This document shows positions 1 through 64,000 of a stretch of 64,000 bases of DNA, one piece after another (positions within the stretch are counted from its first letter, which is position 1; every line of letters begins with the position of its first letter). A program made the position numbers and the translations under genes. Under the pieces are notes generated by a model, which had not been told where the DNA came from, did not search any database, and saw only the letters and a program-made list of their open reading frames with translations. Source of the DNA: a bacterium (GTDB lineage Bacteria > UBA8248). The stretch is taken from contig OZ253442.1 in the NCBI GenBank assembly GCA_965261085.1, positions 544,001 to 608,000 on the forward strand, written 5' to 3'.

Positions 1-778
1 CGTTCTTCAGGGCGTGGCGAACCACCACGAGCCATTCCACGATTCCCTTCGAGCGCGCCGTGCGCACGTAGTCCATGCCCAGCACGTCGAGCATCTGGGA
101 GCGCACCAGGCGCGTGATGCGCGCGGTGGCGTACAGGCCCGCCGTGACCGCCGGCAGGATGATGTAATACCAGGCGTCAAACCCCGACGTGGGCAGCCAG
201 CCCAGGTACACGGCGAAGACGATGATGAGCACAAGGCCGAGCCAGAAGTTCGGCATCGACTGGCCGAACATCGCCCCGATCGAGCTGGTGTAGTCGATCC
301 ACGTGTTGCGGAAGGTGGCCGATAAGACCCCGGCGGGTATGGAGATCACCACGGCTATGAGCACCGCCACCAGGGCGAGGAGAACCGTGTTGGGGAAATG
401 CTCCAGCACGAGGCCCATCGCCGGAATTTCGTGCCTGTAGGAAAAACCGAAATCCCCTCGGATCACGCCCTTGGTTCTGACAATCTTGGGCGCGTCGTTG
501 TCTCGGTCGGCCTCGTCGATCTGCACCTTCGGTCTCTCGGAGCCGAGCAGATCGTCCACCAGATCCGAGCCCAGTATAAACTTGGCGAACTGAATCGGTA
601 TGGACTGATCGAAGCCCATCTCCTTGCTGAAGGCCTGGATATCCTCTTCCGTGGAATCGAGCGGCATCAACACGGCGGCGGGGTTCCCGGTAATCTGGAG
701 CATCGAGAACACGATGACCAGTATCGCCGCAAAAACGATGAAACTTTGCAGGCAGCGTCTGATGATATAAGTGCGCAT
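1..778 (-). CDS. Peptide/nickel ABC transporter permease (DppB/OppB-like), 3' end beyond window
   Basis: Manual translation from ATG at 778: MRTYIIRRCLQSFIVF...GDFGFSY...SMPNFWLGLVLI...DYVRTARSKG (EAA-loop region). Open to the window edge and absent from the ORF track. Confidence 0.85.
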   Translation of the reverse strand, partial: MRTYIIRRCLQSFIVFAAILVIVFSMLQITGNPAAVLMPLDSTEEDIQAFSKEMGFDQSIPIQFAKFILGSDLVDDLLGSERPKVQIDEADRDNDAPKIVRTKGVIRGDFGFSYRHEIPAMGLVLEHFPNTVLLALVAVLIAVVISIPAGVLSATFRNTWIDYTSSIGAMFGQSMPNFWLGLVLIIVFAVYLGWLPTSGFDAWYYIILPAVTAGLYATARITRLVRSQMLDVLGMDYVRTARSKGIVEWLVVVRHALKN

Positions 779-1040
779 GGCTGAACCTTTACTCAAAAAC
801 GATTGAAAACACCGACTTTATATGAAGTACCATTTATCCCTTTCTTTCCCCGGCTCGTCAAGAGCCATGCCTCTATGCTCCCTTGCGCGCGCACTTCATC
901 CCACAGACCTCCACATGCCGGACAACTCCCCCGCATCATGGACAACCCGCGCTTTCCTTCTGTAGGATGCGGAAATTGCGATGCGCGTCCCCCCATACAT
1001 ACGCCATTCTTTATTATTCAGTCATAAAAAGGAGACCTCC

Positions 1041-2024
1041 ATGAAACTCGCCACCTACCGGAATCTCTCGCCGGGCGCCACAGGAGACCGCCTGGGAGCC
1101 GTCCTGGCCGACGGGAGAACCCTCGACCTGCGGCTCGCCTACGCGAGCTATCTCGTCGAAAAAGAGGGCGAAGGACGCCCCTACGCCATGGCGAACGCGC
1201 GGATTCCCAGGGACATGCGCGATTTTCTCTGCGGAGGAGAGCCGGCCCTCGCCGCCGCGGGTGCGGCGATCGGCCACGCGGAGGCCATCATCGCATCGGG
1301 CGGAGACCCTGCGGGGCCGGATGGAGAGCTCGCCGCCCTGAAGGACAGGCACGTGCGCTTAAAAGCGCCGATTCCCCACCCCGGCAAGTTTTTTCACACC
1401 GGGCTCAACTCGAACAAGCACGTCGCGAACACGGGCCATGCGGTTCCCGAAAACGTGCCGGGCGCGCCGCGCTTCGACACCTCGCTCGTCGGCCACGAGG
1501 AGCCGGTACTCTATCCCAAACAAACCAAAATGCTCGACTACGAGGTGGAGGTCGGCATCATCATCGGTAAATACTGTAAGGACGTGAAGCCGGAGGACGC
1601 CTTCAACGTCATCATGGGCTATACGGTCTACAACGACATCACGGCGCGCGAGGTGCAGCGAACCCCCGCTCTGGGCGGCGTGTTCCTCGGGAAAAACTTC
1701 GACACCACCAACCCCATCGGCCCCTACATCGTCACGGCGGACGAGGTGCCGAACCCCGAATCGCTACGCGTGCAATGCCGGGTGAACGGCGAGACGCGCC
1801 AGGATGAGCTGTTGACCGACATGATCTTCAAGATACCCGAGCTCATCGCCTTCTACAGCCAGATGTCGTTGGAACCCGGAGACATCATCTCATCGGGCAC
1901 GTTCTGCGGCGTGGCCTTAGAGCAGGAAGACCCTGAGCCGTTTCTTCTCAAGCCGGGAGACGTGGTGGAGTGCGAGGTCGAGCACGTGGGGGTCCTGAGA
2001 AACCCCATCGTCGCTCAGGACTGA
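1041..2024 (+). CDS. Fumarylacetoacetate hydrolase family protein
   Basis: LDYEVEVGIIIGK, GYTVYNDITAR, GKNFDT.NPIGP, PGDIISSGT motifs; AAGGAG RBS before ATG 1041. Confidence 0.9.
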   Translation: MKLATYRNLSPGATGDRLGAVLADGRTLDLRLAYASYLVEKEGEGRPYAMANARIPRDMRDFLCGGEPALAAAGAAIGHAEAIIASGGDPAGPDGELAALKDRHVRLKAPIPHPGKFFHTGLNSNKHVANTGHAVPENVPGAPRFDTSLVGHEEPVLYPKQTKMLDYEVEVGIIIGKYCKDVKPEDAFNVIMGYTVYNDITAREVQRTPALGGVFLGKNFDTTNPIGPYIVTADEVPNPESLRVQCRVNGETRQDELLTDMIFKIPELIAFYSQMSLEPGDIISSGTFCGVALEQEDPEPFLLKPGDVVECEVEHVGVLRNPIVAQD

Positions 2025-2027
2025 GGA

Positions 2028-3011
2028 TCAGACGGAAACGCCAAGCGCCTTGCGGACCGCGGCGATGACTTTCTCCGTGCTGGGGAGCACGAATTTTTCG
2101 AGTTTGGTCTGAACGGGTATGGGCGCCATGAGCGCGGCGACGCGCCCGATGGGGGCGTCCAGGTATTCAAAAACCGATTCCTGTATGGTGGCTGAAATCT
2201 CGGCCGCCACCCCGCTTCTCAAGTGGCCTTCTTCCACGATGACGCAGCGGCTCGTCTTGCGCACGGAATTCGTGATGGTCGCAACGTCCAATGGCGAGAG
2301 CGAGCGCGGGTCGATGACTTCGCAATCTATCCCCTCTCCCGCCAGAGCCTCCGCCGCCTCCAGGCAATGGCGCATCTGGTAGCCGATTCCCACAATGGTG
2401 ACGTCGCCTCCTTCGCGCTTCACGTCGGCCACCCCGATGGGGATGGTGTAATCGCCTTCTGGCACCATTTGTTTCGTCTTTTGCGCGTAGAGCAGCCTGT
2501 GTTCGATGAACATAACGGGGTTGTCATCTCGAACGGCGGCCTTGAGCAGCCCCTTGGCGTCGGGCGGGCAGCTTGGATACAGGACTTTCAGTCCCGGCAC
2601 CTGCATGAACCACGCCTCGAGCGATTGTCCGTGCGTCGCGCCATACTGAAGGCCCGCGCCGCTGGGTATCCTCGCCACCATGGGAACGGAAAGCTGTCCG
2701 CCCAGCATGTAGCGGAGTTTCGCCGCCTGGTTCACGATGGGATCCAGCGCATAGGTGGCGAAATCCATGAAACGCAAATCCACGATGGGCCTGAAGCCCG
2801 CCATCGCCGCGCCCACGCCCGCCCCCGTGAAGCCGAGTTCACAGATGGGCGTATCGCGCACCCGGTCCCGTCCGAAGCGATCGGCCAGCCCCGCGCACAC
2901 GCCGAAATAATCGAACACCACGTCCTCGCCCATCAGGAAGACTTTCTCGTCGCGCTCCATCTCCTCATGGAGCGCCTCGTTCAAGGCTTCGACATAGGTG
3001 CGTTCCGGCAT
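2028..3011 (-). CDS. TPP-dependent 2-oxoacid/acetoin dehydrogenase E1 beta subunit (copy 1)
   Basis: VFLMGEDV, RVRDTPICELGF, HGQSLEAWF, DAKGLLK, EVIDPRSLSPLD. Confidence 0.92.
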   Translation of the reverse strand: MPERTYVEALNEALHEEMERDEKVFLMGEDVVFDYFGVCAGLADRFGRDRVRDTPICELGFTGAGVGAAMAGFRPIVDLRFMDFATYALDPIVNQAAKLRYMLGGQLSVPMVARIPSGAGLQYGATHGQSLEAWFMQVPGLKVLYPSCPPDAKGLLKAAVRDDNPVMFIEHRLLYAQKTKQMVPEGDYTIPIGVADVKREGGDVTIVGIGYQMRHCLEAAEALAGEGIDCEVIDPRSLSPLDVATITNSVRKTSRCVIVEEGHLRSGVAAEISATIQESVFEYLDAPIGRVAALMAPIPVQTKLEKFVLPSTEKVIAAVRKALGVSV

Positions 3012-3022
3012 TTCAAAATTCC

Positions 3023-3991
3023 TCAGGCGAAAATGTCCTCGAGCGCCACGCTTTCATCGGGCTCGGGGCTGTTCTCCGCAAACTCGACCGCTTGGCTTAT
3101 CTCCGCTTCCACCGCATCGGCATGCGCTTTTTTTTGCTTCTCCGTCATCTTGAGCATATTCTCGCACACGATGAGTGGGTCTCTTTCTTTCCACTCCTGC
3201 CATTCCTCTTTCGTGCGGTACACGCCGTAGTGCGGATCGCCGCGCGAGTGGCCGAAAAACCGGTACGTCTTCGCTTCGATCAGGCTCGGACCTGCGCCGC
3301 GCCGCGCGTGGGCCACGGCCTCGCGGCTCGCCTCGTACACCGCCACCACGTCCATGCCGTCCACCGTCAGGCCGGGGGCGTCATAACCTTTCGAGCGCAC
3401 ACTGATGTCGTCGACTGAGGTGGAATACTCCGCAGGCACGCTGACGGCGTACTGGTTATTCTCGCAGAAAAAGACGACCGGCAGCTTCCAGATGGCGCAC
3501 AGGTTCATCGCCTCGTGAAACGCCCCGTTGTTCGAAGCCCCGTCGCCGAAGAAAACCACCGCCACGCGGTCTTTCCCCTCGAGTTGATACGCGAGGCCGA
3601 TGCCCGCCGCCATCGGCATGTTCGCGCCCACGATGGAATGCGCGCCGTAGTGGCCCCTCGATACGTCGGCGATGTGCATCGAGCCACCTTTGGAGCGGCA
3701 AAGGCCGGTCACCTTTCCCATCAGCTCGGCCAGCATCTCGGGCAGGCGCGTTCCCTTGGCGATGGAGTGGCCATGCCCCCGGTGAGTGGTGAGCACGGCG
3801 TCATCTTCTCTTAAGGCCGCGCACACGCCGGCCGAACACGCCTCCTGCCCGATGCTCACGTGCACCCCACCCACCACCTTGCCCGCCATGTAGAGATCAT
3901 CCGCCGTCTCCTCGAAGCGGCGGATTCTCAGCATGGTGCGATACATTTCGCCCAATCGTTTTCGGGACAACCTGGAAGTCGACCTGGCCAA
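3023..3991 (-). CDS. TPP-dependent dehydrogenase E1 alpha subunit (copy 1)
   Basis: RIRRFEE, HVSIGQEA, THRGHGH, KGGSMH, GDGA..N TPP motif, TYRFFGHS; probable TTG start at 3991. Confidence 0.92.
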   Translation of the reverse strand: MARSTSRLSRKRLGEMYRTMLRIRRFEETADDLYMAGKVVGGVHVSIGQEACSAGVCAALREDDAVLTTHRGHGHSIAKGTRLPEMLAELMGKVTGLCRSKGGSMHIADVSRGHYGAHSIVGANMPMAAGIGLAYQLEGKDRVAVVFFGDGASNNGAFHEAMNLCAIWKLPVVFFCENNQYAVSVPAEYSTSVDDISVRSKGYDAPGLTVDGMDVVAVYEASREAVAHARRGAGPSLIEAKTYRFFGHSRGDPHYGVYRTKEEWQEWKERDPLIVCENMLKMTEKQKKAHADAVEAEISQAVEFAENSPEPDESVALEDIFA

Positions 3992-4001
3992 GACAAACCC
4001 T

Positions 4002-4973
4002 CTAAGAAAGTATCTTTTTCGCCGCCGCAACGATTTTCTCCGTGCTGGGCAGGACGATAGCTTCCAGTTTCGTGTGAACCGGCACGGGAACGTCGAGAGC
4101 TGCTACGCGAATAATAGGAGCTTCGAGCGCGCTGAAGGCCACCTCCTGGATCGAGGCGGCTATTTCAGCACCCACCCCGCCGCTCTTGTGCCCTTCTTCG
4201 GCAATGACGCACTTGCCCGTCTTCCGGACTGAGGCCGCAAGCCCTTCCACGTCCAAGGGGTTGATGGTTCTGGGATCCACCACTTCGGCGTCGACGCCCT
4301 CCTTGGCGAGTACATCCGCCGCCTCCAGGCAATTGCGCGCCTGGCTTCCCACCCCGATGAGGGTAATGTCCGAGCCCTCTCTTTTCACCGCCGCCACCCC
4401 GATGGGCTCGGTATGATCCCCCTCCGGCTCGGGGCCTTCCAGGGAGTAGAGCGCGCGGTACTCCACGAAGAGCACGGGGTTGTCCTCCCTGATGGCGGAT
4501 TTCAAAAGCCCCTTCGCGTCCGCGGGGTCGCTCGGCACGATGACGCGCAGCCCCGGCACCTGGATGAACCAGGCCTCGAGACACTGGCTGTGCGTCGGGC
4601 CGTTCTGGGAGCCGCCGCCCTCGGACGCCCTGATCACCAGGGGCACGCTCACCTGGCCGCCGAGCATGTAGCGCAGCTTTGCCGCCTGGTTCGCGATGGG
4701 GTCGATGGCCAGCATCATGAAATCGATGCGCCGTATGTCGAGCACGGGCCGGTAGCCCGCCATCGCGGCGCCGACGGCGGCGCCGGTGAAACCCAGTTCG
4801 CTGATGGGCGTGTTGCGCACGCGCTCGTGTCCGAACCTGTCGCCCAGGCCCGCCGTGGCGGGAGAGATGGAAGAAAGCGTCACGTCCTCACCCATCAGGA
4901 ATACTTTTTCATCGCGCTCCATTTCCTCATGGAGCGCCTCGTTAATCGCAGTCGAAAATGAAATCGTACGCAT
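4002..4973 (-). CDS. TPP-dependent dehydrogenase E1 beta subunit (copy 2)
   Basis: VFLMGEDV, RVRNTPISELGF, HSQCLEAWF, DPRTINPLD; ATG at 4973. Confidence 0.92.
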   Translation of the reverse strand: MRTISFSTAINEALHEEMERDEKVFLMGEDVTLSSISPATAGLGDRFGHERVRNTPISELGFTGAAVGAAMAGYRPVLDIRRIDFMMLAIDPIANQAAKLRYMLGGQVSVPLVIRASEGGGSQNGPTHSQCLEAWFIQVPGLRVIVPSDPADAKGLLKSAIREDNPVLFVEYRALYSLEGPEPEGDHTEPIGVAAVKREGSDITLIGVGSQARNCLEAADVLAKEGVDAEVVDPRTINPLDVEGLAASVRKTGKCVIAEEGHKSGGVGAEIAASIQEVAFSALEAPIIRVAALDVPVPVHTKLEAIVLPSTEKIVAAAKKILS

Positions 4974-4980
4974 CTTCACC

Positions 4981-5949
4981 TCAGGCGTATAGATCCTCAT
5001 ACACATCTTCGGGTTCAGGCTCGGGACTTTGCCGCGCGAAGGCGAGCGCATCTTTCAACTCATCCTCCACCGCTTCTAAGTGCGCTTTTTTCTGCGCATC
5101 GCTCACGCCGAGTATTTCCTCCGCCACGAGCAGGGGGTCTTTCGCCTTCCACTCGTTCCACTCATGTTCCGTCCGGTACGGCCCGAACTGCGGGTCTTTT
5201 CTCGAATGGCCGAAATACCGGTAGGTTTTCGCCTCGATCAGGCTGGGCCCAAGGCCCCTCCTCGCGCGATCCACGGCCTCGACCATCACCTCGTAAACCG
5301 CCAGCACGTCCATGCCGTCCACGGTCACGCCGGGAATATCGTACCCGCCCGCGCGCGCGCTGATGTCCGCCACCGAGGTGGCGTACCCCACCCGGGTGCT
5401 CGAGGCGAAATGGTTGTTCTCGCAAAAGAAGATGACGGGGAGTTTCCATATCGAGGCCAGATTCACCGACTCATGAAAGCTGCCCTCGTTCGCTGCGCCG
5501 TCGCCGAAAAAGACGACGGCCACCTGGCCCTTTCCCTCGAAATGAAAGGCGAGGCTGATTCCCACCGCCATCGGCATGTTCGAACCCACGATGGAATGCG
5601 CGCCGTAGTGGCCCTTCGATACGTCGGCGATATGCATGGAGCCGCCCTTGGCGTGGCAAAGGCCGGTCGCCTTGCCCAGAAGTTCCGCCATCATCTCGGG
5701 CAGACGCGTGCCCTTGGCGATGGAATGGCCGTGGCCCCGGTGGGTGGTGAGAATCGCATCGTTATCCTTAAGCGTACTGCACGCGCCGACCGAGCAGCCC
5801 TCCTGCCCGATACTCACGTGGATGCCGCCCACGACCTCCCCCTTATCGAACAACTCGAACGCCGTTTCCTCGAACCTTCGTATGCGCAGCATGTCGCGGT
5901 ACATCCCCTGCATGCGCTCATCGCTCAAAGACGCTTTTTCTTCAGCCAA
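4981..5949 (-). CDS. TPP-dependent dehydrogenase E1 alpha subunit (copy 2)
   Basis: HVSIGQE, THRGHGH, GDGAANEG, TYRYFGHS; TTG start at 5949 with AAGGAG RBS. Confidence 0.92.
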   Translation of the reverse strand: MAEEKASLSDERMQGMYRDMLRIRRFEETAFELFDKGEVVGGIHVSIGQEGCSVGACSTLKDNDAILTTHRGHGHSIAKGTRLPEMMAELLGKATGLCHAKGGSMHIADVSKGHYGAHSIVGSNMPMAVGISLAFHFEGKGQVAVVFFGDGAANEGSFHESVNLASIWKLPVIFFCENNHFASSTRVGYATSVADISARAGGYDIPGVTVDGMDVLAVYEVMVEAVDRARRGLGPSLIEAKTYRYFGHSRKDPQFGPYRTEHEWNEWKAKDPLLVAEEILGVSDAQKKAHLEAVEDELKDALAFARQSPEPEPEDVYEDLYA

Positions 5950-6035
5950 AAGGTATTCTCCTTCACGCGGGAAGATGGTTTTTTTCTCGTCCGGAGGCCC
6001 TAAGGTTCTCACAAATCACCCCGTCGGGCCAGCGC

Positions 6036-6443
6036 TCAACCGGATTTCGCCTTCTCTTCCTCGGCCTGCTCGTCGGCGATGCGCTTAAGAGCGTAGAGAC
6101 CCTCCATCAACACGGGCGCGCCGCCGCCGATGCTCGCCACCTCGAACGCCTCGAGCGCCTCTTCCATCGTCGCGCCCAGGCGCAGCGCCTTTTTCGTGTG
6201 GGTGTAGACCTCGTGCTTCATGCCCTTGAAGGCGAGGAGGCCGATTTCGATGAGTTCGCGCGTCTTGGGCTCCAGATGGCGCGGCTTCTCCTTGAAAAAC
6301 CCCCAGTGCATCTCTGAGTAGACCTCGAAATAATCCGGGTCCAGTTGCGCGCCGAAGCCGAGCACGTCATACACGAACCCCCTGTCGCCATGAATCTTCT
6401 CCGTTATGCGCTTTACCTTTTCTTCTCTGGTTTCTTCCGCCAT
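6036..6443 (-). CDS. Carboxymuconolactone decarboxylase (CMD/AhpD-like) family protein
   Basis: LEPKTRELIEIGLLA...HTKKALRLGATMEEALEA pattern; ATG 6443 with GGAG RBS; no CxxC. Confidence 0.8.
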   Translation of the reverse strand: MAEETREEKVKRITEKIHGDRGFVYDVLGFGAQLDPDYFEVYSEMHWGFFKEKPRHLEPKTRELIEIGLLAFKGMKHEVYTHTKKALRLGATMEEALEAFEVASIGGGAPVLMEGLYALKRIADEQAEEEKAKSG

Positions 6444-6516
6444 TTTCTTCTCCTTATGGGAACAAGATAAAGGCGGAGGTCTCCGAGCCAGGATACCCCC
6501 GCCTGAAAAAGCAGTC

Positions 6517-7701
6517 CTACGCCGAGGCGAACCTGTCCATCCACCAGTCCGCAATCCAATTGCCGCACATCGCCAGATTGTCGAACACGCAGTGCTGGCT
6601 CCCGCCGTCCTCGACGGTGAAAATTTTGAGTTCTTTTTCTTTCGAGCCGCACGCCTCATAGAGCCTGTAGGCCATATCGACCGGCACGATGTTGTCGTCC
6701 TGCCCGTGGGTGATGCAGATGGGCATGCGTATCTTCTCCGCGACGCCCGCCAGCGTATAGGCCCTGCATTTTTCCATCGCGGAATCCATGTCCGGCGTCC
6801 CGAGCACCCACGGCAACTGCCAGATGGCCGAAGAGGAGATGGTGCCGCCGCTCTCCAGCACCTTTCTCCTGTGCTCCCAGACTTCGTGATAGTCGAAATG
6901 CGCCCCCCAGGTGAGACACGCCGCGTAGCGGTGCTCGAAAGCGGCGATGCGCGGCGCGTAGTAGCCGCCCATGCTCATGGCCATGAGGCCGATGCGCCCA
7001 GAATCCACCTCGGGGCGCGCGTCCAGATAATCGAACGCCGCCGTTCCTGCCACTTCGTAATCGAACCTGCTCGGTATCTTCCGGAGCCTGAGGGTCTCGC
7101 CCTGCCCCGGCCCATCCACGCAGAGCACCCCGACGCCGCGCTCTATCAGGGCGAGCGCGCCCCACAAAACGGTAATCTCCTTCGAGCCGTCCAGTCCATC
7201 GAAAAAAGCGACGTAAGGATCGCTGCCCGTCGGGTTTTTCGGCGGAAGCAGGTACGCCGCCAGCGGCCCTTCTTGGTAGGGAACTTCCACGCGCTCGAAC
7301 CCGGGAACGCGGTATTTCATCCCCTTCTCGTAGTGGGGCAGGAGTTTTTTGTAGGAATCCGATTTCCTCGGGTCCTCGGGATGAACGAAACGCTCGCTCG
7401 CGTAGCGATAAATCGCGCATCGCACAAAAGCCGCCATGGAGGTCCGCTCATGGCCCCTGCGTTCCTCGTCCTCGGCAAGGGCGAGCGTTTTGTCGGCCAT
7501 CCAGGCCCAGGCGTCGTGCCAGGCCTCGGCGTCGCCCGCCCGTCCGCTCAACTGCTTGCCGATCTGATCCAGTTCGTGGAAATTCGAGCCCCCCATCGGG
7601 GTAATGTTGATTTGCCCGCTCATCAACTGCGACCAAAGATAGTGCTCGGGGAAATACCGGAACCATGAACCGATTACGTTCTCTACCGCCATTACCGCCA
7701 T
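6517..7701 (-). CDS. Alpha/beta hydrolase, FrsA / 2,6-dihydroxypseudooxynicotine hydrolase-like
   Basis: GLDGSKE, DGPGQGE, nucleophile elbow AMSMGG, HGQDD, GGSQHC catalytic His region. Confidence 0.8.
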   Translation of the reverse strand: MAVMAVENVIGSWFRYFPEHYLWSQLMSGQINITPMGGSNFHELDQIGKQLSGRAGDAEAWHDAWAWMADKTLALAEDEERRGHERTSMAAFVRCAIYRYASERFVHPEDPRKSDSYKKLLPHYEKGMKYRVPGFERVEVPYQEGPLAAYLLPPKNPTGSDPYVAFFDGLDGSKEITVLWGALALIERGVGVLCVDGPGQGETLRLRKIPSRFDYEVAGTAAFDYLDARPEVDSGRIGLMAMSMGGYYAPRIAAFEHRYAACLTWGAHFDYHEVWEHRRKVLESGGTISSSAIWQLPWVLGTPDMDSAMEKCRAYTLAGVAEKIRMPICITHGQDDNIVPVDMAYRLYEACGSKEKELKIFTVEDGGSQHCVFDNLAMCGNWIADWWMDRFASA

Positions 7702-7812
7702 GAAAAGCCTCCTTTTTTTACATATTCATGAATTTCGCGATGGGAGGAACATACACGCAACGCCTGCGCGTTCACAAGCAAACCACACCAGAAGAAAACC
7801 CCTCTTTTCGCT

Positions 7813-7842
7813 TTGACGCTATATTCGCATCCATGATAAGTT
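7813..7842 (+). promoter_or_regulatory. Putative sigma70 promoter for the ABC substrate-binding gene
   Basis: TTGACG (7813-7818), 18 nt, TG-extended TAAGTT (7837-7842) in an AT-rich divergent intergenic region. Confidence 0.3.
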
Positions 7843-7972
7843 CACGCATCTAATCGCGGAAAAATGAGAAAAATGAAATATCACAAAAGGTCTTTGCGAT
7901 TAAAAAGATGGATTTTCGATCTTCACCAGAGCAGTTTTTTTCACCCTAGCTTTTCCTATAGGAGGAAAACCG

Positions 7973-9502
7973 ATGCGCAAGTTTTTTGTAATCCTGGCCG
8001 CCTTCGCCATCCTGGCGGTCGGCGCGCCCGTGACGGCTGACGCGAAAAGCACCGTCACCATCGCCCTCTCGGGCGAACCCCCGACGATGGACCCGCACCG
8101 CGTCTCGAACTTCGTCGGCGCGATGGTCTGGCGTTGGAGCTACGACACCCTTCTTCACGCCGAGACCGGAACGGGCGAGAAAAAGCCCTGGCTCGCCACG
8201 AAGTGGGTGCAACTCTCTCCCCTGAAGTGGAAGTTCAGCCTGAGAAAGGGCGTCAAGTTCTCGGATGGCACACCCTTCACGGCGGAAAGCTTCAAGTACA
8301 CCATCAGCCGCATCAGGAAGTCCGCGCGGCAAAGACAGTACTTCAAGAACATCGATAAAATCGAAGTCATCGACGATCACACCTTCATCTATCACAACAG
8401 AGAACCCGACGGCGGCATGTGGAACCGCCTGACCCGCTGGGCCGGCCCCATCAGCCTGAAGACCAAGGGCATGGAACTCGCCCACATCTCACGCAACACC
8501 TACGGCACGGGCCCCTACATTCTGAAATCCTGGACCAAGGGCCAGAAGATGGTATTCGATGCGAACCCGAACTGGTGGAACAACAAGAACTTCCCGAAAC
8601 GACCGCAGCGCGTCGTTCTCCGCCGCATCCGCGAGAGCGCCACGCGCGCCAAGGCGCTTCAGGCGGGCGAGATCGACGTGGCCTGGGGTATCATGCCGCA
8701 ATTCATCCCCCAGCTCGAGAAAAACCCGAAGACGAAAGTCGCCGTCGTCCCCGCCGTGCGCATCATGCACATGGGCTTCTTCACGACGCACGGCGGCCCG
8801 ATGGCCAACGTGAAGGTGCGTAAGGCAATCAACTACGCCATCGACGCGGAAGCGATTCGCAAGACCATCCTGGGCGGACGCGCCGACCTCTTCGGTCAGA
8901 TGCTCCACCCCTGGAACTACTCGGGCTACAACCCGAAGAAAAAATGGTACGGCTACGACCCGGCCAAGGCGAAGACTCTCCTCAAGGAAGCCGGCTACGG
9001 CAAGGGTTTCAAGATGGAAGTCATCGCCACGAACGGCCGCTACCCGGGCGACAAGGCCACGTGTGAGGCCATCGCCGGCATGGTCAAGAAAGTCGGCGTG
9101 AAAGCTACCTGTAACTCCCAGCGTTTCCCGCTCTTCAAGAAGCTGCACCGCGCCTACAAGGCCGGCAAGAGAAAAGGCGCTGCGGCCTATTACATGGGCT
9201 TCGGCAACGGCCAGGGCGACTCCACCTCCGTGCTTCGCGGAACGTCGGGCTGCAAAGGCCCTTGGAGCGGCATGTGCTACAAGGAGCTGGATAAGGCGAT
9301 CGACGCGGCCACGGCCACCGTCGACCCGAAAAAACAGCAGATGGCATTCGAGGGCGTGACCGACATGATGAAAGAACTGGTCACGCACAAGATCGTCGTG
9401 AAGATCCACGACGTGCTCGGCCATGGCTCGAACCTGAAATGGATCCCGCGCCACGACGAAACACTCCTCCCCTGGGAAATCGGAGTGCTCGGCATGAACT
9501 AA
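7973..9502 (+). CDS. ABC transporter substrate-binding protein, family 5 (peptide/nickel)
   Basis: Signal peptide, PPTMDPH, LRKGVKFSDGTPFTA, GTGPY, VRKAINYAID. Confidence 0.9.
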   Translation: MRKFFVILAAFAILAVGAPVTADAKSTVTIALSGEPPTMDPHRVSNFVGAMVWRWSYDTLLHAETGTGEKKPWLATKWVQLSPLKWKFSLRKGVKFSDGTPFTAESFKYTISRIRKSARQRQYFKNIDKIEVIDDHTFIYHNREPDGGMWNRLTRWAGPISLKTKGMELAHISRNTYGTGPYILKSWTKGQKMVFDANPNWWNNKNFPKRPQRVVLRRIRESATRAKALQAGEIDVAWGIMPQFIPQLEKNPKTKVAVVPAVRIMHMGFFTTHGGPMANVKVRKAINYAIDAEAIRKTILGGRADLFGQMLHPWNYSGYNPKKKWYGYDPAKAKTLLKEAGYGKGFKMEVIATNGRYPGDKATCEAIAGMVKKVGVKATCNSQRFPLFKKLHRAYKAGKRKGAAAYYMGFGNGQGDSTSVLRGTSGCKGPWSGMCYKELDKAIDAATATVDPKKQQMAFEGVTDMMKELVTHKIVVKIHDVLGHGSNLKWIPRHDETLLPWEIGVLGMN

Positions 9503-9525
9503 GCGGGTGTTTTCGCTGCATCACG

Positions 9526-9562
9526 CCGCGGGGGGTGGCTGAACGCCCCCCGCGGTTTTTTT
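9526..9562 (+). terminator. Rho-independent terminator
   Basis: CCGCGGGGGGT...GCCCCCCGCGG stem followed by T7. Confidence 0.8.
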
Positions 9563-9600
9563 ACACCTTCACGGATAAAACGTTTTTTTGAGGTTCAGAC

Positions 9601-10611
9601 ATGAAATTCGGCATCTTTTTGTCCGCGCAACAGACCCTGGACGCCAATCTGATCGACGCGTTCCGCTCTCAAATCGACCTGGTTCGCCTGACGCGCGACA
9701 AGGGTTGGGATTCTTTTTTCACCGGCCAGCACTACCTGAGCGAAGGCAACGTGCAGCACTTGCAAAACCTGCCCTTTCTCGCGCGCTTAAAGGCGGAGGC
9801 GGGCGATATGATGCTCGGCATCGGCGTTTTGCTCATCAATCTGCACAATCCGGTCTACGTGGCGGAGACCGTCGCCACCATGGACGTCATCGCCGAGGGC
9901 AACATGGCCTTCGGCGTCGGCCTCGGCTACCGCGACGTGGAGTTCGACGCCTTCGGCGTCCGGCGGGGCGAGCGGGTGAAGCGCTTCGTGGATTGCCTCG
10001 AACTGGTGAAGCGCCTCTGGACGGAAGAATCCGTATCGTTCGAGAGCGAATACTGCACGCTGAAAGACGTGCGCATGAACATGCGCCCCGTGCAGAAGCC
10101 CCATCCACCCATCTGGTTCGCGGCGAACAGCGACCCGGCCGTGAAGCGCGCGGCGCACCTAGGCGACACGCTCTTCATTAACCCGCACGCAACCACGCAG
10201 ACCATCGCGCGCCAGATGGACGTCTACCGCGAAGGCCTGGCCGAGGCGGGGAAATCCTTTCCAGAGGATCTTCCCTGCATGAAAGAGGTCTTCTGCGCCA
10301 AGGACAGAAAAACGGCGCTCGAACTCGCAGGCCCCTATCTCGGCCAGAAGTACAAGGACTACGCCCGCTGGGGTCAGGACAAGGCTCTGCCTGAGGATGA
10401 AACCTTCGACCAGCCCTTCGAGGACTTACTCAAGGACCGCTTCGTCATCGGCTCACCGGAGGATTGTTACGAGCAACTAAAGCCCTACAAGGACATGGGC
10501 GTGAACCACCTCATCATCCGCACGCACTGGATCGGCATGCCCGCCTCGTCCGCACTGGAAAGCGCGCGGCTCATCTCCGACGAACTCATGCCCGCGCTGA
10601 AAGGAAGCTAG
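9601..10611 (+). CDS. LLM-class (luciferase-like) flavin-dependent oxidoreductase
   Basis: MKFGIF, NPVYVAETVATMD, GVGLGYR..EF, PVQKPHPPIW. Confidence 0.88.
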   Translation: MKFGIFLSAQQTLDANLIDAFRSQIDLVRLTRDKGWDSFFTGQHYLSEGNVQHLQNLPFLARLKAEAGDMMLGIGVLLINLHNPVYVAETVATMDVIAEGNMAFGVGLGYRDVEFDAFGVRRGERVKRFVDCLELVKRLWTEESVSFESEYCTLKDVRMNMRPVQKPHPPIWFAANSDPAVKRAAHLGDTLFINPHATTQTIARQMDVYREGLAEAGKSFPEDLPCMKEVFCAKDRKTALELAGPYLGQKYKDYARWGQDKALPEDETFDQPFEDLLKDRFVIGSPEDCYEQLKPYKDMGVNHLIIRTHWIGMPASSALESARLISDELMPALKGS

Positions 10612-10667
10612 GAGGTGAGCAGAAAAAGCGAATTCATTTCAACTCTTGATGAAAGAAGAGATCGGAA

Positions 10668-11321
10668 ATGAATTATACGAAGCCCCTTGAAGTTTGCGCC
10701 ATCGACGTTGAAACTACCGGACTAGACCCCGAGAACGACAGGATCGTAAGTGCGGGTCTTGTTAGAATCACGATCGCCGTGAATGAGAATTTTGCAGACG
10801 GCGAGACGATGGAAGTAATGGTTAATCCTGGGGTTTCCATTCCTCGGAGGGCATCTGATGTTCATGGGATTTATGACCGTGATGTTAAGGATCACGCGTC
10901 TTTTGAAAAAGTGGCCCAACAAGTGAGAGATTTTATTGGGAACCGGGTATTAGTAGGCCACAATGTGTCTTTTGATAAGGCGTTTTTAAGCGCTTCATTC
11001 AAGAGAGCTGGTCTCAAATCTTTACACCGCAATCGAAGCATCTGCACCATGTTAAGGATGAAAGAATTGAGAGGAGATTTTGGGGCTGGATACATAAATA
11101 CCAGTCTCGACGATACTGCTTTACTTTTGGGGTTTGGAGGAAGAAAAAGAAAAAAGCACATAGCCCTGGAAGATGCTCTGTTGTCCCTGAAAATAGCGGG
11201 CTGGTTCCTGAGATACGAAGCAGGAATCGGGGAATTAAGTGACGATGATTTACAGAATGCCTTCAATCTGTGGAAATCGGAGGAAGGAAAAGAACTTCTT
11301 CGAAGAGAGTTGAAAAGATAA
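10668..11321 (+). CDS. DEDDh 3'-5' exonuclease (DnaQ/PolC-like), AT-richer than flanks
   Basis: ExoI IDVETTGLDP, ExoII VGHNVSFD, ExoIII HIALEDA. Confidence 0.85.
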   Translation: MNYTKPLEVCAIDVETTGLDPENDRIVSAGLVRITIAVNENFADGETMEVMVNPGVSIPRRASDVHGIYDRDVKDHASFEKVAQQVRDFIGNRVLVGHNVSFDKAFLSASFKRAGLKSLHRNRSICTMLRMKELRGDFGAGYINTSLDDTALLLGFGGRKRKKHIALEDALLSLKIAGWFLRYEAGIGELSDDDLQNAFNLWKSEEGKELLRRELKR

Positions 11322-11352
11322 AACGCTCGCGAACCCAAAAGGAGACACCAAC

Positions 11353-12543
11353 ATGGCCTCGCTGAAAGACCACCCCCGCTACCCGAAAGCCGAATACGCC
11401 CGACGCTACCGCGAGATCAGAAAAAGAATGCGCGCGCGGGGAATCGACGTCCTCATCTTCTACGGGGATTCGGGGATGCAGGGCGGCAACCAGGCCAACC
11501 TCAAATACGTCACGAACTACAAGGACCCGGTGAGCAGTTTCTTCGTCTTTCCGCTCAGGGGCGCGCCCGCCCTTTTCATGTCGAACCGGCTCTACCTCCC
11601 CTACGCGAAAAAGATGAGCGTGATCAATAAAACAGAAGCCGTGGACTATGAGCCGGGTCTCAAGGTCGAAGGACGCATTCGCGAACTGGGGCTCGAGAAA
11701 GGGACCATCGGCCTGGTCGGCTTTCGCGGCATTCTGCCCGTGTCCATGCCGTTCAGCGTGGTGGACCACTGGCGGAAAACCTTAAAAGGCGCGAGCTTTA
11801 CGGACGCTTCGGATATTCTCGCCGAAGTGCGGCTCATCAAGAGCCCCGAAGAACTCAAATGGTTCAGGCGCGGGGCGGCGCTCACGGATCTGGCCTTCGA
11901 GGCCCTGGACAAAAAAGCGAAGATAGGCATGAGCGAGTTCGAACTCGCCGCCGTCATCTCCGGCGCATACGTGCCCAAAGGCGGAAGCCCGCAGCTCATA
12001 TTCGTGGGTTCGACCTCCATGGCGAGACCGCAGTTGATCTTCCCCAACCAGTTTCCATCGCACCGGAAGATCAGAAAAGGCGACATCGTGCTGACGGAGC
12101 TCTCCGCCGATTACGAGATGCACCCCGGACAGGCGCACCGGCCCATATCCGTGGGAGTGGAGCCGAAACCCATCTACCAGAAACTCTACGAGGTCGCCGT
12201 CGAGGCCTACGAGCGGATATTCAAGGCCTTGAAACCCGGCAACACGCACGAGGACATAAAGCGCGCGGGCTCCATCATTGAAGAGGAGGGCTTCACCACC
12301 TTCGACACCACCTTCCACGGGTGGGGCCTTCTCATCGAAAACCCCCGCGTCGACGTGGGCGCCACCATTCTCAAACGACCGCAGAACGAAATCACCTTCA
12401 AAGAAGGCATGCTCATGGTGATTCAGCCCAACGTCTGCACGGCGGACGGCAAACGCGGTCTTCAGGTAGGAAACCTCGTGGAAGTCACCAAAACCGGCGC
12501 GCGCGCCCTCCAGAAATTTCCCATGAAGTTCATGCGCATATAA
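11353..12543 (+). CDS. M24 (Xaa-Pro peptidase/creatinase) fold protein with altered metal ligands
   Basis: Creatinase-like N-terminus (EYARRY, NLKYVTNY), RLIKSPEEL, KGDIV, FHGWGL. Confidence 0.75.
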   Translation: MASLKDHPRYPKAEYARRYREIRKRMRARGIDVLIFYGDSGMQGGNQANLKYVTNYKDPVSSFFVFPLRGAPALFMSNRLYLPYAKKMSVINKTEAVDYEPGLKVEGRIRELGLEKGTIGLVGFRGILPVSMPFSVVDHWRKTLKGASFTDASDILAEVRLIKSPEELKWFRRGAALTDLAFEALDKKAKIGMSEFELAAVISGAYVPKGGSPQLIFVGSTSMARPQLIFPNQFPSHRKIRKGDIVLTELSADYEMHPGQAHRPISVGVEPKPIYQKLYEVAVEAYERIFKALKPGNTHEDIKRAGSIIEEEGFTTFDTTFHGWGLLIENPRVDVGATILKRPQNEITFKEGMLMVIQPNVCTADGKRGLQVGNLVEVTKTGARALQKFPMKFMRI

Positions 12544-12574
12544 AAAACCGCCCCGCGGGGTCCCTGCGGGGCGG
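12542..12574. terminator. Terminator hairpin between convergent genes
   Basis: A6 then CCGCCCCGCGGG GT CCCTGCGGGGCGG inverted repeat; T-tract reads on the minus strand. Confidence 0.7.
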
Positions 12575-12592
12575 CTCTCGTACTCAGAAAAA

Positions 12593-13036
12593 TCAGTTGG
12601 CGGGCATAGCCGCGATCCTCGCCCCCAGATCCTCGGCGAGGGGAGAACCCAGGCTCTTGAGCTTTTGCAAATCCGCCAGGGCGGCCGCCTTGTTCCCGGC
12701 CATGACGTGGGCGACACCCCTATATTCCAGAGCGGGCGCATAGTCGGGCTTGATGGAGAGCGCCTTATTATAGGCGGCGATGGCCTCTTTCGCCTTGCCC
12801 ATCTTCCGTAAGGAATAACCCAGCATGTTCAGGGCCTTGTAATGCTGCCCGTCTTCTTCTATCACCTTCCGAAACAGCGCCGCCGCTTCTTCCCATTTTC
12901 CCTGCCGCGCTTTTTCCTCTCCTTGAGAATAATTCTGCCCGGCCATCTGGGGCTTGGGGTCGCCCGCCGGGTGGGAGGGCGCCGCCAGGGCGAGCGACAT
13001 CACGAACGCGATAACAACGACGGACAAGATTTTCAT
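12593..13036 (-). CDS. Secreted tetratricopeptide repeat protein
   Basis: Signal peptide MKILSVVVIAF...; TPR motifs ALNMLGYSLRKMG, YNKALSIKPDYAPALEYRG. Confidence 0.8.
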   Translation of the reverse strand: MKILSVVVIAFVMSLALAAPSHPAGDPKPQMAGQNYSQGEEKARQGKWEEAAALFRKVIEEDGQHYKALNMLGYSLRKMGKAKEAIAAYNKALSIKPDYAPALEYRGVAHVMAGNKAAALADLQKLKSLGSPLAEDLGARIAAMPAN

Positions 13037-13151
13037 GGCATCATCTCCTATGAAACAAAACGTCCACTTGAGACGGCATCTTTCGGATGGCCACGCCTGC
13101 TGCACCATCTGCTCAAGGCGCGGTTTTCGGCTTCAGGCTCAGGTATATGAC

Positions 13152-13197
13152 AAAAAAAGAGGGCTGTCATTCACCCCTTCGGGTAAGCGACAGCCCC
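13152..13197 (-). terminator. Terminator downstream of the atp operon
   Basis: GGGCTGTC...GACAGCCC inverted repeat next to an A7 run (T-tract on minus strand). Confidence 0.6.
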
Positions 13198-13212
13198 CAT
13201 GCGAGATATCCG

Positions 13213-13638
13213 CTAGTTGTTGAGGCCGCTTTGGTTCGCCACGGAAACGCGGGAAATAGCGCGCTTCAAGGACAACTCGGCCCGGTCGAAATCGAGTTCT
13301 TCCTCGCTCTTCTGGCCCGCCATGCGCTCATGCGCACGCTGGCGCGATTCCTGCGCACGTGCGGCGTCGATGTCTTCGGCCCGCTCGGCGCTCTCCGCCA
13401 AGATGGTTATCTTCTCAGGTCCCACCTCGGCGTATCCCTCGATGATGGAGACGAAATACCGTGCGCTGCCCGTGCGGTAGCTGAGCACGCCAACCCCAAG
13501 CTGGCACAGATAGGGCGTGTGCTGGGGCAATACGCCGAACTCACCATAAAACCCTGGAGCCGTCACCTCGTCCACTTCTGCGGAAATGAGCTTGCGTTCC
13601 GGTGTTACGATGTCGAGCATCATCTTGCCTTCAACCAT
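13213..13638 (-). CDS. atpC: F0F1 ATP synthase epsilon subunit
   Basis: LDIVTPE, GEFGVLPQH, ILAESAERAEDID; last gene of the atp operon. Confidence 0.95.
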   Translation of the reverse strand: MVEGKMMLDIVTPERKLISAEVDEVTAPGFYGEFGVLPQHTPYLCQLGVGVLSYRTGSARYFVSIIEGYAEVGPEKITILAESAERAEDIDAARAQESRQRAHERMAGQKSEEELDFDRAELSLKRAISRVSVANQSGLNN

Positions 13639-13642
13639 CTTG

Positions 13643-15121
<1,479 letters not shown>

Positions 15122-15150
15122 TCAGGGGTGATTTCTCGCTTTCGAATCCT

Positions 15151-16032
15151 TTACGCCAGCGCCTCGGCGCCGGCGACCACTTCGAGCAACTCCGTGGTGA
15201 TCGACGCCTGCCGCACGCGGTTCATCTGCAACGTCAGCGCCCCGATCATCTCTTCCGCGTTTCTGGACGCGTTGTCCATCGCCGTCATGCGGGCGCCGAA
15301 CTCACTCGCCTCCGCATCGAGAAGCGCCCTGTAAATCTGCACCCGCACGTGCCTCGGCAAGATGCTGTCCAGAAGGCCCTCCATCGAGGGTTCATAAATA
15401 TACTCCGCCGCCACGGGCTCGCCTTGCGCGTCGAGCGAATCTGGCACTGGAGGCGCCAGAGGCAGAAGACGGGACAGTCTCGGCCTTTGGCTCAGGATCG
15501 TCCTAAACTCCGTGGTGATGATGTGGACCTCATCGAAGCCCTCTTCGAGATACGCCCTGGTCATGATTTCAGCCAGTTGAGTAGCCAGGGAGAAGTCGAT
15601 TTTACCGTAGACGTCCGTGAACTGCTCTTTGAATGCAAACTCCCTGCGGGCCAGGAAATCGCGGCCCTTGCGGCCGACGACGATGATTTCTGTTTCCTTG
15701 CCCTCTTCATCGCGCTTCCTCAGGAACTGAAGCGCCTGGCGGAGCAGGTTCGTGTTGTAGCCGCCGCAAAGGCCCTTGTCCGAGGTGATGACGAGAAGAA
15801 GCACCCTGTCGTCCTTCATGTCGTCGCGAAGAAGGGGGTGCGTATCCGCCGAAACTTTCGCGGCCAGCGAATTCACCAGCTCTTCCATCTTCTCGCCGTA
15901 GGGCCGGGCGCTCTCGATGCGCTCCTGCGCCCTCCGCACCTTGGAAGCCGCCACGAGCTTCATCGCCCGCGTAATCTGCTGGGTATTCTTGACGCTGCGT
16001 ATGCGGCGCTTGAAATCTCTTGTAGACGCCAT
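15151..16032 (-). CDS. atpG: F0F1 ATP synthase gamma subunit
   Basis: ITRAMKLVAASK, DKGLCG, ARMTAM, RQASITTEL. Confidence 0.97.
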   Translation of the reverse strand: MASTRDFKRRIRSVKNTQQITRAMKLVAASKVRRAQERIESARPYGEKMEELVNSLAAKVSADTHPLLRDDMKDDRVLLLVITSDKGLCGGYNTNLLRQALQFLRKRDEEGKETEIIVVGRKGRDFLARREFAFKEQFTDVYGKIDFSLATQLAEIMTRAYLEEGFDEVHIITTEFRTILSQRPRLSRLLPLAPPVPDSLDAQGEPVAAEYIYEPSMEGLLDSILPRHVRVQIYRALLDAEASEFGARMTAMDNASRNAEEMIGALTLQMNRVRQASITTELLEVVAGAEALA

Positions 16033-16039
16033 TTTCTAC

Positions 16040-17578
<1,539 letters not shown>

Positions 17579-17616
17579 GGATTGCCCCCTTGATCCTTCA
17601 AGTGGTTCTTAGAGTA

Positions 17617-18159
17617 TCAACTCGTAATCAACGTATTCCGTAAGTTGCGAAGCTGGTTGCTGACACTGCCGTCCATGAGGACGCCGCCCACGCGGCAGAC
17701 CAGCCCGCCAATCAGTTTTTCATCCGTCTCCACTTCCATGAGCACCTCGCTGCCGGTGATCTCGGAGAGTTTTTCACGCAGCCTCTCGGCGGCCTCGGCA
17801 TCCAGGTCGTACGCCGTGGTCACATGGGCGCGAACGCGGCCGCGCTTCTCATCCGCAATCTGCTGGTAGCTGTGCGCCATGTCGGAGAGTTCGCCGATGC
17901 GGTCTTTCTCGGCCACCACGCGCACGAAATTCCGCAACAACTCACTCGCGCCCGATACGGTCATGATTTCGTCCAGTATCTTCACCCGCTCGCTTCGCGC
18001 GAAACGCGGGTTGAGCAAAACGCGCCGCAACTCCTGGTTTCCCTGAAACTGGTTCGCTATCTCCGCCAGCGCCTCTCCGGTCTCATCCAGAACGTCCCTA
18101 CTCTCGGCGATATTCACCAATGCCCGCGCGTAGCGGAGCGGCGCCTCGCCACCAGTCAC
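17617..18159 (-). CDS. atpH: F0F1 ATP synthase delta subunit
   Basis: RYARAL N-terminus, LIGG...DGSV..QL C-terminus; position before atpA. Confidence 0.93.
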   Translation of the reverse strand: MTGGEAPLRYARALVNIAESRDVLDETGEALAEIANQFQGNQELRRVLLNPRFARSERVKILDEIMTVSGASELLRNFVRVVAEKDRIGELSDMAHSYQQIADEKRGRVRAHVTTAYDLDAEAAERLREKLSEITGSEVLMEVETDEKLIGGLVCRVGGVLMDGSVSNQLRNLRNTLITS

Positions 18160-18758
18160 CGTGAACCTCCGTTTCTATCGTCGATGTTGGCGAGATAGTT
18201 CTCGACGAACCTTTCCTGATCCGCCTCGCCCAGTTCTTTTTTGAGCATCTCCTCGGCCAGGTTCAACGCCAGACTCGCCGCCTGGTTCTGGAGTTCCGCG
18301 CGCGCCTTCGATGCCTCGAGTTCGATGGTCGTTCTCGTCTGCTCGAGCAGGCGCTGCGCCTGGTTCTCCTGTTCTTTTTCGAGTCTTTCCTGCATCGCGG
18401 CGCGCTCTTTCTTGCCTTGATCTCGAACACGCATGAGTTCGGCTTCGAGATCCGCCACCTTGGAGCGTTGCTCGGCAAGCTGCTTTTCCGCCTCCTCGCG
18501 GGCCGCCCGGGCTTCCTCGAGCGCCTTGCGAATCCCCTCTCTCCTGTCCTTCAGGAAGTTCTTGATGGGGTTAAAAGCGACTTTGTAGAGAATGCCCACG
18601 ACGATGAGTGTATTGACGAGCTTGAAGAGCTCCTCAGTAAAACTGAACGCCTTGGCGTGCGCGCCGGCATCCGCAGCCAGAACCCATTCTGCGGAAAGCA
18701 GGGCCGCCCCAAAAATCAGAAGGCTGAAAAGGCTACTATATTTTTTTTCTAAAAACAC
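18156..18758 (-). CDS. atpF: F0 ATP synthase subunit b
   Basis: TM helix (KLVNTLIVVGIL...PIKNFLKDRR) then long coiled coil; operon position. Confidence 0.88.
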   Translation of the reverse strand: MFLEKKYSSLFSLLIFGAALLSAEWVLAADAGAHAKAFSFTEELFKLVNTLIVVGILYKVAFNPIKNFLKDRREGIRKALEEARAAREEAEKQLAEQRSKVADLEAELMRVRDQGKKERAAMQERLEKEQENQAQRLLEQTRTTIELEASKARAELQNQAASLALNLAEEMLKKELGEADQERFVENYLANIDDRNGGSR

Positions 18759-18773
18759 GGCTCTTCACATCCT

Positions 18774-19352
18774 CTATGCGATACTGCGGCCGGCAAGCCT
18801 GGTGGCGATTTCACACGCCAACCGGCTGGCGCCGCTTTCGAGTTCGGAAGCCGCCTGTTTCGCCTGCGCAGCGATGGACTGGCGCGTCTCCTCGACCTCG
18901 CGGCTCGTTCTCTCGCGAATCTCATCGAGACGTTTGCGGGTCGCCTCGGTCATCTCCTGTTGGAACGCGATGAGGGCTTCGGTGTTCTCACGTTGAATTT
19001 CCGCCAGCGCATCCTCGTACTGACTGATGTAGCCTGCCGCCTCGCTTCTATCGCGCTTGGCGGTTTCGAGGTCGCCGGTGACCTGCGCGTCGCGCGATTC
19101 CATGTGGCTCAACAAAGGTTTAATCAGAATCTTGTTGAGGACAACCAGCAAGATCAGAAAATTGGTCCACTGAATCAGGATGACGACCGGGTTGATGACG
19201 AGAGCGCCGCTTCCCACGTTGAAGCTCGCGAGCCAGGCGCCGAAGCCGCTTTGGGGGGCGCTTGCCGCCCAGGAGACGGACGGCGCTACCAACAGCATGA
19301 GAATCGGCGTCAAACCGAACGCCAATCGTTTCAAACGAAAAAGGCGGATCAT
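18774..19352 (-). CDS. F0 ATP synthase subunit b'
   Basis: IQWTNFLILLVVLNKILIKPL...R motif plus coiled coil; second b-type gene; start uncertain. Confidence 0.85.
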   Translation of the reverse strand: MIRLFRLKRLAFGLTPILMLLVAPSVSWAASAPQSGFGAWLASFNVGSGALVINPVVILIQWTNFLILLVVLNKILIKPLLSHMESRDAQVTGDLETAKRDRSEAAGYISQYEDALAEIQRENTEALIAFQQEMTEATRKRLDEIRERTSREVEETRQSIAAQAKQAASELESGASRLACEIATRLAGRSIA

Positions 19353-19676
19353 CTCTCCCTCTGCCTTCACGCCCCATGCCGGGCGCAAAACCACCCCCAT
19401 GAGGTCAGGCGCTTCCACGAAAACCGTCGGGGAATGGCGTATGAATTCATTTGGTTTTCAGGGACATGGCTTGAGATCCGGCCCCGAAAAACGCTTAAAA
19501 CTACCCACAGGCATGTCCGAAGTCAAGCCCCTGAAGGATTTTTTATAACTTATTGGATTCACGATGTTTGGTCTTTGGTTTTCGGCGCGCTCCGCCTCCT
19601 CGCGCGAGAGGAATTATGCTATTTTCCAGACAATCTGAAAACTATCACGTCGTGGTTCTTATTCACGGAGACAGGC

Positions 19677-20669
19677 ATGAAATTCGTTACGTTTGAAGTC
19701 CCCACCCCCCTTGGAAACATCTCGCGCGCCGGCGCTCTGGCCCAGGTAGGCGACGGCCAGGTCGTGCTCGACCTCGCCCACGGCTACGCCGCGCTCCTTC
19801 AGGAAGAGGACGAGGAGCCGCGCTTTCACGAATACGCAGACTTCAGGCTTCCCCAGGATATGTGCGAACTCATGGCGGGGGGGGAACCATCTCTCAAAGC
19901 CGCCCGGGCGGCGCAGGAATTCATACTGGCAAATCCGGCCAGACGCGGGCCGAATGGGGAGCAACTCGCCTTCTCCTTTTCTGAAGCGCGGTTGCGCCCC
20001 CCGGTGCCGCAGCCCGTCACGTTTCGTGATTTTCTGATCCACGAGGGCCACAAGGCCGCAGGCGCGCGGCGTCGGAACACCACCATCGACCCCGTCTGGT
20101 ACGAACTGCCCTCCTGCTACAAGGGAAACCGCTTGACCATCATCGGTCCTGAGGATGAACTCAAATGGCCCCACTACTCCGAAAAACTCGATTATGAGCT
20201 CGAACTCGCCATGTTCATCGGAAAGCGCGGCAAGGACATCACACAAGAAGACGCGATGGATCACGTCTTCGGCTTCAGCGTGCTGAATGACTTCAGCGCA
20301 CGCGACATTCAGATCAACGAGATGAAAAACTGGCTAGGGCCGCACAAGGGCAAGGATTTCGGCACAGCCATAGGTCCGTGCGTCGTTACGGCGGATGAGT
20401 TCGACCCTACCGACGCGGTGATGATCGCCCGCGTCAACGGCGAGGAGTGGAGCCGTGGCAACGCTGGCGACGCCTACTTCTCCTGGAACAAGATGATCGA
20501 GTATGCATCCATGGAAGAAGAACTCGTTCCGGGCGAGATGTTCGGCTCGGGTACCGTGGCCACGGGCTGCGGGGCGGACCTCGACAGATGGATACAGCCT
20601 GGCGACGTCATCGAACTGGAAATCGAGGGTATCGGCGTTTTGAAGAACAAGATTGTGAGAGAGGCCTAG
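19677..20669 (+). CDS. Fumarylacetoacetate hydrolase family protein
   Basis: FRDF, YKGN, LDYELELA, NDFSARDIQ, KGKDF, GSGT; GGAG RBS. Confidence 0.9.
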   Translation: MKFVTFEVPTPLGNISRAGALAQVGDGQVVLDLAHGYAALLQEEDEEPRFHEYADFRLPQDMCELMAGGEPSLKAARAAQEFILANPARRGPNGEQLAFSFSEARLRPPVPQPVTFRDFLIHEGHKAAGARRRNTTIDPVWYELPSCYKGNRLTIIGPEDELKWPHYSEKLDYELELAMFIGKRGKDITQEDAMDHVFGFSVLNDFSARDIQINEMKNWLGPHKGKDFGTAIGPCVVTADEFDPTDAVMIARVNGEEWSRGNAGDAYFSWNKMIEYASMEEELVPGEMFGSGTVATGCGADLDRWIQPGDVIELEIEGIGVLKNKIVREA

Positions 20670-21193
20670 TTTAAAGCCGACCATTCGCGTAATTCCAACT
20701 CCCCGTTCCACATGAGGCCGTGCCGGGGGTAGCCGAGCCTGGTTGGAGGCCCCAGGACGCAGACGCGGACTCCTTCTAGCAAGAGCAAGACCTCGACGAT
20801 TCTACTCTCGTATTTCTGAGGGTCGATGCCGTTCGGGTTTCCCCAGGCGGCCAGTACCACGTCCGCGCCTTTAAGACTCTCTTTGATCCACGTATCGTTT
20901 TCCCTACCCACCATCACCCGGTATGGATGGACATTCAACTCCTCGGGATAAGGGGAGCGAAGCGCGAAGAGGTTCACGTACCTGATGCGCCCGAACTTGT
21001 TCTTCCGCGCCCATGCCTCCACTTTCCCCACGGTGGGGTCGCTTCTCTCGGCAGACGCCGTGGAGGGGTTCTTTAAGACGACGGTGAGTGTTCCGGCGCG
21101 TTCGTCTGAAACCCGCACCTCCAGAAAATACCTGTACCTCCCGTATTTCCGGGGCGCGCACTCCGTCACCTCCCTCACCTTTTTCGGTGACAT
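20666..21193 (-). CDS. DUF1643 family protein
   Basis: YRYFL, NPSTA...DPTV, VNLFALRS, VLAAWG, G.PRH motifs. Confidence 0.75.
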   Translation of the reverse strand: MSPKKVREVTECAPRKYGRYRYFLEVRVSDERAGTLTVVLKNPSTASAERSDPTVGKVEAWARKNKFGRIRYVNLFALRSPYPEELNVHPYRVMVGRENDTWIKESLKGADVVLAAWGNPNGIDPQKYESRIVEVLLLLEGVRVCVLGPPTRLGYPRHGLMWNGELELREWSALN

Positions 21194-21258
21194 GCTTTTC
21201 CTTCCCCTGAAAAGAGAAATACAATGCGCGCTCAAGCTACCCAAGAGAAAGGACGACC

Positions 21259-22035
21259 ATGCCATACGAAAACGTGCTGTATGAAGTCGATGGGCCACTC
21301 GCCCTGATCACCATCAACCGCCCCGAACGACATAATGCCATATCCCTCGCCACGCTGGATGACCTCCACGCCACAATCGCCGAGGCCGCCGGGGACGAGG
21401 CAGTCCGCGCCATCGCCATCACCGGAGCGGGCGAGAAGGCGTTCGCCTCGGGCTCAGATTTAGGGGAAGTCGAACACAGAAACCTCGCGGTCGCCCTGAC
21501 CCCTCTGGTGCAGGGAGTAGCGGAGCGTCTGGAGAGAACGCCCAAGGCGACGATTGCCGCCATCAACGGCTATTGCATGGGCGGCGGGCTGGAGGTGGCG
21601 CTCGGCTGTGACGTGAGGATAGCCACGCCCCAGTCGAAATTCGCCACGCCAGAGGGGAGAATCGGCATCATCCCCGGTGGGGGGGCCACGCAGCGCCTGC
21701 CCCGCCTCATCGGGCGCGCCTGGGCGATGGAGATGCTCCTGATGGGAGAAACCATCGACGCTGCGCGCGCGCTCGAGGTCGGCCTCATCACCCGGCTTGT
21801 CGAGCCTGAGGAACTCATGCCCACCGTCAGGAAGATGGCCGGGAAACTCGCGGCCTACGCGCCTTTCGTGCCCCAGTTCATGAAGGCGATGGTGCACTAC
21901 GGCATGGAGGGCAGCATGACGGCGGGACTGGCGCTCGAGAAATTCGCCCAGGGCGCGCTCTGCGAAACCGAGGACAAGGCCGAAGGCCTGCGCGCCTTCC
22001 TGGAGAAGAGAAAGCCCGAATGGAAGGGCAGATGA
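21259..22035 (+). CDS. Enoyl-CoA hydratase/isomerase (crotonase) family
   Basis: ITINRPERHNA, AFASGSD, INGYCMGGGLE, PEGRIGIIPGGGATQRL. Confidence 0.93.
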   Translation: MPYENVLYEVDGPLALITINRPERHNAISLATLDDLHATIAEAAGDEAVRAIAITGAGEKAFASGSDLGEVEHRNLAVALTPLVQGVAERLERTPKATIAAINGYCMGGGLEVALGCDVRIATPQSKFATPEGRIGIIPGGGATQRLPRLIGRAWAMEMLLMGETIDAARALEVGLITRLVEPEELMPTVRKMAGKLAAYAPFVPQFMKAMVHYGMEGSMTAGLALEKFAQGALCETEDKAEGLRAFLEKRKPEWKGR

Positions 22036-22036
22036 G

Positions 22037-22459
22037 TTGAGCCTTAAAGTCGCTGGCGTCCTGGAAACGTGTATCTACGCCGAGGATCTCGAAGCGGCGG
22101 AAGCGTTTTACCGCTCCGTCCTGGGGCTGGAGGCGTTCCAGAAAGCGCCCGGCCGCCATGTTTTCTTTTATTGCGGGCCGCATGCGGTCTTCCTCGTATT
22201 CAACCCGGAGGCGACCGTCAGGTCCGACATGAAGCTCGGCGTACCGACGCACGGCGCGGCGGGGCCGGGGCACGTGACGTTCTCCATACGCGAGGCCGAG
22301 ATGACCGACTGGCGGGAGCATTTGGGTTCCGAGGGAATAGCCATCGAAAAAGAAGTCGACTGGCCCGGCGGGGGACGCTCCATCTATTTCAGGGACCCGG
22401 CGGGGAACAGCGTGGAACTCGCCTCTGCGCGCATCTGGCGGCTGGAGGAGCCGTCATAA
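22037..22459 (+). CDS. VOC/glyoxalase family protein
   Basis: LETCIYAEDL, FYRSVLGL, RSIYFRDPAGNSVEL. Confidence 0.88.
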   Translation: MSLKVAGVLETCIYAEDLEAAEAFYRSVLGLEAFQKAPGRHVFFYCGPHAVFLVFNPEATVRSDMKLGVPTHGAAGPGHVTFSIREAEMTDWREHLGSEGIAIEKEVDWPGGGRSIYFRDPAGNSVELASARIWRLEEPS

Positions 22460-22659
22460 AACCCTAACTCATTGTAAATGCTTTTGTTCTGTTTCTATGC
22501 CGCCGATTTTATTTATCGAAAAACATCGTGAATTTATCGTATTTTTCAGGAATTCGCTCGGCTCCGAACGTGCCGACTCGCGGGGAAATCCCGCCACGCT
22601 CCCAGGCTTTCGGCATGATGCCAAATGCGGGGAATTGCGTGGTCAAACGCGACAGATCA

Positions 22660-24181
22660 GGGGTTGTTGAAAAACCCCTGACTCTATGCTTGGATGTATG
22701 GATATTACGCGCCCGAGAAGGGAATATCCGCGATGTTGGGACGCAAGAACCGCGCCCAGATGGATTTGTTCATCACCGGTTCGCTGGAGAGGTTGATTCC
22801 CGAGGATCACATATTGGCCCGCGTGAACCGCGTTCTGGACCTGAGTTGGCTGCGCGAGGAAGTGGCGGATTGTTATTGCGCGGACAACGGCCGTCCTGGG
22901 ATCGACCCCGAAGTGGCGGTTCGGTTGATGTTGGCGGGCCTTCTGCTGGGGTTCGTGCACGACCGTCGGTTGATGCGCGAGGCGCAGGTGAACATCGCGA
23001 TCCGGTGGTTCATCGGTTACGGGCTGGAGGATCGGCTGCCGGATCATTCGAGCCTGACGCGGATACGGCAGCGCTGGGGGGAGGCCCGGTTCCGGGAGAT
23101 ATTCCGCCGCACGGTCCGTGCGTGCCTGGATGCGAAGGTGGCCAAGGCCGAAGTCGTGCACGTGGACGCCTCATTGATCCGCGCGGACGTGAGTTGGGAG
23201 AGTCTGGTGGAGCGTCACGTGGACGAGGTGATAGCGGAGAACCCCGTCGAGGAGGAGGCCGGGAAGAAGGGTGGAGGAGGCCGCCGTGGCGGGGGTTCCG
23301 GGAAGGTGAGCCGGACGGACCCGGACGCGCGGCTGGCGAGAACGGGCGGGGGATTCGAGCCGAGCTACAAGCAGCACGCTGTGGTGGACGACACGCGCGG
23401 GGTGGTGCTCGACGTATCGGTGACGGAGGGTACGGTGAACGAGCGTGAGGTGCTCGAATCGCAGGTGGAAGCGGTATGCGAGGTATCGGGGCGCGCGCCC
23501 GCGATGGTGACGGCGGACTCTGGCTACGCCTACTCGAAGGTCTACGCGGCCCTGGAGCGCCGGGGTGTGGCCGCGCTCATTCCGGCGAAGAGGGAACCCT
23601 CGCAGAGCCGTGTTCCGTTGCGCCTGTTCCGCTACGACGCGCGGCACGACATCGTGAAGTGTCCGCGCGGCAAGATACTGAGCCCCCGTCGGCCCGCAAA
23701 GGGGGGGCGTTATTATCGTTCGAAGACCCGTGATTGCGCGGGCTGCGCGCTTCGCGAGGATTGCCTGCCGAAGGCGTGGTCGAGCAAGGTGGTGTTGGTT
23801 CCGCATGCGTATCCGGCGCTGTTGCGCGCGCGCCGGCGCCATGCGCGATGGAGGGAGGAGGAGCGGCGGATGTACCGGCGTCATATGTGGCGCTCGGAGG
23901 GCTACCACGGCGAGGCGAAGACCTGGCACGGGCTTGCGCGCGCGGTGCGGCGCGGTCTTGAGAACATGAAGATACAGTCCTACCTGACGGCGGCGGCGAT
24001 CAACCTCAAGCGGCTCTCCGCCGCACTTGCTGCAAGGTTATTCGCCCTCTGGAGGGCCTGGTCGGCCCGGGAAGAGCCTCTGTGCGTCCATCGCGGCCTC
24101 GCAAGCTGCGTGGGCTTCCTGTCCGCCGCCGCGTGACCCTCCATACCGCCCGCTCCCGAAACCGGGTTATTCAACAACCCC
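22660..24181 (+). mobile_element. IS1182-family insertion sequence
   Basis: Terminal IRs GGGGTTGTTGAAAAACCC (22660-22677) and GGGTTATTCAACAACCCC (24164-24181), 17/18 match; flanking direct repeat GATCA at 22655-22659 and 24182-24186. Confidence 0.92.
22733..24136 (+). CDS. IS1182-family DDE transposase
   Basis: LIPEDHIL, GRPGIDP, LPDHSSL.R.R, VDASLIRA, SRTDPDA, TADSGY, Cys cluster, E...GEAK..HGL. Confidence 0.92.
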   Translation: MLGRKNRAQMDLFITGSLERLIPEDHILARVNRVLDLSWLREEVADCYCADNGRPGIDPEVAVRLMLAGLLLGFVHDRRLMREAQVNIAIRWFIGYGLEDRLPDHSSLTRIRQRWGEARFREIFRRTVRACLDAKVAKAEVVHVDASLIRADVSWESLVERHVDEVIAENPVEEEAGKKGGGGRRGGGSGKVSRTDPDARLARTGGGFEPSYKQHAVVDDTRGVVLDVSVTEGTVNEREVLESQVEAVCEVSGRAPAMVTADSGYAYSKVYAALERRGVAALIPAKREPSQSRVPLRLFRYDARHDIVKCPRGKILSPRRPAKGGRYYRSKTRDCAGCALREDCLPKAWSSKVVLVPHAYPALLRARRRHARWREEERRMYRRHMWRSEGYHGEAKTWHGLARAVRRGLENMKIQSYLTAAAINLKRLSAALAARLFALWRAWSAREEPLCVHRGLASCVGFLSAAA

Positions 24182-24296
24182 GATCAGGGAGCGATTGCGG
24201 TTTCCGGCCGGGGAGCTCGGGCTTCCCCGATGAGCGGGAACCGCGAAAACCACGTTTCAACCACTGGGTCAGGCCGCGACCTGACCCTGCCGCCCA

Positions 24297-25139
24297 TCAC
24301 CCTCCTCCCGCGCCGGTCCTTCTCACCACCCCCACCACCGCCGGTCGGGCGCAGCGGAACCCCACCCCGTGGTTCGACTCATAAGGCGCGTAGCCGGTGC
24401 GAAAGGCGGAGCGCATCAGAAAGCGGCTGTTGAACCACGCGCCGCCGCGCAAGACTTTCACGCTGCCCGCACCCGGTCCTTTCGGGTTTTTCCCGGGCAT
24501 GTGCGCGTAGAAATTCCCCCGGTACCAGTCCGCCACCCACTCCATCGCGTTTCCCGCCATGTCCATCGCGCCGTAAGGACTCGCTCCCAGCGGCCTGCCG
24601 CCTACGCTCCATGTGGCGAACCCCTTGCTGCAGGAGGGAATCTCACCGCCCATGACGGCCCGCGCGCACGTCGCCCGCTCGTTTCCCCACGGGTAGATGC
24701 GCCCATCGCTACCGCGCGCCGCCTTTTCCCACTCCGCCTCGGTGGGCAGGCGCCTGCCCACGCGCGCGCAATAATCGCGCGCCTGAAACCAGGTGACGCC
24801 CACGACGGGCTGCTCGGGTTCTTCGAACGAACCCGCGTAGCGATCGGCCGGAGCAAAGAACTTGCGGAAGCGCCGGTTGGTCACCTCGTATTTGTCGATG
24901 TAGAAGGCTTTCAGGTATATCCGGCGGCGCGGCGTTTCGTTGTCGCCGAAAATGTAGCCGCCCGGAGCCGAACCCATCACGAATTCTCCCGCAGGCACGA
25001 GAACAAGTGGCGCGCCGTCTGTGCCTGTGATTTGTTTAGGCAGCCCCGCGCCTCGGGCGATGCCCACAAATGCCGCCGTCAAGACGAGCGCGAGGAGAGA
25101 GGCAAGCAGAATCGAGTTTTGGGGGTCTCGGCGCATCAT
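24297..25139 (-). CDS. Formylglycine-generating enzyme (FGE/SUMF1) family secreted protein, full-length copy
   Basis: VPAGEFVMG, FYIDKYEVTN, RLPTEAEWEKAARG, DMAGN..EW, RGGAW, GFRCA. Confidence 0.9.
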   Translation of the reverse strand: MMRRDPQNSILLASLLALVLTAAFVGIARGAGLPKQITGTDGAPLVLVPAGEFVMGSAPGGYIFGDNETPRRRIYLKAFYIDKYEVTNRRFRKFFAPADRYAGSFEEPEQPVVGVTWFQARDYCARVGRRLPTEAEWEKAARGSDGRIYPWGNERATCARAVMGGEIPSCSKGFATWSVGGRPLGASPYGAMDMAGNAMEWVADWYRGNFYAHMPGKNPKGPGAGSVKVLRGGAWFNSRFLMRSAFRTGYAPYESNHGVGFRCARPAVVGVVRRTGAGGG

Positions 25140-25248
25140 GAACGCTCACAAGGCGGTAAGTATCCTCTCCTTTTTATATTATAGACGATGACAGACTTGA
25201 AAACGGGGCGCGGAGTTCGATGTGGGATAAGGTACGTCCCGAACAGCC

Positions 25249-25376
25249 GTAGGGGCGGGCCCCCGTGCCCGCCCGTGTAATATGAGGACGCCACACAGAA
25301 CGCCACAGGGACAACACGCCATGTTTGTCCCACTCCGAGCGGCGCGAGCAGGACAGACTCAGAGGCCTGTCCCTAC
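25249..25376. repeat. GTAG-type REP-like elements in inverted arrangement
   Basis: GTAGGGGCGGGCCCCCGTGCCCGCCC (25249-25274) and, on the opposite strand, GTAGGGACAGGCCTCTGAGTCTGTCC (25351-25376). Confidence 0.6.
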
Positions 25377-25394
25377 GGGTGGATGGTTCTCCTT

Positions 25395-25422
25395 CGTCAT
25401 TCCGGCGGATGCCGGAATCTAG
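25395..25422. repeat. CGTC-type REP-like palindrome
   Basis: CGTC followed by hairpin ATTCCGGC-GGAT-GCCGGAAT. Confidence 0.5.
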
Positions 25423-25582
25423 GCGGACGAGAGTCACATCAGTTCTGGATTCCGACCTTGAACTGGGGAATCGATTTCATAGTTGAGCAAGGTTGGTAGA
25501 ACGCCAGGTTTTTTGACACAATAGCATAACAATAGTGGTGTTCATGATGAGTAGAAACGGTTAACTCGAAGGCAGTATAGAT

Positions 25583-26752
25583 ATGGTCGAGCGAATAAGA
25601 GCTTCCAATATCGGGCCAGTCAATGAAGCGGATATCCGCTTCGGTGACGTTACAATATTCGTCGGCCCGCAGGCGACCGGAAAAAGTATCTTCTTGCAAC
25701 TCCTGAAACTGCTTGTAGACAAAACTGCAATACACAAGACCATGAAGCACTTCGGCTTGGCGCAGCGCGGCCGCGGCAATGCGAGCACCTTTTTCGATCT
25801 GTATTTCGGCGAAGGCATGGCATCGATCTGGTCGGAGGAGAACAGCAAACTGCTCTTGGGGCAGGCAAGCAAGCCTACTGATCTAACGGTCTACACACGC
25901 CCAAGCCGGCTCGATATTTCGGAAAAACTCTTTTATATACCCGCTCAACGGGTCATGAGCCTGCGCGACGGCATGACCCGTCCGTTTACGGATTACCGGG
26001 CAGGTGACCCCTTCGTTCTGCGGGATTTCAGTGAAAAGCTGCATGGCATCGTACAAAACGAAATCGGTCTCGATGAAGATGTCTTCCCACGCCCGCAACG
26101 TTTGGCGGCGACACTGCGAGAGCCTTTGGAAAAACATATTTTTGGGGGTTTCGGGTTGCGCACGGATACGTCGGGGCACCAGGGGCGTCTGGTTCTGAAT
26201 CAGAGTAACGGTCGCAATCTGCCTTACCTCGTATGGTCGGCCGGGCAGCGTGAATTCGTGCCGCTGTTGCTTGGGCTTTATTGGCTTCTACCGCCGTCCA
26301 AAACGCCGACCCGCGACGATATTGAATGGGTTGTGATCGAAGAACCGGAAATGGGGCTACATCCGAACGGAATCGGAGCAGTTCTCAACCTTGTCATGGA
26401 ATTGCGGTTGCGCGGTTACCGCGTTTGCATTTCCACTCATTCGCCCCATGTCCTCGATGTCATATGGGCGCTGCGCTTCTTTCAGGAGAACGGCGGAGAA
26501 ACCGGAGATGTTCTGAAGCTTCTCGGCCTTGCTCGCAATAACAAAACGCGGAAATTGTCTGGTGCTGCTCTAACGAGCGAGTTCAGAACATATTATTTCA
26601 AACGGGACGGCTTTGTTCATGACATATCCGACCTCGATCCCGGATCGGATGATATCGCTGAAGGAGGCTGGGGTGGTCTCACCGAATTCTCCGGCAATAT
26701 AGGGGACATTGTCGCTGAAGTCGCTAACCGCCTGCCGACCGATGCGTCATGA
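25583..26752 (+). CDS. Stand-alone ABC-type ATPase (AAA_15/AAA_21-like)
   Basis: N..P/GPQATGKS Walker A, YIPAQR, SAGQ signature, IEEPEMGLHP Walker B/D-loop, STHSP H-loop; no TM segments. Confidence 0.85.
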   Translation: MVERIRASNIGPVNEADIRFGDVTIFVGPQATGKSIFLQLLKLLVDKTAIHKTMKHFGLAQRGRGNASTFFDLYFGEGMASIWSEENSKLLLGQASKPTDLTVYTRPSRLDISEKLFYIPAQRVMSLRDGMTRPFTDYRAGDPFVLRDFSEKLHGIVQNEIGLDEDVFPRPQRLAATLREPLEKHIFGGFGLRTDTSGHQGRLVLNQSNGRNLPYLVWSAGQREFVPLLLGLYWLLPPSKTPTRDDIEWVVIEEPEMGLHPNGIGAVLNLVMELRLRGYRVCISTHSPHVLDVIWALRFFQENGGETGDVLKLLGLARNNKTRKLSGAALTSEFRTYYFKRDGFVHDISDLDPGSDDIAEGGWGGLTEFSGNIGDIVAEVANRLPTDAS

Positions 26753-27231
26753 CCTTCAAGAAGGCGGTCGAGGCCGCGCCGCCCCCGGTGAATCTCGCGT
26801 ATTGTCCCGGGAAACAGGCCTTGGAGAACAGACATCGCGGACTAGTGACATGCACCGATTCACGACGGCTGACCGGGAGTATCTATCTGGACTCGGCCTT
26901 GGCGCAAGAGCCGGGTTACACCGATAAACCGCGTTGGGATTACAGTCTCGGCTACAAGCCACAGAACGGACGGGAACACGCGGTATGGGTAGAAGTGCAC
27001 TCGGCGACGACAAAAGAAGTTTCTGCGGTTCTCAAGAAACTGCAGTGGCTACGGGACTGGTTGAATAGCGAAGCCGAGCAACTCAAGAAGATGACAGATT
27101 TCGCCAAAAACGACATTCGTTTCGTGTGGATTGCCAGTTCCAGTGTCAAAATTCTTCAGAATTCCCCTCAAGCCCGGCGGCTCAGCCAAAGCGGTATCCG
27201 AGGTGTGAAGAAGTGTCTTAAGTTGCCATGA
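26749..27231 (+). CDS. Hypothetical protein coupled to the ATPase, possible PD-(D/E)xK-like fold
   Basis: ATGA overlap with the ATPase stop; RWDY...VWVEVH...KKLQWL pattern. Confidence 0.65.
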   Translation: MTFKKAVEAAPPPVNLAYCPGKQALENRHRGLVTCTDSRRLTGSIYLDSALAQEPGYTDKPRWDYSLGYKPQNGREHAVWVEVHSATTKEVSAVLKKLQWLRDWLNSEAEQLKKMTDFAKNDIRFVWIASSSVKILQNSPQARRLSQSGIRGVKKCLKLP

Positions 27232-27290
27232 TTTGTCACCACCCCTCGGATAGAGATTGCCATTGGACGAGGACGACTCTCTTTATGGAT

Positions 27291-28073
27291 TCATCGAACG
27301 GTGCGAAAGGCGGAGCGCATCAAAAAGCGGCTGTTAAACCACGCGCCGCCGCGCAAGACTTTCACGCTGCCCGCACCCGGGCCTTTCGGGTTTTTCCCGG
27401 GCATATGCGCGTAGAAATTCCCCCGGTACCAGTCCGCCACCCATTCCATCGCGTTTCCCGCCATATCCATCGCCCCAAAAGGACTCGCGCCCAGCGGCCT
27501 GCTTCCCACGCTCCAGGTGGCGAACCCCTTGCTGCAGGAGGGAATCTCACTGCCCATGACGGCCCGCGCGCACGTCGCCCGCTCATCCCCCCACGGGTAG
27601 GTGCGCCCATCGCTACCGCGCGCCGCCTTTTCCCACTGCGCCTCGGTGGGCAGGCGCCTGCCCACGCGCACGCAATAATCGCGCGCCTGAAACCAGGTGA
27701 CGCCAACGACGGGCTGCTCGGGCTCCTCGAACGAGCCCGCGTAGCGATCGGCCGGAGCAAAGAACTTGCGGAAGCGCCGGTTGGTCACCTCGTATTTGTC
27801 GATGTAGAAGGCTTTGAGGTATATCCGGCGGCGCGGCGTTTCGTTGTCGCCGAAAATGTACCCGCCCGAAGCCGAGCCCATTACGAAATCCCCCGCCGGA
27901 ACGAGGAGCAGGGGTGCGCCGTCCAGGCCGGTGATCTGCTTGGGTAACTCCGCGCCCCGGGCGACGCTCACCCACGCCGCCGCGAGAAAGAGTGTTAGGT
28001 AAACGGTGAGTGGAAAATGGTTCTTGCGACCCTGAAACATCGTGGATACCCGCAAGGCGGAAAGTATTTTCAT
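27291..28073 (-). pseudogene. FGE/SUMF1 family protein, C-terminally truncated duplicate
   Basis: Near-identical to 24297-25139 over the core, but ends RSAFRTVR* and lacks the conserved GFRC terminal strand. Confidence 0.7.
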
Positions 28074-28127
28074 CCTTCATATTATAGACGATGAACGGCC
28101 CCTACTTGGTAAATGAACAAACGGATT

Positions 28128-28279
28128 GTAGGGGCGGACCTGTGTGTCCGCCCGCGCGGGGCAATCGCGAACCATGCCGACGCAACCGGGGCAGGATTCG
28201 CGGCAAAGATACGCCGTCGGCGAGCCTCCGCCAAAACCGCGCGAACGCAAACAGGGCGGACACACAGGTCCGCCCCTAC
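28128..28279. repeat. REPIN-like element: perfect 26-bp inverted REP pair
   Basis: GTAGGGGCGGACCTGTGTGTCCGCCC (28128-28153) is the exact reverse complement of 28254-28279; 100-bp spacer. Confidence 0.8.
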
Positions 28280-28444
28280 TCCAAAATAAAAGCTCCCCCC
28301 CACCGGCGCGACTGTGGAATTCCCCTCTTCGGTCGGAATTGACCCCCCTGTTGCAATTCCCCGCCCCGCCTTCTAGGATATTCCGCGTTCGCGCGCACCC
28401 GCGCCGCGAACTTATCACCCTTCCAAAAACGCGAGGATACAAGC

Positions 28445-30142
28445 GTGAAAACCGCACTGACCCTCATCGCCACCCTTTGTGTTTTCCTCATGGCGCAGTC
28501 TACGCATGCCGCGCGCGGAGCAGACGGGCGCCTGCGCATCATCTATTGGCAGGCGCCCTCCACCATGAACCCCTATCTATCGGGCGGCACCAAGGAGATA
28601 GAGGCCGCATCGCTGGTCCTGGAGCCCCTCGCGCGCTACGACCAGAACGGCGACATGAGACCCTGGCTCGCCGTACAAGTTCCCACGCTGGAAAACGGCG
28701 GCGTGGCGGCGGATTTGCGGAGCATCACCTGGAAACTCAAGGGCGGCGTCAAATGGGCCGACGGGACGCCGCTCACGGCGAAGGACGTGGTTTTCACGTG
28801 GAAATACTGCACGCATCCCCAGGGGGGCTGCTCCCAAAGCGAGAAATACAACGACGTGAAAAACGTGGAGGCCTTGGGCCCGCGAACGGTGCGCGTGACC
28901 TTCGGCGTCGCGAAACCCTTTCCCTACGGGCCGTTCGTCGGCGCGCAAGCCCCGATCATCCAGGCCGCGCAGTTCGCCGACTGCCTGGGCGCCAAGGCGC
29001 CGCGCTGCACCAACGCCAACTTCAAGCCCGTGGGCACGGGGCCGTTCGTCGTATCTGAATTCCGCCCGAACGACGTCATCTCCTTCGCCGCCAACCGCCA
29101 CTACCGCGACCCGGCCAAGCCGGCCTTCGCGCGGGTGACCTTCAAGGGAGGCGGCGACGCGGCGGCGGCGGGCCGCGCGGTGCTCGAGACCGGCGAGTTC
29201 GACTACGCCTGGAACCTGCAACTCGCCCCGGACGTGCTGGCGAACATGCGCAAGGCGGGCAAGGGGGTGGTCATCTCCTCGTTCGGCACGCTGGTCGAGC
29301 GTATCATCATGAACCTCACGAATCCGGATCCTAAACTCGGCAAGGAGCGATCCACCGCCAAACACCCCCACCCGTTCTTATCGGACATCCGCGTGCGCAA
29401 GGCGCTCTCGATGGCCATCGACAGAAAGCTGCTTGTGGAGATCGGCTACGGCGCGGCGGGCAGGCCGACGTGCAACATCCTCCCCGCCCCCGCCATTTAT
29501 AAGTCCACCGCCAACGATGCGTGCCTCAAACAGGACATCCCCGGCGCGAACAAGCTGCTCGATGCGGCGGGCTGGAAGCGCGGGGCAGGCGGCGTGCGGC
29601 GCAAGGGGGGCGTGAAACTCTCGATTCTCTACCAGACTTCCACCAACGCCGTGCGCCAGGATTTTCAGGCGCTCATCAAGCAGTGGTGGTCCAAGATCGG
29701 GGTCGAGACGGAGCTCAGGAACATCAGCGCCTCGGTGTTTTTCGGCGGCGACCCGGGAAGCGGGGACACGTTCCAGAAATTCCGCGCCGACGTGCAAATG
29801 TACGCGAATAACTTCGACGGCACCGACCCTGAATCCTACATGGCGAACTGGGCGTGCAAGGAAGCGCCTCGTCCCGCCACCCAGTGGCAGGGCAACAACA
29901 TGCCGCGCTACTGCGACGCCGCCTACGACGCGCTCGTCGCCAAGATGGCGCGCGCGGGCGCGCTTAAAGAGAGGGCCCGTCTCGCCAAAGCCATGAACGA
30001 CAAGCTCATGCAGGCCTACGCCCTCATTCCGCTTGTCGACCGCGGCCGCGTATCGGCCCATGCCAAAACGCTGGGCGGCGTCATCCTCAACACCTGGGAT
30101 TCGGAATTGTGGAACATCGCCGACTGGCGCCGCGTCAAGTAG
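28445..30142 (+). CDS. Peptide ABC transporter substrate-binding protein
   Basis: Signal peptide, WQAPSTMNPYLSGG, VKWADGTPLTA.DV, GTGPF, VRKALSMAIDR. Confidence 0.92.
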   Translation: MKTALTLIATLCVFLMAQSTHAARGADGRLRIIYWQAPSTMNPYLSGGTKEIEAASLVLEPLARYDQNGDMRPWLAVQVPTLENGGVAADLRSITWKLKGGVKWADGTPLTAKDVVFTWKYCTHPQGGCSQSEKYNDVKNVEALGPRTVRVTFGVAKPFPYGPFVGAQAPIIQAAQFADCLGAKAPRCTNANFKPVGTGPFVVSEFRPNDVISFAANRHYRDPAKPAFARVTFKGGGDAAAAGRAVLETGEFDYAWNLQLAPDVLANMRKAGKGVVISSFGTLVERIIMNLTNPDPKLGKERSTAKHPHPFLSDIRVRKALSMAIDRKLLVEIGYGAAGRPTCNILPAPAIYKSTANDACLKQDIPGANKLLDAAGWKRGAGGVRRKGGVKLSILYQTSTNAVRQDFQALIKQWWSKIGVETELRNISASVFFGGDPGSGDTFQKFRADVQMYANNFDGTDPESYMANWACKEAPRPATQWQGNNMPRYCDAAYDALVAKMARAGALKERARLAKAMNDKLMQAYALIPLVDRGRVSAHAKTLGGVILNTWDSELWNIADWRRVK

Positions 30143-30181
30143 GCCCGCGCGCCGCTTAGGGCCACCGAGGCTTACCAACCG

Positions 30182-31189
30182 ATGGCGACCTACACGTTCA
30201 GGCGGCTGCTCATCGCCGTACCCACGCTCATCTTCATCAGCCTCGTCATATTCCTGCTCTTAGACCTCGCGCCAAGCGACCCGACGGCGAACCTCCCCCT
30301 CACGATTCCGCCCGAGGTGCGCCAGAAAATCCGCGAGTCCCTAGGATTAGGCGAGCCCATCCACATCCGCTATCTGCTGTGGTGCAAGCAGTTTTTCATC
30401 AACGAACCGCTGAACGTGCTCGACGCCCTGCTCGGCCACGCGGGCGACTCCGAGCGGCTCCGCGTGTTGAGTTGGCAGACGCGCTCCCCGGTCGTCGACT
30501 TGATCGTCGAGCGCTTGCCGCAGACGCTTTGGGTCGTGGGGCTCTCCTACGTCATCGGCGTCTTGATCGCGATACCCATCGGCATCTTCTCGGCCTACCG
30601 ACAATATAGCTGGTTCGACCAGATAGGCACTTTCGTCTCCACCGTGGGGTTTTCCGTGCCGACGTTTTTCACCGGCGTGTTGCTGATCGTGGTCTTCTCT
30701 GTAGGACTCGGCTGGTTCCCCTCCATCTATGACACCACGCACCGCGTGACGGACTGGAGCAGCTTTCTCGTCCAGGTGCGCCAGATGGCCATGCCGGTCT
30801 TCGTACTCGCCCTGTACAACGCAGCGCAAATCAGCCGGTTCATGCGCGCCTCCATGCTCGAGAACTTAAGCCAGGACTACGTGCGCACCGCCCGGGGCAA
30901 GGGCTTTCACGAGCGGCGGATTCTCTTCGTCCACGTCCTGCGCAACTCGATGATTCCCGTCGTCACCATCATCGCGCTGGGCGTGCCGCAGGTGTTCGGG
31001 GGGGCGATCATCACCGAGCAGATCTTCAAGGTGAACGGGCTGGGGCAGTTGCTCATCGTCGCCATCCAGGGGGGGGATCTCCCGACCGTCCAGACGCTGA
31101 CCTTCATCTTCGCGGTGCTGATCGTGGCGTTCAACCTCGTCGCCGACATCCTCTACGGGGTTCTGGACCCCACCATCCGCTATGACTAG
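30182..31189 (+). CDS. Peptide ABC transporter permease (OppB-like)
   Basis: TM helices, QDYVRTARGKG, ITEQIF. Confidence 0.92.
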   Translation: MATYTFRRLLIAVPTLIFISLVIFLLLDLAPSDPTANLPLTIPPEVRQKIRESLGLGEPIHIRYLLWCKQFFINEPLNVLDALLGHAGDSERLRVLSWQTRSPVVDLIVERLPQTLWVVGLSYVIGVLIAIPIGIFSAYRQYSWFDQIGTFVSTVGFSVPTFFTGVLLIVVFSVGLGWFPSIYDTTHRVTDWSSFLVQVRQMAMPVFVLALYNAAQISRFMRASMLENLSQDYVRTARGKGFHERRILFVHVLRNSMIPVVTIIALGVPQVFGGAIITEQIFKVNGLGQLLIVAIQGGDLPTVQTLTFIFAVLIVAFNLVADILYGVLDPTIRYD

Positions 31190-32054
31190 CCTACGGCGCG
31201 GGGTCTGGGCGCAGTTCCGCACCCACCGGGGAGCGATGATAGGGGCGGGGATCCTGCTCATCGCAGCGCTCGCCGTGGTGTTCGGCCCGCATCTGTGGAG
31301 CATCGACCCGCACCTCATCGACATACCCGCGCGCAATCAGGGCCCCGGCCTCGCCCATCCGCTCGGCGCCGACCGCCTGGGCCGCGACACCCTGGCCCGC
31401 ATGCTCGCGGGCGGGCAGGTCTCGCTCGCGGTGGCGGGCGCCGCCATGGGCCTGGCCCTTTCCCTGGGCGCGGTCATCGGCGTGGCGTCCGGCTACTTCA
31501 GGCGGCTGGACGGCCCGCTCATGCGGCTGACGGATCTCTTCTTAGCACTTCCGCTCCTGCCCCTTCTGCTCGTGATCATCGCGCTGTTCCGCGACGCCCT
31601 GCGCTCCGCCTTCGGCCCTGAGACCGGCATCTTCATCCTCATCGCCTCGGTCATCGGCGCGACCTCCTGGATGAAGACCGCCCGCATCGTGCGCGGAGAG
31701 GTGCTCACTCTCAAAGAGCGCGAATTCGTCCTCGCCTCGGGCGCGGTGGGAGCGCCCACGAAGCGCATCATCTTCCGCCACATCCTGCCGGGCGTCGTCT
31801 CGCCCATCATGATCTCCGCCGCCCTCGGGGTGGGCGACGCCATCATCACAGAATCCGCGCTCTCGTTCCTGGGTCTGGGCTTTCCGCCGGATTTCCCCAC
31901 CTGGGGAAGGCTGCTTTACGATTCGACCGATTACCTCCAGCAATACCCGGAGCGCGTGCTGTGGCCCGGCCTCGCGATTTCGCTCACCGTGCTGAGCATC
32001 AACTACGTGGGTGACGGGCTGCGCGATGCGATCGACCCCCGGGCGCGGGGATGA
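31182..32054 (+). CDS. Peptide ABC transporter permease (OppC-like)
   Basis: HPLGAD.LGRD, ARIVRGE..LKEREFV, ESALSFLGLG, GDGLRDAIDP. Confidence 0.92.
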   Translation: MTSLRRGVWAQFRTHRGAMIGAGILLIAALAVVFGPHLWSIDPHLIDIPARNQGPGLAHPLGADRLGRDTLARMLAGGQVSLAVAGAAMGLALSLGAVIGVASGYFRRLDGPLMRLTDLFLALPLLPLLLVIIALFRDALRSAFGPETGIFILIASVIGATSWMKTARIVRGEVLTLKEREFVLASGAVGAPTKRIIFRHILPGVVSPIMISAALGVGDAIITESALSFLGLGFPPDFPTWGRLLYDSTDYLQQYPERVLWPGLAISLTVLSINYVGDGLRDAIDPRARG

Positions 32055-32211
32055 ACGCCGGCGTCAATGCCCCCGAGCGAGCCGAAATGCGCTTTCATCC
32101 TTGCGCCGGAGTGTGACCTCTGGCACGATTCGATTTCGGCGGAACACACAAAAACATGACAACGCGCCACACGGGAGACTCTCCCCGGCGCCTCAACACA
32201 GGAACACCGAC

Positions 32212-32664
32212 ATGGCCGAAACCCAAAACGTCACCTTCATCTGCCCTGCGTGCGGAAAAACCGAACTGCCCTTAGACGGATCGGATGAGCCGAATGAAAT
32301 CCTCTACATCCAGCTCGCGGAAACCGACACTTGCGATGAGGCGCAGACCGCGCACTTCGTATACGGCGACTCGTATACCAGGGGCTTCGGCGGCGTAGTG
32401 CGCGACGTAGACGCGGAAGGCGAGGAGCGCGTGCGGTGGGTTCCCCCCAGGGCGGTGGTGGCGTATCACTTCGCGAGAAACGAAGTACGGATCGGCCACG
32501 CGGAGCCCATGAACGACTTCTATCCCCAGCCGCTCTACCGCAATCTCTCGAAGGGAGACGGGGTGGAGAACATATACGTCGCCATGGCGTTTTTGCCGCA
32601 TAACGAGTCCATGACGCCCGAGATGCGCGCGCAGGGGGAGGCCCTCGCCAAGTCCCTGGGCTAG
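32212..32664 (+). CDS. Hypothetical protein with N-terminal CPxCG knuckle
   Basis: ATG 32212 with CAGGA RBS; FICPACGK; codon usage like the host. Confidence 0.6.
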   Translation: MAETQNVTFICPACGKTELPLDGSDEPNEILYIQLAETDTCDEAQTAHFVYGDSYTRGFGGVVRDVDAEGEERVRWVPPRAVVAYHFARNEVRIGHAEPMNDFYPQPLYRNLSKGDGVENIYVAMAFLPHNESMTPEMRAQGEALAKSLG

Positions 32665-32671
32665 GAGGCGC

Positions 32672-32923
32672 CTAATCCCCTCCCAGCAGGCGGTTGTATA
32701 TCCACGCCATGAGCGTGAAGAAGAAAAAGCCTATCGCGAACCCCCAGGCCGCTCCGATGATCGCGCCCGGGTAGGTGGGGGAAACGCCCGGATAGAAATC
32801 GCCTATCATCTTCAGCATCTCCCCGCCCACGCCGAACAGCGCGCCTAAAAGGGCGTAGAGGAAAAACATGGCCCCGTAGATAATTCCGGCGGCCAGGCCG
32901 AATTTCACAGCGTCGAGTTTCAC
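32672..32923 (-). CDS. Small two-TM membrane protein (resembles families annotated as holin-like)
   Basis: KLDAVKFGLAAGII...YPGVSPTYPGAIIGAAWGF...WIYNRL; GTG start with GGGAG RBS. Confidence 0.6.
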   Translation of the reverse strand: MKLDAVKFGLAAGIIYGAMFFLYALLGALFGVGGEMLKMIGDFYPGVSPTYPGAIIGAAWGFAIGFFFFTLMAWIYNRLLGGD

Positions 32924-33085
32924 GTCGAATCTCCCTGGTGGCATGGAAAAACGCTTCTACATACGCTATTCAATATAAGCCTCAGGAAACATTCCGGCAA
33001 AACCACCCGCGAGCCCCCGGAGGGGGCCGCGCGCATTCATCCCGGATGGGCCGTTACGCCCGTCCCAAAACAGGAGGTCGATCTG

Positions 33086-33463
33086 ATGAGCGAAGAAACA
33101 CGTCTCGAGAGAGGACTGAGAACCCGCGCGAGAATCTTCGGCGAAGAAGGCGAGGAGAGGCGCCAGGCTTTCGCGGAGGCGAGTCCCGCGTTCGCGCAGT
33201 TCGTCACCGAAGCCGTGTACGGCGATCTCTACGCGCGAGACGGCATCGACGACAAGATGCGCGAAACCGTGATCCTCTCCGTCCTTTGCGCCATGGGCCG
33301 GGACAGGGAGTTCGGGTACCACGCCAAGGCGGCGCTTCGCATCGGCATGACGAAACAAGACATTCAGGAGATCATCATGGTGTGCGCGATCTACGCGGGC
33401 GCTCCCAATGCCGTGGGCGCGACGGATGAGTCGCTGCGCGTGTTCAAGGAAATGGGAATCTAG
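33086..33463 (+). CDS. Carboxymuconolactone decarboxylase family protein
   Basis: ERGLRTR, YGDLYARDG.D.K.RE, HAKAALRIG, IYAGAP; AGGAGG RBS. Confidence 0.85.
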   Translation: MSEETRLERGLRTRARIFGEEGEERRQAFAEASPAFAQFVTEAVYGDLYARDGIDDKMRETVILSVLCAMGRDREFGYHAKAALRIGMTKQDIQEIIMVCAIYAGAPNAVGATDESLRVFKEMGI

Positions 33464-33466
33464 GCG

Positions 33467-34501
33467 TTATTCATCGGGTCCCAGGACGGTTCTGATTTTT
33501 TTTGCGAGTTCAGTGGTGATGAGACGCGCCGCCTCATCGAGCGGGGGCCTCATGCGCGCGCCTGAAGCGAAGGCATGGCCGCCGCCGCCGAACATGCGGG
33601 CGACGTCGTGAATCTCCACCCGGCCCTTCGAGCGCAGGCTCACGCGGATACGCCCGTTTTCGAGTTCTGAGAAATAGGCGATGACCTCGACGGACTCTAT
33701 CGAGCGGGGAACCGAAATGTATTCCTCCGTCTCGGAGCGCGAGACCCCGAAGCGCTCGAGTTCCATCGTCCTCAGGGTGAACCAGGCGAGGCGTCCACCG
33801 CAGTCGAGCGTCATGCGGCTCATCAACTCGCCGAGCAGCTTTATCGAGCCCGCGCCGTTCGATTCCCAGAAGATCGAGTATGCCTCCCCGGGGCTCGCGC
33901 CGAGTTCGACCAGGCGCGCCGCCCAGTTCAGGGTGCGCTTGGACGTGTTCGTGAAGCGGAACTGGCCTGTGTCGTAAACGAGGCACGCCATCAGCGCGCG
34001 GGTGATGAGCGGGTCGTCGAACGGGTAGCCTTCTTCGTCCAGATAATCCGCTATCATCTCGCCCACCGCTGCGGCCTCGGGGTCGATGACGGAGGGGCAA
34101 TCGATGTTGTCTTCTTCTCTGATGTGGTGATCGACGACGGCCAGGGGAAGGCCGCTGGCCATAAGCGGCTCCTCGAGCCTGCCCAGGCGGCTCGCCTTTC
34201 CCGTGTCGAGGATGAGGCACGCATCGAAGCGCTCAGCCCAGTCCTCTTGCGCGAGGAGATCCCCTCTCGAGCGCACCAGACCCTCCGGATCGAAGGACGC
34301 GACGAAGACGGGCGCCTTGTCCTCGGTGACGACGGTGGCGTGCTTGCCGATCTCGCGGAGGTAGCGGCTGAGCGCAAGGCACGCGAGAAGGCCGTCGCCG
34401 TCGGGCCCGATGTGGGTGAGAAGCAAGAAGCGATTGTGTTGCGCGAGGAAATCTCTTAAGGGCTGTAAGCGGCTTGGGCTTGGCGTTTGCTCCGTACTCA
34501 T
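33467..34501 (-). CDS. nrnA: DHH-family oligoribonuclease/PAP phosphatase
   Basis: HIGPDGD, ILDT, VDHH, DTGQF, SLRS, GGGGH. Confidence 0.88.
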   Translation of the reverse strand: MSTEQTPSPSRLQPLRDFLAQHNRFLLLTHIGPDGDGLLACLALSRYLREIGKHATVVTEDKAPVFVASFDPEGLVRSRGDLLAQEDWAERFDACLILDTGKASRLGRLEEPLMASGLPLAVVDHHIREEDNIDCPSVIDPEAAAVGEMIADYLDEEGYPFDDPLITRALMACLVYDTGQFRFTNTSKRTLNWAARLVELGASPGEAYSIFWESNGAGSIKLLGELMSRMTLDCGGRLAWFTLRTMELERFGVSRSETEEYISVPRSIESVEVIAYFSELENGRIRVSLRSKGRVEIHDVARMFGGGGHAFASGARMRPPLDEAARLITTELAKKIRTVLGPDE

Positions 34502-34514
34502 GCTCTCTTTGTAC

Positions 34515-35687
34515 TCATGAGGATGATTCCAGGCTCACGCGATGAATCTGTCGTAAAACGTAGCTTCTGATCTCCTTCGCCGAAGGAGCGGAGTCCGCGC
34601 GTTCGCCGCCTTTCATCACGCCGGCGAGCAACTGTTCCACCACGCCGCCGCACGACGCGCAATCCCCATAAGGCTTGTCTATCGGAATGACGCGCTCCGC
34701 CCCGCAATCGCGGCAGCGCAGCAGGTGTTTCGCTCCCGGGTGCTTGCCGCGCTTGGCGACCGCCTCGCCGTCCACCTCGACGATGTCCATCGAAAAATCG
34801 ATCGTGGCGGCGGCGCTGACCGACGTGCCCACGCCGTAGCCGCCGTCCACCACGGGGTTTAAATCCAGGATTTTCTGCTCATCCAGACCCCCGCTCACGA
34901 AGAGCTTCACGTGCGGGAAGCCCGCGCGGTCGAGCTCCCAGCGGATTTCCTCCAGGATCTGGTAGAGATTTCCCCGCCTTGAGGCCGGTGTATCCACCCG
35001 CACGGCCGAGAGCCTATCGGTCAGCGCGCGCGCCGCCTCCAGGGTTTCAAACCTCTCATCCCCGAACGTGTCCACCAGCGCGACGCGGCCCACCTCCGGC
35101 TCGATGACCTCATCGAACGCCTTGGCCGCAGGGACGAGGCCGCCCATGAGGATCACCAGCGCGTGGGGCATCGTGCCCACCGCCGGAATCTCCAGAAGCT
35201 CGGCTCCTTTCACGAGAGCGACGCCGTCGCAGCCGCCGACGTAGGCCGCGCGCTCGACCATCGGCGCGATGGCGGGGTGCATCCTCCGCGCGCCGAAGCT
35301 CACGAGCTGCCTGCCCTCCGCCGCGATGCGGCATCTGGCCGCCTTGGTGGCGATTCCGCTCGCCTGGCACATCAGCCCCAGGATGGGGGTCTCCAGCCTG
35401 CAAAAATCGTTGTAGGTTCCCGTAATTTCCAGAACGGGTTGGAAAGGAGTGAAAACCGTCCCCTCGGGCACGGCGCGAACGCTTACGGGGAATCCTTCCA
35501 GGAGGCGCAGAATTTCCTCCAGGCCCGTGAACACGCCCCAGCCGCTCGGGAGGGATTTGGCTGCGAATTCCGCGCGCACGTTTTTTCTGATGCCTTTGGC
35601 TTCGAGAATCTGGAGGGTCCGCTCGAAATAGACGTCCGTCACCTTGCCGGAGCGGATGTCGTCGAAATCGGCCGTGAAAAGACTCAA
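34515..35687 (-). CDS. pncB: Nicotinate phosphoribosyltransferase (archaeal-like subtype)
   Basis: TDVYFERT, SFGARRMHP, GTMPHA, VDTF, VRVDTP, VSGGLDE, GVGT. Confidence 0.88.
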   Translation of the reverse strand: MSLFTADFDDIRSGKVTDVYFERTLQILEAKGIRKNVRAEFAAKSLPSGWGVFTGLEEILRLLEGFPVSVRAVPEGTVFTPFQPVLEITGTYNDFCRLETPILGLMCQASGIATKAARCRIAAEGRQLVSFGARRMHPAIAPMVERAAYVGGCDGVALVKGAELLEIPAVGTMPHALVILMGGLVPAAKAFDEVIEPEVGRVALVDTFGDERFETLEAARALTDRLSAVRVDTPASRRGNLYQILEEIRWELDRAGFPHVKLFVSGGLDEQKILDLNPVVDGGYGVGTSVSAAATIDFSMDIVEVDGEAVAKRGKHPGAKHLLRCRDCGAERVIPIDKPYGDCASCGGVVEQLLAGVMKGGERADSAPSAKEIRSYVLRQIHRVSLESSS

Positions 35688-35712
35688 AAGAGGATTCCGC
35701 CAGGGAGACCCG

Positions 35713-36261
35713 CTATTCGGCGGGCGCCGTCTCGGCGGGGGTTTCGGGCCGTGTGTCCGCTTCCTGGTTCCTGAGGCCGAACAGCTTGCCCCAGGGCCTG
35801 GGGCCGGTGTAGTTCACCTCTTTTTCCCAGACGTCGTAGAGGCGCTCTTTCTCATAGACGAGATCTTCGCGGAAATATCCGGTCGTCTCGTACTGGTGGG
35901 TGTGGACGATGGATTTGGGCGTCGTTGGGCACGCCTCCACGCAAAGCCCGCAATACATGCACCGCATGTAGTCGATGTAGAACTCCTTGGCGTACATCTC
36001 GCGGCCCTTGCCCTCCGTGACGATGGTGATGCAGTCCACCGGACAGGCCTTCTCGCAGTTCAGACAGCCGATGCAAAGCTCCTCGCCCGTCTTGAAATCG
36101 CGCGTCAAGCCCAGAAAGCCCCTATAACGCTCGGGCGGCTCCCAGCGTTCCGTCGGGTATTGAAGCGTGACGGGTTTTTTGAACATGTGCCGCAGCGTGG
36201 CGGACATGCCCTTCACGATATCCCAGAGAAACAACTTCTGAAGCCCCCTGCTGAACTCCAT
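35713..36261 (-). CDS. nuoI: NuoI-like 2[4Fe-4S] protein outside a nuo operon
   Basis: VTLQYP, RYRG, CIGCLNCEKACP and CMYCGLCVEACP. Confidence 0.8.
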   Translation of the reverse strand: MEFSRGLQKLFLWDIVKGMSATLRHMFKKPVTLQYPTERWEPPERYRGFLGLTRDFKTGEELCIGCLNCEKACPVDCITIVTEGKGREMYAKEFYIDYMRCMYCGLCVEACPTTPKSIVHTHQYETTGYFREDLVYEKERLYDVWEKEVNYTGPRPWGKLFGLRNQEADTRPETPAETAPAE

Positions 36262-36283
36262 TTCCCTCTCCTCGCCTTAAACT

Positions 36284-37240
36284 CTAGGAAGCCGCCGCAG
36301 CGGCCTTCTTGGCTTCTACCTGGGCTTCGAGATATTTCTCGGCCGCCACCGCCGCCGTCGTCGCATCGCCCGATGCGTTGGTGATCTGGCGAATCAACTG
36401 GCTCCTGCAATCACCGGCCACGAACAGGCCCGGAACGTTCGTCTCCATGTTCTGGTCCGTGAGGATGAAACCGACATCGTCTTTTTCTACGTGATCTTTT
36501 ATCAAATCCGTGTTCGGAATAAAACCGATGAAGACGAACAGGCCCGTGGCGTCGAGTTCTTTCGTCTCGCCTGTCTTCACGTTCTTGATGCGCAGCTTCT
36601 TCATCTCCCGGTCGTCACCCACGACTTCTTCGGCCACGTAATCGGTGATGATCTCCATTTTCGGATTATCGCGAATCTTGTCCACCAGGACCGCTTGGGC
36701 GCGGAACTGATCGCGGCGGTGGATGATGTAGACCTTCGTACCGTACTTCGTGAGGAACTGGCCTTCTTCCACGGCGCTGTTCCCGCCGCCCACGACGGTG
36801 ATGACCTCATCCTGAAAAAACGCGCCGTCGCACAGCGCGCAGTAGCTCACGCCTTTCCCTGCGTATTTCTCCTCGCCCGGAATGCCGAGCTTTCTCGGAT
36901 AGCCGCCGGGCGTATAGATCACCGCGCCACAGCGGCGCTCGCCCATGTCGGTGACGACGATGAAATCATCCCCGTCTTTTCTCACTTCCGAGACGTCTTC
37001 CATCTCGATCTTGAGGCCGAATTTCATGGCGTGATCGGTGAACTTGGCCGCCAACTCCTGGCCGCCGACCAGTTCGAAGCCCGGGTAGTCTTCCACGTGC
37101 TCGGTGTTCAGAATCTCACCGCCGGGCGCGAGTCTTTCATAGCAAACCACGTTCAGCTTCGAACGCGCCGTATAAAGGCCCGCCGTCAGCCCGGCCGGTC
37201 CCGCCCCGATGATGATGATTTCGAAATCCCGCTCAGCCAC
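36284..37240 (-). CDS. trxB: Thioredoxin-disulfide reductase
   Basis: IGAGPAGL, GVSYCALCDG, VGGGNSAVEE, HRRDQFRA, AGD. Confidence 0.95.
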   Translation of the reverse strand: MAERDFEIIIIGAGPAGLTAGLYTARSKLNVVCYERLAPGGEILNTEHVEDYPGFELVGGQELAAKFTDHAMKFGLKIEMEDVSEVRKDGDDFIVVTDMGERRCGAVIYTPGGYPRKLGIPGEEKYAGKGVSYCALCDGAFFQDEVITVVGGGNSAVEEGQFLTKYGTKVYIIHRRDQFRAQAVLVDKIRDNPKMEIITDYVAEEVVGDDREMKKLRIKNVKTGETKELDATGLFVFIGFIPNTDLIKDHVEKDDVGFILTDQNMETNVPGLFVAGDCRSQLIRQITNASGDATTAAVAAEKYLEAQVEAKKAAAAAS

Positions 37241-37294
37241 AACGAATCTCCAGAACTAAAGAAAAGGAATTATATACAAAGTTGCTCCAAATGA

Positions 37295-37801
37295 CTATCC
37301 GATCACGCCGGCGTACGCCTCATTTATGGTCATTCTGTTTTGAAGAAGCGGTAGAAGCAAATTCCTGAGTCTCCGCGCATATTTTTCTCCTCTCTCAGGC
37401 TCGGCTATATATATGCTGGCATGCCCGGGATTCTCATTCAGTGCGGTATCGATAACGACAAATGCCTTTTTGCCATCATCCGTACAAAGTAGACGCACCG
37501 ATAAGGTTTGTAATTTCGCCACACCCTCGTCCTTCCAAGGTTCGTCTTTTCTAGGGCGAGACAACCTATTTTCCACTGACTCCTTTACGGTATCCGCTGA
37601 AACGTACTTCATCCGATGAACGGAAAATCCTTTATTCCAAAGGTCCTTGGCTGGTATACCCGTCTCAAACACTTCCCCATCCTGGACATGCTGAGGGTTG
37701 AACATTTCTCGAAGAAGAAATTCCTCGTCCTCGACAATCCCGGGAGAAATGCCCGGCGTGGCGCTCTTTTCCTCGTCAAGATGGGGAGAAGGAGCTTGCA
37801 A
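37295..37801 (-). CDS. Hypothetical protein, AT-richer (possible ART/RES-like fold)
   Basis: 168-aa ORF with FLLR...GFSVHR...NPGHASI spacing. Confidence 0.6.
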   Translation of the reverse strand: MQAPSPHLDEEKSATPGISPGIVEDEEFLLREMFNPQHVQDGEVFETGIPAKDLWNKGFSVHRMKYVSADTVKESVENRLSRPRKDEPWKDEGVAKLQTLSVRLLCTDDGKKAFVVIDTALNENPGHASIYIAEPERGEKYARRLRNLLLPLLQNRMTINEAYAGVIG

Positions 37802-37808
37802 GACTGTT

Positions 37809-38204
37809 TCAGGCCGTGAACAGTTCTACGATTTCGGAGGGCAACCCCTCGGATGCCAGAATATCTTCACCGTCGATTGGGCGTCCATCTTTGCCGTGCG
37901 CAAAGTAAGTATAATTACGCGTTCCATAGAACCCGAGATCAACGTGAACGCCATCTTTTTTCCACAAAAAATTGACTTCCCCGTCATCAGCCAGCCCTAT
38001 ATAGGGCACGGGAATCGAGTCCAGCGGCAACTTGCGAATGAAATTTTTAGCATCTCTAAACGCCTGAGCAGTAGGCCACGTTGCATCAGGCCAACGCTCC
38101 TCCTTGGGAGTTTTTTTGAGCCTCTCCAATTGCGCGAGCAAGCCCCGATTCAATTTACCGATCCGATCCGGGCGGACAGCGGTATGTGGTTGAGAAGCCA
38201 TCAC
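37809..38204 (-). CDS. Hypothetical protein, AT-richer
   Basis: 131-aa ORF, P.P.IG...DGEVNFLW pattern; 7 bp from the next gene. Confidence 0.6.
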   Translation of the reverse strand: MMASQPHTAVRPDRIGKLNRGLLAQLERLKKTPKEERWPDATWPTAQAFRDAKNFIRKLPLDSIPVPYIGLADDGEVNFLWKKDGVHVDLGFYGTRNYTYFAHGKDGRPIDGEDILASEGLPSEIVELFTA

Positions 38205-38338
38205 GTACTCCCATGCGCTTCATCGCCATAGATGCGCTCTCCAAGAGAGCAATTGCACTCTATCAACAATCCACCGCGAAGAAAACAGTCCCCGGCATTG
38301 CTTATCGTCCACTCGTTTCCCCGAACTCAACCCGCCCC

Positions 38339-38638
38339 CTACTCGGTGGGTTCCAGGACAAACGCGCCGAATTCTTTCTCCAAGCGCAGTTTTTTTCCGT
38401 CGTGCTCGAAGACAGAGCCTGGCGGGGTATCCTCATCCACCGGAACGTACTCCCCGCAAAGGGGACACGAAACCATCTGCACGATGGTGAGAACCTCCGC
38501 CCCTTCCGCCCGGCCCAGGCGGAACCTGACCCCCGCTCAGTTGCCGCAATCGATCAGGTCGCGCATTTTCGCATCCCACGGGATGGGTATGCGCTGCCCA
38601 CAGCCGGGACAGGCGAGAGTTCTGCGGTTTTCGCTCAC
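38339..38638 (-). CDS. Putative selenoprotein: tandem LysW-like zinc-ribbon protein with CxxU (99 aa)
   Basis: GTG start overlaps the upstream stop (GTGA). Translation MSENRRTLACPGCGQRIPIPWDAKMRDLIDCGN-TGA-AGVRFRL...VSCPLCGEYVPV...FEHDGKKLRLEKEFGAFVLEPTE*. TGA at 38539-38537 completes CxxC; hairpin follows. Confidence 0.75.
38504..38524 (-). promoter_or_regulatory. Putative bacterial SECIS hairpin (zinc-ribbon gene)
   Basis: UUCCGCCUG-GGC-CGGGCGGAA, 9-bp stem starting 12 nt after the in-frame UGA, G-leading apical loop. Confidence 0.65.
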
Positions 38639-38877
38639 GCGGCGAGCCCCAGCAGCGCCTCAAGCTTCGCCCTATCGAAGCCCACCACCTTCTCCTCGCC
38701 GATGAAAATCACGGGCGTCGCCCGCATGCTCGCCCTCTGGAACAACTCCTCCAGGGCTTCTTCGTCCTGATCCACGAGTTTTTCCGTATACGCCACGCCA
38801 TGATGGGAAAGAAACTCTTTCACCGCCTTACACGGCGCTCAGAACGTGGAGGAATAAACCGTCACCTCTTTCGACAT
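38635..38877 (-). CDS. Putative selenocysteine-containing glutaredoxin/NrdH-like protein (UxxC, 80 aa)
   Basis: AAGGGAG RBS, ATG 38877: MSKEVTVYSSTF-TGA-APCKAVKEFLSHHGV...RATPVIFIGEEKVVGFD. TGA (38841-38839) sits at the first Cys of the redox motif; cis-Pro TP and GFD motifs present. Confidence 0.88.
38795..38838 (-). promoter_or_regulatory. Putative bacterial SECIS hairpin (glutaredoxin gene)
   Basis: Lower stem GCGCCGUG/CAUGGCGU, upper stem GAAAG/CUUUC, apical loop AGUUU beginning 22 nt after the UGA. Confidence 0.6.
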
Positions 38878-38956
38878 CGGATATCTCCCTTGAAACCGGC
38901 ATGAGCCGCCCCGGCGGCAGGGGCGTCGCTCATTTTATCTCAAATGCAACTCTACG

Positions 38957-40327
38957 CTATCCGGGCGTGTTCACTCGCTCGAGCAGGGCGGCCAACTCTT
39001 TGACCCGGATAGAATCGAGCCTCGATACGGCGTCCACGATCTCCGCCCGCAAGGAGGCGTCCGTGTGCGCTTCGCTCAGGGCCTCGAACTTCTCGTTCAC
39101 CGTCGTCCAGCTCATCGGGGTGGAGAAATGCCCCTCCCAGGTGGGCTTGTCCAGCTTGTGGACGGTGCCGTCTTTTAACGTGATGGTGATCAGCACGGGC
39201 GACTGCGCGGGGTACCTGGCCGTCATCTCATCGGAATTGGTGGTGCGCACTTTCTTTAAGAGCGTCTGCACGTCGTCCGCGCGGATTCTCTCTTCCTCGT
39301 ACTGGGCGGGCAGGACCTGCTCGTCGATGATGGCCGCCGAGAGCACGTAGGGCAGGCTGTGGTCCGCCGTCTCCTTGTTCAGCACGTGCTCGCGCGCGCC
39401 CGCCTTGCCCTCGCCCATGATGAAATAGGCGCGCTCATAGATTCCGATCTCGATGTCTTCGATGTCCTCAGGACTGAAGCCGTGTTCTCGCTTCATGTCG
39501 ATGACGCCCTCGATGGCCGTCTGGGAGTGAAGCCCCGCGTTGTAGCGCTTCACGCTGATCTCGAGCATCTTGCGAAGCCCTGTGTCCGACCAGTCGACCT
39601 CGAATTCTCCCGTCACGGACTCGAAAACGCCCAGGGGGCCCTCGATCAACCGGAGCGGCCCCGTCACACCGCGCATGGCCAGAAACGTCGAGTGCACCCC
39701 GCTGTGCCCGCCGGCCGCATAGGCGAAGCCCTTCCAGTGGGAGAGTTCGCCCGTGCGCGTGATGAGCAGTGGGTTCTGGCGCACGCCGCTGAGAGCGATG
39801 GCGTTGGCCGTCCTCTCGGCGTCCAGCCCTAGAGCGCGCGAGGCGCCCGCCGCCACGGCGTAGGCCCCCGCCATGGGCTGGTCGAACCCTCTTTTCTCAT
39901 AGGGCGCGCTGTCGCACAGGCGGCACTGCACCTCATACGCCAGGGCGAGGGCCGTCATGAACTCCGCTCCGCTCGCGTCCGCGTATTCGGCCGCCGCCAT
40001 CACGCTGCCCGCGTTGTCGCTCGGGTGCGAGGTGGCGAGCTTCCCCATGAAGCCGTCGTTGAAATCGAGATAGCGGATCAGCGAGGTGTTGTAGAACGCG
40101 GCGCTATCGGGCGCGCTCTTGCCGCCCCCGATGAGCGTGCAATGCGCCGCGCCGCCGAAATCATCCGCCTGCTCGCGCAGGTAGCGGACGGGGCCTTCGC
40201 CCAGCGAACCGATGGCGCAGCCGATGGTGTCGACCATGAGCATTTTTAGCTGCCCGCGCATCTCGTCCGAGAGATCATCGAAACTGCTGTTCGCGGCGAA
40301 CGCCGCAATCTGTTCCACAATCGTCAT
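38957..40327 (-). CDS. MmgE/PrpD family protein (2-methylcitrate dehydratase-like)
   Basis: DTIGCAIG, RYLDFND, HPSDN, RTGELSHWKG, KETADHSLPY. Confidence 0.9.
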   Translation of the reverse strand: MTIVEQIAAFAANSSFDDLSDEMRGQLKMLMVDTIGCAIGSLGEGPVRYLREQADDFGGAAHCTLIGGGKSAPDSAAFYNTSLIRYLDFNDGFMGKLATSHPSDNAGSVMAAAEYADASGAEFMTALALAYEVQCRLCDSAPYEKRGFDQPMAGAYAVAAGASRALGLDAERTANAIALSGVRQNPLLITRTGELSHWKGFAYAAGGHSGVHSTFLAMRGVTGPLRLIEGPLGVFESVTGEFEVDWSDTGLRKMLEISVKRYNAGLHSQTAIEGVIDMKREHGFSPEDIEDIEIGIYERAYFIMGEGKAGAREHVLNKETADHSLPYVLSAAIIDEQVLPAQYEEERIRADDVQTLLKKVRTTNSDEMTARYPAQSPVLITITLKDGTVHKLDKPTWEGHFSTPMSWTTVNEKFEALSEAHTDASLRAEIVDAVSRLDSIRVKELAALLERVNTPG

Positions 40328-40414
40328 TATCTTGCTCCTTCGTCGAACCGGATTGTAAGGGAATTCTCTCGCCTCGCCCGTTGCGCCGTCCCTTCGAAGG
40401 GAAACGAGCGCGGG

Positions 40415-41434
40415 CTAGCCGCCGTTCAGCTTTCTGTACGCTTTCTGCATGATGAGCGCGTCGTATTCGAGCGCCGGACTCTCGCACACCACCCGGCCTT
40501 CGGCGCCGAAATCGATGAGCGCGCGGAATAGGTCCTTGTAATTCATGTCCGACTCATCGAGTTCCAGATGATGCGCCTCGCCCTTGTCCGAAAACGCGAT
40601 GCCCGAGAGGTGGATGTGCAGGGTTTTGAGAACGTCATCGCCCATCCTGTTCTTCAGCAGTTCGAGCTGGGCGCCGAACTCATCGTAGGTGTTGTGCGCC
40701 CCCGCCGAGCGCGCGTGAATGTGCGAAAAATCTATCGTGAAGCCGACGTTCTTGCCCCTGAGCGCGCCGCCCATGTCGGCTATCTCCTCGAGCGAGCCGA
40801 ACTGCGTGCCCTTGCCCGTCGTCTCGGGATCCAGGCGAACCGCACAGCCCTCCTCATCCAGGATGTCGGCGAGCTCTCCTATCTGGCTGCAGATGAAGTC
40901 GTAGACCTCTTTCGGGTCTCGTTTCTGGTAAAACCCGGGGTGGAAACACGCCCCGTCGCCGCCGCACTTCGCCAGGGCGCGCGCGGTGTCCAGCACGCGC
41001 TTACGGCTCGCCGCCACCTTTTCTTCTTCCAGCGAATAGAGGTTCACGTAATAGGGCCCGTGCGCGGTGATGTGAACGCCCGTCTCCGCCTGGGCGGCCC
41101 TCACCTCCTCGCACGTCTCCTCCCTGATGCGCACGCCGTGGACGAACTCCATCTCGTAGACGCCAAGGCCCAGCTCGTGCAGCCTGCGCACCGCCGCCGG
41201 GTGGGTCTGCGGCTTGGCCGAATGCGGAACCCCGCCCGTGCCGAAAAATATCCGGTCCGCCCGCTTGGGTTTCGCGTTCACGCTCAAGAGGCCGTCATAG
41301 GTTCTGCCTTTTGGTTTTTCCTTGGGAACCCCCGGGGCCCAGCCGCGAACGTCCGCTTTAGGCTTCGCCGCTTTTTTGGGGGCCGGTTTCTTTTTGGCCG
41401 CGGCTTTCGGGGCCGCCTCTTTCTTTTCCGGCAC
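40415..41434 (-). CDS. nfo: Endonuclease IV-like (AP endonuclease 2 TIM barrel) with Lys/Ala/Pro-rich N-terminus
   Basis: FGTGG.P, EMEFVHGV, TAHGPYYVNL, FHPGFY, PETTGK..QFGSLEE, IDFSHIHAR, HIHLSGI, CESP. Confidence 0.8.
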   Translation of the reverse strand: MPEKKEAAPKAAAKKKPAPKKAAKPKADVRGWAPGVPKEKPKGRTYDGLLSVNAKPKRADRIFFGTGGVPHSAKPQTHPAAVRRLHELGLGVYEMEFVHGVRIREETCEEVRAAQAETGVHITAHGPYYVNLYSLEEEKVAASRKRVLDTARALAKCGGDGACFHPGFYQKRDPKEVYDFICSQIGELADILDEEGCAVRLDPETTGKGTQFGSLEEIADMGGALRGKNVGFTIDFSHIHARSAGAHNTYDEFGAQLELLKNRMGDDVLKTLHIHLSGIAFSDKGEAHHLELDESDMNYKDLFRALIDFGAEGRVVCESPALEYDALIMQKAYRKLNGG

Positions 41435-41556
41435 GTTCGTCCTCAGAAGATGTATCGCGCAAATGCGCTGTTTTTTTGTCGGAACGCTCTTTCAGGCGGT
41501 CGATGGCCCACTCTAGCAGATATGCGCGCATGCTGCGAGAAACCTCCCTTGAGAAT

Positions 41557-42183
41557 TCAGGCCGCGGGCGCATTCCGGGGCGGTTCGTTCAGCCACTCGC
41601 CCATCTGGGCGAGAATCTCCCGTTTGCCCAACCCCGTGTTCGCGCTGCAAAGGATCGGGCCGGACCAGCGGCCGTACAGCCCGCCTCCGTCCACCATGGT
41701 TTTCACGAGCGCGTCCATAACGCCGCGCCGCTCGTTTTGTTTCAGTTTATCCGCCTTGGTGAGCGCCAGACAGGCAGGCAGGTTCACCGCCGCGAGCCAT
41801 TCGAGCAGGTGCAAGTCCATCTCCCGCGCTCCCCGGCGCGAATCGATGAGCACCACCACGCCCTGGAGCGTTTCCCGCTCTTGGAGATACGTCTCGATCA
41901 TGGGCCGCCAGCGGGCCCTTTCTGCAAGCGGCACCTTCGCGTAGCCGTAGCCCGGCAAATCCACGAGGTTGAAGCGCTCATCCACATTGAAGAAATTGAC
42001 GAGCTGCGTCTTGCCCGGCGTCTCGCTGGTCTTGGCCAGATTCTTGCGGTTGGTCAGGAAATTGATGAGCGAGGATTTGCCGACGTTGCTCCTGCCCGCA
42101 AAGGCGACCTCGGGAAGCTCCGCTCTCGGCCAGCCTCCACGATCGGCCGCGCTTTTGATGAACCGGGCGTTTAGGATTCTCAT
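41557..42183 (-). CDS. engB: Ribosome biogenesis GTP-binding protein YihA/YsxC
   Basis: GRSNVGKSS, TPGKT, DLPGYG, TKADK; ATG at 42183. Confidence 0.95.
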   Translation of the reverse strand: MRILNARFIKSAADRGGWPRAELPEVAFAGRSNVGKSSLINFLTNRKNLAKTSETPGKTQLVNFFNVDERFNLVDLPGYGYAKVPLAERARWRPMIETYLQERETLQGVVVLIDSRRGAREMDLHLLEWLAAVNLPACLALTKADKLKQNERRGVMDALVKTMVDGGGLYGRWSGPILCSANTGLGKREILAQMGEWLNEPPRNAPAA

Positions 42184-42193
42184 GGCCGGGGCG

Positions 42194-43507
42194 TCAGGAC
42201 GAATCCCCTGCCGGGGGAGCGAATGCGTGAACCACGAGACCCGTGCGCACCTTGGGGTAGAAATAGGTGGACTTGTGCGGCATCTTTCCGCCCGCCTTGG
42301 CGATCTCGCACACCGACTCAAGGGGCGTGGGATTCAGCAAAACGGCCACCGCGCACTCCCCGCTCCGGGCGCAGGAGAGCGCCATTTCCGGATCAGGCGT
42401 GAAGGCGATGTCTCCTTCCTCGTGAGAGGCCTGGAACGCGCCGTCCACGATGTCCGCATGGAGGCGGCTCACATCGAGTGCGGCGACGGCTTCTTCCACG
42501 GAGGCGGCATCGGCATTATGCCTGCCGATGAGATAGCGGACGTTCGCGCCGCCATCGTAGAGACAAAACACGCTGGCTCCGCTGTTTTCTTCGGACAAGG
42601 CGGCCAGACGCTCCGCCACCCGACTACCGGCGCCCGCCTCGGGCGCCGCCTCTTCCAGGATATCGTATTTCCCGGCCAGCGCGGCGAGAGCCTCTTCGGT
42701 CGTGGCGAATATCTTCTTGAGCAGCCTGTAGGTGGGGAGAATCACCATACCCGGGTCCGCGATGTTGGCCAGGCACATGAGCGTATAATCCGCCTCGCTT
42801 CCCTCGGGAGCACCCTCCGCGCGGGCGGCGTCCCTCAAGTCCAGGGACGTCTCATAACGGTGGTGGCCGTCGGCGATGAACGCCTCCCTGTCCCTGAGCG
42901 ATTCCTGCGCGATTGCGATGACGTCCGGGTCGTCGCACCGCCACAGGGTATGGCGCACGCCGGCGTCCTCGAAATCGGCGATGGGCGCGCCTTTATCCGC
43001 GCTCTTGAGCGCGTGGTTCGCCGTTTCCCGGGGGTCGTCGTAAAAGCTGAAGATAGGCCCCAGATGCGCGCCGCTCCTCCCCCACAGGTCGAACAGGTAG
43101 CCCTTGGGCTTGGGGAAAGTCTGCTCATGGGGATGGATTTCGCCCGCGCCGTAGGGTTCGAGCTTCACCGCCGCGAAAAAAGCATTTCTCTCGAGATTCG
43201 TTCCATCGGGAAGCGCGAAGCCCTGGCGGTAGGGATAGAGCGCAGGCGTATCGTCCAGAGCCATCTCCCCGCTCGCGCGCCAGTTTTTCAGATATTCGAC
43301 AGCGCGCCCCACGCGGCCCGCGTCTCCATCCTCACCCTCTAGAATTTCGCCCTGAATCAGCCGCACGATGTTCAGGGGGTGACGCTCATAAAATGAACGC
43401 CTGATCTCGGACGTAAAAACGTCATACGGCGGGGAGGAGACCTCTCCCATTTCATCTGGTGCGATATTCGAATACCTCAGCGCGCGGAACGCCCGGACCT
43501 GAACCAC
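42194..43507 (-). CDS. DUF1015 family protein
   Basis: SPPYDV, HPHEQT, IADGHHRYET, KMPHKSTYFYPK; GTG start with GGGAGG RBS. Confidence 0.88.
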   Translation of the reverse strand: MVQVRAFRALRYSNIAPDEMGEVSSPPYDVFTSEIRRSFYERHPLNIVRLIQGEILEGEDGDAGRVGRAVEYLKNWRASGEMALDDTPALYPYRQGFALPDGTNLERNAFFAAVKLEPYGAGEIHPHEQTFPKPKGYLFDLWGRSGAHLGPIFSFYDDPRETANHALKSADKGAPIADFEDAGVRHTLWRCDDPDVIAIAQESLRDREAFIADGHHRYETSLDLRDAARAEGAPEGSEADYTLMCLANIADPGMVILPTYRLLKKIFATTEEALAALAGKYDILEEAAPEAGAGSRVAERLAALSEENSGASVFCLYDGGANVRYLIGRHNADAASVEEAVAALDVSRLHADIVDGAFQASHEEGDIAFTPDPEMALSCARSGECAVAVLLNPTPLESVCEIAKAGGKMPHKSTYFYPKVRTGLVVHAFAPPAGDSS

Positions 43508-43741
43508 GAAAAACCTCCCTTTCGAGTAAGCGATGAATCCAGCGGCGAGGGGGATATTAAGGTCGCCCGAGTGGGCTGTCAAAACACGATCGGGCAGATG
43601 CGCTGGATTTGAAGACCTCTCTCCCGTTCCGGCTCTTCGGGCGAGCGAGTTGACCCCGGCGGGCGGGTGCTCTAGTTTCCTCAGCATTATCCACGGGGCC
43701 GGATGGGCCGGGATTTGAAGTCGTGAACGAGGGAAATGCGA

Positions 43742-44692
43742 ATGGAAACGAAATTCGGCATCAGCTTCGGCATGCACCCCGATCGTATCTATACGCCTGC
43801 TGAAATGTATGCGTTCGCAGAATCCGCCGAAGCCCTGGGCTATGACTCCATGTGGATTGGCGATCACGTCTCCTTTCACGGCCACTACACAGAGAGCCTC
43901 ACCACGCTGGCCGCCTTCGCGGCCCGCACCAGCCGCATCACCTTGGGCGTGGGCGTCTATCTCCTGCCGCTCAGAAGACCCGCCATCGCCGCCAAGACCG
44001 CGGCCACGGTGGACTACCTGACGGGCGGGGGGCGCTTCGTCTTCGGCGTCGGCGTAGGGGGCGAGGGAAAAACCGAGTTCGAGCTTTGCGGCGTGCCCGT
44101 CAAAGAACGCGGCGCGAGGACGGATGAGTCAATCGAAATCGTGCGAAAACTCTGGAGCGGCGAGAAGGTAAGCCACCAAGGGCGCTTCTGGCGCTTTACC
44201 GACGCGCGCCAGACGCCTGCCCCGGCCACGCCCGGCGGCCCGCCCATCTGGGTGGGCGGACGCAGCGACGCCGCCCGCAGAAGAGCGGCGCTCACATGCC
44301 AAGGCTACGTCTCTTATATGTTCTCGGCGCCTCGCTTCGCCAAAGGCCTTGAGGACATGAGGCGCTGGGCGGAGGAAGCGGGGAGGCCTCTCGACATCGA
44401 AGGGGGCGCGTGGACGCCGGCGCACCATGCGTTCATTTACGTTCACGAGGACCCCGAACACGCCTTGCGCTGCGGCATCGAGAATCTCTCCAGACGCTAC
44501 AACATGGATTTTGACGGCATTGCCCAAAAGTATTTATTCTATGGGCCGCGCGAGCGCTGTCTGGAGCAGATAGCGGAGTTCCAGGAGGCGGGCGCGGCGC
44601 ACTTCATCTTCAAGCACGCGGGTCCTGCGGATGAGGAGATGGATCAGATGGCGCTGCTCGCGGAAGAGGTGATCCCGGAGGTGAGAAATTGA
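43742..44692 (+). CDS. LLM-class flavin/F420-dependent oxidoreductase
   Basis: AEALGYDSMWIGDH, AARTSRITLG, GPPIWVGGRS. Confidence 0.88.
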   Translation: METKFGISFGMHPDRIYTPAEMYAFAESAEALGYDSMWIGDHVSFHGHYTESLTTLAAFAARTSRITLGVGVYLLPLRRPAIAAKTAATVDYLTGGGRFVFGVGVGGEGKTEFELCGVPVKERGARTDESIEIVRKLWSGEKVSHQGRFWRFTDARQTPAPATPGGPPIWVGGRSDAARRRAALTCQGYVSYMFSAPRFAKGLEDMRRWAEEAGRPLDIEGGAWTPAHHAFIYVHEDPEHALRCGIENLSRRYNMDFDGIAQKYLFYGPRERCLEQIAEFQEAGAAHFIFKHAGPADEEMDQMALLAEEVIPEVRN

Positions 44693-45051
44693 GCGAGGTG
44701 AAAAAAGGAGGCCTCAAATGGCCCGTTTGCACCGTCCTGATACTCGCGCTCGTGGGCGGGATGATCTACTGGGGCTATACCGCATTCGAAGCAGAACAGG
44801 CCATGACCCAGGCGAGGGTGTCCGCACCCGCCCAAACGACGGGGGGAGCGGCATCAGTCGCGGCGCCTATCGCCTACCGCTCCGCATTGCCCCTCTATTT
44901 TCTAGTGGGTTTCGCCCTCGTCATGACGGCGATTCTGGGCAGCATCATCTACTTCTGGTGGTCGCTCAAGGATTTGGAAGGCGGCAGACGCTACGGCGAG
45001 GAGGAAGCGGAAGCCCCGACCCCTAACTCGGATAAAGTCCCCGCTCCGTAA
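44689..45051 (+). CDS. Hypothetical two-TM membrane protein
   Basis: Overlaps the upstream stop; two hydrophobic segments. Confidence 0.55.
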   Translation: MSEVKKGGLKWPVCTVLILALVGGMIYWGYTAFEAEQAMTQARVSAPAQTTGGAASVAAPIAYRSALPLYFLVGFALVMTAILGSIIYFWWSLKDLEGGRRYGEEEAEAPTPNSDKVPAP

Positions 45052-45064
45052 GTTTTTTTAAGTT

Positions 45065-46180
45065 CTACGCCTGCTCGATGGCGGAGAGGAACCACCCGTT
45101 CGGCCCCTCGGGCCGCACCCACGTCCAGTATTCCGAGAAATTCACCCGCTCCGTGCGACTGCCCTCGACGATATCCCCACTTCTCTCGTCCACCACGTAA
45201 TCGCAAAGGCTCGCCTCGTAACGCACGTTGATGAAATCGTAACCCTCTTCGTTCCAGACCTCGACGATCTCCGCCCCTTTGATATCCACGTCATCGAGTT
45301 TGTTGATCTTGCCTTCACTCTTAAGCCCCTCGATGTCGCGCTCGACCTCGGTGTAGATCTCCTTGTCCATGAGGTCGCGAACGGAGGTGAGGTCGCGCGC
45401 CGTCCAGGCGTTCTGGAAGCGGATGAAATTTTCCTTCACCAGACCCAGGAAGGCTTGTTCCGAAAAAGAAGTGTCACCCTCGGCCATCTGCCGCAGCGCC
45501 GCATCGCTCGCGGAATCACGGCGCGGGCCGCCGCCCGATCCTCGGGCCGAACGAGTCGAACCGCCGGCCGTGCCGATGTCCGAGCCGCGGTACACACCCC
45601 CCGATCTCTCGTATCTACCGGGCGCTTCATCCCTCTCGCGAGGTTCTTCTTCATGCCCGCCCACACCGTAGGGGTCCGCCTCGGCGTAGCGGTTTCCCGA
45701 ATAGCGCGGCTCGCTGGAAGCGGCGGCGGTGCGGTTGCGGATCATCCGGAAGATGAAGAAGATGATTCCGCCGATCAGGAGAATTTCCAGAATCCCGAAA
45801 CCACCGCCCGTCCCCATGCCGCCCATACCGCCGAACATCATGCGGCCGAGCATGCCGCCCAGCAGAAACCCGCCGATGCCCGCGAACAGGCCTGTGCCTA
45901 AGCCGCCGCCCAGGAACGAGCGCCTCTGGAACGGTCTGCGTGAGGAGCTGCGCGCGCGGGAGCGCGAGCCGAAGTTCGATCGCCTCGAGAAACCCCTGCG
46001 CCCGAAACTGCCGAACCCGCGCGAGCCCCTGAACCCGAAGGAGCGGAACCCGCCGAAGCGCCTCGCCTCGGCATCTTGGGTCACCAGAACCAGACCATCC
46101 GGGGTGCGGGCGGGCGCGCCCAGGTGCGCGGGGGCCAGAAACAACAACGCGAACAACAAAGCGATGAGAAAAGACTTCAT
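45065..46180 (-). CDS. Tim44/TimA domain-containing protein
   Basis: Signal peptide, RG/RS-rich and Gly-rich TM region, C-terminal F..FQNAW..RDL, F.EYWTW.R, WFLSAIEQ. Confidence 0.85.
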   Translation of the reverse strand: MKSFLIALLFALLFLAPAHLGAPARTPDGLVLVTQDAEARRFGGFRSFGFRGSRGFGSFGRRGFSRRSNFGSRSRARSSSRRPFQRRSFLGGGLGTGLFAGIGGFLLGGMLGRMMFGGMGGMGTGGGFGILEILLIGGIIFFIFRMIRNRTAAASSEPRYSGNRYAEADPYGVGGHEEEPRERDEAPGRYERSGGVYRGSDIGTAGGSTRSARGSGGGPRRDSASDAALRQMAEGDTSFSEQAFLGLVKENFIRFQNAWTARDLTSVRDLMDKEIYTEVERDIEGLKSEGKINKLDDVDIKGAEIVEVWNEEGYDFINVRYEASLCDYVVDERSGDIVEGSRTERVNFSEYWTWVRPEGPNGWFLSAIEQA

Positions 46181-46425
46181 GGAAAACCTCCGAAAGCGGC
46201 CAGGCCCGAAGAGAAAAAGGGCCATTCCAGGAACGTGGATTATCCCAAGATTGGACGCCTGAGTCCATTGCGAAAAGCGCGTGGGCTTCGGTGAGAAGAA
46301 TCCGCCCGAATCGTTGATGGCGCATCCGCCCTCTGCTACCATCGGGGCGTCCCGCGAAACGTATTTCTTGAATCCCCAGGGGGCCATAGAGCGTCCGGTC
46401 CCGAAAACGAGGAAGCGCCGATTCC

Positions 46426-47625
46426 ATGAACGAACACAAAAAAATGCCGCTCGAAGGCGTGCGGGTCATCGACATCGGAACCCTGTTCGCAGGCCCCTGG
46501 ATAGCCACCTACATGGCGGATTTTGGAGCGGATGTCATCAAGGTCGAACACCCGCGCGGCGATTCGTTGAGAAACTTCGCCTCCCAAAAAGACGGCGTCT
46601 CGCTGTGGTGGAAGCTGGCGAGCCGCAACAAGAAATCCATCACCTGCAACATCTCCTCGCCCGAGGGGCAGGAGATCGTCCGCAAGCTGTGTGAGAACGC
46701 CGACGTGCTGGTGGAGAACTTCCGCCCCGGCACGATGGAGAGATGGGGTTTTTCCTGGGAGAGCCTCCACGCCTTGAACCCCAAGCTCATCCTCGCGCGA
46801 ACGAGCGGTTTCGGGCAAAAAGGTCCTTATGCGCAAAGACCCGGCTTCGGCACGCTGGCCGAGGCGATGAGCGGGTTTGCGCACATCACGGGCTTTCCCG
46901 ACGGTCCGCCCACGCTGCCGCCCTTCGCCCTGGCGGACGGCATCAGCGCGCTGTGCGGCACCTACGCCGTGATGATGGCGCTCTACCACCGAGACGTCCA
47001 CGACGCGCCCGGCCAGGAGATAGACATCGCCATCTATGAACCCATCACCACGGTGCTGGGACCCCAGCCGCTCGAATACGACCAACTCGGCTACGTCCAG
47101 ATGCGCACGGGAAACGCCATTCCCTTCGCCGCGCCCAGAAACGCCTACCGCTGCAAGGACGGGCGCTACGTCGTGATATCCGCGAGTTCGGAGAACATCT
47201 TCAAGCGCGTCATGCGCGCGGTGGGGCGTGAGGACTTAGGTGACGACCCCAGGATGATCACCCAGGCGGGCCGGGTCGAAAACATGGCCGAACTCGACGG
47301 CGCCATCCAGGCCTGGATAGGCGAGCATACGCTCGATGAGACGATTGATTATTTTGAAAAACACGAATGCGCCCTGGGGCCCATTTACGACGTGGCCCAG
47401 TTCATGGCGGACCCCCACGTGCAGGCGCGAGAGACCATCACCACCGTGGAGGATGAGGAACTCGGCCCCATCAAGATGCAAAACGTGATCCCGAGGCTGA
47501 ACGGCTCGCCGGGCGCCATTCGCTGGGCGGGGCCTCCCATGGGCAAGCACACCGACGAGGTTTTGGAAGAAATCGGTTACGACGCTTCGGCCATATCCAG
47601 CTTAAGAGACAAGGGCGTCATCTAG
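46426..47625 (+). CDS. CaiB/BaiF family III CoA-transferase
   Basis: PLEGVRVID, AGP, GADVIKVE, RNKKS, VENFRPG, SGFGQ.GP. Confidence 0.92.
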   Translation: MNEHKKMPLEGVRVIDIGTLFAGPWIATYMADFGADVIKVEHPRGDSLRNFASQKDGVSLWWKLASRNKKSITCNISSPEGQEIVRKLCENADVLVENFRPGTMERWGFSWESLHALNPKLILARTSGFGQKGPYAQRPGFGTLAEAMSGFAHITGFPDGPPTLPPFALADGISALCGTYAVMMALYHRDVHDAPGQEIDIAIYEPITTVLGPQPLEYDQLGYVQMRTGNAIPFAAPRNAYRCKDGRYVVISASSENIFKRVMRAVGREDLGDDPRMITQAGRVENMAELDGAIQAWIGEHTLDETIDYFEKHECALGPIYDVAQFMADPHVQARETITTVEDEELGPIKMQNVIPRLNGSPGAIRWAGPPMGKHTDEVLEEIGYDASAISSLRDKGVI

Positions 47626-47633
47626 CCCCCGCG

Positions 47634-48536
47634 ATGAGAGAACCTCCCGAGCACTGTGTTTTCGTCTTTCACAAGAACTATTACGCCGACATCGGCGCAC
47701 ATGTCTTACAAGCCGAAAAATACCAGAAGACCCACGCCAGACTGAGAGAAGCCGGGATGCCCGATGCCGCTTTTATCGAGCCGCACATGGCGGCGGAAGA
47801 AGAACTCGCCCTCGTCCACACCCCCGAATATCTGGCGGATTTGCGCTCTGGCCGTCACACCGAGCGCACGATGCCGAGCGAGCTTCCCATCAGCAAGGAG
47901 ATCGTGGACGCGGGCTTTCTGGCGGCCGGCGGCACCATCCTCGCCGCGCGCGAAGCGCTCAAAAGAGGCCGCGCCTTGAACCTCACCGGGGGGTTCCACC
48001 ACGCCTTCGCCGATCAGGCCGAGGGTTTTTGCTACGTGAACGATCTGGCGGTAGCCGTGCGCGTTCTTCAAAAAGAGGGCGCCATCAAAAAAGCCGCCGT
48101 GGTCGACTGCGACTTGCACCAGGGAAACGGCACCGCCGTTATCTTCAGGCGCGATGAGAGCGTGTTCACGTTCTCCATCCATCAGGAGAACATCTATCCG
48201 CGCAAGAAAAGGAGCGACATCGACGTCGGCTTGTATGATCTCGCCACCGAAGATGAATACCTGCCGCATCTGGAAAAACACATCCCGAAGATACTCGATG
48301 AACACAAACCAGACCTCGTGATGTATCAGGCGGGAGCGGACCCTTATGCGGGGGATCAGCTCGGAACGCTCAAGCTCTCGAAAGAAGGTCTCAAGCGGCG
48401 AGATGCGTATGTTCTCGGAGAATGCCGCTCACGGGGGATTCCCGTAGCGGGCACTCTGGGCGGGGGCTACGCCCTGAATCCTGCGGACACGGTGGAGGTC
48501 CACTTTCAGACGGCGATATGTTTTTGGGATGTTTGA
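47634..48536 (+). CDS. Histone deacetylase family protein
   Basis: GGFHHA, GFC..ND, DCDLHQGNGT, AGAD...D.LG, GGGY. Confidence 0.92.
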   Translation: MREPPEHCVFVFHKNYYADIGAHVLQAEKYQKTHARLREAGMPDAAFIEPHMAAEEELALVHTPEYLADLRSGRHTERTMPSELPISKEIVDAGFLAAGGTILAAREALKRGRALNLTGGFHHAFADQAEGFCYVNDLAVAVRVLQKEGAIKKAAVVDCDLHQGNGTAVIFRRDESVFTFSIHQENIYPRKKRSDIDVGLYDLATEDEYLPHLEKHIPKILDEHKPDLVMYQAGADPYAGDQLGTLKLSKEGLKRRDAYVLGECRSRGIPVAGTLGGGYALNPADTVEVHFQTAICFWDV

Positions 48537-48628
48537 GTTTCAGCTTCGCCGAAGCGCGGGCGGTGTGTATACTCTCCCGGTTTTCCGGGATTGGTTCTTC
48601 GTCATGATTCATCAGAGCAAGGAAGCGT

Positions 48629-49933
48629 ATGCCCAAGTCCCCTGAAAGCGGCCCCGCGAAAAAACCGAAATTCTACTACGGCTGGCTCATCGTCTGGCTT
48701 TCTTTCGCCACGCTGGGGTTTCACGTCGTCACGCGGTTTTCCTTCGGCATCTTCCAGGTCCCCCTGCTCGAGGAGTTCGGCTGGAGCCGGGGCCTTCTGA
48801 GCGGGGCGTTCTCGCTTTCGATGGCCACGTACGCCTTCTGTGCGCCGTTTGCCGGCTCGCTTCTTGAGAAAAAAGGACCGCGCGCCATCATGCCCTGGGG
48901 GTCGGTGATACTGGGCCTGACGTTCATCGCGTGTTTCTTCGTGTCCTCGCTCTGGCACCTTTACATCCTGTTCGGGCTTTTCGCCGGCTTCGGCCTGTCG
49001 CTGAGCGGTTTCTCCACGCACAGCGCCATCATGCCGCGCTGGTTCGTCAAGAAAAGAGGCCGCGCCACGGGAATCGCCCTCTCGGGCATCGGAATCGGCA
49101 TCCTCATCCTGGCCCCCTTGATCGAGCGGCTCATCGCGTCGGTAGGCTGGCGCTACACGTATATGATCTTCGGCTTGGTCGTGCTGTGCGTCGTCGCGCC
49201 CGCAAGTTTCCTGCTCATGCGCGACGTGCCCGAGGACGTGGGCCAGGGGCCGGACGGCAACCCGCCGCGCACGCCCGAGGAGATGGCGAGAGCAGGCGTA
49301 GGCCACGGCGGCGAGGGCAAGGGCGTGCGGGAGGTCTTCTCGGTCGTTAGGCACGACATACGCTTTTGGTGCCTCATCCTGATGTGCTTCGCCATCGGGC
49401 TCAACAACAACACCATCATGAGCCAGCTTCATCTCTATCTCGTCGATGTGGGATACGGCACGGCTCTTGCGGCGATCATCTTCGGCTCCGTCGGCTTCAT
49501 CCGAACATTCGGCAGCATCGGCGGCGGATGGGTGGGCGACATCATCGGGCGCGGTCGCGGGGTGGCGCTCGCCGCCGTGGTGGTGGCGGCGGGCCTCACG
49601 CTCTTAATCCTCATTCCCTATTTCGGCGGGGGCATCCTGCCGGGCTATGCATTCGCCCTGGTGTACGGCGTCGGCATCGGCGCCATGAGCGCGTGTTATT
49701 CCGCCCTGGCGGGGGATTGCTTCGGGGGCCGCACCTACGGCGTCATCATCGGCTTCATGGAGATCTGCTACGGACTGGGGGGCGTCGTCGGGCCCGTGTT
49801 CGCGGGATTCATGTACGACTACACACAAAGCTACTTCATTCCCTTCCTGACCATCATCTTCTTCATGTTCTTCTCGATAGCCCTGGCGCTCTGGCTGCAC
49901 ACATATATGCAAAGACACGGCCTGGAGCCGTGA
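48629..49933 (+). CDS. MFS transporter (OFA/MCT-like)
   Basis: About 12 TM helices, FYYGW, EFGWSR, RWF.KKRG.A.G. Confidence 0.9.
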   Translation: MPKSPESGPAKKPKFYYGWLIVWLSFATLGFHVVTRFSFGIFQVPLLEEFGWSRGLLSGAFSLSMATYAFCAPFAGSLLEKKGPRAIMPWGSVILGLTFIACFFVSSLWHLYILFGLFAGFGLSLSGFSTHSAIMPRWFVKKRGRATGIALSGIGIGILILAPLIERLIASVGWRYTYMIFGLVVLCVVAPASFLLMRDVPEDVGQGPDGNPPRTPEEMARAGVGHGGEGKGVREVFSVVRHDIRFWCLILMCFAIGLNNNTIMSQLHLYLVDVGYGTALAAIIFGSVGFIRTFGSIGGGWVGDIIGRGRGVALAAVVVAAGLTLLILIPYFGGGILPGYAFALVYGVGIGAMSACYSALAGDCFGGRTYGVIIGFMEICYGLGGVVGPVFAGFMYDYTQSYFIPFLTIIFFMFFSIALALWLHTYMQRHGLEP

Positions 49934-49945
49934 TGGGCAGGGCCG

Positions 49946-50815
49946 CTATTTCAGGTTCTCGAGATACCTTTTCACCTTGTATTGCGTGGAGAGGTCCAAA
50001 AGGACTTTGCGCATCGCCTCTCTTTTGTTGCGCGCGCCCATTTCTTCGGTGATTTTCTCTTTCACCTCATCGAAGCCGAGTTGTTTGCCTTTTTCCATTT
50101 TCGCGGTTTTCACGACGTGCCAGCCGTAGACGCTCTTCACCACGCCGCTGTGCGCGCCCGCTTTGAGTGAAAACGCCGTTTGCTCGATTACCTCGGGCAG
50201 GCCCGTCCTCCGGCTGTGGCCCCGGCTCATTGCGCCCAGGCTCCCGCCGTGCGGACGCTCGGGCGCAAGGGAATAACTCTTCGCCAGTTCGGCGAAATCC
50301 CCTCCCTCTGCGAGCTTCGCCAGTAGATCCTTCGCCTCTTTTTCAGACGCCACCATGATGTGGGAGGCGGTGACTTTATCGCCCTCAGTGAATTTCGACT
50401 TGTTCTGCTCATATTCCGCGCGAATCTGGGCCGCCTTGGGCTTTGATCTCTCCTCGATTCTGCGAACGGCCTCGGCGATGAGAATCTCTCGCCGCGCACG
50501 CTCCATCTGCATCTTCACGCGCTCGCTGCCGTGAAAATCATTTTCAGTCGCATAGCGGACGATGAGCCAACGCTGGATCAACGCTTCCAGGAACATCGCC
50601 TTGTTCGTTCGCGCCTGCATCTGCATGTTGGCCGGCAACTCTTTGATGAAGGCATAAAAAGATTCCAGCGTTATCGGCTCCTCGCCGACGGACGCGACAA
50701 CAGCCTTCTCGGACGCCCCCGAGCCGCTCTTTGGCGCGGCGGATGCGGTGGAGACGAAAGCGAAAAAGATCGTGAGTATGAGCGCTGCGATTCCGGTGAT
50801 GGTTGGGCGCGTCAT
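49946..50815 (-). CDS. PpiC-type peptidyl-prolyl isomerase (PrsA-like foldase)
   Basis: Signal peptide, ASHIMV, DFAELAK.YS, GGSLG, S.YGWHVV. Confidence 0.88.
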   Translation of the reverse strand: MTRPTITGIAALILTIFFAFVSTASAAPKSGSGASEKAVVASVGEEPITLESFYAFIKELPANMQMQARTNKAMFLEALIQRWLIVRYATENDFHGSERVKMQMERARREILIAEAVRRIEERSKPKAAQIRAEYEQNKSKFTEGDKVTASHIMVASEKEAKDLLAKLAEGGDFAELAKSYSLAPERPHGGSLGAMSRGHSRRTGLPEVIEQTAFSLKAGAHSGVVKSVYGWHVVKTAKMEKGKQLGFDEVKEKITEEMGARNKREAMRKVLLDLSTQYKVKRYLENLK

Positions 50816-50896
50816 GAGATGATCTCCTGAAGGCATGGCGGGAAACCGGAGAATTGGCGATCATACAACAAATCTCGTGAGGTTGCTTTCCCCGCT

Positions 50897-51610
50897 TTAA
50901 TCCTCCATCTGCTCCATGCGTTTCGGCCCGATAAGCAGGACGCACTCGCCCTTGATTTTTCTGTCCTTGATTTTCTCGGCAAGTTCACGCGCCTTATCGC
51001 GGAGAATTTCCTCGTGGAGTTTCGTGATCTCGCGCGCAAGAGCGAGGGGCCGCGCGGGCGCCAAGTCGGCGATTTCACGAATGAGCCGCGCGATTCTGTG
51101 GGGCGATTCGAACAGGATGAGCGTACGTTCCTCATCCAGAAGCGCTTCGATTTTTCTGAGCCTTTTTTGTCCCTTGGAGGGAAGGAAGCCTTCGAAGATG
51201 AAGCTGTCCGTGGGAAGGCCCGAGGCGGTAAGAGCGGCCAGAACCGAAGACGGCCCGGGCACGGGGATGACGGCGACGTCCGCCTCGATGGCGGCGCGCA
51301 CCACCCGGTAGGCGGGATCGGAAACCCCCGGTGTGCCCGCATCCGACACCACGGCGACGCGCTCGCCTTCAAGCGCGCGCCCGGCCAGTTCGCCCGCGCG
51401 CCTCGCCTCGTTGTGTTCATGGTAGCTCAGGAGCGGTTTTTTGATCCCGAGGCGTGAGAGCAGCCTGCCCGTGTGGCGCGTGTCCTCGCACGCAATGAGG
51501 TCGCACTCGCGCAAGACTCTCAAAGCCCGCTCGGTGATGTCCTCTAAATTTCCAATCGGTGTGGCGACGAGATAGACGCCGGGGGAGAGGGGCGGCGGTG
51601 GTTTGGCCAT
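50897..51610 (-). CDS. rsmI: 16S rRNA C1402 2'-O-methyltransferase
   Basis: LVATPIGNLEDIT, CEDTR, SDAGTP..SDP, FESPHR, REITKLHEE. Confidence 0.95.
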   Translation of the reverse strand: MAKPPPPLSPGVYLVATPIGNLEDITERALRVLRECDLIACEDTRHTGRLLSRLGIKKPLLSYHEHNEARRAGELAGRALEGERVAVVSDAGTPGVSDPAYRVVRAAIEADVAVIPVPGPSSVLAALTASGLPTDSFIFEGFLPSKGQKRLRKIEALLDEERTLILFESPHRIARLIREIADLAPARPLALAREITKLHEEILRDKARELAEKIKDRKIKGECVLLIGPKRMEQMED

Positions 51611-51614
51611 TCGC

Positions 51615-52817
51615 TCAGGCCACGGCTCCAGAGTCCCGCAAGTTTTTTATTTCAGCCTCACTCGTTCCGAACTCACGGAGCACCTCATCGGTGTGCTCGC
51701 CCAGCAGGGGCGCGGGCGTGCGAACGCCGACGCGCGTCTCGGACAATTTTGGGGGAAAGCCCAGAACCCGCATCCGGCCCGCCGCGGGGTGTTCGATCTC
51801 GACGCTCATCTCCCGCGCCTGAATCTGGGGATGCGCAAAGGTTTCCGCCATGTTCAGAATCGGCCCGCAGGGGATTCCGCCCGAATCCAGAAGCGCCACC
51901 CATTCATCCCGCGTCTTCTGGATGAACACCTCTTCGAGTTCGCCCGCGAGCTTCAGATAGTTCTCGCGCCTTAAGCCGTCGGTGGCGTATTCCGCACGCT
52001 CCAGAAGGTCTTCGCGCCCGATCGCCCCGCAGAACAACTCCCAGTTCCTCTGGTTGGCGGCGCCCAAGGCCAGATAGCCGTCCTTGCACTGAAAGGCCTG
52101 GTAAGGAGCCGTCATCTCGTGCGCGGAGCCGAGGGGCTGGGGCGGCTCGCCTGAGGGGAAAAACTGGGACGCCTGCCAGAAGGTGTAGCCGAGTCCTGCG
52201 TCGGTCAGCGCCATGTCGATGCGCTGGCCCCGGCCTGTGCGCTGTTTGTGGATATAGGCGGAGAGTATCGAAAGCGCCGTATACATCCCTGCGTTCAGAT
52301 CGCATATCGGCACGGGTATCTTCGCGGGCGCGCCGCCGGGCTCACCCGTGAAGCTCATGAGGCTCGAGAGGCCCTGGGAGACCAGATCGAAACCACCCTT
52401 GCCGGCGAAAGGGCCGGTGTCGCCATAGCCGGAAATGGATGCGTAGATGAGACCAGGGTTGAGTTCTTTCAAGTCCTCATAGCCCAGGCCGAGTCTGGTC
52501 ATGATGCCGGGCCGCATGTTCTCGACGAACACGTCGACTTGTTTCGCAAGTTCTTTTATGAGCGCAACGCCCCCGGGCGCCTTGATGTTCACCGCCACGC
52601 TGCGCTTGTTGCGGTTTAAGTTCATGAAGCCGTGGGCCTCGCCGCCTTCGAAATACCGCCCCAGATGGCGAGCGCTGTCCCCGCCGTCCGGGTTTTCGAC
52701 TTTGATGACGTCCGCACCCATATCCGCCAGCAGGCACCCGCAGAACGGGCCGGCCATGACCTGGCAGACCTCCAGCACACGAACGCCCTCAAGCGGCCCG
52801 CCCGTTTCGAGACTCAT
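51615..52817 (-). CDS. CaiB/BaiF family III CoA-transferase
   Basis: PLEGVRVLE, AGP, GADVIKVE, NRNKRS, APLLGEHT. Confidence 0.92.
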   Translation of the reverse strand: MSLETGGPLEGVRVLEVCQVMAGPFCGCLLADMGADVIKVENPDGGDSARHLGRYFEGGEAHGFMNLNRNKRSVAVNIKAPGGVALIKELAKQVDVFVENMRPGIMTRLGLGYEDLKELNPGLIYASISGYGDTGPFAGKGGFDLVSQGLSSLMSFTGEPGGAPAKIPVPICDLNAGMYTALSILSAYIHKQRTGRGQRIDMALTDAGLGYTFWQASQFFPSGEPPQPLGSAHEMTAPYQAFQCKDGYLALGAANQRNWELFCGAIGREDLLERAEYATDGLRRENYLKLAGELEEVFIQKTRDEWVALLDSGGIPCGPILNMAETFAHPQIQAREMSVEIEHPAAGRMRVLGFPPKLSETRVGVRTPAPLLGEHTDEVLREFGTSEAEIKNLRDSGAVA

Positions 52818-52822
52818 CTGTT

Positions 52823-53632
52823 TTATTTCCCCCGGAATTCAGGCGTGCGCTTGTTCAGGAAAGCGTCCACACCCTCTCTAAAATCTTCTGTGTCGAAACA
52901 GGCGACCTCGCGCGCTTTTTCTTCTGCGGTGAGAGAGGAAAGGCTTGGGTCCAGCAGCACCTTTTTCACGAACCCCTTGTGCCACTGATGAACGAGGGGC
53001 GCCAGGGAAACGATGCGCTCCGCCATCTCATAGGCCGTTTTCTCCACTTCCTCATCCGGCACGACGCGCGCCAGAAAACCTGCGTCGAGCATCTCCTGGG
53101 CTGTGAAGAGTTTGGCGGTGAGCAGCATGTCCAGCGTGCGCGCGGGTCCGATGGAATATACGAAACGCCTGAGCTCGGAATAGCCCGCCACGAGGCCGAG
53201 CTTGGCCACCGGAATCCCGAAGCGCGAACTCTCGCCCGCGACCCGCAAATCCGTAGCGGCGGCGAGCTCCACGCCCCCGCCCACGCATGCGCCCCTGATG
53301 AGGCAGATGACGGGTTTGGAGAAGGCATCCACCGCATTGAGCCCGCGCAGGAATCCGGTTTCAGAGAAATGCTTCGCCTGTGCGGAGCTGTAGCGCTCCT
53401 GCTTGAAACGCGAGATGTCCGCCCCGGCGGAGAAGGCGCGCTCGCCGGCGCCCCTGAAGACGACGGCGCGCACCGAATCGTCCGCGTCGAGTTCGGGCAT
53501 GAGGCTGCCGATTTCCACCCACATCTCGTATTCGATGGCGTTGAGCCGCTCGGGCGCATGAAAGGTGATCGTCGCCACTGCGCCCTTTCGGGAGAGTCGT
53601 ATTTTTCCGTCCGCGCGTTGTTCTTCGCTCAC
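52823..53632 (-). CDS. Enoyl-CoA hydratase/isomerase family
   Basis: PERLNA, AFSAGADIS, GACVGGG.E, FGIP.AKLG, DFREGV.AFL.KR.P.F. Confidence 0.9.
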   Translation of the reverse strand: MSEEQRADGKIRLSRKGAVATITFHAPERLNAIEYEMWVEIGSLMPELDADDSVRAVVFRGAGERAFSAGADISRFKQERYSSAQAKHFSETGFLRGLNAVDAFSKPVICLIRGACVGGGVELAAATDLRVAGESSRFGIPVAKLGLVAGYSELRRFVYSIGPARTLDMLLTAKLFTAQEMLDAGFLARVVPDEEVEKTAYEMAERIVSLAPLVHQWHKGFVKKVLLDPSLSSLTAEEKAREVACFDTEDFREGVDAFLNKRTPEFRGK

Positions 53633-53709
53633 GTCACTCGCCTCGAAATATCCACCGGAACGCATCGCCCGAAAGGGCGCGCCGTCTATTTTATGCGGAA
53701 AAGGAAAAG

Positions 53710-53928
53710 TTACGCTTTCTGCGCATCCTTGTATTCTTCGAGCCAAGCCATCTGGATGGCTTCGAGCTTGCTCTCCGTCGAGGACTTCGGATCGCCTTCG
53801 AACTCCTTGAGTTCGCACACCCAGTCGTGCAGATCGGTAAAGCGAACGGAGAGCGGGTCGATCTTCGAAAATTTTTCATATAACACGATGCCGATATCCT
53901 CGGCATCTTCCCAATTGAATGTCTCCAC
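53710..53928 (-). CDS. iscX: Fe-S assembly protein IscX
   Basis: W.D..DI...L, DPLSVRFTDL..WV, LEAIQMAW.EE. Confidence 0.9.
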   Translation of the reverse strand: METFNWEDAEDIGIVLYEKFSKIDPLSVRFTDLHDWVCELKEFEGDPKSSTESKLEAIQMAWLEEYKDAQKA

Positions 53929-53953
53929 CAGTCCCTCTCCTGAACCAAAATTT

Positions 53954-54310
53954 CTAATGGGCGGCTTGTTCCCTGGCCGCATCCGGGCCCTCCTGCACCA
54001 GGTTCACGTTCCAGAACGGCACCTCTAACTCGATGACCTCATCCGTTTCCGACTCGAGCGTCGCCTGGCAGGCCAGCCGGCTGTCGAGGTCCACGTCGCG
54101 CGCGTCGTCGAGTTGATCTTCCTCATCATCGGTGGATTCGTTGAACGAATCCGCGCCGGTCCTGATCTTGACGTGGCACGTCGAGCAGGCGCATACGCCG
54201 CCGCAAGCATGATCCAGGTCGAAGCCGTTTTCGAGCGCCGCTTCGAGAATGTTCTCGCCCACGTGAATGTCTATCGTCTGTTTTTCTTCCATAAAATAAA
54301 GTTTCGCCAT
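53954..54310 (-). CDS. fdx: ISC [2Fe-2S] ferredoxin
   Basis: HACGGVCACSTCHV, SRLACQ. Confidence 0.93.
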   Translation of the reverse strand: MAKLYFMEEKQTIDIHVGENILEAALENGFDLDHACGGVCACSTCHVKIRTGADSFNESTDDEEDQLDDARDVDLDSRLACQATLESETDEVIELEVPFWNVNLVQEGPDAAREQAAH

Positions 54311-54348
54311 TTTCTTCCCCTGAGCCCCGCGCGAATCGCCTGCGGTTT

Positions 54349-56184
54349 CTAGTCGTTGAGGGCTTCGCTCACCCTCTTGTTCTCCAAGGCCGATTTTAAA
54401 ACATTATCCATCATCCGCTCCGCGAGCGGCATCGTGACTTCATTGAGCGCGTCGACCATATCACGAACCATACCCGGGTCCTCCCCCCGGCAGGATTCTT
54501 CCAGCGCGCTCACCGCTTCTTGAATCTTCGCGCGCCCTGAGGGTGAGACGGCATCCTCCGCATAATCGTTCATCGCGCGGGCCGTGGCCATGAGAATGGT
54601 TTCCGCCTCGGTTCTCGCGTCGAGAAGCTGGCGGGAGCGGATGTCCTGCTCCGCGTGTTCGAAAGATTCGATAAGCATGCGCTCGACCTGCTCATCCGTC
54701 AGCCCGTAGGAGGGTTGCACCTCCACCGAGGCCGCCTTGCCGCTCCTCAGATCCCGGGCCGTCACGTTCAGGATTCCGTTGGCGTCGAGCAGAAACGTCA
54801 CTTCCACCCGGGCGAGGCCGGCAGGCGCCGGGTCGACCGCGAGACGAAAACGCGCGAGCGAGCGGTTGTCCTTCACCAGCTCTCGCTCGCCCTGTAGCAC
54901 ATGGATGTCCACGCCCGTCTGGTTGTCCTTGAAGGTGGTATAGGTTTCCCTGGCGCTCGTGGGGATAGTGGTGTTGCGGGGAATGATCCACCCCATGACA
55001 CCGCCCATGGTCTCGATGCCCAGAGAAAGGGGCGTCACGTCGAGAAGCAGCATGTCCTTTCTGCCGCCCGCGAGGATGTCCGCCTGCACGGCGGCGCCCA
55101 GGGCCACCACCTCGTCGGGGTCCAAGTCCGCATGCGGCCTCTTTTCGAACAACTCCTCCACCATGCGGCGGATGAGGGGCATACGGGTGGACCCGCCCAC
55201 CAGTACGACCTCGTCCACCTCTTCGGGCGAGAGGCCCGCGTCCTTAAGCGCGCGCTTACAAGGCGCCAGCGTCCGCTCGGCGATGGGCGCGAGGAGCGCT
55301 TCCATCTCCTCTCGGGTGAGAGTCCCTTTGTGTGAGAGCGGGACGCCGCCTGGGTTTTCGAGGATATACTCCGTAGAGCCGCTTGCAGAAAGCGTTTTCT
55401 TGACCCGTTCGGCCAAAACCGTGAGTTCGGCCAGCGCCTCGGGCGTTTCACCCAGATTCACGCCATGATCTTTCAGGATTTCGTTCTGGATGTGGCCGGA
55501 AATCGCCTGATCGAAATCATCCCCGCCCAGATGGGTGTCCCCACCGGTGGAGAGCACCTCGAACACGCCGTCCTTGATTCTCAACAGCGAGATGTCGAAC
55601 GTGCCGCCGCCCAAGTCGTAGACCGCGACGACGCCTCGGTTTCGCTCATGCAGGCCGTAAGCCAGGGAGGCCGCCGTGGGTTCGTTGATGATGCGGAGCA
55701 CTTCGAGACCCGCGAGCTTGCCTGCGTCTTTCGTCGCCTGGCGCTGCGCGTCGTTGAAATACGCCGGAACCGTCACCACCGCTCTGAGTACGGGCCGGCC
55801 GAGCGTTTTCTCCGCCCGCGACTTGAGCCGCCTTAGCAACAAGGCGCTAACTTCGGGCGCGCTGTAGGATCGCCCCTGCGCCAGCACGTGAACGACTTCT
55901 TTCTCCTCGGGATCGGCGTCGAATGGCAGGTGGCGCATCTCGTCTTTCACGTCCTCATAACCCCTGCCCATGAAGCGCTTGATGGAAAAAATGGTGTTCC
56001 GGCTGTTGGAGACGCGCTCGTCCTGCGCCTCCTCGCCGATGAGAACGCGATCGGAGCGGAAGCTCACCACGGAGGGCACGAGGCCGCGCTCGCCCTCGGG
56101 CGCGAGTATCGCCGGCTCACCTCCCGATACGGAAGCGACCAGGCTGTTCGTCGTGCCCAGGTCGATCCCGACGATATCGCTCAT
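54349..56184 (-). CDS. hscA: Fe-S assembly chaperone HscA (Hsp70)
   Basis: [31 protein letters not shown]; isc context. Confidence 0.93.
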
Positions 56185-56822
56185 TCGCTCTCCTCCAAAG
56201 CGCGCTTTAAGCTCGTGAGGGTGTTCTCGATATAGTTTCTCTGCCCGAGGATGGAGCGCATTTTCCTGACGACGTCGGGCGGGGCGGGTTCGTCTCTCTC
56301 CACCGCCTCGTCCCAGGCGGCGCCCAGCTTGTCGAGCGCCGTGCGCTGTCCATCGCGAAGTACGGAAAAACACTCCATGGCCGCGTGGAGGCGCCCGCGC
56401 AAGGTCTCGGCCTCATCCTCGTCCATGCAGCACTGGAACTCCGCCGCCGCCTCCTGGGCCTCGAATATCTCCTCAAACAACTCGGGCGGGGGCCTCCTCT
56501 CGTTCTCCTCGAGCCTTCCGATTTCGAGCTGCACCAGATAGACGACGCGCGCAACCGGATCCTTGATGGTCTGATACGCCTCGTTGATGCGGGCGGTCGC
56601 ATCCAGACTCCTGATTCGGACCGCGGCGGGCGCGGCCATGAAAAAATCGGGATGAAGCTTCCGATTCAGCTCGTAGAATCTCGACTCGAGCGCCTCGGCG
56701 TCGACCCTGAATTTGCGCCGAAATCCCAGCAGGGCGAAATGATCGACCTCGGCGGGAATCGCTTCTATGTCGCCGTCTTCACTGAAAACGGAAAAGGGTT
56801 TTTCTTTCGTCGCTTCGCTCAT
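56181..56822 (-). CDS. hscB: Fe-S assembly co-chaperone HscB
   Basis: J-domain LHPD, INEAY.T.KDP..R. Confidence 0.9.
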   Translation of the reverse strand: MSEATKEKPFSVFSEDGDIEAIPAEVDHFALLGFRRKFRVDAEALESRFYELNRKLHPDFFMAAPAAVRIRSLDATARINEAYQTIKDPVARVVYLVQLEIGRLEENERRPPPELFEEIFEAQEAAAEFQCCMDEDEAETLRGRLHAAMECFSVLRDGQRTALDKLGAAWDEAVERDEPAPPDVVRKMRSILGQRNYIENTLTSLKRALEESE

Positions 56823-56926
56823 CGCGCGATTCCAGGCCCGCATGAACCGCCGGGCGTCATAACCCAAAAGAAAAACGCGTCGCTATCCCATGTTGAATGG
56901 GCGCGGCGCGTTTCATCCCGGTTGCG

Positions 56927-57283
56927 TTACGCAGAAAAACTTTCCCCGCAACCACAGGACTGGCGTGCGTTGGGGTTTTTGAAAGTAAACCCCTTGCCCA
57001 TCAGCCCGTCTTCGAAATCCAGCGTGGTGCCCGCCAGGAAAAAAAGGCTCTTCTTGTCCACGACCACACGGATGCCGTCTTTTCCGAACACCTCGTCCAT
57101 CAGTGGGTTGATGCGCTCTTCACCCTCGAACTGAAGGACGTAGGAAAGCCCGGAGCAGCCCCCGCCCTTCACTCCGACGCGAAGAACGTGGCCCTGCGCT
57201 CCCTCTTTCTCCATGAAGCGGTTCACGTGCTCCACCGCCTTGTCGCTTACTTCGATGCTCAGTTTTTCCGCAGCGGTTTCCAT
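56927..57283 (-). CDS. iscA: Fe-S A-type carrier IscA/HesB
   Basis: GGGCSG, NPNA..SCGCGESF. Confidence 0.93.
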   Translation of the reverse strand: METAAEKLSIEVSDKAVEHVNRFMEKEGAQGHVLRVGVKGGGCSGLSYVLQFEGEERINPLMDEVFGKDGIRVVVDKKSLFFLAGTTLDFEDGLMGKGFTFKNPNARQSCGCGESFSA

Positions 57284-57314
57284 ATCCTGCCCTCTGCCGG
57301 CGAGTCGCCCGCTT

Positions 57315-57725
57315 CTAGTGGTGGCCCTTGCGCTCGGCGACCGGCATGCCGTTTTTCTCGCGAAAATCGTTCAGCGCGGTCTTGATGGCGTCTTCGGCCA
57401 GCACGGAGCAGTGAATCTTCACCGGCGGGAGGTTCAACTCCTCGACGATCTGCGTGTTCTTGATCTCCTCGGCCTCGTCCACCGTCTTGCCCTTGAGCCA
57501 CTCGGTGGCCAGAGAACTCGAGGCGATGGCGCTTCCGCAGCCGAAGGTCTTGAACTTCGCATCCTCGATGAAACCACCCTCGTTCACCTTGATTTGGAGC
57601 TTCATCACGTCGCCGCATTCGGGCGCGCCGACGATGCCCGTGCCTACCGTCTGGTCTTTTTTGTCGAGCGAGCCGACGTTGCGCGGGTTGTTGTAGTGGT
57701 CGACCACCTTATCGCTGTAAGCCAT
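57315..57725 (-). CDS. iscU: Fe-S scaffold IscU
   Basis: YSDKVVDHY.NPRN, APECGD, GCGSA, LPPVKIHC. Confidence 0.97.
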   Translation of the reverse strand: MAYSDKVVDHYNNPRNVGSLDKKDQTVGTGIVGAPECGDVMKLQIKVNEGGFIEDAKFKTFGCGSAIASSSLATEWLKGKTVDEAEEIKNTQIVEELNLPPVKIHCSVLAEDAIKTALNDFREKNGMPVAERKGHH

Positions 57726-57810
57726 TTTTCATTCTCCTTTTCCCAATCGCTGCGATTCCCGATTCTCCTGAGCCGCAGGCTCTATATCAAAAAATACTCA
57801 AAGCACTCGT

Positions 57811-59031
57811 TTAATGCGACTGCCATACCACCTTCGAGAGATCCACTCCCTCTTTCACCATCTCATAGAGCGGGCTCATCTCGCGAAGCCGGATCACGAT
57901 GTCCGTCGTCTTCTCGGCCACATATTCCATCTCCTCTTCGGTGGAAAACCGCCCGAAGCCGAAGCGAATCGACGAATGCGCCAATTCATCGCCCCGGCCC
58001 ATCGCTTTCAGCACGTAGCTCGGCTCGAGACTCGCCGAGGTACAGGCCGAACCCGAGGATACGGCCACGTCGCTCAGCCCCATGATGAGCGATTCGCCCT
58101 CCACGTAGGGGAAGCTCAGGTTCAGGTTGCCCGAGAGGCGCTTGGTCTCATGGCCGTTCACGTAGACTTCTTCTAGGCTCTCGAACATGATGGACCTGAA
58201 CTTTTCGCGCAGATTCGTCAGGCGGATGTTCTCTTCTTCCATCTCCTCCATGCACAACTCGGCCGCCTTGCCGAAGCCGACGATACCCGAAACGTTCAGC
58301 GTGCCCGAGCGCATGCCCCGCTCGTGGCCGCCGCCGTCGATGATGGCCGAAAGACGCACGCGCGGCCTGCGCCTGCGCACGTAAATCATCCCCACGCCCT
58401 TGGGCCCGTAGATCTTGTGCGCGGAGGCCGAGAGGAGGTCGATATTCATCTCGTCCACGTCGATGGGAATCTTGCCGTAGCCCTGCGTGGCGTCGGTGTG
58501 GAAGAGAACCCCCCGCCCGCGGCACAGCGCGCCGATCTCGGCGATTGGGTTCAGCACGCCGACCTCGTTGTTCGCCGCCATGATGGAAACAAGGATGGTG
58601 TCGTCGCGCATGGCGTTCTCGACCATCTCCGCCGTCGTGATGCCGTCCTCGGGAGGCTCGATGTAGGTGACGTCGAAACCCCACGTCTCCAAGCGCTTGG
58701 CGGAGTCGATGATCGCCTTGTGCTCGATCCCCGAGGTGATGATGTGGTTGCCCTTTTTCTTGTACATCTCGGCGACGCCCTTGAGCGCCATGTTGTCCGA
58801 CTCCGTGGCTCCGCTCGTGAAGATGATCTCGCGCGGGTCCGCGCCTATGACGGCGGCGAGCTTTTCCCTGGCGTCGTCCACGGCCTTCTCCGCCTCCCAG
58901 CCGAAGCTATGGTTGCGGCTCGCTGCGTTGCCGAACTTGTCGCCGAAGTAGGGATTCATCGCTTCCAAGACCCGGGGGTCCATGGGCGTCGTCGCCTGGT
59001 AATCCATGTAAATGGGGAACTTCAAGCTCAT
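57811..59031 (-). CDS. iscS: Cysteine desulfurase IscS
   Basis: [27 protein letters not shown]. Confidence 0.97.
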
Positions 59032-59453
59032 CTGATCTCTCCTGCAGGCGTACCCACCATGTCCTGAAGGGTCATGCCCTCAAGCACGTCGGTCACCTTT
59101 CTCTGGATCCTTTCCATGGGATAAAAAATCGTACATTTCTCGTATTGTTCACACCCCGTGGCGTCGCCGATCTGACACGTCGCCATGGCGATGGGCCCCT
59201 CGATGGCTCGGATGACTTCGGCCACCGAGATGGTCTCGGGCCTGCGGGAGAGGACATAGCCGCCCTTGGGCCCGTTTCGCGACTCCACGAGTCCGTTTTT
59301 GGCCAGAAGCTGCATCGTCTTCGCAAGCAGTTCGGCGGGAATGTGGAACCTGCCAGCGATGGCCCGCGAGGTGATGGCCGAATCCTCTTCCTGCTCCGCA
59401 AGGTAGGAGAGAGCCATCAAGCCGTAATCCGTGCGCTTCGCAATCGTGAACAT
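59028..59453 (-). CDS. iscR: Rrf2-family regulator (IscR-like)
   Basis: DYGL, S.NGP.GGY.L, three Cys; first gene of the isc operon. Confidence 0.85.
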
Positions 59454-59534
59454 CCACTTACCGCCTTGAATTATGCTGGGTTATCTGTCTAATCCGACCA
59501 TTTGGAAGATGACGGCTTTTGTCGTCCTCTAAAT

Positions 59535-59597
59535 GCGACCAAAACGGTCGCCGACCCATCTAGTCGCATATATACGCCCTGATCGGGACAATGTCAA
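59535..59597 (-). promoter_or_regulatory. isc promoter with putative Rrf2/IscR operators
   Basis: Perfect TTGACA (59597-59592), 17 nt, TATATA (59574-59569). Palindrome GCGACC-N5-GGTCGC (59535-59551) plus related CCGAC-N7-GTCGC (59551-59567). Confidence 0.55.
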
Positions 59598-59711
59598 GGG
59601 TTTATGGGGATTTTTGCTGTTGGCGGTTGGAAAATTTGATCGCCTCTGATATTAGGAGGTCTTGCTTTCAACACAATGAAACCCGACGAGCAAATGAAGG
59701 GAAAAACGTTA

Positions 59712-60149
59712 ATGCCTAAGCGCAAAGGCAACAACCCTAAACGTAGGATTGCGCCAAAAAATAAAATCGCCTCGGACATGCTGGATCGGTATGCGGATCA
59801 AACTTGCTATACCGGTAGTCCTCTCCACAAACGAAATGCCGCTGACTATGGTTTTCATCCGCCAACGAACCCGCGCCCGAACAAGTCATTGTGCGACGGT
59901 AACAGGAAAGTTTTGCTTAATGAAGCAAGATGTCTCTTTCAGGAAGATATAAACCGAGGCATGGTTAGCACTTATTCTGAGGATGGATTGCCCAAATATG
60001 TTTGGGCGGTGGACTCAGATGGACGTGTATTTGAAGCGAAACGTGAGCGGAACAGCCGAAATTATCATGGCTACGAACTTGGAGACGATGAAGAAGCTAT
60101 GAGAAAAATGGTGCTCAGGGAATGGGGATTTAGATGCCCGGCGAACTAA
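59712..60149 (+). CDS. Hypothetical basic protein, possible toxin/RNase
   Basis: AT-richer ORF; GSPLHK, PKYVWAV, VFEA, YHGY motifs; overlaps the next gene. Confidence 0.6.
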   Translation: MPKRKGNNPKRRIAPKNKIASDMLDRYADQTCYTGSPLHKRNAADYGFHPPTNPRPNKSLCDGNRKVLLNEARCLFQEDINRGMVSTYSEDGLPKYVWAVDSDGRVFEAKRERNSRNYHGYELGDDEEAMRKMVLREWGFRCPAN

Positions 60150-61498
60150 CCGTTTCGCTCTCCTGCGAAAAACTCGATACCGGAACGACTGAGGAACGCG
60201 CGACGTTCGGTCTTTTTGCGATGACGGCGAATGAACGCTTATTGACTGCAGGTGAAGACACCTGCCGGAAGGAACTTCGCCATGGCCCGCACGTTTCCGG
60301 CTATCCCATCGCTGAATGGATCGTGTGGAACTGGTGGCGACTTCGCTGGGAGGGAAAGGTAGGACGTCCGTCGGATGAAAACGCTGCAAACCGCTGGGAC
60401 TTCGCGCATCGGATGTCGACCATCGGCGAAGGCTATGCGTGGCCCAACATTACTATTTTCTCAGATGGAGTCAATTCCTTCCTAACCTCCGAGCCTTCTA
60501 GAAGCCCGGAAACAACATTATTTCATTACATCGGAGCTGAACGCCAAAGGGTTCCAGCAGAAAACCTGCAAACAGCTTTTGACGGATTCGTAAATGATAT
60601 CCTGGACAGGCTTGAGGAGGCGAAGGTTCGTGAAACCAACCTCCATCGTCTGTGGAACGATCTGAGAGAGGAAAGAGAAAACCCTGGACTTGCGCGATTC
60701 CGGCGGCTGGAAGCGCAACTTGGCTTCGAGCCAGACGAGGCCGACGAGGTTGCTATACACCGCCATCTCGACGACGCGACGATGCTGGGAGAAGAAGCAT
60801 TGGGTGAAATCGCTGCCGATGCAACATTTGATGATGACGCTCTGAATGCCATGATGTCGGCGATAGACTTCACAAACATCGGGAAACAGAATGGTTTCGA
60901 GGCCAACTCGAACGACGCGATTGCTTTAGGCAATGCGCCGGACATGCCGCAGCTAGGGCAGGTCGAAGCATGGCGCTTGGGAGAGCTTTTTGCAAAAGAA
61001 ATTCGTGATCAGGAAAATCTGGATGGCTTACCAATTTCCAATGATGTCCTTACCAGCTTCGCGGGAAGCGCGAGTGATGTGATTGCAGGAAAAAACGGAC
61101 TTTCGCACAAAATATCTTTTGCGCTGGACGGAGAAAACGACTACATACGTGTGTATCTTCGTTCGAAATGGGAAACGGGTCGGCGCTTCGAGCTCGCCCG
61201 CCTGATCGGCGATCGGATAATTCGCAAACAAATGAACAGGCCCTACGAACGACTCTTCCCCGCGACACGCGCTTTCAGCTATCGGCAGAAAATGCAGCGC
61301 GCATTTGCCGCGGAACTTCTAAGTCCGTTCGTCTTCGTAAAAGAGGTGATGGGCGGCGATTATTCCGAGGAAAACCAAAATGAAGTCGCGGATTACTTCA
61401 CCGTATCACCAATGACGATTCAGACCCAGTTGGTGAATCACGGCCTTGTTGACCGAGATGATGCCCCGGAGATTGTCAATCGCTCCCCTTATCCATGA
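60134..61498 (+). CDS. Hypothetical protein with degenerate C-terminal IrrE/ImmA-like domain
   Basis: RRFELARLIGD (cf. RFTxAHELGH), QRAFAAELLSP, VADYFTVS. Confidence 0.65.
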   Translation: MPGELTVSLSCEKLDTGTTEERATFGLFAMTANERLLTAGEDTCRKELRHGPHVSGYPIAEWIVWNWWRLRWEGKVGRPSDENAANRWDFAHRMSTIGEGYAWPNITIFSDGVNSFLTSEPSRSPETTLFHYIGAERQRVPAENLQTAFDGFVNDILDRLEEAKVRETNLHRLWNDLREERENPGLARFRRLEAQLGFEPDEADEVAIHRHLDDATMLGEEALGEIAADATFDDDALNAMMSAIDFTNIGKQNGFEANSNDAIALGNAPDMPQLGQVEAWRLGELFAKEIRDQENLDGLPISNDVLTSFAGSASDVIAGKNGLSHKISFALDGENDYIRVYLRSKWETGRRFELARLIGDRIIRKQMNRPYERLFPATRAFSYRQKMQRAFAAELLSPFVFVKEVMGGDYSEENQNEVADYFTVSPMTIQTQLVNHGLVDRDDAPEIVNRSPYP

Positions 61499-61516
61499 TT
61501 GCCTGAACCATCCCCC

Positions 61517-62689
61517 CTACCTCCCCTTCTCCACCAACTCCCACTTGCCCTTTCGCACGCGCACCAGGGCGAGGGAGTCGGCATCGAGCCCGTTGTGGTC
61601 GTTTTTGGAGAAGCCGTAAGTTCCGTTCAGTCCCGTAAAATACTGCGTGTCTTCTATGGCGCTGGGGATTCGCGCCCGGTTCGCGCCCACGCCCCGCACC
61701 GCCCACGCCAAAAGGCGCAGCGCGTCGGCGGCGGCGGCGGCCGTCTCGCCCGGCGCGCTCTTGTATTTTTTCCGGTATTCGGCCCGAAACGTCATCAGAT
61801 CCTCCCTGGCGGGGTGGGATTCACTCAACAGGTGCGCCGCCGTGATCCAGGAGGCGGGTAACACCACGCCCTCGGCGGCCCGGCTCCCTTTTTTCGAGTC
61901 GAACAATCCCGGAGACGCATGAGAGACGTAGAGGGGCATCTCGAGGTCGAGCGCCGCGCGGGCGCGCACCAGGTCCACGCGAGACCCCCCGTGCGCCCAG
62001 TGCACGAAGCCCCCGACGCCGCGCAGGGAGGCTCGCTTCAAAATGGGCAGAAAATTATGCTCGCCCGGCTTGAAGGATTCGTTCAAGAGGATGGACACAC
62101 CGAATTCGGGCGCGAGCGCGGTGAGCTGCTCCCGCCCTTCCGTGCCGTAGCCCAGGGAGGAGCCCAGCATCGCCGCGCGCTTGACCCCCCTGCGCATCAG
62201 GTGGCTCAGTATCGCCCGGACGGGCAGGGCCGCCGGGATCGCGGTGGAAAACACCCACTTGCGCGGCGGAACGAGAATTTCCTCGGGCGCGGCCAGGGAG
62301 AAAAGCGGCACTTTCTCCTCTTCCGCCGCGCGAGCCGCAGCGATGGCGGCGTAATGCTCGGTGGGCCCTATCACAACGACGGCTTTGTGTTTGCGCGCCA
62401 GTTCGCGGACGGCAGCGGCGGCGGCTTCAGGACTCCCCTTGGTGTCGAGGGTGAGGAGAAAGATGCGCCCGCCGGCGACGCCCCTGCGGTTGATTCGCGC
62501 CATTTCAAGTAAAAGCGCGCTGCGGGCCTCCCGGCCTGAAACCGTGTCCGCTCTCGACAGGTTCAACACCAGCCCGACAGTGATCCTGCCCGGCGAAGCC
62601 GCCTCCGCGATCCCCGCGCCGATGCAACAAAAGACCCCCAGCGCCGCCACCCACTTCATGCGCCATCCGTTTTTGATCGCCACGCTCAT
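61517..62689 (-). CDS. Branched-chain amino acid-type ABC substrate-binding protein
   Basis: Signal peptide, INRRG..G..I, LDTKGSPE, VIGP, GLNGTYGFS..DHNG. Confidence 0.85.
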   Translation of the reverse strand: MSVAIKNGWRMKWVAALGVFCCIGAGIAEAASPGRITVGLVLNLSRADTVSGREARSALLLEMARINRRGVAGGRIFLLTLDTKGSPEAAAAAVRELARKHKAVVVIGPTEHYAAIAAARAAEEEKVPLFSLAAPEEILVPPRKWVFSTAIPAALPVRAILSHLMRRGVKRAAMLGSSLGYGTEGREQLTALAPEFGVSILLNESFKPGEHNFLPILKRASLRGVGGFVHWAHGGSRVDLVRARAALDLEMPLYVSHASPGLFDSKKGSRAAEGVVLPASWITAAHLLSESHPAREDLMTFRAEYRKKYKSAPGETAAAAADALRLLAWAVRGVGANRARIPSAIEDTQYFTGLNGTYGFSKNDHNGLDADSLALVRVRKGKWELVEKGR

Positions 62690-62765
62690 GTTCTATCATT
62701 ACCCCGAAACTTAGAGCGCCGTCTTGGGAAACCCTATATACGCTTGATAACGGCTGGCCCGACGC

Positions 62766-63908
62766 ATGTCAAACAAACCGAAAAACAAACCGGCGAACCT
62801 GCGGCTCACCTCCCCGGAGCGGGGGCGATTCAGAAGACGCATATTAAGCTGGTACGACCGGGAGAAAAGAGAGCTTCCCTGGCGCGGGGAGAAAAACCCC
62901 TACCGGATCTGGGTTTCTGAAGCCATGCTCCAGCAAACCCGGGCGGATACCGTCCGGCGGCGCTACCCCGCTTTCATCGAACGGTTTCCCACCCTGGCCT
63001 CCCTGGCCGACGCGCCCCTGGACGCCGTATTGGCCGAATGGCAGGGTCTGGGATATTACGGCCGCGCGAGAAATTTACACCGCGCCGCACAGCAAGTGGT
63101 GAGCAGCGGCGCGATGCCCAAAACGCGCGAGGCGCTGCTGGCTCTGCCGGGGGTCGGCCCCTACATGGCGGGGGCGATCGCCAGCATCGCCTTCGGGGAG
63201 CGTTGCGCGGCTATCGACGGGAACGTCCTGCGTATCATGAGCCGGGTTCTCAACCTCTCGATTCCCATCAGCTCTCCACCCGCCCAAAAAGCCATCGGCG
63301 AGGAAACACAAGCGCTGATTCCGCGCGCAAGACCCGGCGATTTCAACCAGGCGCTGATGGACTTGGGCGCTCGTATCTGCCTGCCCAAAAACCCCGATTG
63401 CGCGATATGCCCCGTGCGCGATATGTGCGCAGGATGCGAAGCCGGAACCCAGAGCGCCCTGCCGGTGAAAACCGCCAAAAAACCACCCGCGCCGGTCACC
63501 GTCTTTCAGTTCCGTGCGGAGCGAAACGGGTTGGTTCTTCTCACCCAAAGAGAAAAAACCGGCCTTTTCGGCGGCATGTGGGAGTTGCCCGGCTTTACGG
63601 AAGAAGGCCACCACGAGAAGGCCGACTCCCGCCGGTTGAGAGCACATTGCGCAAGGCTCCTCGGGCCGGCTTGGCGTCCGGGACGCGAACTCGCCAGAAC
63701 CCAGAGAACGCTCACCCACAGAAAGATATTGTTCATCGTGTATCAGGCGGAAAATTTCGATGGGGAACCGCCGCAAGCGAATCAGGACGGCCTGTTGTGG
63801 GCGTCGGAGGAAGACTTCCGCACGCTTGCCGTCTCCACCGCCCAGCGGGCCGCGTGGCGCGCGGCGAGAAGCGCACTGCTCAATTTGGAGGGAAAACAGG
63901 GCGGATGA
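62766..63908 (+). CDS. mutY: A/G-specific adenine glycosylase
   Basis: LPWR, PYRIWVSE.MLQQT, WQGLGYY.RARNL, LPGVGPY HhH, DGNV, CxxxxxxCxxCxxxxxC Fe-S motif. Confidence 0.95.
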   Translation: MSNKPKNKPANLRLTSPERGRFRRRILSWYDREKRELPWRGEKNPYRIWVSEAMLQQTRADTVRRRYPAFIERFPTLASLADAPLDAVLAEWQGLGYYGRARNLHRAAQQVVSSGAMPKTREALLALPGVGPYMAGAIASIAFGERCAAIDGNVLRIMSRVLNLSIPISSPPAQKAIGEETQALIPRARPGDFNQALMDLGARICLPKNPDCAICPVRDMCAGCEAGTQSALPVKTAKKPPAPVTVFQFRAERNGLVLLTQREKTGLFGGMWELPGFTEEGHHEKADSRRLRAHCARLLGPAWRPGRELARTQRTLTHRKILFIVYQAENFDGEPPQANQDGLLWASEEDFRTLAVSTAQRAAWRAARSALLNLEGKQGG

Positions 63909-63942
63909 TGAAACCCGAGCTGCGCTTTCGGCCTCTTGAAGC

Positions 63943-64000
63943 TTACCGTCCGAAGTGATCGCTCAGATATTCCTCGAGCGTCCTGGGTGAGAGCCCAAAG
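63943..64000 (-). CDS. 3' end of a CDS entering from beyond the window
   Basis: Minus-strand frame ...FGLSPRTLEEYLSDHFGR* ending at TAA 63945-63943. Confidence 0.3.
   Translation of the reverse strand, partial: FGLSPRTLEEYLSDHFGR

Follow-up and report, generated by a model that had tools for sequence, protein, structure and literature searches.

A selenocysteine redoxin and a double zinc-ribbon selenoprotein encoded as a pair upstream of trxB, with a possible role in soft-metal handling

The window, a stretch of bacterial DNA of 64,000 nucleotides, encodes two adjacent selenoproteins, a small glutaredoxin-like (Grx) redoxin and a protein composed of two zinc ribbons in tandem. We propose, with a probability of about 0.5, that they form a dedicated thiol/selenol pair for the handling of soft metals, and that the pair originated in mer-like clusters that lack MerA. 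It would have begun as the cytosolic part of such clusters for soft metals of the mercury type; in the genus of the window the mer genes would have gone, leaving the pair, or a lone redoxin, directly upstream of the sole trxB. The Cys/Sec4 site of the ribbon protein would bind a thiophilic metal ion, or would cycle between a reduced and a selenenylsulfide or diselenide form; the Sec-redoxin would perform ligand or selenenylsulfide exchange at this site, and NADPH and TrxB would regenerate the redoxin. We only infer that metal is bound, that transfer runs in this direction and that TrxB is the reductant.

Pairing of the redoxin and ribbon genes

The genes of the locus lie on the minus strand in the order PrpD/MmgE, Sec-Grx, double zinc ribbon, two ORFs of lower G+C, trxB, NuoI-like, pncB and NrnA-like (Table 1), and both the ORF positions and the family matches confirm this order, which had been given by an earlier, sequence-only reading. 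The MmgE/PrpD gene is kept upstream of the Grx gene within the genus and probably lies outside the selenoprotein module, while the NuoI-like gene directly follows trxB in all related loci with continuing sequence.

Table 1. Features of the locus (positions in the window)
Feature	Position	Strand	Details
MmgE/PrpD gene	40327..38957	-	Pfam MmgE_PrpD_N 219 bits, MmgE_PrpD_C 139 bits
Sec-redoxin (Grx-like, 80 aa)	38877..38635	-	PF00462 56.7 bits; Sec codon TGA 38841..38839; TGA stop 38637..38635
Candidate SECIS hairpin, Grx gene	38805..38823	-	starts 18 nt past UGA
Double zinc-ribbon selenoprotein (99 aa)	38638..38339	-	GTG start; codon 13 is TGT 38602..38600; Sec codon TGA 38539..38537
Candidate SECIS hairpin, ribbon gene U34	38504..38524	-	starts 15 nt past UGA
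ORF of 131 aa, first cassette gene	38204..37809	-	G+C about 0.50
ORF of 168 aa, second cassette gene	37801..37295	-	Atlas neighbours all 'hypothetical protein' clusters
Promoter-like site TAGTCA-17-TATAAT	37269..37297	-	directly upstream of trxB, at cassette end
trxB, low-Mr thioredoxin reductase	37240..36284	-	TIGR01292 362.5 bits (cut-off 343)
NuoI-like 2x[4Fe-4S] protein	36261..35713	-	TIGR01971 123 bits
pncB, nicotinate phosphoribosyltransferase	35687..34515	-	NF006415 484.7 bits
DHH/DHHA1 NrnA-like phosphoesterase	34501..33467	-	Pfam DHH and DHHA1; NF053633 87 bits, below cut-off

In all 25 related genomes that have the ribbon gene, it adjoins the redoxin gene on the same strand. Of 80 distant loci from metagenomes, 78 likewise have the two genes side by side, and the remaining two end at a contig edge. 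Thus, the Sec-Grx gene is linked to the Sec-ribbon gene in relatives, and the Grx-ribbon pairing is obligate. The GTG start of the ribbon gene in the window overlaps the TGA stop of the Grx gene (GTGA), and a scripted comparison found a 4-nt ATGA or GTGA overlap in 15 of 26 loci; in the other 11, offsets range from -13 to +18 nt, with some alignment-offset artefacts among them. These overlaps bear out the earlier claim of translational coupling, which we accept as a prediction from gene arrangement. In addition, the junction between the two genes is spanned by RNA-library contigs from two runs of one study.

The redoxin has the active site U13-A-P-C16 in a glutaredoxin fold and is NrdH/Cp9(YruB)-like. 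Its best NCBIfam match, TIGR02196 (YruB), reaches 78.4 bits, below the cut-off of 88.55, and by sequence we place it in the NrdH/Cp9(YruB)-like small redoxins, a group of TrxR clients. The account of such redoxins in PMC3720550 describes them as clients of TrxR that are often encoded beside it, and provides the systems for comparison, NrdH with TrxB and, in Clostridium pasteurianum, Cp9 (YruB) with the TrxR-like reductase Cp34 and the peroxiredoxin Cp20. Like Cp9 and NrdH in that account, the window redoxin is small (75-80 aa) with a glutaredoxin fold, and its gene lies beside one for a thioredoxin reductase; the motif [IV]-x-[ILV]-[YF]-[ST] and the conserved Pro, Gly and Phe correspond to V5-T-V-Y-S9, P55, G66 and F67. 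It differs from them in its active site (U-x-x-C rather than C-x-x-C), in its partner gene (a double zinc ribbon rather than a peroxiredoxin or nrdIEF), and in a gene context that is mer-like across lineages. Grx is also among the bacterial selenoprotein families listed by Zhang et al. 2006 (PMC1794560). The window redoxin resembles these Sec-glutaredoxins in its fold and in having Sec first in the redox motif, but the part of that paper listing the family describes neither a fixed zinc-ribbon partnership nor a mer-like context.

Mer-like genes and trxB around the pair

Outside the genus, mer-like genes lie where the ribbon gene and trxB flank the cassette in the window. The steady neighbours of the pair are MerE, MerF, MerR and MerT-HMA, with MerB-like genes in metagenomes, and several of these neighbours are themselves selenoproteins. 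A MerE-like gene lies on the same strand at most 2.5 kb downstream in 15 of the 17 non-genus genomes that bear the pair. The neighbours match the models for MerF (NF033565, 89-93 bits, cut-off 50), MerE (PF05052, 35-36 bits, cut-off 22.8) and a CopZ-N metallochaperone (NF047645, 100.9 bits, cut-off 100), and reach 143 bits on the MerR model (TIGR02051), whose cut-off is 150.85. Of the 80 metagenome loci, 59 have MerR, 32 MerF, 17 MerT and 65 a MerB-like gene; the MerB-like neighbours reach 55-57 bits with the Pfam MerB model. In the same clusters, HMA domains that are bona fide metal binders carry Sec pairs (GMTUGGU, GMSUPFTUP), and the mer association holds in two independent branches. Since the clusters examined contain no clear MerA, only a sub-cut-off GR/MerA-like flavoprotein, 'mercury' is used here as the family label of the neighbours rather than as a demonstrated substrate; MerR-type regulators score nearly as high as CueR or ZntR types.

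The selenocysteine-assisted organometallic (SAO) system, as outlined by Haft and Gwadz (bioRxiv 10.1101/2022.07.06.499078), consists of Sec/Cys-rich proteins whose genes cluster with those for a thioredoxin-like protein and a MerB-related lyase. The likeness of our pair to SAO, so outlined, and to MerP, NmerA and HMA domains lies in small cytosolic or periplasmic proteins with paired Cys/Sec that pass, or in our pair would pass, a soft metal; several Sec/Cys-rich proteins and a MerB-like gene per cluster, and the HMA Sec pairs of the relatives, are a further likeness. Unlike the MerP, NmerA and HMA domains, the ribbon protein has a zinc-ribbon fold rather than a ferredoxin-like HMA fold. No SAO family scored above its cut-off (the MerB-like genes reach 51-55 bits versus 140 for SaoL), and, unlike these systems, the window's own genome lacks mer-like genes, a genome search having found no MerE, MerF, MerT, MerR-type, CopZ-N or MerB-like gene. 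The Synechocystis NTR-glutaredoxin pathway and its Grx1-dependent MerA-like enzyme, as cited in PMC8261052, offer a precedent for a TrxR that feeds glutaredoxins and for a glutaredoxin that controls a mercury-reducing flavoprotein, although the pathway as cited there has neither selenocysteine nor a zinc-ribbon partner.

Within the genus, the ribbon gene and trxB may be separated by two genes of lower G+C (in the window, 0.47-0.52 over 37200-38250, compared to about 0.59-0.65 on both sides). The 131-aa and 168-aa ORFs have no Pfam, NCBIfam or PADLOC match. This cassette is patchy within the genus: four genomes with the pair (G003, G021, G014 and G019) lack it, have a ribbon-trxB gap of ~130 nt and retain the trxB-upstream spacer common to outgroup genera, and the genome G010 has a 23-aa remnant of the 168-aa ORF. 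On these sequence comparisons, the cassette is a derived insert. The suggestion that the pair and trxB were contiguous before the insertion fits the cassette-free genomes but not the deeper state, in which the slot holds mer-like genes.

The sequence-only reading had proposed an electron chain from NADPH through TrxB and Sec-Grx to the Sec-ribbon protein. Taken as pure electron transfer without any metal, this chain would end in the ribbon protein as the selenium-based reductant of some substrate, and the proximity of trxB would stem from a common pathway. Besides the TrxR-client type of the redoxin, several observations favour such a chain. The pair adjoins trxB in 11 of the 12 related genus genomes that have it. 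At least 20 of the 23 genus genomes keep the redoxin gene beside trxB, also after loss of the ribbon gene (the sequence of the G020 locus stops short of the place expected for trxB). A contig from the RNA library of a relative connects the 3' end of the ribbon gene with trxB across the cassette, and CxxU is a redox motif in other selenoproteins. However, trxB is the only canonical TrxR of the genome (the next-best match scores 51.5 bits), and is thus a housekeeping gene, with a promoter-like element of its own that is conserved across the family, including the cassette-bearing relatives; the match in the window (10 of 12 positions) is weak by itself, since 2 sites were found versus 1.4 expected. 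Moreover, trxB lies within 10 kb of the pair in 18 of 20 loci of one family (f1), but in none of the 5 loci of a second (f4) and none of the 80 metagenome loci. It is mer-like genes, instead, that stay near the pair across lineages. Finally, eight genus genomes, three with deletion remnants, have lost the ribbon gene and keep the Sec-Grx gene beside trxB; the ribbon is therefore dispensable for the redoxin, which must have other clients. We consider the electron chain a possible but rather unlikely explanation.

What stands of the earlier relay is thus the Sec genes, their pairing, the TrxR-client type of the redoxin and the derived insert, while only one family shows the link to trxB. The trxB neighbourhood of the pair is synteny and, as the pair sits in mer-type clusters of relatives, its position beside trxB is probably inherited gene order rather than proof of a shared pathway. 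TrxB is nonetheless plausible as the reductant, and probably serves as such, based on the NrdH/Cp9-type size and motifs, on the retained proximity of the redoxin gene to trxB, and on a profile search that found no glutathione synthetase above the cut-off.

The double zinc-ribbon protein

The ribbon protein consists of two LysW-type zinc ribbons, with a first site C10-x2-C13...C31-x2-U34 and a second site C58-x2-C61...H79-D80. Positions 10, 13, 31 and 34 are always Cys or Sec in the alignment of homologues; among 26 loci, Sec is found at 34 only in one (the window), at 13 only in six and at both in nine, while ten have Cys at all four positions. Positions 13 and 34, where Sec occurs, are the 'second-knuckle' positions of this four-ligand site. 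The Sec positions are predicted to be metal ligands of the LysW-type ribbon, as expected under the soft-metal proposal. The ligand pair of the second site is variable across the family (CC, HC, HD).

These ribbons might instead constitute a redox or metal switch based on structural zinc, for instance in a small regulator or adaptor; stress would oxidise or displace its Zn(Cys/Sec)4 site, which the Sec-redoxin would then reset. Two zinc-ribbon domains with invariant ligands, variation at the second site of the kind seen in structural sites, and the MerR-type regulators adjoining the pair in relatives agree with a switch. Against it, the protein has only 99 aa and no DNA-binding or partner domain, Sec ligands are costly and would be unusual at a purely structural site, and the conserved neighbours include transporters and metal-binding proteins besides regulators, so we regard it as doubtful.

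The top structural match of a ribbon half in the AF2 model (pLDDT 88.6) is LysW (3vpb_E; TM by target 0.74, rmsd 1.2 Å, prob 1.00), with a Foldseek E of 0.04, above the 0.001 line of that search. The top family matches are likewise LysW models, NF041070 (41.5 bits versus a cut-off of 75; 1e-10, two stretches) and PF21344 (25.2 versus 27; 1.2e-5), and our searches yielded neither a family model nor a source name nor a publication for the protein. A LysW/ArgW-type amino-group carrier of lysine or arginine biosynthesis, which would share the CxxC...CxxC fold of the LysW globular domain with each half and the C-terminal Glu of the window protein, is nevertheless very improbable: the scores fall below curated cut-offs, the protein is tandem-duplicated with Sec at ligand positions, the C-termini of homologues differ in length and sequence without a conserved acidic tail, and a redoxin gene and mer-like genes, instead of genes for an ATP-grasp enzyme or a kinase, are the conserved neighbours.

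Selenocysteine recoding and the present role of the ribbon

Each of the two frames is uninterrupted only if its in-frame TGA is read through (U13 in Grx, U34 in the ribbon; Table 1). All 26 related loci have the active-site Sec of the Grx UxxC motif, the ribbon UGAs line up with Cys codons in homologues, and the genome encodes the Sec machinery (selA 579 bits, selB 384 bits, tRNA-Sec 75.9 bits). Both UGAs are followed by GCG, as had been pointed out, but this is a plain Ala codon; we attach no special meaning to it because the codon after the Grx UGA varies among relatives (GCG, GCC, GCT, GTG, ATC, CCC, ACC, AGC/AGT).

A candidate SECIS hairpin follows each UGA. That of the Grx gene has a GUU loop and a stem of 8 bp in the majority of relatives (in the window, 6 bp and a mismatch); in the alignment of relatives 90% of cells are paired and three pairs have changed on both sides, covariation that exceeds 500 of 500 shuffles and every slid control. 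The ribbon hairpin (9-bp stem, GGC loop) is kept in 10 of 10 U34-bearing sequences and likewise in the close Cys34 forms L047 and L048. If the TGAs were true stops, each gene would be a short ORF or a pseudogene, and its selenoprotein product an artefact; the truncated public gene calls (only 63-75-aa fragments for close relatives), the lack of a SECIS match in an Rfam search and folding energies unexceptional against shuffles (z -1.58 for Grx, -0.27 for the ribbon) agree with this, but it can hardly be correct given frames open and conserved on either side of every TGA at 26 loci, the alignment of Sec with Cys, the Sec machinery, the covarying Grx hairpin and dN/dS of 0.09-0.19. The same evidence upholds the earlier identification of two Sec genes, and we conclude that both recoded genes are genuine selenoprotein genes.

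The median pairwise dN/dS within the genus is 0.089 for the Grx gene and 0.19 for the ribbon gene, which indicates purifying selection on both. Of the 23 genus genomes, 13 retain the ribbon gene under such selection, although the genus is without the mer-like genes. Since the ribbon is kept there without them, its present role must be independent of mer transporters.

Two overlapping genes with in-frame UGA codons

The sequence-only reading had set out a minus-strand gene order running from a MmgE/PrpD gene through a glutaredoxin-like redoxin and a zinc-ribbon gene to trxB and beyond, and had called the two genes that precede trxB AT-richer. Both points hold: the order is reproduced by open reading frame listing and family scans, and the two genes sit in a trough of G+C content (0.47-0.52 versus ~0.6-0.65 around them). 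The GTG of the ribbon gene overlaps the TGA stop of the redoxin gene (GTGA).

Genes of the minus strand around the redoxin-ribbon pair
Gene	Coordinates	Strand	Basis
MmgE/PrpD	40327..38957	-	ORF listing and family scans
Glutaredoxin-fold redoxin, 80 aa	38877..38635	-	Pfam Glutaredoxin PF00462, 56.7 bits
Small Cys-rich ribbon gene, 99 aa	38638..38339	-	ORF listing
Unknown ORF, 131 aa	38204..37809	-	without Pfam, NCBIfam or PADLOC family
Unknown ORF, 168 aa	37801..37295	-	without Pfam, NCBIfam or PADLOC family
trxB	37240..36284	-	TIGR01292, 362.5 bits, above cut-off
NuoI-like 2x[4Fe-4S] gene	36261..35713	-	family scans
Nicotinate phosphoribosyltransferase	35687..34515	-	family scans
DHH/DHHA1 NrnA-like gene	34501..33467	-	family scans

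The redoxin frame is open only if the TGA at codon 13 is read (38841..38839, motif F-U-A-P-C), and the ribbon frame only if the TGA at codon 34 is read (38539..38537, motif C-G-N-U). The window's genome, a single contig of 4.27 Mb, encodes the selenocysteine (Sec) machinery, with selA (579 bits), selB (384 bits) and tRNA-Sec (75.9 bits) all above their cut-offs. In a six-frame search of 61 related genomes, we found the ribbon protein in 26, the window's own genome counted, and we fetched up to 20 kb around the locus in each of the 25 others. The redoxin has U-x-x-C at all 26 loci, and positions 13 and 34 of the ribbon protein are U or C at all 26, with TGA and Cys codons interchanging: the first ribbon site is C13/U34 in the window only, U13/C34 at six loci, U13/U34 at nine and all Cys at ten. 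The median pairwise dN/dS within the window's genus is 0.089 for the redoxin and 0.19 for the ribbon gene, compared to 0.085 for trxB, 0.109 for PrpD and 0.070 for the NuoI-like gene; constraint on the ribbon gene is looser than on its neighbours, yet the gene is not neutral. Based on this comparative evidence, we consider the predicted Sec reading of both genes secure.

The evidence from SECIS hairpins is supportive only for both genes. Hairpins with a G-containing loop lie ~20 nt downstream of each UGA, where they coincide with conserved peptides. The redoxin hairpin, which has a GUU loop and starts 18 nt past the UGA, is paired in 90% of cells, three of its pairs are changed on both sides, and its covariation exceeds that of 500 of 500 shuffles and of all slid controls. 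Hairpins past both ribbon UGA sites are also retained in close Cys forms. None of the folding energies is exceptional against shuffles (z of -1.58, -0.27 and -1.86), and an Rfam scan of positions 38200-39000 returned no SECIS family, only a chance IRES match far below its gathering score. The GCG that had been pointed out after both UGAs is indeed present in the sequence, but it is not a signal; GCG is an Ala codon, and the codon past the redoxin UGA varies in relatives.

Two further matches in the window's genome (G000), both outside the window, contain one in-frame TGA each and are possibly other selenoproteins: a thioredoxin-like match at G000:C1:629269-629553 (+) and a second glutaredoxin-like match at G000:C1:3596148-3596306 (+), the latter with a flavoprotein disulfide-reductase-like gene within ~2 kb.

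The redoxin resembles the NrdH/Cp9(YruB) redoxins in fold, in size (80 aa, compared to 75-80 aa) and in all of the conserved motifs, but does not reach the curated cut-offs of these families. Its best NCBIfam match is YruB (Cp9) TIGR02196, at 78.4 bits (cut-off 88.55), and the next is NrdH TIGR02194, at 50.8 bits (cut-off 85.75). The redoxin has V-T-V-Y-S before the active site and invariant P55, G66 and F67; V-T-V-Y-S-type, Pro, Gly and Phe motifs are among the features listed for the NrdH/Cp9/BC3987 group (PMC3720550). NrdH proper was rejected, as the motif is U-A-P-C and not C-[VMI]-Q-C and the gene lies between PrpD and the ribbon gene and not in an nrdHIEF operon. Sec-glutaredoxins are an already known selenoprotein family (PMC1794560), and small TrxR-dependent redoxins encoded beside a TrxR are likewise on record (PMC3720550); the Cp9 gene, for example, has cp34, a thioredoxin reductase gene, on one side and a peroxiredoxin gene on the other (PMC3720550).

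The double zinc ribbon and its redoxin partner

Six Cys/Sec positions of the ribbon protein (10, 13, 31, 34, 58 and 61) are invariant across the 26 loci, and H79 is nearly so. The protein is predicted to be a tandem of two LysW-type zinc ribbons, because it gives sub-threshold matches to LysW models (NF041070, 41.5 bits in two stretches, cut-off 75; PF21344, 25.2 bits, cut-off 27), because the AlphaFold model built from the 26-sequence alignment is confident (pLDDT 88.6) and all-beta, and because Foldseek places one half of the protein on LysW (chain 3vpb_E) with a TM by target of 0.74 and an rmsd of 1.2 A across 47 columns (probability 1.00, E 0.04). Sec is the second ligand of each knuckle in the first ribbon. 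The ligands of the second ribbon are C-x2-C and H-D in the window and CC or HC in distant relatives. In the carriers LysW and ArgW, a conserved acidic C-terminal tail serves substrate attachment. The C-termini of the ribbon homologues vary in both length and sequence, and therefore we rejected a LysW- or ArgW-type carrier, the scores for NF041070 and PF21344 being below cut-off as well. LysW/ArgW genes typically cluster with LysX/ArgX, LysZ and LysY; among the neighbours scored here, none of these turned up.

The ribbon family appears undescribed so far. No model in Pfam or NCBIfam matches the protein above its cut-off. When 1.84 billion representatives were searched exhaustively with a profile, 90 proteins reached E ≤ 0.001, 39 of them with E ≤ 1e-10, and the sole member with a source name is called 'hypothetical protein'. 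A word-index protein search gave 12 matches, all of them nameless fragments; indeed, close relatives occur in public gene calls only as pieces of 63-75 aa that end at the UGA. A scan of genome contigs gave only eight loci, all within the same phylum. In the literature searched, a Sec zinc-ribbon or LysW-like protein is undescribed, although supplementary tables of selenoproteome papers might still list it. Among models, names and papers together, we found no double-ribbon protein, no Sec forms of it (two-Sec forms included) and no fixed pairing with a Sec-redoxin.

In 25 of 25 related genomes, the ribbon gene directly follows the redoxin gene in the same orientation. Five of these genomes come from a second family (f4), although all 25 are kin within one phylum and their counts are not independent. 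The 4-nt stop/start overlap is found at 15 of the 26 loci as counted by script, and the remainder have small offsets. As the one independent replicate, we scanned metagenome contigs with a distant ribbon subfamily (~35-40% identical) and analysed 80 of at least 497 confirmed loci. In 78 of these 80, the ribbon gene begins 3-45 nt after the end of a redoxin homologue; the remaining two are truncated by the start of the contig. The metagenome redoxins have U-x-x-C at no fewer than 69 of the 77 assessable loci, and the ribbon proteins are all-Cys (eight Cys in 73 of 80). The proposed linkage of redoxin and ribbon genes is thus borne out in relatives, and the pairing is obligate across distant lineages. 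RNA-library contigs from two runs of one study, which cover the stretch only in part, span the junction between the two genes of the window sequence (422 nt with five differences and 269 nt with two differences); they are compatible with co-transcription but not proof of it.

Within the window's genus, the redoxin is retained more widely than its partner. We find the Sec-redoxin gene in 21 of 23 genomes (the two without a match are 87% and 93% complete), and PrpD and trxB flank it in 19 of the 21; of the two exceptions, G016 lacks a trxB within 10 kb and the G020 locus ends before the expected trxB. Only 13 of the 23 have the ribbon gene, which leaves eight genomes with the redoxin only. Three of these (G002, locus L123; G011, L121; G013, L122) keep the first 9-16 ribbon codons, or 10-17 residues when the start codon is counted where visible, including C-P-G-U or C-P-G-C, after an intact Sec-redoxin gene, followed by unrelated sequence. 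These remnants are deletion scars, and therefore the redoxin does not need the ribbon protein.

Linkage to trxB and the inserted cassette

The distribution of trxB near the pair follows family lines. It lies downstream on the same strand in 11 of the 12 other pair-bearing genomes of the genus, and at 7 of 8 loci from other genera of the window's family, f1 (0.5-4.4 kb from the ribbon gene), but at none of the five f4 loci within 10 kb. None of the 80 metagenome loci has it in flanks of up to 5 kb, where short contigs make absence weak evidence. Adjacency of trxB to the pair is family-level synteny. The window's trxB encodes the only canonical thioredoxin reductase of the genome (the next match scores 51.5 bits), and the canonical thioredoxin gene is 2.3 Mb distant from it.

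The two unknown ORFs between the ribbon gene and trxB form a cassette that had been read as a later insert, with the pair possibly once contiguous with trxB. Four genomes of the genus (G003, G021, G014 and G019) are without the cassette, and in these the ribbon gene ends ~130 nt before trxB. They keep a promoter-like element, TTGGCA-N17-TAGAAT, ~100 nt upstream of trxB, which is also found with small variants in outgroup genera. In cassette-bearing genomes this spacer is replaced, and another promoter-like site, TAGTCA-17-TATAAT, stands at the cassette end (37297..37269). In G010, a remnant of 23 aa is all that is left of the 168-aa gene. The cassette is thus a derived insertion, or replacement, inside the genus, as had been supposed. 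Blastn of the no-insert trxB spacer against the cassette flanks matched only the last 45-54 nt before and into trxB, too little to place the insertion junctions. The idea of original contiguity fares less evenly: pair and trxB do lie ~130 nt apart where the insert is missing, but only as part of a synteny that does not extend past the family. The cassette diverges faster than its neighbours (59-91% versus 85-98% identity), some species of the genus have it and others do not, and the Atlas clusters nearest to it are hypothetical proteins throughout.

The trxB-nuoI-pncB-nrnA stretch looks like a unit of its own. One RNA-library contig from a diverged relative starts at the 3' end of the ribbon gene, covers the cassette and reaches into trxB, which weakly hints at read-through. 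The NuoI-like gene comes directly after trxB wherever sequence continues (related loci L046-L070; window 35713-37240, minus strand), and its product may be a dedicated ferredoxin-like partner of the sole TrxR. For the window, the case of trxB shows that proximity to a housekeeping reductase can come from inherited synteny and need not mean pathway linkage.

Mer-like clusters and the proposed role of the pair

In other genera of the family, mer-like genes on the same strand separate the ribbon gene from trxB. They encode MerF (NF033565, 89.5 bits, cut-off 50), MerE (PF05052, 35.4 bits, cut-off 22.8), a CopZ-N-type metallochaperone (NF047645, 100.9 bits, cut-off 100), a MerR-type regulator (TIGR02051, 143 bits, cut-off 150.85), a MerT-like protein with a sub-threshold match only (PF02411, 29.0 versus 32.9 bits), a GR/MerA-like flavoprotein below cut-offs, and SHOCT proteins. 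Within the phylum, which comprises 51 genomes in the GTDB set, a MerE-like gene lies ≤2.5 kb downstream on the same strand in 15 of the 17 pair-bearing genomes outside the genus; of the other two, one has a MerE-like gene on another contig and one (67% complete) has MerF adjacent. For MerA, the GR/MerA-like flavoprotein at two relatives' loci was the only match (302 bits versus a cut-off of 454), and this flavoprotein as query matched nothing at the 80 metagenome loci, where short contigs make absence weak evidence.

The metagenome branch has a second architecture, in which a divergent MerR-type gene (59 of 80 loci) and a MerB-like gene upstream of the Sec-redoxin (65 of 80) are followed by the redoxin and ribbon genes and then by MerF (32 loci) or MerT (17 loci). 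Since a mer-like context is found in both the phylum and the metagenome branch, the MerA-less mer-like clusters of two distant branches share the pair as a conserved core.

These clusters contain further selenoproteins. MerB-family genes at metagenome loci L174 (4087-4770) and L205 (2647-3480) match Pfam MerB at 55-57 bits and have an in-frame TGA in the context D-S-L-U-T-T-I-N-F-F, beyond which the frame continues for ~46-47 residues; we take this TGA to align with the third catalytic Cys of MerB. In mer-like clusters beside the pair, MerT-HMA proteins of the window's family (L061, L063, L064 and L092) have two Sec, in GMSUPFTUP or GMTUPFTUP, and a lipoprotein-like HMA protein of f4 (L058 and L059) also has two, in GMTUGGU or GMTUGAU. 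A single frame from MerT to HMA was rejected for L063, where the HMA part is in another frame. Such Sec-pair metal-binding proteins are already modelled in NCBIfam (NF041115 and NF045683), to which the matches here are weak. Haft and Gwadz describe MerB- and MerT-related selenoproteins and clusters rich in Cys/Sec motifs, and by their account none of the characterised families of mercury resistance was known to contain Sec (bioRxiv 10.1101/2022.07.06.499078).

A heavy-metal ATPase of P1B type (TIGR01525, 550 bits), with an HMA domain at its N-terminus, is encoded ~2 kb from the pair at the two long metagenome loci in which we looked for it (L174, 7202-9808; L153, 7404-10040), and is a possible efflux partner.

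The window differs from these relatives. The MerR and MerT/MerP/MerF/MerE set of a mer operon, partly present in relatives, is absent from the window and its genome; neither MerE nor MerF is found in any of the 23 genomes of the genus. When eleven proteins of relatives' clusters were run against the window's genome by tblastn, none of the MerF, MerR, MerE, MerT, HMA, CopZ-N or SHOCT queries matched. Only the general PNDR and TlpA-like queries matched, at 24-41% identity.

We propose that the first ribbon site would bind a thiophilic metal, or would cycle via a selenenylsulfide or diselenide; by analogy with the LysW fold, the two 'second' ligands of the Cys4 ribbon would be spatially adjacent. 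The Sec-redoxin would swap ligands or reducing equivalents with this site, and TrxB may regenerate the redoxin, as the analogy with NrdH/Cp9 suggests and as would be consistent with the window's genome having no gshB match above cut-off. Redoxins of this type are reduced by thioredoxin reductase and not by glutathione, to which the adjacent trxB would be an indirect pointer here. We put the probability of this combined reading, of a metal-binding or redox-cycling site, redoxin exchange and TrxB recycling, at about one in two. A strictly mercury-linked role is argued against by the window's own genome, which keeps an intact Sec ribbon gene without any mer-like gene. In the metal-free relay proposed in the sequence-only reading, electrons would pass from NADPH through TrxB and the Sec-redoxin to the Sec zinc ribbon; the synteny behind its TrxB step is confined to the family, and the pair recurs among mer-like genes, and we consider such a relay unlikely, if still worth keeping in mind. 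It is more doubtful still that the ribbon protein is a zinc/redox switch, a role that the predicted ribbon fold with Sec or Cys ligands would permit. Despite the resemblance to LysW and the public gene calls that stop at the UGA, we give little credence to a carrier with so variable a C-terminus or to a Sec reading that is an artefact, given the interchange of TGA and Cys codons.

The combined reading can be extended, tentatively and with the odds against it. The ribbon proteins would then be an undescribed Sec family with a natural Cys2Sec2 or Cys3Sec zinc-ribbon site, whose selenols on neighbouring knuckles might clamp Hg(II)-type ions or form a diselenide and which, together with the Sec-redoxin, the Sec MerT-HMA and MerP-like proteins and a Sec-MerB-like lyase, might make up a selenium-based, MerA-independent line of mercury or soft-metal handling that ends in TrxB-driven recycling.

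We rate as new a selenoprotein family and its partnership, within known thiol/selenol redox and metal-handling modules. Sec is mainly known as a catalytic redox residue and from centres with Mo, W or Ni; a place among the ligands of a Cys4 zinc-ribbon site would be new for it, and here Sec shifts between two positions, or fills both, inside a single genus. Because the pairing with a Sec-redoxin is fixed and the pair is placed repeatedly in MerA-less mer-like clusters with more selenoproteins, we hypothesise that these genes hint at a selenium-based handling of mercury-type metals in uncultured bacteria.

What the first reader, a model, noticed from the sequence alone, without database searches (positions are those of the whole stretch)
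38339..38638. Candidate new selenoprotein: tandem LysW-like zinc ribbon with a CxxU motif
Seen: a 99-codon frame starting at a GTG that overlaps the upstream stop (GTGA coupling). It is interrupted only by a TGA at codon 34, in CPGC-x17-CGN(TGA), exactly where the fourth Cys of a zinc ribbon belongs. The frame then continues into a second repeat (CPLCG...FEH) with host-like codons. A 9-bp hairpin with a G-leading loop starts 12 nt after the UGA. Known: bacterial SECIS elements lie just 3' of the UGA, and LysW/ArgW-type ribbons have CPxCG-x~17-CxxC. Inference: Sec serves as a metal ligand or redox switch in a zinc-ribbon or rubredoxin-like fold, which is not among the bacterial selenoprotein families I recall. 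It lacks the LysW EDWGE tail, so it is probably not an amino-group carrier. Standard gene callers miss it.
Basis: partly seen in the sequence, partly recalled or inferred. Interest (0 to 1): 0.92.

Follow-up and report, generated by a model that had tools for sequence, protein, structure and literature searches.

The report
Selenocysteine zinc-ribbon partner of selenoprotein glutaredoxin
A small, unannotated gene encodes a double zinc-ribbon protein that carries the rare amino acid selenocysteine at a metal-binding position, always sits behind a selenium-containing glutaredoxin gene, and in related bacteria lies inside mercury-detoxification gene clusters, so it may be a missing piece of how some microbes handle mercury.

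Summary
It is very probably a genuine selenoprotein. The genome has selA, selB, a Sec-type selD and tRNA-Sec. Homologues in two phyla swap Sec and Cys at exactly two ligand columns of ribbon 1 (all four combinations occur). dN/dS after the TGA is about 0.17. SECIS-like hairpins follow each TGA, with covariation in Methylomirabilota. Independent read sets keep the TGA. Fold and sequence match only LysW, but the carrier tail is missing. New facts: the gene directly follows a glutaredoxin-like gene that carries Sec (UxxC) in 38 of 38 loci where it could be read. Outside the window's genus the pair lies beside MerB/MerE/MerF/MerT-like/MerR-like genes (25 of 26 and 28 of 28 loci), with no MerA above cut-off in 5 genomes tested. 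The window's genome has no mer genes; thioredoxin reductase lies nearby. No Pfam or NCBIfam model and no entry in a 2026 list of 119 selenoprotein families covers it. Best reading: a Sec/Cys soft-metal (Hg-type) exchange site working with the Sec-glutaredoxin. The function is inferred, not shown.

The parts
38339..38638 (-). Coding sequence of the tandem LysW-like ribbon (seleno)protein: 99 codons plus TAG stop. The GTG start overlaps the stop of the upstream gene.
   Evidence: Translation. Full-length homologues at 70-90% identity in the genus. dN/dS 0.24 before and 0.17 after the TGA.
38537..38539 (-). In-frame TGA, codon 34 (site 2): the fourth ligand of ribbon 1, read as Sec.
   Evidence: this column is U or C in all homologues. 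The TGA is unchanged in contigs of runs X13, X16, X17 and X5.
38600..38602 (-). Codon 13 (site 1), TGT = Cys here: the second ligand of ribbon 1. It is TGA (Sec) in 12 of 13 genus loci and in other lineages.
   Evidence: In one search, position 38600 reads A>T in X16, X17 and X5, which gives TGA on the minus strand.
38504..38524 (-). SECIS-like hairpin, 9 bp with a GGC loop, starting 12 nt after the UGA.
   Evidence: 94.9% of cells paired across 13 genus sequences (slid controls 44-66%), with one compensatory pair. There is too little variation for a covariation proof (75 of 500 shuffles reach the observed value).
38537..38611 (-). Ribbon 1 (codons 10-34): C-P-G-C ... C-G-N-U. All four ligand columns are C or U in every homologue seen.
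   Evidence: Alignment A1.
38396..38467 (-). Ribbon 2 (codons 58-81): C-P-L-C ... H-D-G, which aligns to solved LysW. The last two ligand positions vary (HD, CD, HC, CC) and the site is degenerate in one subclade.
   Evidence: 3vpb_E, E 6.1e-5, profile positions 54-94.
38635..38877 (-). Glutaredoxin-like selenoprotein gene (active site F-U-A-P-C), translationally coupled to the ribbon gene.
   Evidence: Pfam Glutaredoxin 56.8 bits, above the 22.9 cut-off. TIGR02196 YruB family 78.5 bits, below the 88.55 cut-off. Adjacent in 19 of 19 and 26 of 28 loci. U in 38 of 38 loci where the active site could be read.
38839..38841 (-). In-frame TGA (Sec) of the glutaredoxin-like gene.
38807..38821 (-). 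Core hairpin (GAAAGA-GUU-UCUUUC) of the glutaredoxin gene's SECIS-like element.
   Evidence: The same hairpin type, with paired base changes, appears in loci of other phyla.
36284..37240 (-). Thioredoxin-disulfide reductase: a possible electron source, but possibly only a syntenic neighbour.
   Evidence: TIGR01292 362.5 bits, above the 343.45 cut-off. It follows the pair in 12 of 13 genus loci. In L049, mer-type genes lie between the pair and the reductase.

Best explanation
The gene encodes a genuine selenoprotein of a family that has not been described: two LysW-fold zinc ribbons in tandem. SHOWN: ribbon 1 has four ligand positions. The second position of each knuckle (codons 13 and 34) is Sec or Cys depending on the lineage; in this genome they are Cys13 and Sec34. 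UGA34 is followed by a SECIS-like hairpin. The gene is co-located with, and start/stop-overlapped with, a glutaredoxin-like protein that carries Sec in its UxxC active site wherever it could be read. INFERRED: ribbon 1 is not a purely structural zinc site. It is a reactive Cys/Sec site that binds a thiophilic metal ion, Hg(II) in the mer-type clusters of relatives. It passes the metal on by fast selenolate/thiolate ligand exchange with the partner Sec-glutaredoxin, which may also re-reduce any Se-S or Se-Se bond that forms. The role would resemble that of the N-terminal metal-binding domain of MerA, or of MerP, on a different fold. In Methylomirabilota and some Nitrospinota-labelled MAGs the pair sits between MerB-like lyases and MerT/MerE/MerF-type importers, with no recognisable MerA. 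In the window's own genus the mer genes are gone and the pair lies near thioredoxin reductase, so there it may serve general soft-metal or selenol/thiol protection.
For: Authenticity. selA 579 bits, selB 384 bits, selD 336 bits with one TGA, and tRNA-Sec 75.9 bits are all above their cut-offs. Homologues were found in 19 of 41 genomes (relatives plus G000), including 12 of 22 other genomes of the genus. Ligand columns 13/34 read C/U in G000, U/C in 5 and U/U in 8 relatives, and C/C in 5 more distant ones. In 28 published Methylomirabilota loci the counts are C/C 12, C/U 12, U/C 1 and U/U 3. Median dN/dS is 0.17 for codons 35-99 over 78 pairs, with dS 0.35-1.0. For the site-2 hairpin in Methylomirabilota, Sec forms pair in 96 of 105 cells and Cys forms in 49 of 91 at the same columns. 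The formal count gave 90.8% paired against 80.0% in shuffles (0 of 500 reach it), covariation 0.289 against 0.122 (0 of 500), and one pair that is G-C in 8 and C-G in 6 sequences. Site-1 hairpins start 13-14 nt after the UGA in three lineages with different encoded peptides. The TGA is retained in four runs from three studies, and one RNA-library contig bridges both genes. Fold. AF2 pLDDT is 87.5. LysW 3vpb_E is the only fold match, and it is also hit by sequence profile. Partner. The glutaredoxin-like gene is adjacent in 19 of 19 loci and 26 of 28 loci, with U in 38 of 38 loci where it could be read. Metal context. Exemplar neighbours score above Pfam cut-offs for MerB, MerE and MerF; MerT-like and MerR-like neighbours score below cut-off. 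A mer-type neighbour is present in 25 of 26 loci outside the genus and in 28 of 28 Methylomirabilota loci. NCBIfam and Table 1 of the review list Sec in heavy-metal sites (NF041115 UxxU; MerT C/SxxU), so there is a precedent.
Against: No metal binding, selenium content or protein interaction has been measured. G000 has no MerE, MerB or MerT hit and no MerA above cut-off (the genome is 96% complete). None of the 13 genus loci has a mer-type neighbour. The mercury link therefore comes from relatives only. Mer neighbours were counted by tblastn with queries taken from these same loci. The loci are kin, and the two sets overlap. MerT-like and MerR-like matches are below family cut-offs. In LysW the equivalent site is a structural zinc site. 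Hairpin energy does not separate Sec from Cys forms at site 1 (p 0.66); at site 2 the difference (p 0.003) rests on one genus. The window genus's own hairpin varies too little to show covariation (75 of 500 shuffles). Rfam gives no match. A contig in an RNA library does not prove transcription.
Confidence: 0.55

Rival explanations
1. Pure redox relay. The CxxC/U...CxxC/U site of ribbon 1 cycles between the reduced state and a selenenylsulfide or diselenide. It would be a substrate or electron carrier in a chain NADPH -> thioredoxin reductase -> Sec-glutaredoxin -> ribbon protein -> unknown target. The mer association would then only reflect thiol repair under metal stress.
For: Sec in CxxU/UxxC motifs is typical of redox proteins (PMC13188914, section 7). 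Thioredoxin reductase follows the pair in 12 of 13 genus loci. The partner's best NCBIfam hit is the YruB glutaredoxin-like family. From memory, not from any call: that family's founding member is reduced by a thioredoxin-reductase-like enzyme in Clostridium pasteurianum. G000 lacks mer genes.
Against: In L049, mer-type genes lie between the pair and the reductase. The reductase, orf182 and orf390 stay together as a block, so the adjacency may be plain synteny. No reductase is adjacent in the Methylomirabilota loci. The four ligand positions have the geometry of a metal site (LysW fold). The mer association is nearly universal outside the genus.
Confidence: 0.25
2. Metal-sensing or regulatory adaptor. 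The ribbon protein would bind Hg or another metal and modulate a regulator, transporter or the glutaredoxin, rather than traffic the metal.
For: It is small and has no catalytic domain. It lies next to MerR-family genes in several loci. The LysW fold is a protein-recognition module in its known role (established knowledge of LysW, supported here only by the 3vpb complex title).
Against: Start/stop overlap with the glutaredoxin gene in the window genus suggests equimolar synthesis, which is unusual for a regulator. Sec at two ligand positions points to reactivity. No DNA-binding or signalling domain is present.
Confidence: 0.08
3. Not a selenoprotein. The TGA would terminate a 33-residue peptide, and the downstream part would be a separate small gene or a decaying pseudogene.
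For: Gene callers in public data report only 63-75 aa pieces. The hairpin alone is not statistically unusual. Rfam has no match.
Against: Cys-form homologues are contiguous single proteins. TGA recurs at the same two Cys columns in two phyla. dN/dS is low on both sides of the TGA. The Sec machinery is complete. In G000 there is no start codon between the TGA and codon 53. The ribbon fold needs residues on both sides of the TGA.
Confidence: 0.04
4. A true LysW/ArgW-type amino-group carrier protein used in lysine or arginine biosynthesis.
For: The best Pfam and NCBIfam hits are LysW models. The fold matches LysW. 12 of 13 genus proteins end in Glu.
Against: Both scores are below the cut-offs (25.2 against 27; 41.5 against 75). 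There is no EDWGE-type tail. The C-termini are not conserved outside the genus. The architecture is tandem. The neighbours are glutaredoxin and mer-type genes, not ATP-grasp or kinase genes.
Confidence: 0.03

Closest known systems
LysW/ArgW amino-group carrier protein (Pfam PF21344, NCBIfam NF041070; structure 3vpb chain E)
   Same: Same small zinc-ribbon fold and ligand spacing (CPxCG ... C/H-x-C-G). It is the only fold match (TM 0.74 on the target, rmsd 1.2 A over 47 columns), and it is also a profile hit (E 6.1e-5).
   Different: Two ribbons in tandem (99 aa). No acidic EDWGE carrier tail. Scores fall below the family cut-offs. Sec at ligand positions. The neighbours are a Sec-glutaredoxin and mer-type genes, not lysine or arginine biosynthesis genes.
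FmdB-family zinc-ribbon selenoprotein (TIGR02605, UxxU, 2 Sec), as listed in Table 1 of PMC13188914
   Same: A small zinc-ribbon-type protein predicted to carry two Sec residues in place of ligand Cys residues.
   Different: The candidate does not hit that model at E <= 0.1. There the two Sec residues sit in one knuckle (UxxU); here they are the second position of each of two knuckles (CxxU...CxxU). I did not see FmdB sequences or their gene context.
HMA-type heavy-metal-binding (seleno)proteins and MerT selenoproteins (NF041115 UxxU; NF045683; PF02411 C/SxxU)
   Same: Sec replaces Cys in a CxxC-type soft-metal site in a mercury or heavy-metal context. This is the closest functional analogy, together with the MerP and NmerA hand-off domains (the latter from established knowledge, not tested here).
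   Different: Unrelated fold (ferredoxin-like HMA or membrane helix, against a zinc ribbon). The candidate does not match these models.
Glutaredoxin-like selenoproteins (PF00462 UxxC; TIGR02196 YruB family)
   Same: The partner gene is of this kind. Grx selenoproteins are listed as experimentally verified in PMC13188914 Table 1.
   Different: This applies to the partner, not to the candidate. An obligate pairing with a ribbon protein was not found in the papers searched.
SAO (selenocysteine-assisted organometallic) locus of Haft and Gwadz (preprint 10.1101/2022.07.06.499078)
   Same: It combines a MerB-like lyase with a thioredoxin-fold selenoprotein and Cys/Sec-rich metal-binding proteins. 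One MerB-like neighbour here hits SaoL best (69.9 bits, cut-off 140).
   Different: The nine SAO genes (SaoA, P, B, X, E, C, T, D, L; outline read) include no zinc ribbon. The words zinc, ribbon and LysW do not occur in the text. SAO occurs in anaerobes and has ABC transporters; here the neighbours are MerT/E/F-type importers.

Membership tests
Bacterial selenoprotein (generic criteria) | In-frame UGA aligned with Cys in homologues | tested here: met
   Columns 13 and 34 are U or C in all homologues. All four combinations occur in two phyla.
Bacterial selenoprotein (generic criteria) | Protein-level conservation downstream of the UGA | tested here: met
   Median dN/dS 0.17 for codons 35-99 over 78 pairs. 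Full-length matches.
Bacterial selenoprotein (generic criteria) | SECIS stem-loop shortly 3' of the UGA | tested here: inconclusive
   A hairpin is present at +12 nt in the window and conserved in the genus, but it varies too little for a covariation test. Covariation is significant for the site-2 hairpin in Methylomirabilota. The energy test does not discriminate at site 1. No Rfam match. bSECISearch was not available.
Bacterial selenoprotein (generic criteria) | selA, selB, selC and selD in the genome | tested here: met
   all are above their curated cut-offs.
Bacterial selenoprotein (generic criteria) | Selenium demonstrated in the protein | not testable with these tools
   Needs 75Se labelling or mass spectrometry.
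LysW/ArgW carrier protein | Match to the family model above its cut-off | tested here: not met
   PF21344 scores 25.2 against 27. NF041070 scores 41.5 against 75. The fold is nevertheless shared.
   The C-termini are ...LEPTE in the genus, but ...LEAV...LEPI...AAE plus variable extensions elsewhere.
LysW/ArgW carrier protein | Neighbourhood of LysX/ArgX ligase and LysZ/Y/J/K genes | tested here: not met
   Within the flanks held (1.5-4 kb), the conserved neighbours found by clustering are glutaredoxin, mer-type genes, thioredoxin reductase and a PrpD-like gene. I ran no genome-wide search for LysX.
FmdB-family zinc ribbon (TIGR02605) | Match to the family model | tested here: not met
   No hit at E <= 0.1 in NCBIfam.
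Dual CXXC motif small protein (NF041197) and metal-binding selenoproteins NF041115 / NF045648 | Match to the family model | tested here: not met
   No hit at E <= 0.1 in NCBIfam.
Rubredoxin | Match to the Pfam rubredoxin model | tested here: not met
   Not among the 12 Pfam families listed at E <= 0.1.
mer (mercury resistance) cluster accessory protein | Conserved adjacency to mer genes | tested here: inconclusive
   Met in relatives: 25 of 26 loci outside the genus and 28 of 28 Methylomirabilota loci. Not met in G000 or its genus: 0 of 13 loci, and no MerE, MerB or MerT in G000.
mer (mercury resistance) cluster accessory protein | Hg(II) binding or transfer, or a resistance phenotype | not testable with these tools
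   Needs biochemistry or genetics.

The most novel reading that the evidence does not exclude
The Sec-glutaredoxin plus Sec/Cys tandem-ribbon pair is the core of a MerA-independent route for cytoplasmic Hg(II). The ribbon's CxxU...CxxU site would take Hg(II) from MerB-like lyases or from MerT/E/F importers by selenolate ligand exchange, and the Sec-glutaredoxin would process or release it. This would be the first selenoprotein module of mercury detoxification. It would also answer how MerB-only organisms cope with the Hg(II) that MerB releases.
Probability: 0.3. Interest if true: 0.88.

Novelty: new variant of a known kind. Interest (0 to 1): 0.74.

Why it matters
First, it adds a selenoprotein family on a fold (LysW-type zinc ribbon) not listed among the 119 families compiled in May 2026. 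The family can carry two Sec residues in one four-ligand site. Second, it reveals a conserved two-gene selenium module (UxxC glutaredoxin plus ribbon protein) that current annotation truncates or misses, so selenoproteomes of Nitrospinota-labelled and Methylomirabilota genomes are under-counted. Third, its near-universal placement beside MerB/MerT/MerE/MerF-type genes in genomes without a recognisable MerA offers a concrete, testable candidate. The mer literature raises the question of what handles Hg(II) in organisms that have MerB but lack MerA (passages of PMC8261052). The authors of the SAO preprint wrote in 2022 that their cataloguing had found no selenoprotein involved in mercury resistance (section 30).

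Tried and rejected
- The plus-strand reading of the given coordinates is meaningless.
- An Rfam scan of 38200-39000 at E <= 10 gave only a chance viral IRES hit (19.4 bits against 100) and no SECIS family.
- Single-sequence folding z-scores of -0.8 to -1.4 are not informative.
- The hairpin-energy comparison of Sec and Cys forms does not discriminate at site 1 (p 0.66). At site 2 the result (p 0.003) rests on one genus.
- The word-indexed protein search found only 12 truncated fragments. Names exist only as 'hypothetical protein'.
- The promoter/terminator scan found no promoter-like site and no minus-strand terminator after the ribbon gene.
- The two ORFs between the ribbon gene and the reductase (131 and 168 aa) hit nothing in Pfam, NCBIfam, PADLOC or PHROGs.
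- A MerA family search in five mer-context genomes found nothing above cut-off (best 411 bits against 454). These are MAGs, so absence is not shown.
- Parts of the stretch without contig cover in the RNA libraries mean nothing.
- PMC12013261 (Haft and Tolstoy 2025) is not held. I know its families only through Table 1 of the review.
- I did not request supplementary files. Supplements of PMC8261052 and of the selenoproteome papers may list these genes.
- 'Not in print' rests on searches, and on word finds in four papers.
Full report
OBSERVATION. The frame lies on the minus strand; the plus-strand translation of the same coordinates is meaningless. Window 38339-38638(-) translates as 99 codons plus TAG. 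The GTG start (38636-38638) overlaps the TGA stop of the upstream gene (GTGA). The only interruption is TGA at codon 34 (38537-38539), in C10-P-G-C13-x17-C31-G-N-U34. A second ribbon follows (C58-P-L-C61 ... H79-D-G). A 9-bp hairpin with a GGC loop starts 12 nt after the UGA.

IS IT A SELENOPROTEIN? The genome holds selA (579 bits), selB (384 bits, adjacent to selA), a selD with one in-frame TGA (336 bits) and tRNA-Sec (75.9 bits). All are above their curated cut-offs.

A six-frame search that reads through stops found the whole frame in 19 of 41 genomes, counting relatives plus G000. That includes 12 of 22 other genomes of the genus, at 70-90% identity over residues 1-99. Reading these matches shows Sec/Cys interchange at two columns of the same four-ligand site. 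G000 is C13/U34. Five relatives are U/C, eight are U/U, and five more distant ones are C/C.

A second sweep centred on a Methylomirabilota genome found the family in 57 of 201 genomes (54 of 198 without three genomes flagged as unpublished). Its 28 published loci are C/C 12, C/U 12, U/C 1 and U/U 3. Sec at each of the two columns therefore recurs in two phyla, and a single third-base change converts TGA to TGT or TGC.

Within the genus, dN/dS is 0.24 for codons 7-33 and 0.17 for codons 35-99 (medians of 78 pairs), with dS 0.35-1.0 between G000 and the others. The part after the TGA is therefore maintained as protein.

Public gene calls hold only fragments of 63-75 residues that begin after one of the TGAs. 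Many of the 91 profile hits among 1.84 billion cluster representatives are truncated in the same way.

Contigs of three metatranscriptome libraries (two studies) and of an independent DNA run cover the TGA without change. One RNA-library contig (38423-38844) bridges the two genes. Position 38600 reads A>T in three runs, which makes codon 13 TGA on the minus strand, the U/U variant. An RNA-library contig does not prove transcription, but a sequencing error or a strain-private nonsense mutation is excluded.

SECIS. The evidence is mixed and I report it as such. The window's hairpin is conserved in the genus: 94.9% of cells are paired, against 44-66% in slid controls. It has only one compensatory pair, and 75 of 500 shuffles reach the observed value. 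On its own its energy is ordinary, and Rfam finds nothing.

A crude energy comparison does not separate Sec from Cys forms at site 1 (p 0.66). At site 2 the result (p 0.003) rests on one genus.

The strongest support comes from Methylomirabilota. All 15 site-2 Sec forms carry a 5-7 bp stem with a CGGGU-type loop 9-11 nt after the UGA. Cells are paired in 96 of 105 cases, against 49 of 91 at the same columns in Cys forms. The formal count gave 90.8% paired against 80.0% in shuffles (0 of 500), and covariation 0.289 against 0.122 (0 of 500). One pair is G-C in 8 sequences and C-G in 6, with none unpaired.

At site 1, three lineages with different encoded peptides each have a hairpin starting 13-14 nt after the UGA. 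These are CGUCC-CGUG-GGACG, CCGUACC-GGCC-GGUACGG and GAUCCC-GGCC-GGGAUC, the last in 4 of 4 Methylomirabilota site-1 Sec forms. The glutaredoxin gene's own hairpin (GAAAGAG-UUU-CUUUC type) is also kept across phyla with paired changes.

WHAT IS THE PROTEIN? The AF2 model built on a 19-sequence alignment is all-beta, with pLDDT 87.5 and pTM 0.69. The only fold match in the PDB is LysW in the ArgX complex 3vpb_E: probability 1.00, TM 0.74 on the target, rmsd 1.2 A over 47 columns. A profile search of PDB sequences hits the same chain (E 6.1e-5) with ribbon 2 and aligns CPxC and H-x-C-G. Pfam Zn_ribbon_LysW (25.2 bits against 27) and NCBIfam carrier_LysW_Arch (41.5 against 75) are the best hits, but both fall below cut-off.

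The four positions of ribbon 1 are C or U in every homologue. The last two ligands of ribbon 2 vary (HD here; CD, HC or CC elsewhere), and one subclade lacks its second Cys. Ribbon 1 is therefore the conserved chemical site. C-termini are not conserved outside the genus, there is no EDWGE-type tail, and no ligase-type neighbour was seen in the flanks. It has the LysW fold but fails the tests for membership of the carrier family.

CONTEXT. The glutaredoxin-like gene lies directly upstream in 19 of 19 loci from the first sweep and in 26 of 28 loci from the pattern scan; of the other two, one is cut by a contig end and one has the gene 1.1 kb away. Its active site carries U in 38 of 38 unique loci where it can be read.

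In the genus, thioredoxin reductase (TIGR01292, 362.5 bits against 343.45) follows, with or without two unknown ORFs in between.

Outside the genus the neighbours are mer-type. Exemplar proteins score above Pfam cut-offs for MerB (59.9 and 100.4 bits), MerE (35.1 and 44.2) and MerF (71.4; NCBIfam 93.4 against 50). MerT-like and MerR-like proteins are below cut-off, and one locus has a tandem MerR-HMA protein.

Using those exemplars as tblastn queries, 25 of 26 loci outside the genus have such a neighbour, and 0 of 13 genus loci do. In the Methylomirabilota set, 28 of 28 loci have one. The two sets overlap, and their members are kin.

A family-level relative (L049) has the order Grx, ribbon (Sec at site 1), MerR-like, MerT-like, MerE, thioredoxin reductase, orf182, orf390. 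In the window's genus the same reductase block follows without the mer genes. The reductase adjacency may therefore be plain synteny.

G000 has no MerE, MerB or MerT hit and no MerA above cut-off. MerA above cut-off was found in 0 of 5 mer-context genomes (best 411 against 454 bits). These are MAGs, so absence is not proven.

MECHANISM. Shown: a conserved, translated, Sec-decoding gene; Sec confined to the second position of each knuckle of one four-ligand site; obligate pairing with a UxxC glutaredoxin; mer-type neighbourhoods in relatives.

Inferred: costly Sec at ligand positions, gained or lost repeatedly, argues that these positions are chemically active rather than structural. In a mer context the natural reading is a soft-metal (Hg(II)) acceptor and hand-off site. 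That would be analogous in role to MerP or the N-terminal domain of MerA (established knowledge of the mer pathway, not tested here), working with the Sec-glutaredoxin by selenolate/thiolate exchange. I put this at about 0.55. A pure redox relay fed by thioredoxin reductase is the main rival (0.25). Regulator, carrier and not-a-selenoprotein readings are minor.

KNOWN OR NEW? NCBIfam release 20 has no model that the protein reaches. Table 1 of the May 2026 review PMC13188914 (section 7, parts 1-2 read) lists 119 families and no LysW-like or tandem-ribbon entry. The nearest entries are the FmdB-family zinc ribbon (UxxU, 2 Sec), a 'dual CXXC motif small protein' (NF041197), HMA-type UxxU metal-binding proteins and MerT (C/SxxU). 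The candidate hits none of their models.

The SAO preprint (outline, section 30 and word finds read) describes MerB-like and thioredoxin-like selenoproteins but no ribbon. It states that the authors' cataloguing had found no selenoprotein involved in mercury resistance. BSepDB (word finds) and the mer-gene survey PMC8261052 (passages) do not mention the pair. The latter raises the open question of how MerB-only organisms deal with Hg(II). Seven literature searches found no description. PMC12013261 could not be read, and supplements were not consulted.

VERDICT. The gene is a new selenoprotein family on a LysW fold. It is part of a conserved selenium-dependent two-gene module whose context in relatives points to mercury or soft-metal handling. 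The function is inferred from context and is not evident from the window's own genome.

Noticed in passing
window 37295-38204 (-): Two ORFs of 168 and 131 aa lie between the ribbon gene and thioredoxin reductase. They hit no family in Pfam, NCBIfam, PADLOC or PHROGs. They are present in 8 of 13 genus loci and absent in the other 5 (in four of these, L028, L032, L033 and L035, the reductase follows at about +420 nt; L037 shows neither the ORFs nor the reductase in its flank). They behave like an inserted cassette at the place where a relative (L049) has merR/merT/merE-like genes.
   Followed up: partly
G000:C1:3459-4421 (locus L011): The genome's selenophosphate synthetase gene (selD) itself contains one in-frame TGA, so it is of the Sec-containing type.
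   Followed up: no
L053 around 1501; L068 around 4586: Further in-frame TGA motifs occur in redoxin-like ORFs next to the pair in distant loci (...A-T-W-U-P-H-C..., ...G-H-W-U-P-Y-C...). They suggest that more thiol-disulfide oxidoreductase selenoproteins lie in the same clusters.
   Followed up: no
proteins P0059, P0063, P0084, P0088: Long proteins (253-1052 aa) match the ribbon profile in 4-7 separate stretches. LysW-like ribbons therefore also occur as multi-repeat arrays.
   Followed up: no
L057:673-4319: Directly after the pair there is a fused tandem MerR-MerR-HMA protein (394 aa), followed by an 821-aa ORF that begins with an HMA-like CxxC motif. I took it to be a P-type ATPase by eye and did not test that.
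   Followed up: partly
L066:5212-5988: About 1.2 kb downstream of the pair lie an ArsR-like small regulator ORF and a glyoxalase-like ORF. I judged both by eye from their N-termini only and did not scan them against any family library.
   Followed up: no
window 38957-40327 (-) and 40415-41434 (-): Upstream of the pair lie an MmgE/PrpD-family protein (both Pfam domains above cut-off, but far below the 2-methylcitrate dehydratase equivalog cut-offs) and a xylose-isomerase-like TIM-barrel protein. Both are syntenic across the genus.
   Followed up: partly
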